A DNA stretch of 54,488 bases, the filler included, from Sphacelaria rigidula (lineage: Eukaryota): assembly GCA_964200075.2 (NCBI GenBank). It is 3 parts of 3 records of this genome, joined end to end, with 100 filler letters (N's around TTAATTAATTAA, not from the genome) between each part and the next. Parts side by side here need not be neighbours in the genome. Positions count along the whole stretch, not along the records: positions 36,395 to 54,488 come from CAXNAA020000921.1; 2 more parts are not named here. The stretch is one strand, 5' to 3'. Both the position numbers and the translations under genes were made by a program. The notes under the pieces were generated by a model. The model saw nothing but the letters and a program-made list of their open reading frames with translations, ran no database searches and was not told the DNA's origin. Below, in pieces: positions 1 to 54,488 of this stretch. Positions within the stretch are counted from its first letter, which is position 1. Each line of letters begins with the position of its first letter.

Positions 1-73
1 AAATGACTAAGGCAAGCAACAAATGAGTACGCCCCCCCCCCTGCACCCACCTTATTTTCGCCATGAACGGCAG

Positions 74-242
74 GTCTCCTCCACAGCCGAACATGTACTC
101 GTCACCCACCCGGCAACTGGGGAGGCTATGATCGCATTCGAGATCGAGAATGGTGCTGGATTCACCGTGCTCAGCTACTTCCTGCCGAGCAGCGAAAGCT
201 CCAGTTCTAGTGAACATTCAGGACCGTACGAAGAGACTGAAG
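74..242 (+). CDS. PA-domain protein gene, first visible exon (5' part of the gene lies outside the contig)
   Basis: cag|GTC acceptor at 74, GAAG|gtaaaa donor; open frame VSSTAEHVLVTHPATGEAMIAFEIENGAGFTVLSYF...; ends in phase 1, matching the next exon. Confidence 0.7.
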
Positions 243-585
243 GTAAAAAATATTGTTCTTGTAGTAGTCACGGAACGGTCGACAGGCAGCGTCAGTCGCG
301 GGGTGGGTTGTGCTCATGATTTTGCGTGCCGTAGTCGTAAAGCCGTAGACCTCGTATCCCTACAAAGCCGGGACGGAGCACGGGTGGGAGATTGTATTGG
401 TCGAAGCGCGGCAAAAATCGGGAAGATACGGAATGCTCACGGAGAGCAAGCTTTTTATACTCAATCTTCGTCTTCTACTACTGTTTATCTGAATACGGCC
501 GATGTGGGGCGCATGGTTGTTCATCAGGGGGGGGGGGATTTTCAAGCAAAGTATGAGGCTGCTGAATGACTTGCACGTACCTGAC

Positions 586-1090
586 GCCAGTCGCCCCGGT
601 GGCTCAGTTGGTAACCTCGAAACCTTCTGACGGTTGGGTCGTGGGATCGAATCTCGGAGCAATCTGAGATTGTTTTTGTCATATAAAGCCCTACAGTGGA
701 GAGCGACTATGTCGTGGGTACACAAAATTTGACTTACCCCTTTGGGAACTAAAGTGCTCATTTTTGTTTTTGTGGATGTTTGTGAATCGGCATCATTATT
801 ACCTGAAAATGACTGAAAATGATGTCGATTCACGAAAACAAAAGTAGCACTTCGTGGGGGGTCTAGTCCTCAAAAGGGTTGAGAGTCGACGAGGGACAGG
901 GACTGCTGAACCCCTCTCGTGCTGATGAAAATAAAGGGCAAACACCGCAAAATGAAGGTGGAGAACTAAAGCAAAGACAAGAAACAAAAACACTCCTGTG
1001 TTGGCCTTCCTCCTGTGTGACCCCGACTGGTGCGCCCACATGTACCGAAAGGTGTAGACCGGCGTCCAGAATAGATGAGGCGACAACACT
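586..1090 (+). mobile_element. tRNA-derived SINE family 1, interrupted by a MITE
   Basis: A-box tggctcagttgg and B-box-like ggatcgaatc; the body (…gtgaccccg.ctggtgcgcccacat.taccgaaaggtgtagaccggcgtccagaatagatg) recurs at 1671, 3588 (-), 39160 and 49463 (-). Confidence 0.8.
738..878. mobile_element. piggyBac-type foldback MITE nested in a SINE
   Basis: TIRs ccctttgggaacta / tagtcctcaaaaggg plus internal inverted segments; flanks ttac/ttga resemble TTAA; the uninterrupted SINE copy at 3837-3842 has TTAA at this site. Confidence 0.65.
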
Positions 1091-1259
1091 TGACATTTTC
1101 CCCACGAGAGAAGGATTGAAATTTACCGCTGGTGTGGTGTCGCTGTTGCTAGACACACTTCTAATGCTTGGGTACAGGCAGACGTGAGACACATCGCCAA
1201 ATACCTGAAAACGCAAGTCTTTCTAGAGGCATCGTAACTTGCCTTCCGATGCAGACTTC

Positions 1260-3245
1260 CAAGGGCAGGTCGAGTTGAGTATACTCAAGACTCAGTATTT
1301 TCGAAGAGTCAAACTTTTAGTGCTCAATTTTTGAGTACAGAAGTTGAGGCCGTACTCAATCTACTCAACATTTGAGTAGAGGATGTGAGATCATACTCAA
1401 TCTACCCAAACATTGAGTAGAGTATTGAGGTCATACCCAAGTGATACTCCATACTCAAGTATCACTGAGAGGGCTTGCTCAATATTTGAGTGGAGTATCG
1501 GAGGTCGTACTCAATCTACTCAACATTTGAGTAGAGTATTTGAGGCCGTACTCGACCTGCTCAGAAATTGAGATGAAGATTGAGGTCATACCCAAGTGGT
1601 ACTCTATTATCATGTATTACTGAGAGTGCTTACTCAATATTTGAGAAGAGTATTGGAGGTCGTACTCAATAGCCGGTCGCCCTGGTGGCTTAGTTGGTAA
1701 CCTCGAAACGCTCTGACAGTTGGGTCGTGGGTTCAATTCCAGGAGCGATCTGGGATTTTTTCTCACACAATGCCCAACAGTGGAGAGCGACGATGTCGTG
1801 GGTACACAAAATTCGACTCGACGGTCGACGAGGGAAAGGGTCTGCTACACCCCTTTCGCGATAAAAAAGAAAGACAAGCATCGCAGAAGAAAGGTGGGGT
1901 CCTAAAAAAAAAAAGAAGCTCCTGTGTCGACCTTCCTCCAGTGTGACCCCGGCTGGTGCGCTCACATATACCGCAAGGTGTAGACCGGCACCCAGAATAG
2001 ATGGGACGACAAGACACACAACACAACACACCCAATCTACTCAAAATTTGAGTAAAGTATTTGAGGCCGTACTCGACCTACTCAAAAATTTAGTTTAGTA
2101 CTTGAGGTCATATTCAATCTACTCAAAATTTGAGTAGAGTATTTGAGGCCGTACTCGACGTGCTCAAAAGTTGAGTTTAGTACTTGAGGCCATATTCAAT
2201 CTACTCAAAATTGAAGTAGAGTATTCGATGTCATACCCAATGTACCCGAAAGTCGGGTAGAGTATCTGAGGCCGGCCCCGATGTATCACCGCTGACTCTC
2301 CCATGGAGGAGTCACATGCGCGGCCAGTACAGTCGCTCATTTTGATATCACCTACCCGACTACCCGTCTACTCGATTACTCAACGATGATGAGTAGCGCT
2401 CTGTACTGAAAGTGGTATCGAAGAGGTTGAGAGGTATCTAGTATGTACTGCCATGGGTGGGGCCAGGTGAGCTGGGGCAGGTAAGTTCATTCACCTGCAC
2501 GCTTTTTTTTGTTTTTTTATGGCCATCATTCGCTCATACTCACTCTAGCCCGTGACGTACCGCCAATCATCTAATTTATGGCCATCGCTCGCCCATGTAT
2601 TCAACATAGTCTGTGAAGTGACGTCACGAAGTCGCCGACGGGCACTGTTACTTATCATACTCAAGTGATACTTTATACTCCAGTATTGCTGAGAGTGCTT
2701 ACTCGATATTTGAGTAGAGTATTTGAGGCCGTACTCGACGTGCTCAAAAATTGAGTCGAGGATTGAGGCCATACCCAAGTGATACTCTATACTCAAGCAT
2801 TACTATATACTCTATACTCAAGCATTACTGAGAGTACTGAGAGTGCTTAATCAATTTTTGAGTAGAGTAGTGCACGTCGTACTGAATCTACTCGAAATTT
2901 GAGTAGAGTATTTGAGGTCATACTGAACCTACTCAGAACTTGAGTAGAGTATTTGAGGCCGTACTCGACCCACTCAAAAATTGAGTAGAGTATTAAGGCC
3001 ATACCCAAGTGATACTCTATGCTCAAGTATCACTGAAAGTGCTTACTCAATAGTTGAGTAGAGTATTGTAGGTCGTACTCGATCCACTCAAATTTGAGTA
3101 GAGTACTTGAGGCCGTACTCGACCTAATCAAAATTTGAGTAGAGTATATGAGGCCGTACTCGACTTGTCAAAATTGGGGTTGAGTAAATACTATGGTATT
3201 TCACTCGAGTACTCAAAAGTACATACTCTACGCGACCTGCCCTTG
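1260..3245 (+). mobile_element. Non-autonomous hAT-type DNA transposon with long subterminal tandem arrays (copy 1)
   Basis: TIRs caagggcaggtcg / cgacctgcccttg; perfect 8-bp TSD cagacttc (1252-1259, 3246-3253); arrays of a ~41-bp unit containing the palindrome tactcaaaatttgagta. Confidence 0.9.
1671..2030 (+). mobile_element. SINE family 1, full length, nested in hAT copy 1
   Basis: tRNA-like head (tggcttagttgg…ggttcaattcc), (acaca)n tail, probable TSD actcaat/acccaat. Confidence 0.85.
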
Positions 3246-3303
3246 CAGACTTCACGCTAAACCACCTCACCATCCTCGTGGTTCGGAACGTATTCTGTCA
3301 CAG

Positions 3304-3434
3304 ATATGCGGTGCGGCAATGGAGAGAAGGAGGAGACAGGCGAGGAGGAGGAGAGGGGGCAAAGGGACTCTTCGCTGCCCCAACCATCGACTCGACAGTT
3401 GATCGATTTGAGAACCGTTGTCATGCGTCACCGG
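3304..3434 (+). CDS. PA-domain protein gene, exon 2 of those visible
   Basis: cacag|AT acceptor, CGG|gtatgg donor; phase 1 to 0; DMRCGNGEKEETGEEEERG...RTVVMRHR bridges the flanking exons in frame. Confidence 0.65.
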
Positions 3435-3585
3435 GTATGGATACGACACAGTAGACCGTAGAACGATTCTCTAGAATGATGTGAGTACCTTTGAGTGCTT
3501 CACGGTTCGAGCACACGTGTTGCGTCCACCAGCTTGTCTTTTGTCCATGTGCTGTTGTCAAGCTTTTTTTCTCTCTTGTCTTGTT

Positions 3586-3587
<2 letters not shown>

Positions 3588-3629
<42 letters not shown>

Positions 3630-3987
3630 CGTCGTGTTGTCATCCCATTTATTCTGGACGTCGGTCTACACCTTTCGGTATATGTGGGCGCACCAGCGGG
3701 GGCCACACAGGAGGAAGGCCAACACATTAGTTTTTTTTTTCTCTCTCGTTTGTTCTAGTTCTCCACCTTCCTTCTGCCGTGCTTTCCTTTATTTTTTATC
3801 GCTAGAGGGGTCCAGCAGCCCCTTTTCCTCGTTACCATTAAGCCGAATGTGTGTACCCACGACATAGTCGCTCTCCACTGTTGGGCATTGTGTGAGAACA
3901 AATCCCAGATGGCTCCGAGATTCGAACCCACGACCCAAGCGTCAGGAGGCTTCGAGGTTACCAACTGAGCCACCGGGGCGACCGGCT
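3588..3987 (-). mobile_element. SINE family 1, full length, reverse orientation, with (TAC)n tail
   Basis: Reverse complement has the gccggtcgccccggtggctcagttgg…gggttcgaatc head; the (gta)n run at ~3588-3629 is the tail. Confidence 0.85.
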
Positions 3988-4478
3988 TAGTAGTAGCATG
4001 CATGTGACGAACTAGTGCATGACGTCTAACGACGTACATGCCCTGACCGGTTGGTTGCCCCGCTTTCACACCGCAACGAGACAGCTCAGGTGCGAGATTC
4101 ACACCAAGCGCTGTGTTGCTCCCAGGGCCTACCTCGTTTCTCAGAGCAAGTATTGAAATGACAACCCCTGAGAGAACGACCGCGAACTACGGCTTCTATT
4201 TTCGCCATAGACTAGACTAGAGCGCAAGATTCCTTCGCCGCCACGTTCCCTCGGGGTGTAGCATTACGTATATAGCACACCACATACACAGCCCATGTGA
4301 TGCTGAGCACCAACGGGAACGCCACGCCCTGGCTCGCATTGCTCAGCGATATCTTATTACGAGATACCGCCTATGTCATCAGTATCCATCTTGGCAGAGA
4401 AACAGTAAAATTGTGGGATGTCGATTTCGCACACCACTTGTCGTACTTTTGGTGTACCACGAAGGAGGTTCCCCTGTT

Positions 4479-4686
4479 CCGTCAGATATTCCGGGCGGGC
4501 TCGATAAGGCACGAAGGATGGGTTTTATACCCCATCAATCAATACGTACATACATACATACAGACATACATATTTTCCGCGCGGGTCCGTCAGATTTTTC
4601 GGGCGGGCTTAATGAGGCACGAAGAAAGGGTTCGATACCCCATCGACTAGTATGTACATACATACATGCATACCTACATGCATACG
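4479..4686 (+). repeat. Tandem duplication of a ~105-bp unit ending in (TACA)n; probable retroposon 3' end
   Basis: ccgtcagat.ttc.gggcgggct..at.aggcacgaag.a.gggtt..ataccccatc occurs twice, each followed by tacatacata. Confidence 0.6.
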
Positions 4687-5070
4687 TGAGAAGTAAGCTT
4701 CGCTAGGGGTGAGGCAGTAGAGTTACGGGTCCCGAAGAAGAACGTTGTCGTACCCTGCTGCCGAAGGATCTCCAGAGCGAGGCGTAATTCTCTCTCTTGT
4801 CATTTAGGCAAGGATTTGGCCGTGACCGATGGTAGGCAAGAAGTACAACTGAGCGAGCTGGTACGGCAGTACCGGCAACGTTCAACCAGGATTCATGCCG
4901 TGACTCTTGTTATTTTGAGTTCTTATACCGGAGATCCCGTTGCCTAGGTTTGCTAAAAGATCCAATTTCACAGGTTTGAATGTTTCGAGTCCGCTCATGT
5001 GTGTCTCTGGCGGGCTCCGTTCCTGAGACTGTTTCTCCGGCCTACATGTGTATATGGATGTCATTACGCT

Positions 5071-5195
5071 CATACATACATACATACATACATACATACA
5101 TACATACATACATACATACATACATACATACATACATACATACACATACACACATACATACGTACATGCATACATGACATAACATAACATAACAT
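5071..5195. repeat. (TACA)n microsatellite
   Basis: Direct reading. Confidence 0.95.
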
Positions 5196-5270
5196 GGAAC
5201 GCTCTAACACCACTCAGTTATCCGGATGCCATCGCTGGACCGCAACCGCCAATCCCGTTACTCCTCTCAG

Positions 5271-5582
5271 CACCCCGGGATACACGTATACTGTACGATA
5301 TACCTTGCTGGAAAGGAGTATCCATGCATATCGGCGGCATTTAGCGCTCCTGGGAAAGTCTGGGCGGTTCCCCCCGTCACGGCACCACTAGCACTCCCGC
5401 CAATCAACGATCCGTTCGGCTGCGGGGAGGTTACTGGCGCGGGTGAGACGTCGCTGGCGGCGTCTGCTGTCGCGGGCAAAGGCGAAAAAGATTCTCGAGG
5501 GATAATTCAAGTTCGGGCTGATCGGTCATTAGCTGGATCGATCGCGATATTTCAGCGAGGAGAGTGCCCGTTCGAGCAGAAG
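5271..5582 (+). CDS. PA (protease-associated) domain exon; possibly the C-terminal part of an EDEM3-like GH47 mannosidase or a peptidase
   Basis: ctctcag|CAC and AAG|gttggc; encodes ...NDPFGC...LAGSIAIFQRGECPFEQK, the typical PA-domain I-x-x-x-x-RG-x-C-x-F-x-x-K signature. Confidence 0.85.
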
Positions 5583-6450
5583 GTTGGCACTGTCTGTTGT
5601 ACACCGCGTTCGGAGCCCAGCACCGTACTGCATAATGAATGCACATGTATCTGCAAAAATAGATGTGTATTCGTGTTGGTGTTTGCGCGTGTTTTTTTTT
5701 TATGGTGTCTATATATGTGTTGGGCCTTGTCTTGCAGTACGCCAATGATCTTACTTGAGTTTTTGTTCTAGTACGTCGTACACGCATGTGCGTGTGTGTG
5801 TGTGTACTGTCCGCATGTATTTTACACATCAGCGTATCTCCTGGGTACTTTTCGCTTTTCGTTAAGGAAGGGCGCGTCATGTCGTCGATTCCATTGCTAT
5901 CGCTGTGTGCCCGTCTACCGTCTGTTGTCTATCTGTATTGTATCGGACTCGGTTGCCGCCTCGGATGCGACTTTGTTTCCACGCGAGAAGGCCAGGTATC
6001 GCGAAGTCGTTTCTTTCTCGTGTTCTTCTCACTCGAAACGTGTTGCGTACGGGGGAGCAGCGCATCCCTGGTTGAAACCGGGGGGAAGTCGAAGCATAAT
6101 GAAACGCCAGCTGCTTTCTGACTTCGGCAGATGATTTCGTGCGATCCGCTCGTCCTCCCGACCGGCGAGGTCGTCGTCATTACTCTGCTCTCAGTTTCAT
6201 GTCCCGACCGTGTGTACTCCGAAAGATAGCTAGCTGTACGTGCCTACAAAAAACATTTATTTTTTATTTTTATATGGCAACAGCTTCCTGAACATGCTTT
6301 AAACGAAAGCTTCTTGCCTCTCAAACATGATTACTTCTTGTACTAGGATAACCCTGAGCTCGATCCAACATGATCTAGTGTGCGTTCTGAGTAACCCCCA
6401 TTCTGTCCACTGCGCCGTGATCCCCGTCTACGACCATAATACTCACGCAG

Positions 6451-6588
6451 GCGAAATTCGCGGAGGCTTCTGGCGCGGTGGGGTTGTTGGTGGTCAACCA
6501 CGAACCTGGCGGATGGATTTGGGTAATGCCGCCGGTTTTACAGGAGGAAAACGACGAGAAGGCCGCTGTCGCCATTCCGGTCGTAATG
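6451..6588 (+). CDS. PA-domain exon (continuation)
   Basis: cgcag|GCG and ATG|gtgagg; AKFAEASGAVGLLVVNHEPGG...VAIPVVM continues the PA motif (A-x-x-x-GA-x-x-x-x-x-x-N ... IP-x-x-x). Confidence 0.85.
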
Positions 6589-7304
6589 GTGAGGAATATT
6601 CTGGGTTGTCGCATGTACCGCCGGAGTTAGTGTGGACAACGACGCGGTGAAATTTACACAAGAGTGGGGAATGACACAGCCGACACGTGCGTGCGCAATC
6701 AGTGTTTGAGCATGCCGGCCGGTATTTTTCGCGCCGGAGTCGTCGACCCGTCTTGGGTCTGTCAGGCGGCGACCCCAGTATCGCCAACGGAAAGGAGAAA
6801 GTTGCTTCGCAGCGTGCCAAGTTCTGGGAAAAAACAGAGTTTACAGAATCAGACGTTTGATATTTTGCGTGCAGGGAAGCGCTCAACTTTTCGTACCTTG
6901 GACGTGTCGATATCATTTAGAAACTTGTGAGGAATTGGTGCTGGGATGCAGCGATATTTTGCCACTCAGTTGTATTGGGCACGTCGAATTTTGAACTGGT
7001 ACTATATATACAGATATATATATATATTGGAGCGCGTAGCGGGTACTCACATTGCCCGATATGTATGTATATATATATATGTATATATCAAACCAAGCAT
7101 GTTGCCCGAACAATATTCTCCGGAGGCATAGTGGGTATGAAGCACTGTACAGCCAAATATGCGACGGAACCTCGTTCGTCGCATTGTTCAGGTAGTACGT
7201 AGGCGGTGGCACAACGACGATTGCTACGACTACATTGTTCGGGTATTGTAGTGATCCAAAGGTTGGTTCGACATGTTACCCATGAGTACACGGCGTGCCT
7301 TGAA

Positions 7305-7679
7305 CATGCATGCACACATGCACACACATATATGTGTATATATACATAAATATACATGCAGGCATGCATACATACATACATACCGACATATGCATCCATA
7401 CATACACACATGCCGACACATACATGCCTGCATACATAATACCTACATACCTACATACATACATACATACATACATACATACATACATACATACATACAT
7501 ACATACATACATACATACATACATACATGCATATATACATACAAACAGAACAAACATGCATATATACATACATACCGACACATACATACATACACACATA
7601 TACCGACACGCACGTATACATATACATATGTACATACATAGATACATACATACGCATATCGACACACACGCATACATAT

Positions 7680-7725
<46 letters not shown>
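7305..7725. repeat. Compound (TACA)n/(CAGA)n microsatellite region
   Basis: Direct reading; it explains the YIHT/MYVC spurious ORFs. Confidence 0.95.
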
Positions 7726-7829
7726 GCATATCCCTGAAGCGCTGCGTTTACCCGATCGCATGAGGGTGTGCGGCCCGGTCGGTAACGTTGGTCAGAGGGT
7801 AAGTGCAATATCGTGTGCGACATTTGCCG

Positions 7830-8251
7830 CCGCACCTCGGTGACCTGATGGTCCGACGGTCACCCTTACGGTCGAGACAACCGGGTTATTTTCTTCGAAG
7901 TATCTGATTAACACCGTCGAAAGCGTGAGTACGCGAGTAAACAAGAATTAGTTGACTAGTTTGTTTGACTGGGGTTGACGCGGTGCGTGAGTGCTGATGG
8001 TCATGATCCAACCCGCGAGACAAAAATGCAAGGCCTGTGCCGGCGAGAGATAGGTCGATCTCTTGAAACCTCGGACTCGTCTCGAGGAAGGGGGGGGATT
8101 CAAAGTACGACAAAAAACAGTTGCATGCGGAAAGAGGGAGCGAGAGACTTGAGGGGCGGAGAAGCTCGGTATGGATCCATTCGCCATTGTCCCGCAAAAT
8201 AGCAAGGTGCCATATTTCTCAACTGGCTGTTCATCATATGTAGAACTCATA

Positions 8252-8284
<33 letters not shown>

Positions 8285-8285
8285 C
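7830..8285 (+). mobile_element. Interspersed repeat family 2 (probable tRNA-derived SINE) followed by a (GTT)n run
   Basis: Core gacgcggtgcg.gagtgctgatggtcatgatccaac…ggactcgtctcgagga recurs at 20870, 21200 and 40200; the 20690 copy has a tRNA-like head. Confidence 0.65.
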
Positions 8286-8659
8286 TTCACATAAAAAAGC
8301 CGTTCCGATATCTGCGCGGTATATTCGTACTGTGCATCTGATGCGGACGCCTTCCGTAGTCACAGGCTAGAAAGAAAAAAAAATAGACCCAGATTAAACC
8401 CACAAAACGCGATACAAGCAAAACAGGGATAAATAATGAAGAAGAAAGAGTACATATGGCTAACCTCAGAAGATCCGGTGCCGCAGGTGGCCATTCGGAC
8501 TTCAAGGGGTGGCACCCGGCTTTCCAACTCGACGCGCGACGCCAAGTAGAAATGAACACAGGGTCAGACTATGGGCGAGACTCAAGGCCTCAACTACCGC
8601 CAACCACCTCATATATATATATATATATATTTATTAGCCACTGCTTTCTGTATCATATC

Positions 8660-8780
8660 CACCGCGCCCCAGTGGTTCAATTGGTCCAACTTTGGAACCG
8701 ATTAGGGCGGAAGGTTGAGGGTTCGGCTCCGGGAAGCTGCAGTTTCTTTTATGAGAAGAATCTGGTTTGTGTTGTTTGAA
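8660..8780 (+). other. Decayed tRNA-like head (probable SINE remnant)
   Basis: A-box-like agtggttcaattgg and B-box-like ggttcggctcc; no intact cloverleaf. Confidence 0.35.
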
Positions 8781-11350
8781 ACGAGGGAGTGCGGGTAGCA
8801 CAGGAAAATAACTTGACAGCTTACACGGTGCTTGAAGGCTGATCCACTCTGCAAATTTCAAATTCTCGGGCATTTACCGGGGGAGAGACGGGCTGATGGT
8901 CTTCACACTGCGGACTCATCTCGTAGAGGATGACAGACACACACACAGACTCACACACGCGAATCTATGTAATCGATATCTTTTGAATCCTCGTTATCGA
9001 TATCTTTCATGTCTTTTGGCGGCTGGCAGTCCCAGACCGTGTACCAGCTTGCGCCGCACGTGCTTCCGATCAAATCGCTGCCTGCGGGGCCGGTGTGAGC
9101 TCTGCCAACGCACAGCTTGCCTCAGGCACCGTCTCTCTGCGACCCCGTCACCCGAGGGTTCTCGGTATGCTCCGGATCGGGAGTGGGGCTGGGGTTAGGG
9201 TCAAGGTTTGATAAGATTTATGGTAGTGTGCACCGGAAAAGTATATTGACATGATCAGCAGGTGGCTCAAAATACATACACGCTTGTACCTGGTTGCGCT
9301 GGCGTGATGCACGCGCTAAAGCAGTAGTACAAACAGTACTACGCCGAGTAAGCTTCTATATAATTTTCTTGTGAACTCAGAAACACAGCAACTCCGTTCG
9401 ATTTTTTGGCTGGTTACGTGGTGTTGAGGTGTTTGGTGGGTAACGCCGGCCCTGCTGCGACCTGCATATGTCGTCCGTGATGGCGCGCCGGATGATTGCG
9501 CCCTCAATCGCCCGAGTGATTACACGCTACACACTACGCACTTTACCAAAAACAAATATCCTCGTTAAGCAAAACCCCTCAGAGTGTGTGCCGGAACAGA
9601 AATATTACGTTTCGGAAGCTTTCAGCCATTATTCACATTTCTCTCATGATTCTGGCATGTTGATTTGACTCCTGCCCTGAGGTTCGGTACAGTTTACGCC
9701 AACCCTTGGAGTACGTTCCATATTCAAAAGGAACACTCGGCTTGATGCGTGAACTGCATCATTCAAAACCTTGCCATGCTATTCGAGGGTGTAAAAGACT
9801 GCCTATTTCAGGAGTTATTGCATCTGGAGGAATCGTGAAATATCTCTGGTCTGCGCAATCACCCTCCACTCGGCTCTGTGTTGGCCCGAGAGATAAATGT
9901 GTAGTATGTGCTCTGTTTGACCGTCATGAAAATTCTGTTCCATCAAACATGAGTGATCTACATTTTTTTTTTTGCCAAACTGTGTTTCATCAAATATGAA
10001 TGATGTACATTATTTACCGAGAAGGAAACCTTACGGTACTCCTCCAAAAACAGAGAAGTGCGCGTTCGTGGGGAAAATGAGCGACTCTTTGTTTGAAGGG
10101 CGGCACTGGAGAAACTATCGCCCCCCTGCGAGGTCAATGGTCATCCGACAGCGGCATGCAAGATCATGAGCACACACATCCCCTGCGAGCACAAACCCAC
10201 AAGCTCCCCAATTCCACTGCTTTTGTTAGCCATCCACGACAAGAGGTGAAGGGCAGGGGAGGTTGGCGCATGTGCGTTACCTGGTAGACCTCTTTTTGTT
10301 TTGCGCCATGGATACGTTTCGAACGAGCGCGGGCGGCCGTGGTTCCGATAGTACCGCTTACGATGGCGGTGGTGAATTGAGCAGTAGAGAGGGGGCGCGG
10401 AAGTTCGAACAGCAGAAGAGGCAGTGATGGCTCAGCAGGTAAGGGTGGCTTGTGTATTCGTCGTTGCAGGCAGCAGAGGCAACGAAGTCCCAAGAGCCAT
10501 CCGCGGCGGACGAGGCACGCGTGGAACTTCGTCCTCCCGAAGGGGTATCGATGCACGTTTCCATCCCCGTTCTCCTCCGTCGTCGAAAATGCCTTGGGGG
10601 TGTTATCGACCGTCATCACGACCTCCCCACGGAGGGTAATTCTCGAGTAAAGCAAGCACGGGTACTTCCGGGTTTGAGTTGTGGTGCTCTTGTATGGGGG
10701 GGATGTTATATTCCGTAGTCTTCAATTCCTTTGGGGGGTGTTATCGCCATTAGTTGAATTTACTCCTAGAATGGTTTTCCTCGTAGTAGAAAATGTTGTG
10801 GGGGAGTATAACGTTTAGCTCCCAGAAAACACAGATACGTTAGATGGGGCCATAGTCGTAAGACCCCGCACTTGAAGTTCTCCCGGATATATAGGGCAGC
10901 CGTTGTGCTTCACATACGCGCTTGGAGTAGGGTGGGGGATGCTGCTTAGACCCTAAAGGGCTCGATAAGTTTTCGACGTATGTTGATACTTCACATTAAA
11001 GGAAGCACATTTTCGAGTCTTCACAATACACGTTGGTGTGCGACCAAATTCACCAAACACGGTATCGGGCATGGTATGCCGGAGGTGTCAACCACCTGGT
11101 ATTATATTGACTGCCGCCGGCGAGTCTAGAAGTGCACTTCGCAGTGATTTCCGTATCATGTTCGATGTTATAAACGTATGGTACTTGTTGCACGTCGGCA
11201 TATCTTGTACCCGTCGATACATCCTTACATTGTACCCTAATATATTTTGCATGCACGGTATATCTCGCGGGCAACACATGTTGCCCCCTCCGGGTGTGAG
11301 GGAGACGGTACTCATGATACGCAGTGCGCTCATTTTTCATCGAATTCATC

Positions 11351-13063
11351 CAAGGGTAGGTCGAGTAGAGTGTGTACTATTTAGTACTCGAATAAAATAT
11401 TCAAGTATTCACTCTGCTCGACGTTTGAGTAGGTCGAGTATGGCCTCAAATTCTCTACTCAAATTTTGAGTAGGTCGAGTGCGACCTCAAATATTCTACT
11501 CAAATATTGAGTAAGCACTCTCAGTGATACTTGAGTATAGAGTATCACTTGAGTATTACCTCAATACTCTACTCAAAATTCGAGTACGTCGAGTATGGTC
11601 TCAAATACTCTACTCAAAATTCGAGTACGTTAAGTACGGCTCCCAATACTCTACTCGATTTTTGAGTAGGTCGAGTATGGTCTCAAATACTCTACTCAAA
11701 TATTGAGTAAGTACTCCCAGTAATACTCGAGTATAGAGTATGACTTGAGTATCACCTCAATACTCTACTCAAAATTTGAGTAGGTCGAGTATGGTCTCAA
11801 ATACTCTACTCAAATTTTGAGTAGGTTGAGTACGACCTCAAATACTTTACTCAACTTTTGAGTAAGTTTTCTCAGTAATGCTTGAGTATAGAGTACCTCT
11901 GACAGTTGGCGACTTCGTGACGTCAGTTCACAGGTGATGTTGAATGCATGGGCGAACGATGGCCATCAATTAGATGGGCGGCAATATATCACAGCCAACA
12001 AGGAGTACGAGCGAATGATGGCCATAAAAAAATCAAGAAGCGTGCAGGTGAACGAACCTACTTGCCCCAGTGCCCTATCTCACCAGCCCCCACCCACAGC
12101 AGTTCGTACTCGATACCTCTTAACACCTTCGATATCACTTTCAGTACAGAGCGCTACTCATCATCATCGAGTAATCGAGTAATCGAATAGTCGAATAGTC
12201 GAGTAGTCGAGTAGTCGAGTAGTCGAGTAGGTATTATCAAAAAATGAGCGACTCTACTGGCCACGGTTTGACGAGGCATTTTGACCTTGAATCAACTCTC
12301 ATCATGGGTGGGCAGCTCTAGGAATACCTCGGTATTTCCTCTAGCCGAGTTTGAGTATCTTGCGTACGAACTTGAATATTGAAGTTGAGGTTATAGGTTT
12401 TTGGTACATCGGACCCGGCCTCAGATACTCCACTCAATTTTTAAGTAGGTCGAGTACGGGCTCGATACTCTACTCAAATTGCAAGTAGGCCGAGTACGGC
12501 CTCCCATACTCTACTCAAAGTTTGAGTACGTTGAGTACGGCCTCCAATACTCTACTCAAAGTTTGAGTAGGTCGAGTACGACCTCCAATACTCTACTCAA
12601 ATTTTGAGTAGGTCGAGTATGACCTCAAATACTCTACTCAAATATTGAGTAAGCATTCTCAGTGATACTTGAGTAAAGAGTATCACTTGAGTATCATCTC
12701 AATACTCTACTCAAATTCTGAGAATGTCGAATACGGCCTCAAATACTCTACTCAAATTTTGAGTAGGCTGATTATGGTCTCAAATACTCTACTCAAATTT
12801 TGAGTAGGTCGAGTACGACCTCAAATACTCTACTCAAATATCGAGTAAGCACTCTCAGTGATACTTGAGTATAGAGTGTCACTTGAGTATCACCTCAATA
12901 CTCTACTCAAAATTTGAGTACGTTGAGTATGGTCTCAAATACTCTACTCAAATTTCGAGTACGTTGAGTACGGCTCCCAATACTCTACTCAAATTTTGAG
13001 TACTAAAAGTATGACTCTTCAAAAATACTGAGTATTGAGTATACTCTACTCGACCTACCCTTG
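11351..13063 (-). mobile_element. Non-autonomous hAT-type element (copy 2), inverted relative to copy 1
   Basis: TIRs caagggtaggtcgagtagag / ctctactcgacctacccttg; 8-bp TSD aattcatc/aatttatc (1 mismatch); same arrays and same unique core as 1260-3245 in reverse complement. Confidence 0.9.
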
Positions 13064-13760
13064 AATTTATCAGTCAATGTATGTCAGCTCAGTTTCGATG
13101 AAAAACATCGCACGATAAAACGAAATTAATTGAACGTGTTCGTGACAGGATATGTTTTGCCTTCGATCTATACATTTTCACACATGCGCTTTGTCCATAT
13201 GTTGTTCGCGCAATGCGTGCCGACTCGCCTCTTCTGTCAGCCTATTGCTCAGTCTTTCTATGTTGTACACCGCGCGGCGTATTGTAGGGAAGGCGACCAC
13301 CATGATGCCGACCTCTCTACAGCGTGATGTTGACGAACCCGGCGGTCGTTCCTACAACGAGGCGTGACTGTCAATATCCCATAGCATGGTGGTCAGGGTC
13401 GGCTGATTTCTATAATCTTGTTCCGGTGGCAAAACCCGCCGTTTGTATACGCTGGGGTGTGTGTTCACATGAGTTCACGGAATCACTGGCATGATATGTC
13501 TCCCTGACAAAAACCTTATGCATAAGTACTTCTTGATGAGCAAGTCAGTGTGCTCGGACGCGCGTGAAAAATGCTGCGTGCTCATGTTGTGCGTACGGTC
13601 TGCATCGAAGACTTCGATGCGACTCTTCGATGCCCCAACGTTGCTGTTACGTTTTTTCAAAATCATGAACGTGTCTCTTTTCAAAGCTCGTTGCACGATG
13701 TGCGTGCTGACTCATCCCCCGGCGGTATCCATAAATGATCCTTCTCAAAACCGTGGACAG

Positions 13761-13850
13761 GTTGGGCGGGAGGACGGGGAAGAGATTCGACAGCATGCGT
13801 TAGGGGCAGCGAAGGACATGAGGGCAGATAGCGCTGGAGCTCTCGTTCAA
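13761..13850 (+). CDS. PA-domain end exon
   Basis: gacag|GTT and CAA|gtaagt; VGREDGEEIRQHAL completes the PA domain (V-x-x-x-DG-x-x-I). Confidence 0.8.
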
Positions 13851-13884
13851 GTAAGTGCGTTTCTCCTTATCCTTGCACTCGCTC

Positions 13885-14195
13885 AGGGGGGTGTACTCAC
13901 GATATTGCATGCCATAGTCGTATGACCATTGACAGCGCATCCCTACAAAGCTGAGACAGAGCACACCGGGTTATCGCTGGACCAGACTCGCAATCAATCA
14001 CCAAGCGCGAAGCGCCGTGGTGTGCTCGGCGAGTCGCATGGAGGGTGAGCTGCATCTTGCTAAGATTGTTCGGTCCGAAGCCTACTGATTACCTTGAATT
14101 TGGATGACGGCTTACAATAAGTTGCTTATTCTGTGGTATCGTGACTTCCAGAGACATCCACGGCTCATGCACTCGCCTCATGGGTGTCTCACTAT
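13885..14195 (+). repeat. Interspersed repeat family 3 (unclassified)
   Basis: catccctacaaagc…aatcaccaagcgcgaagc…gctgcatc.tgc.aagattgtt…acttccag matches 53925-54245; partial copies at 300-380, 36170-36294 (-) and 36430-36545 (-). Confidence 0.7.
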
Positions 14196-14931
14196 TTGAA
14201 GACTACGTAGCACGATCACCTCCTTTGCGCGGAGTCGAGGTTCTCCCACATCACACAATTTGATGTTGCTCGACCACCATCATGGCTACCGCAAAAAACG
14301 CGAGGACGCAAAAAAATCGATAACCTAGCTGCGACGCAGTAAGTGGCGTGTTTTACAGCGTCATCGCCAACCGGCGCCAACCCTATAGTGGCGTCCGCTG
14401 AGGGGAAGGGGCCGACTCTGAGGCGGATAAGGACACTTCGTGTACGCTGTTCCGGTCGCTCCTAGGTATACGTGTCCTGTTCTTCGCGCATCAATCAGAA
14501 TGTTGCAGCATATTCAGGATATTGATTCGAGAGTGTCGGCACCGTTAACGGAGAGCTCCCCACATGCCAACACGCAAACAGAGTTGGAGATCCTGCTGAA
14601 CGTTTCTTGTAGGCCAACGAGGACTTTCATCATTTGGAGTAAAACATACATCGTCGGTGTCACATTACACGGCGGCGGGTTCATGTTTGACCATCATTAG
14701 ATGCCCCCCCCCTTGCGTAAAACAGCGGCCTATGTTTCGTTCTGCGTCGGAAGCTGCCCATGTCGGGTACAGTGCACTGGTGGAACAGCAACATGCCACA
14801 GGCAGAGCAGCAGGATGCCAGTGCTCTGTGGATATCCTTGTCAATCAACTCCGTAGCATTGCGCTGCCTGTATGCTCACTTGCGTTACTTGTGGGGCCAT
14901 GTGTTTGGTTCGCTGCTCGTATGTGTTACAG

Positions 14932-15186
14932 GTGACGCTTGACGTGGTAACGATGCACCAGAGCTTGTACTATCGTCTTGCCATTAAAAAAGCACTCGCG
15001 AAGGCGTTCCGAGATAAAGGGGTTCCAGCAGATCGCTCAGCTGGTTCTCGAGATGCGGACCACGGGCCAAGTCTGGGTCCAGATAGTGACATTAAGGTGC
15101 CAGGCTACAGCGATGGGTTTGTGCAGGGCATGCGGGGCGCGCCGTTCGCTTATCCGAGGATGAAGGGTGAAGATGGAGAAGTCGAG
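14932..15186 (+). CDS. PA-domain protein gene, penultimate exon
   Basis: ttacag|GTG and GAG|gtatgc; 85 open codons VTLDVVTMHQSLYYRLAIKKALAKAF...EDGEVE, phase 0/0. Confidence 0.75.
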
Positions 15187-15558
15187 GTATGCGACGTCGC
15201 AAATGAGAGAAGTGAATGCACCTCACAGCCCAGAAACTTTACCTGATTAGGCATCTTCCCTCTCTGCACTCGACAGTCAACGTCATTCCCCATGCCGCTC
15301 TCCTTGTATCCGATTGACCCTGTTTTGTACTGGAGCCTATCCTCGTCGACCAATGGTGCGACGTCAATTCACTTCCACGCGTTGGTCCCAAGGCCCCCTC
15401 CGCGCCCAGTGCGCGCTCGTATGTTGCAGCAAGGAGACACGGCCAGTTTTACCAAATGCACGAACGTGTGACATAGATCTACTCAAGACTTGGTATTCTT
15501 TTGAAAAACACAAGCACACACATCAACCCTCACTTCCACACAAATTCACCGTCTGCAG

Positions 15559-15726
15559 GTGATGGGTAGAGGACATTGGGGGATCGTCTTGAAGCGCCTG
15601 AACGGCAAGGACTGGGACCTACAGCTTGTGCAAAATCACTTGAACCCACCCCCCAAGCGCAAAAAGAATCGCAAAATGGATGCCTTCCGACGGACTGGCG
15701 AAGATACGGAAGCCGGGGGAAAATAG
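15559..15726 (+). CDS. PA-domain protein gene, terminal exon
   Basis: ctgcag|GTG; VMGRGHWGIVLKRLNGKDWDLQLVQ...EAGGK then TAG. Confidence 0.7.
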   Translation: MMGRGHWGIVLKRLNGKDWDLQLVQNHLNPPPKRKKNRKMDAFRRTGEDTEAGGK

Positions 15727-18098
15727 ACGTGATGCTTCGGACCTCGCAAGAGACTGTTCGGTAGGGTAGAACCACGCCTCGTGATCAGAAGACGCCTCGT
15801 AATCAGTGGAGATGTTTCTCTTCTACCCGAGTGTCTAGTCAAGTGGTGTGGACCGCAAGGTGTTCGAGGCCATGCGCTCGTATGTTGATCAAGGGTATGT
15901 GGTTAGACTGGGAAGTGTAATCCGTAGTATTGTGCAGTGTGCTATTCCGTCTACGTTTTGCCGATACCCTTCCTCGCTACCCCGTGTAGGCCCAGCCGCG
16001 GTTCTGCATCCGTGATAACATGTTTTCAATAAGGGTGATTAGAAATGCACGTTGCAGCCTTGACTACATGTGATAGGGGGCAAGACATCTACCGGTGTGC
16101 CCAATTTCAGGTGGAGTACTGTTGTCAGGATATTTCCGAATCCGCCTGGGACACGAGCTATTCCCATCAAGATTTGCAAGATTCCTTCACCGTTGCTCTT
16201 CTCAGGGCATGAAAAAGTGTAAGGAGTATGCCTCATATCCATACACGCTGGGATCGAGGCCACCACAAGGCTGTGCCCCGAATCACCCGCTGACTCTTAC
16301 CTCCGAACAGTACGCGCACCCGCCGTCACGCAAGTGTCGACTCGGGGGCAGACATTGTGCATATCCGTCTGAGTAATCTTCGCGCAACGCACAGGAGGTT
16401 TCGATTTTGATAAGTTTTCCAATAAGACCTCGAGAAGATACAAGAATGATGTAGTAGCCGCTGACCCCTGAGTCGTCCCCTGTGCTGAGTTATGTCTGCC
16501 CCTTGGACATTCCTTAGATAGCTGTACTTACTTGAGCGTTGGAAGCTGTTCCTCTTGAAAGCTTTTCGTTTTTGTTGTTCTCCTCCCACCGTCTGTACCG
16601 ATCAACAGGTGCCTAATCGTTCCCCCTCTCAACCCCAAAACTGAGCAAGCGCAATACCTTTGTAGGCGGTTGTGACGTTTTTTCGTGGGCGTGGCTTTAC
16701 ATCCGACAGGAGCAAAGTGGAGATCCACTGGATTCCTATATTGCATTGCGATCCAACGGATGTTTCCTGTCCAAGCGGTCGTCAAACCCAACTAGAAGTG
16801 ATCCGCAGCCCCCAGCTCGTATATCGTCGGGGTGGGGCAAAAGGAATGGTACACACCACACCGTGTTATACGCCTCGGTTTCAAGGTTCGGGAATGGAGG
16901 GAGGAGAGGTTAGCCAACTACTCAACTTTACGATGAAATCGGTGAAATAGTGCGTTTAGTGTGCCGCCGGGTATGATTGATTCGTTTCCGTGTGGGTAAC
17001 ATTCTCCTTGATTCTCGTGTGGGGTCAGGTAACAACTAGGCTGCAGTGCGCGCCGAAGATGTACTTGAGAGCAGCGCAAGCGTACAATATCGTCATCACC
17101 CCAAAAACGAGGTATACGTGTGTTAGTCGTGAAGAAGTCGGGAGAAGTCAAGCATGTTCTCAAAGATTGGCATGAGTTGCCGGAGCGGGATGACGTTGCT
17201 ACGCCAACTCGCCCGCGACAAGGCAAAGATTGCCTACCTGACGATGGTGTCGCTCATGTAAGTCGTACGTCGAGTTGAAATACAATCGTGTGCCAGGTAC
17301 CATGCAATTTGTCAAGTGCATTCAACGACGCAAGTTCCGGTTTGGCGAACGTATATTCCACATATAATCCGTATATGTCCTGGAAATCCCGGCGTCCTCT
17401 TTGGACACAGACCACACACACATTTTCATATGTCATTGTATATGGTGTGTATGCGTAGATCCCAAGCTCCTGTGGAAGCGTGGGTCTTTGTCAGTGAAAG
17501 TAGACGATAGGTGTCCCGTATCGTTTTATTGGCATGTGCGACTCTTCGATCGGTTGACTCTCAACGCCTAATATCAGCTCACAGAGGGAATTTCGTGACC
17601 CGTGATGTGCCTCTGTGTAGAAAGTTCCAGTTTTCAAATTGGTTGTTGTCTCAGGCTATTTCAGATTCGGCATTAGATTTCTGTGACAGAAAACAGTCTT
17701 GTTTTTTTCGGAATACTTTGAAAAAACGAGGAGAACTTTTAAAAAAACGAGCAGAGCATCTCGAAAAACTGCTGAAACCATGACCCCATCATCTGGAGTA
17801 CAAGGTAGTGCACTCAAGACGGGACAGTTTTGCAGTGGTGTATGGAGTACAGAGTACTACACCCAACACAAAACAACACAGCAGTTCTGCAGCATCACGA
17901 GAAATCACGCGCCGTTCTAATCGCGTTCCGCACGAGAAGGAGAAGAAGCAACAGCAGCAGTATCAGCAGCATTTTTACTGTCAGTAGATGTACGCGGCTG
18001 GGAGTGGGTCTTAATCAGCCGGCGCCGATTTGTGTGTGTGTCAGCGCTGTCCAGCACGGTGGCTATCACTCGCAAGGTGCGTGGGTGTTGTCGCATGG

Positions 18099-18198
18099 NN
18101 NNNNNNNNNNNNNNNNNNNNNNNNNNNNNNNNNNNNNNNNNNTTAATTAATTAANNNNNNNNNNNNNNNNNNNNNNNNNNNNNNNNNNNNNNNNNNNN
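18099..18198. other. Artificial contig linker (N44-TTAATTAATTAA-N44)
   Basis: Exactly 100 nt, with a six-frame stop cassette. Confidence 0.97.
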
Positions 18199-19237
18199 TG
18201 GGTTTTGTTTTGGTGTTGTTGTTGGGTGGGGGTGGGTGGGGGGGGGGGGGGGGGGGGAAGGGGTCGCAGGAGATTACGAAGATTACGAAGATGGCCGAAT
18301 CAAACCAAGTACATGCTCCTCCCCGAAGGAATATATAGGGAGTTAGGTCGCTTTCATGTATGATCGAAGCTGGCGTGCGGCAGAGATATCGAGGATCACC
18401 TCGCTTCGTTCCGTGCACCAGGTGGTATAAGGTCACTCTTTGACCACGAAGCGCCGGATTTTGATCGGGAGCTGTATCGTATTCGCTAACACTTTATATT
18501 TGTTGCGCTACCAATCGCCTCAAACCCAGACTTCTACGGTGAGGAGGCAGGGAGAACGCAAGTGGGGCACTGCCATTCCTCCCCAGCGTCACCAACAGCA
18601 CAGAACCCTGCCGTTTCTCCTGCCAGCAACCTTCACCACTCCCACTCCCATAATAACCATAAACACCAATACCACACTTTACCACCGCCACCCGAGCTGA
18701 ATTCTCAACAACATCGTTTTCAGCATCAGGATGGCAACCCACTAATTTTTGTGTGTTGATGCATTCACGTGGGCAAAAAATAGTGAACGGTGCTCTGTTT
18801 TCCAACTTCTAAAAGTGGGTATAATGCAGCGAACACAACACAACACGGCACAGCAGAGAACAGCACGATTCAGCGAACATTGCAGCGCAGCGAACAATGC
18901 AGTACAGTACAGCATGCAACAAAAGGGATAACGCATTCACCAAATTACACACGCACACAAATTGTGCAGCAAATCCTCGATATTTTCCTGATAGCGTTTC
19001 GGCTAATGAAGTCTTCCCATCTATATAGACATCGGGCAGACGAGGTACTTATAGCCTCTGCCAGAGACAAAGTATACATCCGATCGTTCACGCATGCATA
19101 CCAATAAGCTGTCCAAATGTTACCCCACATCATTCAACGTTTTTTGCGTAAACCCGAAGCGCGAAAACTCGCTTGTTATGCTGTCCCTCCCGGGTCACTT
19201 TGCCTAGATCTTTACTGACTGCTACAATATTATTCAC

Positions 19238-19441
19238 CTGTGATCGCAGGTTCTCCGCCTGGCTCAAAACATCTCGTACAAGGGCATGCAAATTCTGCTG
19301 CGAGCTAAGGAGGGCTGCGTGGTGTGAGGCCAACCGCCGGACCGAATTCAGCGTGTGGAATATCTCTGGCCAGTCGTCATTCGCCAAAGAGACCAGTGCC
19401 CGTTGCAGCTCTTGCGTTGGATTTGGCGAGGGTCGAATGTC
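19238..19441 (-). CDS. TOGARAM1: TOG-array (crescerin/TOGARAM/FAM179-like) gene, last visible exon; start of a C-terminal TOG domain
   Basis: tag|GAC and CAG|gtgaat; DIRPSPNPTQELQRALVSLANDDWPEIFHTLNSVRRLASHH…AENLRSQ, with the LxxxDW and NLRS motifs of crescerin/CLASP-type TOG. Confidence 0.8.
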
Positions 19442-20035
19442 CTACATCACACAATACGGCGGAAGCCAGAGGGGTGGGAGGGAGGGATGGGGGGGGGGGG
19501 GCTGGGTGGATCACGTTTGGCGAGGAAATGTTGGAATTTGATAAAAAATCAGTTCCGACTATACACATTCGAGACTAGCGGTAAAACCAGTGGTGGCTGC
19601 CCCTGAGTCGATCATTACTGAAAACGATGTTGACATGGCTACTTTTCCACAATGATTATCTACGGTAACTCAGGTTGTGGTTTACCAGTATCTGGATATG
19701 ATGTTTCAAATCCAGGTGCCTGTTTACAGAGCACAGTTTCTTTCAATCATCTGCCGTTTAAAAATGCGATCTGTACATCTAGAGCTATTATCGGCCATTT
19801 TATGCTGTACCTGTAGCTACTGTATTGCTAATCAAATTCTCTCACTCTCCAGTCTACAGGCAGGCGCGATTGTCAATTTCCAACGACAAGGAATTACGGA
19901 CCAAGCACAAATCCGAGAAGCATTAAAAAAACACAGTGGGCGTGAAAGGTTTGTGACCTACGCTATTTGAAAATTAGTGCTTGTCGGAAACGATTTCAAC
20001 GTATGTGACTAGAGGATGAACGCCATTCATGGTAT

Positions 20036-20279
20036 CTGGTGGGTTGTGCTGTAATGCGTGAGAGGACCGCGTGCTTAGAGGACCGCGCCGTAGTTCGAAA
20101 CACCTCAGGATCGACGTTTTTCAAATCCAGTCGAGCCAGTTCCTGAAGGGACCACGCCCCTGACTCTAACCCCAACACTGACCCTAACCCTAACCCTAAC
20201 CCTAACCATGGGGGTGTTCAAATTCCGATGCGATCCTCTAAGCACGCGGTCCTCTCACGCATTATAGTGCGACCACCGG
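20036..20279. mobile_element. MITE with ~65-bp TIRs and an internal (CCCTAA)n tract
   Basis: taatgcgtgagaggaccgcgtgcttagagga / tcctctaagcacgcggtcctctcacgcatta; direct flanks ggtat (20031-35, 20280-84); ccctaa repeats at ~20180-20207. Confidence 0.8.
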
Positions 20280-20689
20280 GGTATGCAATACACTCGATTG
20301 TATCACATGTCGAGCGAAGGGAGTTCATTAATTGTTTTCCGTCAAACGATGTGCCCTCACTCGTTACAACGCACGTACGCAGTGCATACGAAAACCCAGT
20401 TTTTCATGACGTGTGTGCTGGCGTGACTCAACGTCCGCGGAACAGGAGAATACCAATTGTTCTGCGTACTATTAACAGGAATTCGGCTGAGTTTCAGAGT
20501 CATCATAATAAATACGGTATCGCAGGTAGCTACTCCTCCGTCCGGGGTATACAACAGTATATCGCAGTGTTGTCTCTGACGTGAGCTTCTAAATGTGCTG
20601 ATTTCGCCATTCCGCGTCTTGAGTCAACGGAGAAATGGTGATATATTGCGGGGTAGCGCAATTATGTGTTGTTATGGCACTTTAGTCCG

Positions 20690-21370
20690 AGACACTGCGC
20701 CCTGATGGTCTAAATTAAAATGGTCCGACTGACACCATTAGGGCGGAGACAAGCTGAGTTCGATTCCCGCCAGATGCGCTGGTTTTTCTCTTGAAAAATC
20801 TTATATACACCGACGAAAGCGTGCTGGTGTGACTAGACGCAATGCAGCTCAAGAAGTATGTTTGACGAGAGGTGATGCGGTGCGGGAGTGTTGGTCATGG
20901 TTCAATCAGCAAGGCCAAAATGAAAAGACATGTACCGGGGAGAGAGATTGGTTGATCCCTCGAGACCACGGACTCGTCTCGAGGACGGGGGGGGGGGGGG
21001 GTGGTATGGGTGTGACAAAAAAGCAAACAGCCACTCCCTGCTGATCTAATGATCCAGTGGCACGGCAAAAGCAGATTCGCGTCCCGCGAGATGCGTTTGA
21101 GGTTTTGCTTTGGAACATTAGATATGTTGTGTCGGTGAAAGCGGGAGGAGGTTAGCAGTACGAAGAGTTAGTTCGATTGAGTGTGTTTAGGTAGAGTCGA
21201 CACGGTGCGGGAGCGCTGATGGTCATGATCCAACCTATGAGACGAAAATGCATGGGTTGCCCGGGGGAAGAGACCGGTTGATCTTTTGAGGTCACCGATG
21301 ACTCCTCCCGAAGAAAAGGAAGGGATAACAGTGGTGTGACGAGAAAAAAACGACAAAAAACAGGTACAGA
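20690..21370 (+). mobile_element. Two adjacent copies of repeat/SINE family 2
   Basis: Head tgatggtctaaa…gagttcgattcc, then two copies of the family-2 core (from about 20810 and 21130). Confidence 0.6.
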
Positions 21371-21621
21371 GGTCGCGATCGCATGGTTGCTAGGTGTCGA
21401 CCAGCCGTTCACCGATAGCGAGTCCTGTGTTCGATAATCGGCCCAGACCCGCAATACTTGCGGTCCCTTTGGTACTTGGTAGGAACATTACCCTTTTAAG
21501 CCCTCGCTCTCGCTATTGCATAACAAATATGGCAAGTCGAAAAATGGGAAGGACTCGTGGGGGAAAATTCCATGTCCTTGCCATTCCGCCGTACCCCATC
21601 GGCACACCACTCTGTTCTCAC

Positions 21622-21786
21622 CTCCGCTGTGAGGTAATCGAACGAATCACCCCTTAGTGCAGAGTTGGGTGACGGTGGGATGACTGTTGCTCCCACCCCT
21701 GTCGGTGACCTCGCGCTTTCTCTACCGCCCGCACCCGTCCTCATGGCGCTCCGGCGTGTCACGTTCATAAGATCTAAGTCTTTCTG
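21622..21786 (-). CDS. TOGARAM1: TOGARAM-like gene exon (end of linker)
   Basis: ttcag|CAG and GAG|gtgaga; ends …GDSFDYLTAE and joins DIRP in phase 0. Confidence 0.7.
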
Positions 21787-22239
21787 CTGAAGCACGTCAC
21801 GTTTGAAAGACGAAGCAGGTTGAACTAGTCATGAAGTCCAAACTCCAACACGTTCCTAGCGGAACGTGGACTCCTTGAACCACTTCAGCTTGAAGGAGGG
21901 GGACATCGATTACACCGGTATTAGCTACCGCGTGATAGAGGGATGGACTGAAAAACTGTAACAGCTCATTCGCTTACGGTCAAGGGGTTTGCACAATGGG
22001 ATGGGAAGGAGGAGGGTGTACACGCACGAACACACGCGCGCGCGCGCGCGCGCATGCACACACACACAAATATCGCAGTGTACAGTTGGGGACAGGAGAG
22101 TTGCATGAAACACATAAGGTGACGACACAGTGCGGTAGAGGGGGGTCGTACTTGCGAAGGCTAAAAGGCACTGAAACGCGTCGAGGAGTACCTTCCAATC
22201 GCCCATCGGGGGAGTCCTGTATTGTCGTGCAAGCTTCAT

Positions 22240-23620
22240 GTGAGATATGGATATCAATCTGGGGACTCTATCTGGGATCTGCAATGTCAGGATATCCCAC
22301 ATGGACATCTATCTAGGATCTGAGGTCCATCTGCCACAACAGTCTGGGATATGCATATCTTCCTGGAAGCTCTGTCTTCGTCCACGACATATATATATAT
22401 CCATTTGGAATTTCTGTCTGGGATATGGGTTTTCATCTGGGATGCTCACCCGAGATGTTCATCTGGGACGTACACAGGATACATTCCTGTATTCACGTGG
22501 CATAATCATGCTGGATGTCTAACCGGGATAAGGATGATCATCCGGGACCTTCACCTGTGGCATCCGTCTGGCACATGGACATCCCCGTTAGATGCTCAGC
22601 TAGATTTAGGATTCCCAGCTAGATTTGGGATGCCCACCTAGATCTTGGATGCCTCACATGGACATACAGTCGAATATGGAACATCCCCCTGGAACATCTC
22701 ATCTGTCGAGACTGGCTTGACTTGTCGGCGAGTCTTTGCACCAGGTTACCGCTGCTAACCGAAGCCAACCGGAACCTCAACCTTAATTACAGCCCTGGCC
22801 CACACCCGTGAACAACTCATGCACTAGTGACTATACATTGGTGTCAGTATGCACTGGTGGAGAGTCGCCGAGTATGCGCTGTCACCTAGGCTAGCGCGTG
22901 CTGGTTGAGCACCGTGTAGTATGTGCTGAGAGGGTGTCCATATGGGTCTTGCTATTTCCGTCAACGTTGACGTAATCTGTTACATCCGTCAACATTCAGC
23001 ATCCGTTCCACAAGCCCCGCATGGACACAGCAACACATGGAAAACACTCACACAGTCTCTAGCTCTCGTTCAAGTCATCGCACGGAGCAAGCGGACTCGT
23101 AACGGATGAGATACATGCATGATGCATGGTGGCATGCCGCAAGCGTGCTCGCTCTGCCACAAGCATGTATCTCATCCGTTACGGGTCCGTTTGCTCCGTG
23201 CGATGACTTGAACGATAGCTAGAGACTGTGTGAGTGTTTTCCATGTGTTGCTGTGTCCATGCGGGGCTTGTGGGACGGATACTGAACGTTGACGGATGTA
23301 ACAGATTACGTCAACGTTGACGTGAATAGCAAGACCCTATCCATTTCGGCTAGCATGCGTTCTTCGAGTGTGGTGCAGTGTGCGCTGGTAAGATACCCAT
23401 CTTGGTTATCGTGAGCCGATACAATGTTACGCTGTATACGTAGGTATGGATGTCCCAGGTTCATATTCCAACGTTCTCGAAGTCCCACATGTCTACACGT
23501 CCCACACAGATGCAGATGGATATCCCACGTGGATAGCCCAGGTAGACGGCTATACTTCGGAAGAATGATCCAGATGAATATCGTAGGTAGCTACTCACAT
23601 CCTCGAGGCATATTTGACAT
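22240..23620. repeat. Degenerate element with CATCTGG/GATATCC motif arrays of opposite polarity at its two ends, hosting nested MITEs
   Basis: catctgg-rich at 22240-22700 and ccagatg-rich at 23450-23620; same layout at 26190-26900. Confidence 0.45.
22944..23337. mobile_element. Foldback MITE (Tourist/PIF-Harbinger-like) forming a near-perfect 394-nt hairpin
   Basis: Ends gggtcttgctatt / aatagcaagaccc; ~175-bp arms with a few mismatches; 3-bp direct flanks TAT. Confidence 0.85.
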
Positions 23621-24173
23621 GGAACCGAGATTCAAAACGGAGCTTGCTCGATGATGCAAGATTTCCTCCACCGACAGAATATTACGTATCCAATGGATGG
23701 TGGGTTTGAGCGCATAGCTTGTTTTCAATCGCGTGGTGACCAGGCTAAGAAAACAACGGTGGCTCGTATCTAAATGCCATCGTACTTTGACTTCTGTAAA
23801 ATACTGTACGCCATAATGGGGACGCTAGAACACCGTGTTGGAAGGTTTATAGGAATATGTGGAATCGTTGAATCGTATATCAGCGCTGACTCTTTACGGG
23901 CTACTGTCCAATGATGATCCTTCTCCACAAACGTAGTATTTCATTTGTTTCATGCAACAGACAAATCAGATATCCCATGGATGAGTTGCGCTGATGTGCG
24001 GAAGCATACCGATTACAATGCTTTCCCCAGTACAGGTCGAAGATACTGCTGTAGAGAGTAGTTTATAGTTAGCATATAGATATCCACGGCCGCAGGTGTG
24101 GTTGGGCTTCAATATACAACAATATGCCGCAAACCATCAAAACCATATATGTATATATATATACGAAGGGTAC

Positions 24174-24281
24174 CTCGGAACCCCGTACACCCCCCGTCGT
24201 CGCTTTCCTGGCAGTAGGGGATCTCGTGGACTCGGCTCGCCTCGCGCGCCCGTGTTCAATATCTACGGCCGTCACGAACGT
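24174..24281 (-). CDS. TOGARAM1: TOGARAM-like gene, putative linker exon
   Basis: ttttag|ACG and GAG|gtaccc; 36 codons, phase 0/0; low-complexity sequence, supported only by splice sites and phase. Confidence 0.5.
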
Positions 24282-25643
24282 CTAAAATGCTCGAAGGGTG
24301 CAGAAAGGGGACATAAAAACAAAGAGCAGATATCAGTCGAAAGAACGTTGGCAGCTTGTCAGAGGGTTCAGGACTCACAGCCAATATTGAAGCTGAGGTA
24401 ACTTGCAACATCGTCACTTCCTGTGTTACCGCAAGTGTGCATCACTCACTTCACTCGCAGAAAAAAAAAGAGAGGATGTAAGAAGACGACTTCGAGTATT
24501 TCAAAGCTGTTAGCAATGTGAACACGAAGAATCCACGAGTAAGTGCAAATATGGGGCTAGTTCTTCTATACTAGCGGTATGTGTACTATTTTTTGAAAAA
24601 ACAAAAATAACGTGGTGTTTGTGTCCATCTACTGTAGTTTGGCGGCTTAGAGTTCCTGCCCTAATCGTGCGGCCTCCAGATGTCTGAGACGTAATCTGCT
24701 TCCACGGTCGTGCTGTTGATACGGCCTCCTGAAGCAAAGCTTTGTCAGACGTCTGCGAGGTTTTTCTTTGAATCGGCATCAATTCCTAGCTAGTACATTT
24801 TTGCTTTTTTTCTACTATATTGTTTGTTATTTTCGCTCTGCAGAGTCTTCTTTTTATTTTCTCTTCGATTTTTGTCTTTCACTTCCCTTTTATTTTCTCC
24901 TTCGCCCTGTCCTTGTGATTCGTTTTCTTCCTTTGCTTGTTCATCTCCCACTCCTCTTTTTCGTCCCCCTTCCCCTTCCTCTTGTCCTCCTCCTGTCTGT
25001 TCAATATACCTCTGTTCTCGCCCTTCGTTTTTTATTTCCCTTCCTTACCCGAGCTATATTCAACAAGTACGAGGCCTCCGTTCATCAAGCTAGAGAATGT
25101 CCATCCTGTAACCACAGCTGTATTTGGAGCGAATCCGTGAGTGTTCGAAAAGCGATCAGTGACCCAATCACGTATCTAGGCTTGAACGGCGCTACATGGC
25201 GAGCGTTTTGTAGAACCGGACAATGGCCTTTGATTTGAACAACAAGTTATAAGACCCACGTTGCGCACAGTAGTAATGCCGACGGCCACGTATCCAAGAC
25301 TCCTCCACTGCTCGAGTGGGCATGATGTACCCACTGTCCGGCCGAAATACTGTTATCGAGAAAACTCGAAGTATTCCACGGGTCAGACGCTTCCCATTTT
25401 GCGGTATAGCCGTTATACCGCGCATAGGACACGTCCCCACGCAGTCTGCATACTTGAAAATCTCAGTGTGCTTCCGCAGAATCACAGGTACCGCAAAACG
25501 CAGACCAAAGCAAGACGTAAAGACGTGGGTTTAAAAATCGTCCCTGGAGCCCCCTCCTCCGAAACAGGACGAGATCTTTCCCATGTCGGTTGACTCAGTG
25601 AGAGACGTATGTGCTACTAGAGGAGTAGGGCATTTCGGCTAAC

Positions 25644-25749
25644 CTCATGATGTCCCCCTCCGCCTCCGCCACCTACGCCAGTGTGCGCTAGCGGCAATGG
25701 TTGCTGAATGGTAGTCTCCATGTGACGGCGCCGACCCATACTGTCGTAT
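25644..25749 (-). CDS. TOGARAM1: TOGARAM-like gene, linker exon
   Basis: cgcag|A and GAG|gttagc; phase 2 to 0, as the neighbours require. Confidence 0.6.
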
Positions 25750-26189
25750 CTGCGTGGGCGGTCATTCGGGGTATCGATGGCTAAGTTGAGGTGTCATTGG
25801 ACACGGTGCGACGGTCATAGTCGGAACGTTGATATCCTACTCAAAGACTTGACTACTACAGACATAAGCTCCGACTATCGTCAAATTTCTACCGAGGCTC
25901 GATCTCAACGCTGCCCTGTGTCGCCCTCACAGTTCCCACACGAGTGATTCTGAATCTTCAGTGCAGCCGGGTTCTCGTACAGCCATCGGATTACGTGACA
26001 GTTACCCACGAAACATGATACTTGAGTTGCTCTTAGTCGTGCCAAAAGGCTTGAACTTATGCCGCAACATCTAGTTTCGCTAGGGCCTCCGTTGTCGCAT
26101 GAAGGTTTCGATATCTGGATGTTGCCGATTTCTCAACTTCAGCACTCGTATCCTCTTTGTTCGAGAGCCCTGCGATATCGTGTACGCTC

Positions 26190-26900
26190 CATCTGGGATA
26201 TGGATATTGATCCGAGGCACGCGTCTAGGGTATCCACCTGGGAAAGGGTATTCATCGTATATACAGTGATCCATTCAGGATCTCCACCTGTCGTACCCTA
26301 GTACCCATCTGGGACACCACAAGGGACATCTATCCGGGGTATCATATAGATATCTAGAGCCAAACCCACTCCCCAACCGTAACCGAAACCGAAACCTTAG
26401 CACAAACCCGACGACAACTCGTCTGCTAGTGACCACACATCTGGGTAAGCGAGCGCCCGTATTAATAGAGCGCCGTATAGCATGTGGCCGTAGGGCATAC
26501 ATCTGGGTTACGGGCACAAACAAAGCGTCGTCAATGTGGGCTGTTAGGGCGTGCATCAGGAGCAGTGTGCATCTGTAGAGTACGGTGAAGAGAACGTTAG
26601 TAGGACAAACACCTTGGTTAGGGCACGATAGAAAAAAGTCCTGATCCCCTTTTCGCTACGATGGAGATGCCAGATAAACATCCTAGATTTACCATGTCCC
26701 ACCTGGACGTCCAGGGTGGACGTGAAGTCTCATATGTTTATCCAGGGTAGATATTCCAGATGATCGGTATTACTCTGCAGGAGCTGAAAATCTCAGCTGG
26801 ACGTTAAATCCTAGATACTTTATCCCAGAGGGACATCCATATCCAAGATGGACATGTCGGATGGATATCCGTATCCTAGATGGATTGGTTATCGCAGATG
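26190..26900. repeat. Second CATCTGG/CCAGATG-array element, with a degenerate (aaccgt/aaccga) telomere-like tract
   Basis: Same motif polarity switch as 22240-23620; the centre resembles 22760-22830. Confidence 0.4.
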
Positions 26901-26994
26901 ACGGTGGGTCCCGCTTTTTAATTGTGAAAACAACAACATTTGCTGTTTCGTTCAAAGTAGCAAGATGTCGGAAAACTCAATATCGGATTCTCAC

Positions 26995-27174
26995 CTCCCG
27001 ACCGGAAACGGAGTCGTTGGCTCTACCGGCACGCCCCCAGGCCCCGATCGCCGTGTACCCATCGCACGCACGGACGAGGCCGGGTCGCCCTCCCCCGTGC
27101 TGCTCACCCCGGGTGCTCCACTGCCCCCTCCGGCCGCAGCACTGACAGCTCTTCGGCTAGTCCTACGTGTTCGG
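26995..27174 (-). CDS. TOGARAM1: TOGARAM-like gene, linker exon
   Basis: ctctcag|C and GAG|gtgaga; 180 nt, phase 2/2, open frame. Confidence 0.65.
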
Positions 27175-27395
27175 CTGAGAGTTTAGGAGTTGGAACGGCG
27201 TGCCACGCTCAATCTCAATCTTTTGTGCGATCGTCAGGGGTAGCACAAGGAATGAGTTATATTTGAGCATCAACCTAGCATGTTATCCGCCCCGATGAGT
27301 TCGCGGGGTGTCCCGTTCGCCTTCGAGCCCTATGAGGATATAAACCAAAAGGCTGCGAAATACGTCATCATGAAGATGCTGCCACCCGTTCACAC

Positions 27396-28628
27396 CTGGC
27401 GTTTCTGGAACCCCCCCGCTTGAGTGTTGAAAGTAGGTTTGGGTCCGGGGTTGGGGAGCTACCTCCTGCACCACTCCCCTTACGCCCCGCATCCGAACCG
27501 CCGCCGTCTTCGCCTAGCACTCTCTCCTTCCCAAGAAAGTTTGTTGTCTCCTCGGGACTGCCAGCGCTCCGTCCCTCCTGTCGAGGTTTGCAGTGACGCT
27601 GATTGGTCCTCTCTGCCCACGACGGGACGTAGTCACTACTGTCGCTCCAACTACTCGGAAATCCTTCACTGTTTTTGTTGCTGCTTTTCTCGTCGGTGGC
27701 GCCGGTCAGACGAGGTGATAAACCTCGTCTCGAATACCTTTCAATGTCCTTTTCCCGAGGCGACGGTGATGCTGAAAATACTTGAACTGTTGATGACGAA
27801 AGTGCATCCATCGCCGTCGATGTCGTCCCACTAAAGCTGCTACTATAAGGATGGCACTCGGTGTACGACGAGTTATGAATCGCCGTAGCCACGAACGCAT
27901 CTGAACGACGTCTTAACCTCGGGCTCCGCTGCTGGCCCTGTCGCCCCGCTTCCTGTCTACGCCCACCGTCACCCCCCTTCACTCTATCATACATGCCTCC
28001 GCCTCGAACCTTGTCCTGCCTACGGTCAATCTCACCGCTATCGTGATACCTACAGTGTCGTTCCTTTACATCTTCCCGCTGCGGACGTGCACAACGCCTG
28101 GCACAGCTCGCACCTGCGTGGATGTCTTCGCGTTCTTCCCATGAGTCGCCATACCCATCTTGCGCTATCTCTACGTTGGTGCCGTCATTCTGCCAACATC
28201 TCAACGCGCTGGCTCTCTGCGAACCGCCGGAACAGTACCCAAGCCCACCCGCATCACCCGCATCTTCGGACAGGCCCCCCCGTCCTCCCCCTACAACGTA
28301 CATATCTACGCCATGTGCAGTGCTGCTGTAGTTGTTGAATTCGTTACTACCCTGCTCGCGCGCCTGACTACCAACCCAGCGCATGTCATCGCCTCCACCG
28401 TCAGCATACCTGTTCCTTACACGTCTACATTTGTTTCCCACAAGATCACCACTGGCGCATTCATCGGTATATCTGTTTCCTACGTGATAACTAGCGTAGC
28501 CGGCGATGGCGGCGGCGGCGGCTTCGAGATAGCCCTGACTGTTCCGACGGTCAACACCTGCTGTTGATCCAGAGGCAAGGCCACAGCCGTCGACTGCACA
28601 CTGTTCTCGCCGAACCTCAACGGAACAC
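27396..28628 (-). CDS. TOGARAM1: TOGARAM-like gene, large disordered-linker exon (1233 nt)
   Basis: cctcag|G and CAG|gtgtga; overlaps the 357-aa ORF 27368..28441 in frame; rich in G/R/S. Confidence 0.75.
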
Positions 28629-29116
28629 CTGAGGCGTTTAACGGTAGGGGAAGGAGGAGATGTTGTCGTCAGTGCTCCTGAGGACGACTCACCCGGACAT
28701 GATGTTCCGTCATCGCGAGTGTTGCTTTATTGGCGAATAGGGGCAGCCGTTCTGGCCGTTCTGGCAAAGTGTGGTAACGATACATCGTGACAATGCATTG
28801 GTACCAAGTAGGGAAAATGAAAGGAGGGGACAACATGATACAGTATCGCAGATGGGGAGAAACCGCTACTGTTATCCTCTTCCGGGGACATATTGAAACT
28901 TCATGCACTTCTCGACCCGGCAGCAACAGTTGTCTGAGGAACCGGAAAGGGTACTCTACGAATAGGAAAAACATACCGTCATCAACTTCTCCCGTATGAA
29001 TGATACATGCAGCGGTAGAACGGCATAATAGCACCCCAGTTTACAGGCCCCGTGTTCTCCAGACGGTGGCTAACGGACGAAAAAACGTCTCCTTCTCTTC
29101 CTTCTGAACGACTCGC

Positions 29117-29319
29117 CTTCGACGATTTGGTGTAGCTGGTTTGTCAGCGGTAGGTTTATTCTCGTGAGCCCCGCTACCAAACGTTTTCGCCGGGCCTCGT
29201 GGTTGCGGGGATGCATAGTCGGAGTACTGGGCGAATTCGGAAACGGGGGATGCTCGTGGCTGCGTGCCACGGTGGTACTCATCGGCAGGACAGGAACCGC
29301 CGGTGGTATCGGATGACTG
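29117..29319 (-). CDS. TOGARAM1: TOGARAM-like gene exon ending at a GC donor
   Basis: gtgcag|CAG acceptor; AAG|gcgagt donor gives the phase 2 that the next exon needs. Confidence 0.6.
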
Positions 29320-29891
29320 CTGCACGAAACATTTTCAGTAAAGGGGATATCAAGCGCTTAGAATAGGGAAGAGATGGACACTGGAATGATGGGGGTATTC
29401 ACATACAGCCGAAACCAAAGGACGATCGGTTGGGTAAGGGAAAAGCGGAAGGGTTGGGTAAATGTTACTTTTGAACTCTACTTCATTACTGACGTCCCGC
29501 TTTTCATGGTTCGACGAGGGTCATATGATATTGAAACTACAGCGCACCCTGGAAGTGGTGACAGCTTATGACCCTCGTCGAACAGTTCGTCGACCAACCG
29601 CTCTTGCCACGAGATTCGACACTTCCGTCGGATACGCTGTCGTGCAGTGACTGCCTGAAGCGACAACATGCCACTCGACAGACGCGATACGGCGTGAGCT
29701 GACACGTGTCGTACGCCGTCGTCACGGAAATCAATCCCGCCGCCCGTTCCACAGTGTTCTGCTGAAACGATCGCGTACATTCACACGCCACCTTCCCCAC
29801 AAAAACACTCACTGAAAAAGTATAAACAAGTCGGGTACATGTTTCCGAGAGCTGGCAATAAGTATGAACTTCCACATTTTACAGCACGTAC

Positions 29892-30063
29892 CCGCCGTTC
29901 GTTTCCGGGGCTTGGTGGACCTCTCCGGCCACCACTTTGTTCCGAAGCCCGGCTTTTCCGTTGTCCATACCCAAAGTCTATGGTGTTGTCGGATCTAAAG
30001 CGAGGTAGCGAAGAAGGCGGCGCTTGCAATCGCATCGTCACCAGATGCCGAATCTCGCTCGAT
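29892..30063 (-). CDS. TOGARAM1: TOGARAM-like gene exon (end of the N-terminal TOG)
   Basis: agcag|A and CGG|gtacgt; EIRHLVTMRLQAPPSSLPRFRSDNTIDF resembles the crescerin V-x-x-RL…LP motif. Confidence 0.75.
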
Positions 30064-30528
30064 CTGCTTCGGGAGTATAAAGTGGCGAGAATTCTGAGAA
30101 GTCTGCTCCACCCGCGTTCGCGTAGGGCTACGTTTGTACGATAACAAAAAGGCGTGTCCCAGATTCGTACATTGTTGCTGCCCTTGTGGGGAAAAGGCGA
30201 AACACTATTTTGAGTTTTTCACATGTATTACAACACGACCTTCGGAGCATGACCGTATGAGAAAGCTAGTCCGGGAATCACTGTCTGCCTGTTGTTCTCC
30301 TTCTTTCATTTGTCCGTCTCGGCTCAACTGTTTTTGGTATAGCTCTCTGCCGATGCTTTCCACGCATTTTGGCCTTATGAAACCCTGCTCGTTTTTAACA
30401 ACCCATCCCGAAAACCACCTAGGAACAAGCCCTGCCCTGATCTCAACCTACCCTTAATCCACCATTTTACCGTTCTTCGACACAGTGCTCGCGCCTGCTT
30501 CTTCCCCGAAAGAACACTGTTGACCCAC

Positions 30529-30629
30529 CTAAGGCGATTACCGTCCTCCAAAATGGCCAGAACATCAATGCCTGAATCTCGCCATGCGTGCGCCACAACC
30601 GCTAGCGTTTCCACGGCTGCACGGCGAAC
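30529..30629 (-). CDS. TOGARAM1: TOGARAM-like gene exon (HEAT repeat)
   Basis: gacag|GTT and TAG|gtgggt; VRRAAVETLAVVAHA continues LLTDGRSE from the previous exon. Confidence 0.8.
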
Positions 30630-32717
30630 CTGTCAGCCAGTGACGCAGGTGCGGCTGCACATAAAGATATGTTCAAACGCAAACTCTGCGGACACTTTCT
30701 ACGATAGCCCCCCCCCCCCAAACCCAGCCCACAAGTGTCACGAAAAGAATGATCACTCAGCGCCTGATATTTGGGTTCAGACTGCACGAAGCGCTTCATA
30801 TGGGCAACATTGACAAGAATGAACCCAAGCGTGGGAATTCCCAGCTGCTCGCTGTGCTCGGCTTTTTTCACTTCGATCTACGTGAACATTTTGCATCCCC
30901 AAACCAGGCACGTTTTTGTTTTGGGGGGGGGCATCGTAGAAAGTGTCCGCGGGAAAAACCTTCAGGAGAATCTACGTGCACTAGAGGTTATTCCACAGAA
31001 AGGAGCACCACGGAAATGGTTCGTCTACTGTATAGAGGTTCACGACGCATACGATTTCCGTCATTGTGACGAAGAACGTGGGCAAATAAGGGCATCTTGG
31101 AGTCGAGAGGGGCGGAAGAGTTCAAGGGCACGTGACGACGCGAAGATAAACGAGAATCGGTCCGCCATCACGAACGAGAGGCTGCCGCGTCGAGAGCCGC
31201 CAATCGGAGACCCCTGTCTGTCTGTCCTTATCGGCTGTTTGTTTTGTCCTCGATCGGTGGTTCTGCGGTGGCCCCTGATGCCGTGTGTGTTTGTACTTGC
31301 TCTGCTGTTCTGTGCCCTTTGGGTTTCATCACTTCTGTAGTCTCCTTCTCTGTTCCTTCTTTCTTCCGCCGTCTGTTAACATGTATGCGTTCTCTCCTGC
31401 CAGTGCATATACAAGAGCAGTTTGGTGCCTCGCTTCCGTAGGTTTCATGGATGATAGGCTCACCGCCAAAGCAGTGAGGTCGTAGTAGATGGGTCGCACT
31501 CTGTTCCCGCGCCCTTTTGTTTTCCACGACCGGATATGCGTGCGGTTTCTGCGCAAGTCATTTCTACCGAAGGTATGTGGCACAGAGGCCGTCCATTTGT
31601 AGTGCTTTTTCATTCGTTTGTTTCTATTATTTTCGTTTTGTTTCTTCGAGTGTTTTTTTTCTTCCTAGAAGTCTACTCGGTGTTTTCTCCACTTTGTTCC
31701 AGCGAGTATTTCAGGTTTTGTTGTTGTTCCGAATACGTTTATCATGCGGGTAATGGCCACGGCCGGATCATGACTACCTGTAAGATCAATTAAGGTGTGA
31801 CAATTAATCGAAAAACAAAAAACAATGCGACCAACTTGGGTGCGCTGTGCGCTAAAGATGTCATCTTCCATATTCCACTCGTAATCCCTTTTGGTAGACC
31901 GCGGGAGCTGTGAAAGATGAAGCAAAATGCTCAGCTGAAATCCTTCACGAGCACCCCAGCACTGGATCGACAGGCGCTCGAAGTATTCGCAAGCTGCTGT
32001 GTTCGATACAGACGCTGGATCCTTTACAGAACCGGTACACGCACTCCGAGGAAGGATAAATACCGTTGACTTATGTAAGCCACTATTTGCACATGACTGG
32101 GCTGGGGTCCACCAGCTGCGATCAAGCGCGTCGTGTGTTTGGAACAGATTCAGGATTATGTCTTGGTTCTGGAACCTAGTTTCGACGACAGTATTGTCAT
32201 TGAGACAAAATTTCGCCGTGCAGCTATGAAGCCCTCTCCGGTCCACGCACCAAGCGTTCACCACACTACCGTCAGAGTAGCAGATCTGATCTTGACAATA
32301 GTAGCTACGGGTCGTTGCTTACTCATCACCTGCATTCTTCACAATGTATCACCCTTGAAGAGTAGTGAAAACGGTGCAGGTACAGCCGTAGGCATCGCTT
32401 TGACACATTACGTAGGTGTGGTTTCCATCTATGTTTCATTCCCCACGTTGTGTGTGTACGACACTTCTTCCACCGCACGGGTGGTCGCGGGCCGTGCAGA
32501 AATCGTAAGAAAATCGGACAGATGAAGACTGAAAGGTACACTAGACGCTGGAACAGCTCGTGCCTACGCCTTCCCGCCCGGGATCAAACCATTCAAGCAG
32601 CACAACTTAGCGAGGTGAGCAGACGCAAACATGCTGCTATACCTGTAGCACACGCAAAGCTTGGACCGACCCTGAAACGCTTGCGTCGTTTGCTCACCAT
32701 GGAAAAGTCATCCTCAC

Positions 32718-33332
32718 CTCCGACCTCCCATCTGTCAACAAAGTTCCAACGTCCCGAGCAACTTGATCTGCATCGAGTCCCAGAGCATGCCTCCCCGACC
32801 TACCGTGGTCGTTCATTTCGTACGGATCAGCGTCCTCTCCATCCGCTTCCGGCTTTCGCCGATGATATCTTTCACCCTGGGCACCTCCACTCAATATCTT
32901 GATGCTCTTGTTCCCGCGTCTCATTTCCCCCCGATCCCCCTCTCCCCTCGATCCACTCTCATCGGCGCCCTTGCGTTCAGTCTGGACGGTCTTTCCCACC
33001 GCCCTCCTCCTCTCTCTAAGTAGGTTCATACTACCTTGTGCCCCCCCCGTGACTGCGACTGAGTCTCGCCTGTCATTGGAATCCCCATCAATACCGACTG
33101 CTTTCGCCACGCGAGGCCAGGTGTGGTTGGCGCTGTTTTGTGTAGACCATAGCAATCCAGCCGCAATCAGCTTCAGTGAGCCTTCGCGGGCACGCCAGGC
33201 GGTGGTGGTGGCTGTGGCTGTGGCAGTATTAGAGCGTATGCCGTGTTGCACAAGGTGCGGCATGCACGACTCGAGACCCACGGTGCGCACGAGAGCTGTC
33301 AGCACCAACATTGCGTGGTGTCCTGCAGCTAT
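32718..33332 (-). CDS. TOGARAM1: TOGARAM-like gene exon (HEAT repeats with an insertion)
   Basis: ctcag|ATA and GAG|gtgagg; MLVLTALVRTVG…WRAREGSLKLIAAGLL…VGTLLTDGRSE. Confidence 0.8.
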
Positions 33333-33866
33333 CTGAGTACAACCAAGGGGATGGAGAGTGACGTTTATTTTGGAGTGTACGTTAGATAATTCAGAGTGCT
33401 CTCAGGTAGGCTCAAGCTATGGGTGCTGCATTGAAATCGTCACTGTATGAGTTTGTTATTCAAAATGGCAGAAGAACATGTTGACGCCCCCCCGGGCTGC
33501 CGTCGAAGACAAGGGTAAAACGTTTCCAATAAGTACGGCAGTATAATCATGTTTCAAGCGGTAGGATTGGGGAGATCTAAAGCTGTCGCTACCGTGGTGC
33601 AGTCGTCCAGGATCGCTGACGTTGGCGCACAGGCAAGTTGCGAGGGAGCGGAGGGCACCAACAAAAGATGGAGATCAAGGCACTTGCAAGGGCATGATAG
33701 CCGTTGTAGTTCGCCGCAAATCATACGGATTGGTTGTAGATTCCGGGTCAAAGCAGGGGGGATTATCATTTCAGCAGCACTTGATAAAAATGGGCGGCAC
33801 CATACCGCAAACCGAACGAAAAGATCCCTGGTCCTCATGATAGATGTGTGGATGATGACCCCTTAC

Positions 33867-33980
33867 CTTATTGCCTCCAAGCATTGTCACCAACGTGGGG
33901 AGCATGATGTCAAGGTGCGGGCGCAAACGTCGTCCCATCCTTAGAACGAAGGCGTGCAGTGTCTGCAGGGCTAGCAGTAC
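33867..33980 (-). CDS. TOGARAM1: TOGARAM-like gene exon (HEAT repeat)
   Basis: gtcag|GTA and AAG|gtaagg; VLLALQTLHAFVLRMGRRLRPHLDIMLPTLVTMLGGNK. Confidence 0.8.
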
Positions 33981-34514
33981 CTGACGCGCACAACGGAAGG
34001 GGAAGAGAAGGAGAGGTATGGATTACGGGACGGACGGGAAAGGGGGGTGCAGTCGTGGTTATCATGCATCAGCGTTTCAACAACTGACCTCCTCCTGTCT
34101 TTGCACGGACGGTGTATTGTTCCGAATATAATGGTTTCGGATGCCCAGTCACTCCTTCCTATCCCATCGAGTTTGACTCGCAAACCTTTTCCCTATCCTA
34201 TTCACTCATCGCCGATCCTCGCCATCACGTGCGCTGCCCGCCCTCTTATCACAAGCTATTGCCGCCGTTTTGCAAGCAGGAAGAGAGAGGACGAGGGGAA
34301 GGCTAACCCGAGACCGCACGTGCGTTTCGCTATCGTTCATGGGTTATTTGTTCGTGCCACTTTTTGCGTCCGTGCTTGTTTTGCCTTTGTTTTTTGCTTT
34401 CCCGTTTTCTCCTAATCTTTGTTTTTATGAATATTGATGTTCAAATACATATTCTCCACGTTTCTTTTTCTGTAGCGAACGTTTCCGCTTTGTTTACCGC
34501 GGGCACATCCATGT

Positions 34515-34602
34515 GTTGACCACGGCTGGGTCCCTTGGGAACCAGTTGACGTGCGACAATCACTTATCACTCACTCACTCACTCACTCAATCAATCAATC
34601 AA
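34515..34602 (+). repeat. Short retroposon 3'-end stub with (CAAT)/(CACT)n tail
   Basis: gaccacggctgg…cagttga.gtgcgacaatc recurs at 42570 and 49105; related variant at 37083 and 40330. Confidence 0.55.
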
Positions 34603-35609
34603 ATGTGATCGACTGTCGCATATTAACCGATTCTTGAGAGGCCATGGTCGCGAGATAGACGCACCCAAGGTAAACAGACAAACGGAAACGCTTGCTGAAC
34701 GAAACTCGACCGAGGGGAAATATGTATATATATATCATATATACACGAAGTATTAAAAAAAAAACATCATTTTGTACGAATTCGCCCTATGGGGTGTCGC
34801 CGCAATCATGGCATCTGCAAGTATTTTACCGAATCGTTACTTAGTCACGCCCCAGGAGGAGACCTACGACCCGATATCTAGGCACTTGTTTTACCAGATT
34901 CAACGACGCGCATGATAATAATGAGTATGTATCGCCGCTGGCTGTTGCGTTCAACCAGCTGCCTACTCAAACAAAGGCAGGACATAGAGTTCGGGTACAC
35001 CCTAGGACGTCATCGAACAAGATGCTACATTCACGAAACTCCCGACTAACGAAGACTGTGTATCTCGAGTGACGTACCATCTAGCGCCACCGCCCATACA
35101 CCCATGTGTAACCTCCGGCCCACGTCATTTTGGGCTGATGAGAGGGCGCACGCTACGATTAAGCGTAGTCAATGAGCGGTGGTTCGATTTGACATGTAGA
35201 GGATGATGACAACAAACCCCCCTTTTTCTCCTGCCGAAGATCGATAGCGTGAAGCACTGCACTCGATCTAGCCGACTGAGTGGCCAGAATCGATATAGCA
35301 AACCCACCATAAGCCAAGCGCAAAGAAATGTCCGCTTTACGGCCGTTGTGCCGTAAAAGCGAAGATCACAGGCAAATGACAGGCGCTCTGGTCAGAGAGT
35401 TTGTGTACAGATGTGAGCAAACGCTTTGTTCGTGCAAACTAGTTCGTGCTAGTACATAGCAGGACAAAACAAATATAATATCTTGGTGAAATCCATGTGG
35501 GACCCTTCGCTATCGTCAACACGTCGAGCCATTGTTTCGTCGCCTACAGTCGAGCAACAAGCAATAAGACCATTACTACGCTGGAACATTCTTCCAACGG
35601 CTTGCTCAC

Positions 35610-35794
35610 AATTTTCAAATTATGGCCATCGCTCAGCTCCAAGAACAACAGGAGCAATGCCTCAGTATGCGGAGTGGCCTTCAACACGCCTTCCTCGCCT
35701 AGCGTCGAGATGAGCCGCTTCACCTCTTCCATCGCGGAGATGCGCAGCTGCGGCCGGTCCTCCCTCGCTCCCGCTTCCGCACCATATCGAGATC
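35610..35794 (-). CDS. TOGARAM1: TOGARAM-like gene, first visible exon (start of a TOG domain)
   Basis: gtttag|GA and ATT|gtgagc; LRISAMEEVKRLI…LFLELSDGHNLKI resembles TOG HEAT-A/B (R-x-x-A-x-EE-x-K … D-x-N-x-K). Confidence 0.75.
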
Positions 35795-36294
35795 CTAAAC
35801 ATTCGCCGCTTGAATCTATGGGGCATTTTTATCATTTTGAAGACGGCATTTAGCGGGAATGCAGAATAGACACACCGGGAAAAAACCTTGAGTCGATGCT
35901 TCTCTAGTGCTTTTTGCGCCGTAGTGGAACAGAACATGCGAACGTCGACCGGCAAAGCTTTAATTTAATGCAAAGAAGGGTTCGTCGATCCCTTGGTGGA
36001 GAGACGGGTAAAGGGAGATGAAATTTGTCATTGCGGAGAACGCAGGGAACCCTCCCCCCGCACATGAGGGTACACACTCTCGAAAATTGTGTGTAGGCAC
36101 AGACGGGTCTGTGCTCGCCACGTCGGAGGCCATCACCACATTTGATCCCCTCAGCCTCCCTTCCGTTCCAGGCTGTCTCTGGAAGTGGCGATACAACAGA
36201 ATAAAGCAACTCATTGGAGGCTATCATCCAAATGCGAGAGAATCAGTAGGCTTCGGGCCGAACATTCTTAGCAGGATGCAGCTCACCCTTCATG

Positions 36295-36394
36295 NNNNNN
36301 NNNNNNNNNNNNNNNNNNNNNNNNNNNNNNNNNNNNNNTTAATTAATTAANNNNNNNNNNNNNNNNNNNNNNNNNNNNNNNNNNNNNNNNNNNN
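36295..36394. other. Artificial contig linker (N44-TTAATTAATTAA-N44)
   Basis: Identical to 18099-18198. Confidence 0.97.
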
Positions 36395-36571
36395 AAAAAA
36401 AAAAAGAGTCCCCCCCCCCCCCCCCCCCCCGCGCCTATCGAGCCTGATCCGGCGAAAACTGGTCGTGCTCCGTCCGGGCTTTGTAGGGATGCGAGGTCAA
36501 TGGTCATATGATTACGACATGTAAGATCATGAGTGCACACCCCCTCTTAGTAGGATGAGTCTGAATCGTAC

Positions 36572-36771
36572 CTCGTCAGCAAATGTGAAGGCGCTATCTC
36601 GCGCGAGCACTGCACGACACAGACACAGCAAGATCGCTCGAATCTCCTCCGCGGGCTCCAATAGCGGGACGGCGCCAATCCGGGTCTCCGCCATGGCGAA
36701 TACCCGGTTGGCTAAGGCCGCCGATTCGATCGGGACGTCGTCGGTGGCGTCTACAAAGGCCATCAGGAGGC
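36572..36771 (-). CDS. DNAAF5: Dynein axonemal assembly factor 5 (HEATR2), exon 3; the gene is truncated by the contig end
   Basis: agcag|GC and GAG|gtacga; …AETRIGAVPLLEPAEEIRAILLCL carries the R-x-G…EP-x-EE-x-R motif. Confidence 0.8.
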
Positions 36772-36797
36772 CTGCTTGGTACGGTAAAAAAGAAACA

Positions 36798-36818
36798 GCA
36801 GCAGCAACGACGACGACG

Positions 36819-36912
<94 letters not shown>

Positions 36913-36913
36913 C
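36798..36913. repeat. (CAG)/(CGA)/(CAA)n microsatellite next to the DNAAF5 exon 3 acceptor
   Basis: Direct reading; source of the poly-V and poly-T spurious ORFs. Confidence 0.95.
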
Positions 36914-37082
36914 CGGCAAGGTTTGTGCGTTTATTAATCTCTACAGGAATTGTTACTCATGTCTTTAGAGAAGAAAAAAAAAAGTCATTCGTATCTTGTG
37001 TGTTTTGTGTTTTAAAAAAATGAAATGTAATTTGAGGTTTTCATCAATAATGCTGTCAACAGGCGTGCTTCATGTTTTTTTT

Positions 37083-37160
37083 GCTGCTGCTGACCACGGA
37101 CTGGATTGTTGCAATCAGCTAATGTGAGATAGTCAATCAATCAATCAATCAATCATCAAT
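37083..37160 (+). repeat. Retroposon 3'-end stub with (CAAT)n tail
   Basis: ctgaccacgg.ctggattgttgcaatcagctaatgtgagata(atca)n, near-identical at 40330-40402. Confidence 0.65.
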
Positions 37161-38824
37161 GTAGGAAATACAAAACAGACAGGATTAAAAATGATATAAA
37201 ATGGAGACAAACATGTGAAAAAAAAAGAAAAAAAACTGAAAAGAAAAACATGAATGAAATAAGGAAATATAAAATGAAGGTTAAAAAAGAAAATGAACGA
37301 AAAATGGACGAAAAATGGAAAGATACAAAACAAAGTAGAACTAAAAAAACAAGAACAAAATAAAAATTATTGATAGAAATAGCGAAAAAAAAGAAAATGT
37401 GCGCAGCGCTTCAGATGGACTACACCGTAGCAACCTCGCGGTTGCCGCGCATCACGCCGGGAGGCGTGTGTGGCAAAATTAGCCCCCCGCCAGGGTCGCC
37501 CGCAGGGCCGCCGGGGGGCCACAAACATCGTCCGGAGAATGTTTTCTCGTCTTACGGCGACCAAGTAGGGACCCAAATTATGTTCTGTCTTCGGCGAATT
37601 TCATCATGCCGCACATTCGTTTTGGCCTGCGGCACGTCGCCCTCAGTCACATTGCACACCGTACGCTTTTCCTCATCTTCAGTTCCAAATGTACGCTTTT
37701 GAATGCGCACGGGGGCACCCCTTAATCTCAAGCGCTGGTTGTGCGTGTAAATCATTTTCACACTATTGACGGACTGACCAGCTATGATATGACAAGATTT
37801 CTTCCGGCCGTGGTCACTCAAGCTATGGACATTCACTCGAGAAGTACGTAACGTGAACGGGAAAACACTAGTAAGGAAGGGGGGAAATTTAGGTTAAAAA
37901 AAAAAAAAAAAGCGAGAAAAGGAAGGAAAAAAAAAAAAAAAAAATGTAAAAAAACAGAAAAAAAAATGCTGGACGGACAAAATGCATGCAAACCTCCCTT
38001 CTCTTCCCAAGCAAGGTAACACCAAGAGAAAGAAAAAAAAACACTTTCATTCCTTTTCTACCCTATCAATATCAAAATATCGTCCGTGCGAAGTGATTCT
38101 TGGTACCACATCAATATTCGGAACAATATTTAGCCATCTCTAGGACGAGCGTTGGGTATCGTCCATGCGAAACACTTCTTTTACGACACCATTTTTCGGA
38201 ACAACATTCCGTCATCTCTCGGACGAGCTGTTGTTGGGTATGTGTTTCATGTGAACGACAAAAGCTGGATCATGACACAAATACGCGTTCCCTACACACA
38301 ATAGATGAAATGCTCGCATACGTACAAGACGATGTGGACAGACACAAATCTAGGTGATTATTGTCACCAACTATGGACGAGATAAGCCGATTGGTTCCTA
38401 CGTGAAAACAGGTGGATAACACTTGCCGATTACCCGGCAAATCTGATTCTTGAGCTGTCAGACGGTAACCGAGTGGGTATATTTTGTGTTGTTGTGAAAA
38501 AGATGCGTTTCACCCCTGGGGACGACTTGGGTCCTCACCGTTCATCATGTAACCACACGAAAAAAAAATGATATTGGAAATATTCGTACTTTTTTCATAC
38601 TCGTACACCAAAGTCTTGTGGAAAAAAACAACTGGCGAAAAAAGCCGAAGTTGACATTTCGGAGGGGGGGGGGGGGGGGGGGGGGGGGAACCTCACCCAC
38701 ATTCACCCATTACCTTGAATGTTTTTATAGTTAAAATAAAACAGGGGGGGGTGGGGGAGGGAAAACNNNNNNNNNNGATACAAAAGAATAAGCAAAAGTA
38801 GGGGAGAAGAAAGGGGCGAGGGGA

Positions 38825-38871
<47 letters not shown>

Positions 38872-38931
38872 GCGGGGGTAACTCATCCACATTCGACCAT
38901 TACCTTGAATGTCTTCATAGTTACACTATAA

Positions 38932-39137
38932 CAAGGGCGTGTCGGGTAGAGTATACCCGATATTGTTGGTATGAAAAGTGGAGATTCGACCCATGCTCAC
39001 AACAGCAGCTACCACAGTGCTGTAGTTCTCCTCTCCAAAGCCCATACGATTCATTGTGATCGACCTAGGCAGGTGATGTGCGACTTTCCACAATACCAAA
39101 GTATCGGGTATACCCGATATTGCCCGACACACCCTTG
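38932..39137. mobile_element. 206-bp MITE with CAAGGG termini (hAT-like)
   Basis: caagggcgtgtcggg…gtatacccgata / tatcgggtatac…cccgacacacccttg; TSD eroded (cactataa/aactgtga). Confidence 0.65.
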
Positions 39138-39159
39138 AACTGTGATGATAAGATCAAAC

Positions 39160-39500
39160 GTCGAAACTTTGTGGCGGTTGGGTCGTGGGTTCGAATTTCT
39201 TGGCGAAATCACACGATCCACTGTTTTTTCTCGCACCATGCCCAACAGCGGAGAGCGACTATGTCGTGGGTACACAAAATTCGACTTCACGGTCGACGAC
39301 GGAAACGGACCTCTGAACCCCTCTCACGATAAAAAGAAAGGCAAGCATCGCAGAAGAAAAAAGTGGAGTTCTCAAACAAAAGAAAAATAGAAAAAACACT
39401 CCTGTGTTGACCTTCCTCCTGTGTGACCCCGGCTGGTGCGCCCACATATACCGAAAGGTGTAGACTGGCGTTCAGAATAGAAGTGACGGCAACACACAAC
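39160..39500 (+). mobile_element. SINE family 1, 5'-truncated
   Basis: Aligns by eye to 1700-2030 from the B-box to the acacacaacac tail. Confidence 0.8.
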
Positions 39501-40179
39501 ACAGACTCAACCAATACTTTGGCGAGCGTTTCGTCTATTTATCTACACGTACCTTGGGAATATCTATCGGGTGACCACGATTGGCATTCGCAGAGCATCA
39601 TCTACTGTGCGACAGTCAATCCCATACCCTTCAAAATTGCTCACAGCGACAGATTCATTTCGAATCGCGCTTTCCCATCGTACACCTAATTACTGTTTAC
39701 TCGAGCCACACAAACAAACAAGCAAACAAGCAAACAAAATCGGGAGGGTTTTTCAAGTTTTTTTTTTCAAAACGAAATTCGAGTAGTTCTTTTACTATAA
39801 TGGTTGAACATCGAGATTTGAACGATACCAGAAATGGCCAACAACATTGGCGCTCCATCCCGACTATTTCTACATAACCACAGGGAGAATGCTCCAACCT
39901 TTCAACAACAATCCGTTCGATCCCGTCTACCGCCCGGCTTTTCCGACGAGTTCCAATATTGTTTTGTTGCTGGAAGCGGCAAAGTACAGTCGTATAACGC
40001 CGCGACCCGGTGGCCTGAATTAAAAGGGTCCAACTGACATCGCTAGGTCAGGAAAAAGGACGCGGAGGGGGGTGATTCCTCCAGATTCATCTAGTTTGCC
40101 TTATTTTCTCAGATCCATACGATTTTCGTCGTTGAATAGGTAAGGCTGTGATTAGCAAAAAGAGTCTGTTTAAGTCTAT

Positions 40180-40440
40180 TCGATGGCGGTCGACGGTCGA
40201 CGCGGTGTGGGGGAGTGCTGTCATGATCCAATCCGCGCTAGCAACATGTAAAGGCGTGTAATGTGGGAGATATTTGGTTCATCCCGCGAAACCGCGGTTT
40301 GGTTCCGAGGAAGGCGAGGGGTCATATTTTTGCTGCTCCTGACCACGGGCTGGATTGTTGCAATCAGCTAATGTGAGATAATCAATCAATCAATCAATCA
40401 ATGGGCGAGACAGAAAAAGAAAGGGCCGCGACTTACAGAG
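40180..40440 (+). mobile_element. Repeat/SINE family 2 copy interrupted by a (CAAT)n-tailed stub
   Basis: gtcgacgcggtgtgg.ggagtgctgtcatgatccaa core; insertion at about 40325-40402. Confidence 0.5.
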
Positions 40441-41364
40441 ATGAGAGGGTTTCAGTGCTGCTTTCATAGATACGGGTCAAATTATATAAGGCGTACACAA
40501 ATTTCAAGTACTTTTTTTTCATTTCATGAGTCCCTCTACATGATACATGGTATATCGTATGATATAACGCAAACTTGATTTTAGTATCGATCCCGTCATA
40601 TATGTTTTCCCGGGCCTTCTAGGCCCCGCAGCCGCAGTGCAGTACGGTGCGGTGGCGGGATGATATCCTGAACAACGACGTCCCCACAAGCGGTGCTCTG
40701 TCGTTTGGTATACGGGTTAGTGTACCCAACGTTCGCTTCGAGCGTCGCCGTGCCCGCGGTATGGTTGCGGTGGCCGCGGTCGGCGTTGGTTGCAGTCTTC
40801 GTTTGCGCTTTGCTTGCTCCAGCATCCTGCACGGCTTTTGGATACGGGGCATGAGACAATATATTTGCAATCGTCGTCGTTGTGTGTTGTTTGTTTCATG
40901 CTGCCCGGACGAAACAACCCCGACAAAAAAAAAAGCGAAATATATCCGCATCAATGCTGCGTGCCGCAGCAATGAGTAGCACACGCGTTTTCACAAAAAA
41001 ACACAAATAATATTCGTACAAAAATCATGAGACACAACGAAAATGGCTGATTTCAGGTCAATTGTACGACCTGTACCTGTCAAGTCGGTGTCAGTGCGAA
41101 AAGGTGATCCCCTGACAGACACTTGTGGGACCTTGCCCCTTCTGTGTGATGGTACTCACATCAGCCCCCCCTTTCATGCACTCCTGGGACGTTTTGTAGG
41201 AATATCTATTGACGCCGGCTAGCGGTAGGAATCTTGCCTTTAGCTTCACATATATTCTACGTGTGCTGGGTCACCTAACCAACACTCGTCGCAAGAGATA
41301 TCCGTGAGGTTTGAACTCTTCTACCGAGGGTATGCACAATTTTTGTTTTTTGCTCCCACCGATT

Positions 41365-41440
41365 TGGTGGATTCCGGGATTCGAATCCGGGACCTTCTGT
41401 TCGTGAGGCGTACGAGCTATCTCATAGTGTCGCTAGTGTG
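41365..41440 (-). pseudogene. Decayed tRNA-like sequence (probable SINE head)
   Basis: Reverse complement has the T-arm ccgga-ttcgaat-cccgg followed by …ccacca; D and anticodon stems pair poorly. Confidence 0.4.
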
Positions 41441-42860
41441 AAAGGGTGGTTTTTCGACAGGTACTTGTCGTAACTTGTCCCTTCTGTGTGGTGGTTCCCA
41501 CACCAAGGTTTACATAGGAATATTTGAGTTTTGGCTCCTTTACCTTTACTGTTTTGACCCAAAAGAGGAAATATCGCCGACAAGAGTCTTCGACAAACTT
41601 GCCTAAAATCCAAGTGGACATGGAGCAAATGTGACACTTATTGCGAAATTTGCGAAAGTTCCACATCGTCTCAAGATTTCCCTGCGGGGTTTTGGCAAAT
41701 GACCATTTTCGAAATCTATCCTAGGAGCCCGAAAAATTCGACAGTGAGACAGACCCCCCCTGCGTGAGGTGAAGCTTAGTGTCCAAGACATGTATGAGGT
41801 GGCTATATTTGCTGTCTTGGAGTCAAAAATGGTGTAGTGTGAGGTGTCCGAGACTCGTGCATCCCTGATGCAAATTTTTGTACCAGCTTTAAAAAGCGGC
41901 CTCGCCTGGTGAAAAAAGTACCATCGTTCATAATTTGCAAAATAATGTGTGTGTGTGGGTCGTTCATGAACCGTGGCGTATTATTCCCTGATGTTAGGGC
42001 TCGGTACCTACTGGACCAGTAATTACATACACACTGGTAGTAAGACTGGCTTTGACAAGTGTCCTGGTACCGGCAGTGTTCCTGTACTAGAAAAAGAGCA
42101 GCCGGCACTGCCAGTACTTTCCTATTCACGTACGTCCCACTCTAACGCCCAATCATTGAACGGAAGAGTACGATAGCGCCCCTCCCTCCCCAACAGCGGC
42201 TGGGTTGAGGAGGCAAAATTTCCATACGAATCAGAATGACTATGACTGAGCACACCGAGCAGCTAGAAACTCGCACGGTTGGGATCGTTTTTGCCAGTAT
42301 CGCCCATGTGAAGCGCTTGATGTGGTCCGGAACTATTATACCTATCATGCGCTGTATAGCCATTTTCCTTGTGACAATTTTGGGGCTGGTTTGAGGGGCG
42401 GGGTTATCGCGACATCGCTCGGAAACCCATTTCATTGTGTTATCAGTGAAGCAGAATCGCATCTTTTTTGCTCTAGTGACATGTGGTTGTTTTCGTCTCC
42501 TTCTCCTTCTCCTCCTCCTTCTTCAGCGAGTGTGTCCGTTTTGTTTTTGTGTTGGGTACGTCTATCATGTGACCACGGCTGGATCATGATCCCTGGCGGG
42601 TCAGTTTAAGTGCGACAATCAATCAATCCATAATCGATCCATAATCAAGAAAACCAATAAAGTCAAATCAGTGAAGCGCAATCTGGTGATAATGCACCTC
42701 CAGCGGGGCTTCGCCGCGGACCCACGGTACTGGCAGGATCCAGTATACTGTCTGGCTGTGTCAGTACACAGCCCTGGCTATGCATTCACAGCCCTGGCTA
42801 TGCATTCATCATATACAACGTATCTTGTACGTACGGGTACTCCAAACGTTCACAGCCCAC

Positions 42861-42966
42861 CTCCAGCCACCTCACGGCATTTTTCCACCGGATCTGCCAG
42901 CATTGCCACTAGGCGCTCCGATAAATATCTGGCGAAAAATGCACGCATCACCGCCGGTTCAGGACC
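42861..42966 (-). CDS. DNAAF5: DNAAF5 (HEATR2) exon 2
   Basis: aatag|GGT and GAG|gtgggc; GPEPAVMRAFFARYLSERLVAMLADPVEKCREVA (D-x-x-EKCRE motif); phase 0 to 1 fits both neighbours. Confidence 0.85.
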
Positions 42967-43015
42967 CTATTACCGAACACGCACACAACAAAACAGCAAA
43001 AACGGGGTGTGAGGT

Positions 43016-43050
<35 letters not shown>

Positions 43051-43200
43051 GGTAAAAGATATTATTTTAGGAACCGTTTTTTTTTTTGTTTGTTGTGTGG
43101 CCCTGGGTTGTTTCGGGTAAAGTTNNNNNNNNNNAAACACCCCCCACCCCCCGCCGGGGCGGGCCTCGCAGAGAGGACGCCGCGAGAAAAAGAGAGAAAA

Positions 43201-43237
<37 letters not shown>

Positions 43238-43536
43238 CAGGAGGGAGGAGATTCAAAGATATCATTTCAGTCACCGTTTATTTTCCGCCGTTTTGCGTCG
43301 CCCTGCGTTGTTTCCGGTACAACTTTTCTCGATGTATTTACTACGCGCGCGCAAATATATAATGTTAGCATATATAAACGGAGTTGATGTATTTTTTGCT
43401 GCGGTACTCGCTTCATGACGGTACAGCGCGTCCATCTAAATACAGCACGAAGGGTGGTGCCGAAGATGCCAGAATATCGCGCGTTCTGTAGCCCACCCAG
43501 CAACTGGCTGCCTCTTTTTTTTGTTCTTCTTCCCAC

Positions 43537-43719
43537 CTTTGATTCTCGGAAAAAAACCTGCTGTAGCTTGGTCAGAGCGCGGCGTCGCGTGGTACGGTCC
43601 TGATCTGAAAGACCGTTAATATCTCGCTGCAGGCGTTGGCGCAGCTGCGACATGGATGTCTCCTCGGCCAGTGACATGCCATTGCTCGGAGCCTGAGCTG
43701 GGGCTGAGGAGGACGACAT
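43537..43719 (-). CDS. DNAAF5: DNAAF5 (HEATR2) exon 1
   Basis: ATG at 43719 (alternative at 43677); LQRDINGLSDQDRTTRRRALTKL is the HEATR2 N-terminal signature; AAG|gtggga donor. Confidence 0.8.
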
Positions 43720-45822
43720 GACCGGAACGTCCGCAATGTATTTTTGGCTCCGTTGTCGCTTGCTTGGAGTCGAAATGATGACAATCGGTTAAAAAATGCT
43801 GCTGTTGTCGTTGCTGCCACTGCTGTTGCTGTTGCTGCTGCTGGGTGTGAACGGGGTCCCACGCAGTTTTAAATCTCTCCAGAAACAAGTCGTTTTTGGA
43901 ACCTTGACTTCCTCGAAACCTGCGTTAGCCACGCCGACGACATTCAGTGGCACCATTGGCAATAGATTTGATCGAGAGGTTTCCGATGAGACGGGGTCTT
44001 CCGGAACTGTACCGCAGTTTTGCTTTTCGATAGAGATACAGGGTGATGAAAGGCTTGTCAACAGCGGGTGTTATTCCCCGTCACCTACTGTTGCTTCGGA
44101 ACTACAGTAGTAGCACACCGTAGTAAGGGGGGGAGCAGAGGCCGAGTGACTCATGTTGCTTGACTAGCCTGAACGTTTTGAATATGGTATGTCCCACCGA
44201 AATGTGTTGGAAATCTTGTTGTCTGCATGAAGAAATCACACAAACTTGTTCAGGTGCAAAGACGGTCGCGTTCGTCTTGAAAAATCAGTGCTTGACACGT
44301 TGCGGAAAATATGGAGGGGGGGGGGAAGTGTACGATACAGACAGTGTACACCTAGATTTGAAGCCAGTCCCACGATTTTCTCGAGAAGCTAACACTCCAC
44401 ACTCTCATGGAACCCTGATGCATTGAAATATCCTGACGAGACTCTTTATCAAACGGCAAAGTTATCCGCGGCGCCGCAGTTCTGGCGAGAGCGGAGGATT
44501 AAGAAACTCGTCGCCTGGGGGTGTTATACACCGTCACGCAAAGATGGAACTGTGGACTGAGAGGGGGATCCTGAGCTAGACACAGAGGCTAGCTGCCACA
44601 GCAAAGATCCAGAGACCTAGAGACTACCGTGCCCCTCCTTCAGATTTTTCCCACCGTGTGATATTCAGAGACGGCTTGCCGCATAGCCTGCAAATAGCGT
44701 GGGTCAGACGCTAGTTGCAGGCGATCGAAGCTCGACGTCAAAGATCTCCTGTCTGGACTGACCGTAAGATCTGCACCACCCTTCTGTGTGTACGAGTACC
44801 GCCTTCCTTCGTTGAACCAGCCAAAAGGGTGTGTAAGTGCTGAAGACACGAACAAACCACATAATAATTCATGTGATACGCTAAGGAGCTTTCTGTAACC
44901 CTCAGTTATCTCTATCCACAGCAATCAGCTACTGCTTTTCATAGGCAGTGTAGGGACAGGCCGATATCTACTTTTCGCACCAAAAATAATTTTTGCCCTG
45001 TCATGTGTGGAGGTGCTTGATCTACTTACCCACACGAGGCGATCTCCCGCCGCCCTTACCCTTTCTCGGAAAGAGATCTATGATGAAGGGATGGACGGTG
45101 ATGAAAATCTTTTAAAGCACCCACCTGCTCTCCTTGTCAGACCCACGGGTGCCCGCTTTGCTGTACATGCAAGGTGCATTATAAACTGCACTTCTACCTG
45201 AGTCGCGGATCTGAGAAATCGGGCAACCGACCAAAAATTATAGTGAATGCATCGTCGCTGATAAATCCGTAATTTTCGCTCTTGTTGGCTTTCATTTCTA
45301 TTGTGAACATTTCTTATGAACAATTATGAGCAGTGGCCTCAGCTCTACCTACATATATGAGTTCTATACCAACTGATTTATTAAGGGTGTGAATACAGAT
45401 GCGTCAAAGTCGTGAAAATAAAGAAATGCATTCTAGGTGGCTGAATTTCTTTTGACTTCAGGTCTTAGTATAATTTATGTCTATGAATGTAGACAGCACA
45501 AAAACATAAAACTGAGTGATGACCTCACAAAGTTTCAACAAGGGGTTCAAACGTCAACTACATCTTCCTGAAGCCCCCCCCGCCCAAAAGAGCCTTCTTG
45601 AAGTCACAGAACAGCATTGCACATACCAGCATACACCACAACCACGACAGGATTCATAACTGATCGACACACGGCGAAACTTACATAGCCTCGTCACCTC
45701 GGCCTCATCACACTCTTCCTCCGCCACGGCATAGTGCGCTTCCTTCACAACGAAATAACTCCGCGCTCACATCTCGTCCCTGTCCTGAACACTACTGGAC
45801 TGGGCATAACATCGTCATCAAC

Positions 45823-47285
45823 ATGAAGGCAGCGATCAGCACACGGGTCGGCCTCACGGAAGATTCGGCGAGCGAGTCGGACTATGACTTCGTCAGCGAC
45901 CCTGAGAACACCCCACCATCAAGTCCGCGCGCGGGCGCCGCCGCTGGAGCGGCTGGAGAGAGTCCCGGTGGCAGCGGCTCCGCCATAGCGGCGGAGCCGG
46001 CCGTAGTGGTGGTCGGACCCAGCGCTGTAGGAGAGATCGCTGGTTTGATTTCCACTGTTGCACCTGGTGGGGGTAGCGGCACGACGAAGGCACCCTTGTT
46101 CAAGTGCGCGGTGTGTGCTGGATTGCTGAGGGACTGCGTCGAGTGTCCGCGTTGCCACAGTCTTTTCTGCCGAAAGCACTTGACCGTGAACAAATACGGG
46201 AGGAGCCCGTGCGCGTACAAGCCATGTTGTTCCACCTCGACCGACGACTCCAACATCAACAACAACCCAACAGGTGCAGGCAGTTCCAGGAAGAGCAAGT
46301 CGAGAATCACCTCCGTTCTTTCAAACAACACCATGCCCCCCAACGTCAACGACAGCAATGCAACAGCAGCAGCTGCTGCAGCATCCTCTCTCCCGGAGGA
46401 AGCGTTCCAGCCCAACATCCCCGTCCAGCGCATGGCAGACGCCGTTCCGTCCGTCTGCAAAGCCTGCAACCTGAGCCTCACCTGGGGCGAACTCGGCTCA
46501 CACACGTGCGATCTCCAGATCGTTCCGTGCCCCGAAGCCCGGTGGGGGTGCACGTGGACCGGCCGCCGAGTTCAGTTGGCGAGCCACTCGGCAGGGAAGG
46601 GGAGTTCAACTTGCCCCGGCCGCATCGCGCGCGTGGAAAACAAGCTCTCCGAGGTGCGCGCCGAGCTATCTGCTTCTCGAGGGGAGGTCCTCGCCGCCCG
46701 GGAAGCGTGCCGAGCTATGGAGCGTCGCGCCCTTGAGGCGGAGATCAAAGTCTCTAAGATGGAGGAAGCGTGTTCTGCGCGTCTGCGCGAGAGGGAAGAG
46801 GAGAAGGCTCGGGCAGACGCGGCGGTTGCGGCGCTTGAGAAGGCGAACGCGGATATCGATAAGCTAAAGAAGGCTACTATTTCGAGTGCCAGGGTAGCTT
46901 TTAGAGGAGCCCCTGATAACAAGGCGTCCGGTACTACTGCCGCTCCTACTGCTTCAACTCAAGAGCAACAACAACAACAGCAACACGGTCTGGGGGCGAT
47001 CACAGCTATGTTCACCGGCAGCGTCAGCAGCACCGAGGCAGTCACAAACCGAGACAGCAACAGCAGCGCAAGCGGTACTGCGGGTAGCCAACAACAGTTG
47101 CCTTCTTCCCCTAGCCGGCGTCAAAGATCTACTGCATCTGCTGCTTCCACGACTTCAAGGATGCCACAGGCAGCAGTCGAGGCCGCGTGCCAGGCGCCGG
47201 TGCCCGCTACGGAGGCGTGCTTGAGACCGTACCTGGAACGGCCCGACTCCTTGCTTGAGAAGAAGGTTGTGGTCTTCTGGCCTAG
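45823..47285 (+). CDS. RING-like plus TRAF/SIAH-type zinc-finger plus coiled-coil protein, long first exon
   Basis: 488-aa ORF; CAVC…CPRCHSLFCRKH…C; CKAC…H.C…VPCPEARWGCTWTGRRVQLASH…C; heptad-rich E/A/K/R segment; probable donor TAG|gtgagg after KKVVVFWP. Confidence 0.85.
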
Positions 47286-49462
47286 GTGAGGCAACATCAA
47301 CAGCACTTTCCTGAAGCATCGCGGGCTTGTTTTTATTTGTCACCACTCCGGGTACCGTGAAGAATTTTCAACGTAAGGGGTGTGTATCATGCATGTTACC
47401 GTCTTCAAGTTCGATGAAATGGCACCGAGGTTGTAATGGGAGAGAGGTGTATCGGCTCGACGCCTGAAACACAAGCAGGGGTAGACGGTAGATAGCAGTG
47501 TGCTTTGTGCATGTGCGTACTTGACAAAAGTTTTTTCAAAGTTTAAATTCGTGAACAAATTCGGAGGGATTGCACCGTACTACGATTGTATGCTCTGGAG
47601 CTGTGCTTTTCTGTAGAACTGGTGTATACTCAAATGCTAGTGTTTTCAAGGGCGCTGATTCGATTCAGTACGGTCAAGTTTCCGTGCATACATTTCGCGC
47701 ATGCACAACGAATCACACAATCCAGGCCTTAGGTCTTCCTGGTGTTGATGCACGTACTATTTTACTTCCTATCCTGGTCGGTGTCGGTGTCTGTCGTGTA
47801 CGGAGAACAACATGACATATTCAGCATACACGAAACTCTTATACAACGCATGTGGTTGTTGTGGTTGTTGTTGTTATTGTTGTCGTTGTTGTAATTGTCA
47901 ATTATTCTTGTAATCGTTAATGGTTGTTGTATCCGGGGGAAAAAAAAAAGTCTTGGATCGTTTGTTGCTTGCTGTGTTCAGGCGCACAGAGAACTCGCGA
48001 ACGTTCAACAACAATCATGAATATATGGCATAATATTCTGCACTACCCGACCACTTGACAAACGCTGTACTGTATGAGCGCGGTACCGCAGCAGGGTGGA
48101 GACCGCCTTCTTCAGAAAATGGGTAGAAGGCCATGATGCCCGAGCCGATACGCCTGTTGAGGATACGACACGTGGTTCCCAGATGTGCACCGATCTTTTG
48201 CAAGTCCCATTTGTCACTGCTGGACACGGCACGGCTGGATTGAATTCGTGAGCGGACCCGTGATGTGACGACAATCGATGAACCCAACTAACCCAATGAA
48301 GTACTGCCTACTCCACCTATTCGATCAGCGACGAGGACCGCAGACCGTTTCACCGTCAGAGTGGAGTCGAGCGTTCATTCGGCATTAGATCATATTTTCG
48401 TTTGAAAATCTCCCATATTCGACGTATGTATATGTGCATATATATACGTATACATGCATAAGTAGGTGACCCCATCCCAGCGGTAGAATCGGATGCTCGA
48501 AAAGTAAATTTGTTTTTGCGAAAAAAAAATCAAACGAACAACCAAAATCCGCGCACCAAAAAAAAAGAAAAAGCAACTCCGCGCAACTGCACTATTATTG
48601 TGGTTCCGCTAAGGCTTCACTTTCCGTAGGTGACGGCATAACACAGATGGATGGGAGATATTGTAACGATCGCGGGTGCCTGCGTGCACCACCAGGAAGC
48701 AGTGGAATGCAATGGCCACCGTTTTTTTCGCCAGCAAGGACCTTTTTTCCGCGTACTTTGGCGCTGTGGAAAGTGTGCTCATCGAAAAGTGTCGAAATGG
48801 GTGACTCGTGACTGGAGATTCACAACCAGGGAATGAAGGGGCTCAGACAGCAGTCGGGTAGTAGATGCTTCCATGTTCCGTCAATTCACAACAGTACAAA
48901 GTATTGCTTTGCTGCAGCAGCACTAAACAAGGAGTATCTTGGGGAGCGCTGGATGCTGACGTCCCGGTGGGGTAGTACTCATGTATTTCATACGCATATC
49001 CCCCTCCACTTTTTGTTTGGATGCTTATTAATATTAGGGCGTGTTCTCAGCACGTTATCTTTCGATCGAAAAAGGGCGTTGGGAAAAGACAAATTTCGAT
49101 CTGATAGGTCTGGATCCCTGGGGGGTCAGTTGAAGTGCGACAATCAATTCATCAAATGAATCAGAAGGTCGTCGTTTTCAACATAGATGACGTGGACATG
49201 AACGACGGCTCTATCACATCACTCGTCACCGCAGATGGTAGTATGGCGGCCATGGTCTCCCCCCAACATATGCCCCAAGACTTCGTGTGCTGCTGCTCCA
49301 GTAAGTCAAGAGAAGGAAGTCGCCAGATCGACCGATTGGATACTCGGAAAAGCGTCAAACTGAGGGCGAACAATATCCGCATCCGTTTTGGAGTTGTCCT
49401 TACTATTATAAGGCCACATTCTGTCAAGTGTGCGCGCGTGTGTGTGTTCGTCGTTCGATATA

Positions 49463-49585
49463 TTATGGACCCTACACCTTTCGGTATATGTGGGCACATC
49501 AACCGGGGTCACACAGGAGGAAGGTCAACGCAGGACTTTTTTTTTCATGTTTTGTTCAAGCCCTGCACCTTCCTTCTGCGGTGTA
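49463..49585 (-). mobile_element. SINE family 1, 3' fragment
   Basis: ctacacctttcggtatatgtgggcac…ccggggtcacacaggaggaaggtcaac. Confidence 0.7.
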
Positions 49586-52500
49586 GGAACTGTTTTTTAA
49601 TTTTTATTTGGTATTTCAGGGTTGGGGGGTACTGTATACATCGTTTTTTGCCCTCCCCCAAAACAAGAAAAATTACCACCGCGAACGAATTCGATCGAAT
49701 CAGTTCCGCCGCGATATTATATTTGAATTTTTTTTTTTGCTTGAGGCACGATCTCAAGCAGAACGGAAGTGAACCCGAGATTGATCGGCAAAAATTATGC
49801 AAGGGTCGCGGATATCACGGCTGGTTCGAATAACCATATGTCCGATTTGTTAGGCCTGATGACTCGATAAACGGAGTTTTTTTTTTACCGCGCGTAAAAA
49901 GAAGTCTTTACGACAAAAGAGAACTGTCTCTTTTACCAGAATGAAAGCAGGTCGGAATCGTGCTGTACAAACACCTTGAAAATAATGCGGGGGGATTTTT
50001 CTGAGGATGGGTGGGGGGTCACACATGACAAAAATAGGTTACCACTTGGGTGGCAAAACTCTACTGCACATCACACCCGGAGAGTGTAATCGCGCTTTTA
50101 TTTCGGAGATACTTCGATGCTTTTTCATGAATGGACGGCATTGGAAAGACAAGCCTACGTATGTGACTACGGGTTCGAGAAATCAGACTGATGTACGGCA
50201 ATGATAATAATGACAACAGCAATATAAACAATGATGATGACGAAGGTTCCCGAGGTTCATCCTCGATAAAATAGTCCATCCTCATTTTTCAAAATTCCGC
50301 ATTTGTTCCACGCTCCTAGGTGTGGAGCAACATTGAAGCCGAAGCTCGAGGATTGATTCGAACGGTACCCATAAATTACACTATTATAATATTAATCGCA
50401 AGTAGTTTTCAGAGCAGTTACCTCTCGTGCGACTCTCGGAAGAAATAATTGCTCTACTATGGTGGATTACGAGAAAAAAATACTAATGGAATAGACTATT
50501 CTTTGACCAAAATAGTGAGCATCATCCGGTGCGGCAAAGGCTACAAAACTATTCGTCTTCTCCCCAAATTTAGAGACCGTTACAACGAACGCGCGAACGC
50601 GCAATCGGAGAATGACCGCACAGACGAGCACAGAGCAGATGAAATCACGATTTTTTTTCCCTGAAGAACTAAAGAGAAGACAGTACAGTACAGTCGGTAC
50701 GCTGATGAGAAGAGTCTTGGCTTTTTCTGTCGCCGAAGCACGGAATGCTCTATTGGTTTTCGCAATATTTTTGCAAGCAGTTCCACGCCAACCAAACGAA
50801 CTACGGTGATGGCTGACGGCGAGAACGAGCCGAACGCCGCATAAAAAACATTGACGTTGACCCTTGGACCGCGAGGGTAGTCCATCTGGATTATGGTCAA
50901 AATTACAAGTGAAAGTGATGCCTACTCAACAGATGAATTACTCTCGCGTCGAAGGGTTGAAAACAAACTGCTATAATTAATGAATGTCACGGCGGCGAGA
51001 AATTTCAATTTGTTCGGCCGTTTCGTACTGTTCCCAGAATGCTTCTCGCAACAAAAAAAAGAAGAGGAATATTTCGTTCTACTCGAAAACTTGTGATGGG
51101 AAAAATTCCGACCCTTAGTTAGACCGCTTGTTGTGGATATGAAATGCAATGCCTCGGATATATCTCAAAACCCTTGGCACTGAACCCACAGATGAGGGCA
51201 AGAATTATGAGTTGCAAGGTTTCTCGACCAATCAGAGTCTTCAAATATACCAATATGCGGCGACCTTTCTTCAATTAGATAAGAGATATGAGAGGGAGGT
51301 ATATCAAAAAGCAGCTATGATTGGTTTACACATTGCGCCGCTGCGATACAGACAGCTGCTACCGGCAATAAACGAGGATACAGCAGCTCCGTGCTGGCTC
51401 AGTTTGTCCCAACCTGCACGCACCCGCCTGGCGTGTCTTCCCCGATCACAGCCCCCGACTATAACTGAAGTAGCAGAAGAGACTCAACAGACAGCTGTAC
51501 AGCCGTCAAGTGACGATTGTTCCAACCTTTCTTTGTTTCGGCAGCACCTTGATCCCACGCCAATTCTGTCCAGCCCGAAACACGGCATGCAGCAGTGCAA
51601 CTGCTTAGGCACCGTTCAATGCACATTGCACCGTCATCGTCGAAGAGCGTTTGGATGCCTGACAGCACAGCGAGAACTACAGCACAGAAATGATGGGCAT
51701 GCTATGAACGAATCAACGGTGTGTAGAGAGCACTGCGTGCCGACAAGATTATTTTTGATGGAGACGAACGGAATGACAATATAAAGCAACTCAGGCACTC
51801 CTAGCGGAGATCAAACCGTCTTCACGAAGGCCTGAAGTCGCCACAGCGCAGCGACAGCTACAGCACACAAGACAGAGCATGAATGTGTTTGTGCTGCAGC
51901 ACAGTGGTACAGGAACATGTCCCATTCGGTAGTTATTCCCCTGATTTCGGGTGGGTCCTCGATTTTTACCCAGTGGCGATTTTCAAACGCTCGGCCATAA
52001 TCGAGCTTCGCGCGAAGATATTTTACTTCACTTTGAGTTCCCCCCATCTGTGGGAGGTGAGCCAAATCCTTTGACCGCGAAGGGGCAGGTCATCCGGGCA
52101 TGCAACTTTTTTTTTAAAGTGAAAACTGATGCTCAGTCATCGGATGACCTATGCTCGCGGTCAGAGGATCAAAGAAAAACGCCCATTCTGGCGATTCGGA
52201 TATCTTTTCTGTTGGTTGTTGTCTTATTCTTGGTGGATGGTACCTTAACCCTTGTAGAAGCGATGATGAAGAAATGACGATTTACAAATGACGTTTTCGC
52301 GGGCAAGATATGGCTGTTTTTCTGCAACGGTGCATGATGCAGCCTTCCAAAACGGTGCGCCACTCTAAGTTCGAGTATACTAATATGACGGATTCGTGCA
52401 CCGAACTGGAGGTGACGTTTTTCCGATGACGGAAGCTCGCATATGGGAGTTCATACCTTTTTTAGCGAGTTCCAAAAGGGTTTTTTATCGTGAAAAAAAC

Positions 52501-52757
52501 GGTATACTTCCTCTGTCCCATAAGTAAAGGTACCTAGATTTATACGGGCCCTTAACGATGTCCGATCGCTTTTTTTTTTCTTTGTGATGTGATGAACTAA
52601 CTGTACGGTGTTTTTGGGGTTGAAAAAGTGTGTTTAAAATTTGCAGCTCGTGCTTGAACCATGCCGCCGAACGGCTGCAAAAAAAGTAGTCGGCCCCAAA
52701 ATCGCCGTTTTTTGCCCCTTCCCGGGCCAGGTTGTGGCGCGTGGTCTGTTGTGTGCT

Positions 52758-53054
52758 ATGGGGTCCAGCGGTGGGGTGGTGAGAACTTGTACCTCATGTG
52801 GAGGTACCATCGTATCATCGAGTCACCAAATCAGGTCACTAGATGAGCCAGAAACCATGTATAGGACATGTACGAGGTGCGGTCCAGTGTCTGAGGTATT
52901 GCGGATAAGGGATGCTAGGAGTGTAAGAACAGTTGGAAACACCCTCAGCTTACACAGGCCCATTAGCCCACTGGCCCACTGGATTGGCTGGATAGTTGGT
53001 CTGAAACCTGACTACCCTAGACAACGGCACCCTACTTCTAATGGGCCTGTGTAA
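52758..53054 (+). CDS. Small ORF or gene fragment with a TFIIS-C/RPA12/RPC11-type zinc ribbon (left arm); expression unknown
   Basis: CTSC-x23-CTRC enclosing QIRSLDEPETMY; no introns. Confidence 0.5.
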   Translation: MGSSGGVVRTCTSCGGTIVSSSHQIRSLDEPETMYRTCTRCGPVSEVLRIRDARSVRTVGNTLSLHRPISPLAHWIGWIVGLKPDYPRQRHPTSNGPV

Positions 53055-53246
53055 GCTGAGGGTGTTTCCAACTGTTCTTACACTCCTAGCATCCCTTGTC
53101 CGCAATACCTCAGACACTGGACCGCACCTCGTACATGTCCTATACATGGTTTCTGGCTCATCTGGTGACCTGCTTTGGTGACTCGATGATACGATGGTAC
53201 CTCCACATAGGGTACAAGTTCCCACCACCCCACCGCTGGACCCCAT
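52950..53246 (-). CDS. Mirror copy of the TFIIS-type zinc-ribbon ORF (right arm); expression unknown
   Basis: CTLC-x23-CTRC enclosing QSRSPDEPETMY. Confidence 0.5.
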   Translation of the reverse strand: MGSSGGVVGTCTLCGGTIVSSSHQSRSPDEPETMYRTCTRCGPVSEVLRTRDARSVRTVGNTLSLHRPIRSRVPLSRVVRFQTNYPANPVGQWANGPV

Positions 53247-53924
53247 AGCACACAACAGACCACGCGCCACAACTTGACCCATGTCGATTTTTTTCCACTC
53301 GGGAAGGGGCGAAAAACGGTCATTTTTGGGCCGACTACTTTTTTTGCAGCCGTTCGGCGGCATGGTTCAAGCACGAGCTGCAAATTTTAAACACATTTTT
53401 TTAACCCAAAAAACACCGTAGAGTTCATTGAAGAAAGAACGATCGGACATGAAGGGCCCGTACAATTTTAGGTGCCTTTACTTATGGGACAGAGGAAGTA
53501 TCGTACTCTCTCTGACAGGATTTCGTTGTCCAGCATACTTTCCACATCTGTCGTGTACCTCACATTAGCCCGCTTTTCTTTAGAAGCCGCGGTGACAGAT
53601 GTAGGCGCGCATTTCTGATGCCGTCAAGATGACCTTTAACATTAAGATACGCAGAGGCGCTCTCATTGCGCGAGCGGCTTCTTTTGAGAGCCCTGAAACA
53701 AAATAAACATTAAAAAACACGTTTGCAGCTGTTTGTTCCGAAATCGCTCGGCATAAAAACTTACACTCTATTCATGTAGGGGAAGTGCAGAATTACTTCG
53801 GGTCAAGCCTTTTCGAACGAGGATGTCATCACAGAATAGGATCCTCACCGTAATTTTTACTCGCATCGGGATCGACGTATCCTCAGGCGGTTGATCAAAT
53901 TTGGAATAGTTTTTTTGGCGGGGG

Positions 53925-54245
53925 GAGGGGGGTGTACCCATGATCATGCATGCCAAAGTCATACGACCTTTGACCTCACATCCCTACAGAGCCGGGACGG
54001 ACCACGCCGGGTTTTCGCCGGACCGGGCTCGCCATGAATCACCAAGCGCGAAGCACCGTGCATGTGTTCGGCTAGTCGAATGAAGGGCGACCTGCATCCT
54101 GCGAAGATTGTTTGGCCCAAAGCGCGCACTGATTTCCTTGCATATGGATGACAGCCTACAATGAATTGCTTTCTTTTTTGGTATCGCCACTTCCAGGGAA
54201 AGCCACGGCTTACACGCTGCCTCATGGATGGTGAGACAGACATCA
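53925..54245 (+). repeat. Interspersed repeat family 3
   Basis: Colinear similarity with 13885-14195. Confidence 0.7.
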
Positions 54246-54368
54246 GAGTGGTGGGAGTCTCATATCAAGTGTATGGAGGCGGAGCATCTCAAGAAAAGAA
54301 AAAAAAGAAGGAAATAAATGACTTGCTTGCTCATCGTCAGGATGGTGTAATCGAACAACCCACACACG

Positions 54369-54415
54369 TTATTATGATTATGATTATGATTGTGATGATG
54401 ATTATTATTGTTATG

Positions 54416-54488
<73 letters not shown>
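54369..54488. repeat. (ATT/GAT)/(TAC)n/(TAT)n microsatellite at the contig end
   Basis: Direct reading. Confidence 0.95.

Follow-up and report, generated by a model that had tools for sequence, protein, structure and literature searches.

A Stowaway-like palindrome in Sphacelaria rigidula, a probable Pack-Mariner-like transposon with an inverted fragment encoding a TFIIS-type zinc ribbon

Results

Architecture of the palindrome and its termini

The window, by which we mean the whole stretch of 54,488 nt that was analysed, contains a TA-flanked palindrome of 996 nt at 52505-53500. Its arms are about 462 nt long (52505-52966 and 53038-53500). The features are as follows.

52505..52506, no strand: left TA, a putative target-site duplication, directly outside the left terminus and at the start of the family contigs
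52507..52523, plus strand: core of the left terminal inverted repeat (TIR), the 17-mer CTTCCTCTGTCCCATAA, exact
52507..52723, plus strand: left outer arm, member of an abundant repeat (MITE) family; summed depth 13,425-71,566 in run X1
52724..52966, plus strand: left inner arm, unique cargo
52758..53054, plus strand: open reading frame (ORF) of 98 aa, with the ribbon at residues 10-42 (nt 52785-52883); it continues through the spacer
52950..53363, minus strand: ORF of 137 aa with the motif QSRSPDEP; MGSSGG starts at 53246
52967-53037, no strand: non-palindromic spacer of 71 nt
53038..53280, minus strand: right inner arm, unique cargo, with exact matches in runs X1, X3 and X5
53281..53299, no strand: segment of 19-20 nt present in the right arm only, at the junction of cargo and family (20 gap columns), inside the unique X1 unitig 53038-53327
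53300..53498, minus strand: right outer arm, from the same abundant family and with the right TIR at its end; depth 23,621-76,755 in X1
53482-53498, minus strand: right TIR, the exact second occurrence of the 17-mer
53499..53500, no strand: right TA, adjoining the right terminus

The complementarity of the arms was found as three blocks, of 243 nt (97%, the inner arms), 126 nt (94%) and 50 nt (92%), and the left and right termini are identical over 26 nt. The 17-mer matches the window exactly twice, where 0.10 matches would be expected, and two or more were found in one of 100 shuffles. A TA stands on both sides of the element, although 2 bp is too short for proof of a duplication, and no site without the element was seen. 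The terminus has 12 of 14 bases in common with the TIR of Ppmar2, a mariner-like element of a plant, bamboo, whose TIR is printed in Table 1 of PMC6696609. Like Stowaway MITEs, the element is rich in A/T runs, has hairpin potential over its whole length (predicted fold of -846.7 kcal/mol, z -56.7) and takes its ends from a very abundant family. In these respects the sequence-only reading of this DNA, which had described inverted arms of ~460 bp between TA dinucleotides, a 71-nt spacer and mariner/Stowaway-like ends, holds good. Unlike Stowaway MITEs, the element has a length of 996 nt and a unique, coding-like centre; it is only the outer arms that are abundant, short and non-coding, whereas the whole element with its cargo is unique. 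No further copy of any of six parts of the element was found by blastn within the window, and there was no Rfam match at E<=1 in 51500-54488.

The outer arms differ from each other by 19 substitutions in 200 aligned bases and by 39 gap columns, with insertions of 16 nt and 3 nt in the left outer arm relative to the right, whereas the inner arms differ at 8 of 243 positions (Fisher p 0.0087). The higher divergence of the outer parts agrees with a MITE that is older than the duplication at its centre. Hypermutable A/T runs, or conversion by other copies of the family, could be an alternative source of the extra divergence. A one-step fold-back of a whole arm was set aside in view of the significantly higher divergence of the outer arms relative to the inner.

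Copy-level evidence from sequencing runs

The copy-level evidence consists of the contigs of four public runs (X1, X3, X5 and X6), and summed contig depth is not to be read as a copy number. Over the outer arms the summed depth in X1 is ~13,000-77,000, against about 24 in the unique flanks, whereas the inner 243 nt and the spacer lie at about single-copy depth (inner bins 0-44). Contigs of the family begin to match at 52503-52505 and have unrelated flanks (40, 38 and 25 contigs; agreement 0.36-0.39). The contig depths in the four runs thus support a two-part arm, the outer part a high-copy family and the inner part unique cargo, which is the division that had been proposed from the sequence. 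We saw no canonical structure of the outer-arm family, and in none of the four runs was an additional copy of the inner 243 nt visible at a likeness of at least 90%. A 36-mer from the family core had no exact match in metagenome contigs, a 22-mer from the terminus had none in metagenome or viral contigs, and a 41-mer from the coding part of the ribbon had none in viral contigs.

The right inner arm is well represented in these runs. X1 holds 53038-53327 with no other letters at a depth of 39, about twice that of the flanks, and the arm is exact over 53038-53237 in X3 and over 53069-53273 in X5; relative to the flanks, the depth of the inner arm is about twofold in X1 (two arms) and about onefold in X3 and X5. 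In none of the four runs does the left inner arm occur in the form given by the window, and the bin 52808-52891 has a depth of 0 in all of them. The X1 data suggest that the inner arms are there identical to each other. X3, X5 and X6 have gaps in cover over the spacer and the left arm, and such gaps prove nothing. X6, which is only guessed to be RNA, has a depth of 3-4 over the unique flanks and a single 149-nt contig over 53208-53326, and is uninformative on expression.

Against an assembly or sequencing fold-back it had been argued that the arms differ by substitutions. That argument fails for the inner arms, given that the left version is found in none of the runs, and the same absence is what speaks for an artefact. 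However, exact short-read unitigs of X1 at single-copy depth span the left junction (52292-52527), the right junction (53472-53948) and the entire spacer with 30 nt from each arm (52937-53067, 131 nt). In addition, the palindrome ends precisely at the family termini, with unique flanks on either side, and its 71-nt centre is not palindromic. The exact X1 unitigs over both junctions and the spacer argue that the palindrome is not an assembly fold-back, and we consider such an artefact extremely improbable. X1 may be the same sample that gave the window assembly.

Two inward ORFs encode a TFIIS-type zinc ribbon

Both ORFs read inward, one from each arm; on the right, the ribbon ORF can be followed upstream in frame to an ATG at 53363, which belongs to the family part. 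The left copy has cysteines at residues 11, 14, 38 and 41 and the motif QIRSLDEP. Like the ribbons of TFIIS, RPA12, RPC10 (RPC11), RPB9 and archaeal TFS, both copies have CxxC...CxxC with Q.RS.DEP between, and both pass the gathering cut-off of 21 for Pfam PF01096 (32.6 bits for the left copy, 27.1 bits for the right); in alignments, QIRSLDEP and QSRSPDEP stand opposite RSADE of RPA12 and RAGDE of the T. celer protein. The best PDB matches, by sequence and by fold, are the ribbons of RPA12, archaeal TFS/RPB9, RPC10 and TFIIS, at a sequence similarity of 14-21 bits (at most 20.8). An AF2 model, of low confidence and built from a 5-row alignment, has a mean pLDDT of 53.5, with three strands in residues 11-50 (61-76) and with residues 51-98 below 50. 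With this low-confidence model as query, the best 18 Foldseek rows against the PDB were RPA12, TFS, RPC10 and TFIIS, at E 0.057-0.83 and with none at 1e-3. The NCBIfam scores were 16.5 bits for TFS_arch and 14.8 bits for TFSII, against cut-offs of 64.75 and 237.1.

Unlike the polymerase ribbons, the ribbon here has one residue fewer than the PF01096 profile and is N-terminal in its ORF, starting at residue 10, and the other domains of those proteins are absent; the layout of whole TFIIS, RPA12, RPC11 and RPB9 proteins, with the ribbon at the C-terminus after an N-terminal ribbon or the TFIIS domains II-III, is therefore not the one seen. Pfam found no other domain beside the ribbon in either ORF. 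The sequence-only reading had named a TFIIS-type ribbon directly after the ATG, and it was right on both points: the Pfam and PDB matches agree, and the ribbon is N-terminal also in the sole database relative, described below. Among 28 long frames elsewhere in the window none exceeded a Pfam threshold, PA (21.3 bits) and TerL_ATPase (16.9 bits) remaining below theirs.

Over 69 codons the two ORF copies differ by six substitutions, which make five amino-acid changes and of which none is synonymous. Since all six change amino acids, nothing in the sequence points to selection on the protein. Under neutrality none of six would be synonymous 18% of the time, so that the test is weak either way, and it is void if the left-arm differences in the window are consensus errors.

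As had been offered as an alternative before, the product of the ORF could be a functional mini-protein, namely a free-standing TFIIS-type ribbon that would enter the secondary channel of an RNA polymerase. The four cysteines and the D-E of the acidic loop are retained in both copies, the frame is open across the whole inner arm, and the Pfam cut-off is passed twice. However, two of the six non-synonymous substitutions adjoin the RS.DE motif (I/S and L/P), the C-terminal tails differ between the copies, each entering the spacer from the opposite side, and the tail (residues 51-98) is modelled as disordered. Furthermore, a gene embedded in a perfect hairpin should make a poor mRNA, and an orthologue is absent from the databases searched. 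We find no support for a functional peptide here and hold it to be hardly credible.

The search for a donor gene

Among 1.84 billion protein representatives the only match to the ORF was P0001, an orphan protein of 714 aa that resembles capping enzymes (E 9.9e-4). The match is confined to the ribbon, which is N-terminal in P0001 too (18 of 33 residues identical, the same spacing, 35.5 bits), and the ribbon is thus much closer to that of P0001 than to the solved ribbons. By language-model features the body of P0001 resembles the capping enzymes of Nucleocytoviricota (0.93, 198/256 shared). P0001 is located on contigs of ~22 kb, and the named member of its cluster is labelled fungal. A word-indexed protein search with residues 1-60 of P0001 returned only itself, and the viral contig collection contained no protein relative of the ORF or of P0001. 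For the 98-aa ORF, word-indexed searches gave 70 candidates among longer proteins and five among proteins of similar length, none of them at E<=1; tblastn against phage records gave four chance-level DnaJ matches only (E 0.9), and the ESM Atlas was uninformative (best 0.90, unnamed bacterial clusters). A donor gene, viral or cellular, was accordingly not found among the 1.84 billion representatives or, at a likeness of at least 90%, in the four runs. The foreign, possibly viral donor that had been proposed is not supported, its sole basis being the one weak match to P0001. That the cargo was recently copied from a canonical host exon for RPA12, RPC11, RPB9 or TFIIS is unlikely, judging from the 14-21 bits of similarity to solved ribbons.

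If the cargo did come from a virus- or plasmid-like element with a capping enzyme that begins with a TFIIS ribbon, the locus might have been selected as an RNAi trigger, the role suggested in the sequence-only reading, or as a memory, with siRNAs from its hairpin directed against that element. In keeping with this are the N-terminal ribbon of P0001 with its spacing and identities, the resemblance of its body to viral capping enzymes and its location on contigs of ~22 kb, the lack of a donor of at least 90% likeness in the runs and the predicted fold of the whole element. On the other side, the link to P0001 is one match in the ribbon only, the cluster carries a fungal label, the viral contig collection gave no match, and the locus stands alone, with nothing to indicate that it is conserved. 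We regard a selected trigger of this kind as very doubtful.

Discussion

We believe that the palindrome is probably a non-autonomous Tc1/mariner transposon of Stowaway-like type, similar to the Pack-Mariner elements, with two ends of ~220 nt from an abundant MITE family and a unique inverted gene fragment as cargo on which there is no constraint at the protein level. Pack-Mariner elements of rice and maize are presented as TA-flanked, low-copy carriers of gene pieces by Gisby and Catoni, 2022 (PMC8903248). As in the elements described there, the one described here is non-autonomous and of low copy number, has TA flanks and mariner/Stowaway-type termini but no transposase, and has an interior that is less repeated than its family and holds a coding piece. 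That interior encodes a recognisable protein domain; the only relative recovered was P0001 (E 9.9e-4), and the four runs show no additional copy of the interior at a likeness of at least 90%. We infer gene capture from copy number alone. Unlike in Pack-Mariner elements, the cargo is an inverted duplication with a spacer and occupies the exact centre of a hairpin-shaped MITE, and the host, according to the run labels, is not a land plant.

The central insert would comprise ~577 nt, an inverted duplication of 2 x 243 nt around the 71-nt spacer, and the duplicated cargo would be the 5' end of a divergent gene whose product begins with a TFIIS-type ribbon, namely its first 69 codons and the 34 bases before them. 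To account for it, we propose that the centre of a hairpin-shaped MITE broke, that an ectopic template was copied during repair of the break, and that the newly made strand snapped back, served as its own template and finally annealed again with the other MITE arm. The route outlined for Pack-Mariner elements in PMC8903248, in which two neighbouring insertions are mobilised jointly, does not fit here because the outer arms have no TIR where they meet the cargo, and joint mobilisation of two neighbouring MITEs was set aside. Read-through from a neighbouring promoter might yield an RNA with a hairpin of ~460 bp, which would be an incidental property of all such elements. In appearance the element is a routine by-product of transposon repair and not a working gene, and it is a further member of a kind already known. 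Read in this ordinary way, it adds to the cases in which a DNA transposon has acquired part of a gene, as a clean, central, palindromic capture in a hairpin MITE, and would be an example outside the land plants, in which Pack-Mariner elements were described.

The inner arms may instead be the 5' gene end of the family's own autonomous element, lying behind a TIR of ~220 nt and caught in an inverted partial duplication, whose hairpin transcript could silence that autonomous element. The precedent is maize Mu killer, which is reported in outline in PMC3440606 to be an inverted duplication of part of mudrA, with two copies of TIRA, that gives rise to a hairpin RNA; inverted duplications are also stated to arise by alternative Ac/Ds transposition (bioRxiv 10.1101/2020.01.07.897926). 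Like these, the element has two TIR copies and an inverted 5' part of a gene, from which a long hairpin RNA is possible by read-through. The layout that such an origin predicts is seen in both arms, with a TIR, a subterminal region and an inward ATG 34 nt past the family boundary; the family homology stops at the same arm position on the left and the right, and the in-frame ATG upstream of the right ribbon ORF lies within the conserved family core. Unlike in Mu killer, in which the transposon's own transposase is duplicated and silencing was shown genetically, none of the tests identifies the gene here as a transposase, and the element is known from DNA alone. Moreover, no run has a further inner-arm copy at the 90% threshold, Pfam found no transposase domain in the window, none of the 1.84 billion representatives joins a related ribbon to a transposase, and the titles and opening abstract lines of the papers found on TFIIS zinc ribbons and transposases name no such protein. 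We therefore think this origin possible but unlikely.

The idea of a hairpin RNA as an RNAi trigger is a conjecture that is structurally possible and, by analogy, resembles Mu killer. In its broadest form, the locus would be a natural 'killer' hairpin, a Stowaway-like element with an inverted 5' gene end, taken from a virus- or plasmid-like invader or from its own autonomous partner, whose read-through transcripts would give siRNAs that silence the invader. The captured gene would begin with a TFIIS-type ribbon and so have the unusual architecture of P0001. We judge this quite unlikely. If the cargo does come from either source, the locus would be a ready-made hairpin silencer comparable to Mu killer and, if the idea is true, an alga-side, transposon-borne analogue of it or of virus-derived RNAi memory.

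Apart from the origin of the element, proteins that begin with such a ribbon seem to exist, as P0001 is a TFIIS ribbon fused to a body resembling a capping enzyme. Its architecture hints at a transcription apparatus in which a capping enzyme reaches into the polymerase.

Results

The palindrome sits in the last of the three window pieces and is built from three collinear inverted-repeat blocks, which together give two arms of ~462 nt flanking a 71-nt spacer.

Inverted-repeat blocks of the palindrome
52504-52553 with 53452-53501: terminal block, 50 nt, 92%
52599-52724 with 53300-53425: outer block, 126 nt, 94%
52724-52966 with 53038-53280: inner block, 243 nt, 97%

TA stands immediately outside each terminus. 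The window of 54,488 bases contains the 17-mer terminus at exactly two places, the two element ends, with one copy per strand; shuffles give 0.10 occurrences by chance, and two matches were reached in 1 of 100 shuffles. The end bearing this 17-mer, TA CTTCCTCTGTCCCA, shares 12 of 14 bases with the start of the TIR, TA CTCCCTCCGTCCCA, of the published plant mariner-like element Ppmar2 (PMC6696609, Table 1). The outer arms differ by one 3-nt and one 16-nt indel, and the right arm carries 20 additional alignment columns exactly at the boundary of the outer and inner blocks. Folded as RNA, the 996-nt element has a predicted energy of -846.7 kcal/mol, against -313 ± 9 for shuffles (z -56.7). The inverted arms, spacer, TA-flanked termini and ORFs described in the sequence-only reading were all recovered.

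That reading had also divided each arm into a repeat-like outer part and a distinct inner part, and contig depths agree. Logan contigs of four public sequencing runs (X1, X3, X5 and X6) were aligned over 51800-54300. Unitig depth in the unique flanks is 19-24 in X1, where summed contig depth, which does not equal copy number, reaches 71,566, 13,425 and 54,560 in the left outer-arm bins and 76,755 and 23,621 in the right, against 0-44 in the inner bins (52724-53227). Outer and inner bins differ by three orders of magnitude, which identifies the outer ~220 nt as a very abundant repeat and shows the inner 243 nt, together with the spacer and the extra piece of 19-20 nt, to be unique at a likeness of at least 90%. 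Since dozens of contigs (40, 38 and 25) start matching at 52503-52505 and are preceded by unrelated sequence (agreement 0.36-0.39), the repeat family ends at the TA. Among the family contigs are joints that skip 52525-52640 and the mirror stretch 53384-53480, so that many family copies share just the terminus and a core of ~84 nt. No second copy of any part of the element was found elsewhere in the window. The DNA directly to the left, at 51800-52051 and 52388-52471, is also repeated (depth 13,000-23,000), and the palindrome thus sits among other repeats.

Exact X1 unitigs span the left junction (52292-52527, depth 19.1), the right junction (53472-53948, depth 24.2) and the spacer, the last in a 131-nt unitig (52937-53067, depth 19.5) that holds the 71-nt spacer and 30 nt of each arm, the cut expected from a k=31 graph. 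A long-read fold-back artefact is ruled out by these unitigs, but because the assembly may itself derive from the X1 sample, they are not independent proof of the palindrome. The left inner arm in the version of the window did not appear in any of the four runs, and bin 52808-52891 has a depth of 0 throughout. The right inner arm is matched exactly; X1 has it as a single 290-nt unitig without breaks, whose depth of 39 is roughly double that of the flanks. Read most simply, both inner arms of X1 have the right-arm version, in which case the eight differences between the inner arms of the window would be specific to a strain or errors of the consensus. The right arm lies at about flank depth in both X3 and X5; spacer cover is minimal in X3 (depth 2.71) and absent in X5, although such gaps in cover prove nothing.

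Each arm has an ORF that reads inward.

Zinc-ribbon ORFs
52758-53054, + strand: ORF of 98 aa, left arm
52950-53363, - strand: ORF of 137 aa, right arm

Since they run through the spacer in opposite directions, the two copies have different ends. Both carry four Cys and the Q.RS.DEP loop, and both pass the threshold of Pfam Zn_ribbon_TFIIS (32.6 and 27.1 bits for the 98-aa and 137-aa ORFs; cut-off 21), in agreement with the TFIIS-type ribbon proposed in the sequence-only reading. Among solved structures, RPA12 (E 0.0035, 20.8 bits), the Thermococcus celer RPB9/TFS-like protein, RPC10 and TFIIS give the best sequence matches. AF2, given a 5-row alignment, produced a model of poor overall quality (mean pLDDT 53.5), with three strands across residues 17-48 (pLDDT 61-76) and nothing confident past residue 50; the best 18 rows of a Foldseek search against the PDB are RPA12, T. 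celer RPB9/TFS-like, RPC10 and TFIIS ribbons, yet at E 0.057-0.83. At the level of sequence, the zinc-ribbon assignment stands. Membership of the cellular whole-protein ribbon families was rejected, as the ribbon lies at the ORF start with no other domain.

When the 98-aa ORF was searched exhaustively with phmmer against 1.84 billion representatives, a single protein came back at E<=1e-3: the 714-aa orphan P0001 (35.5 bits, E 9.9e-4), with its ribbon at residues 7-48. BLASTP aligns the two gap-free with 18 of 33 residues identical, and beyond the ribbon there is no similarity. The sole Pfam hits in P0001 are the ribbon and LEF5_C, a related family. Its cluster has five members, on contigs of ~22.2 kb, one of them an NCBI 'hypothetical protein' labelled Pyricularia oryzae. 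By language-model features P0001 resembles Nucleocytoviricota mRNA capping enzymes (0.93, 198/256 features), and its ten best family-bearing matches all agree on these enzymes; this is a likeness of features rather than an alignment, and serves as a lead. P0001 itself may be encoded by a linear plasmid or a virus-like element. Relatives of P0001 were found neither by word-indexed protein search nor in viral contigs.

For the donor, phage records, viral and metagenome contigs, word-indexed proteins and the ESM Atlas gave no further match, and the four runs held no additional inner-arm copy at a likeness of at least 90%. The low similarity of the ORF to canonical ribbons (<=21 bits), together with a nearest relative that is ribbon-first, leads us to infer a divergent ribbon-first donor gene, and not an exon of host RPA12, RPC11, RPB9 or TFIIS. 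The suggestion that the cargo is foreign, perhaps viral, gains one weak match in P0001, whereas the searches of viral contigs were blank; on that match, a foreign origin is possible.

Over the 69 codons within the arms, the ORF copies differ at six bases in five codons, all non-synonymous (R/G, S/L, I/S, L/P and I/T). With ~25% of sites synonymous, zero synonymous changes has p 0.18 under neutrality, so this weak test gives no sign of protein-level constraint between the copies, and would be void were the left-arm differences to be errors.

Discussion

How the palindrome arose may be read from the divergence of its arms, whose identity increases towards the centre (92%, 94% and 97%). In the outer arms 19 of 200 aligned bases are different, with 39 gap columns, against 8 of 243 in the inner arms (Fisher p 0.0087). 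A single fold-back copying the whole arm predicts equal divergence and was set aside because the outer arms are more diverged. Joint mobilisation of two adjacent MITEs was also rejected: inner TIRs would be expected, and none are present. The best fit is a route that would start from an older hairpin-shaped MITE broken at its centre. One broken end may have copied ~310 nt of an ectopic template, after which the new strand would have snapped back and copied itself and, on reaching arm sequence, annealed to the opposite arm. The gradient could be mimicked by arm-to-arm gene conversion, stronger centrally, or by conversion of the outer arms from other family copies.

The main rival is an origin like that of Mu killer, with the inner arm being the 5' end of an autonomous element's own gene behind a long TIR. 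In PMC3440606, Mu killer is described as part of mudrA duplicated in inverted orientation, with two copies of TIRA and a proposed hairpin RNA. The layout here fits, with the ATG 34 nt beyond the family boundary and a further, in-frame ATG within the family core of the right arm. However, neither a second inner-arm copy at a likeness of at least 90% in the four runs nor a transposase in the window was seen, and a literature search covering titles and the starts of abstracts turned up no TFIIS-ribbon transposase.

PMC8903248 describes rice and maize mariner-superfamily elements as almost always flanked by TA, and Pack-Mariner elements of these plants as low-copy and carrying gene pieces. Our element fits the latter kind, but its cargo is itself palindromic and is placed at the hairpin centre.

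Judging from predicted folding, the potential of the element to give hairpin RNA is real. To our knowledge, such potential is common to every whole-length hairpin MITE. The reading of this putative hairpin locus as a silencer is accordingly one we consider very unlikely. As no result indicates a function and the hairpin potential is general, we file the locus as a Pack-Mariner/Stowaway-type element with inverted-duplication cargo, a kind already known.

The surroundings of the element are repeat-rich, with no recognisable gene nearby. An extremely abundant repeat lies at 53920-54235, with a summed depth of ~1e6 against ~24 in the flanks in three DNA-like runs; G-runs precede many of its copies. 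Long G or C homopolymers occur at 36410, 38664, 38827, 43016 and 43201. The open frame 45664-47286 (+) spans 541 codons, matches no Pfam family and is probably a host gene exon; it combines Cys-rich motifs with a long, charged stretch that looks helical. Linkers of the form N...TTAATTAATTAA...N, with stops in all frames, join the three separate pieces at 18099-18198 and 36295-36394, and features are therefore not to be read across them. At 22944-23337 lies another whole-length hairpin element, which belongs to a different family (183-nt arms, 94% complementary, 28-nt spacer); its ends start GGGTCTTGC, with TAT on either side. Eight CCCTAA units (20158-20207) between 58-nt inverted arms (20042-20099 and 20217-20274) form an interstitial telomere-like repeat within a small inverted-repeat element, 20042-20274. 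Long tandem arrays of a 41-nt unit lie on opposite strands at 1321-3186 and 11424-13003, with higher-order periods of 82, 155 and 196.
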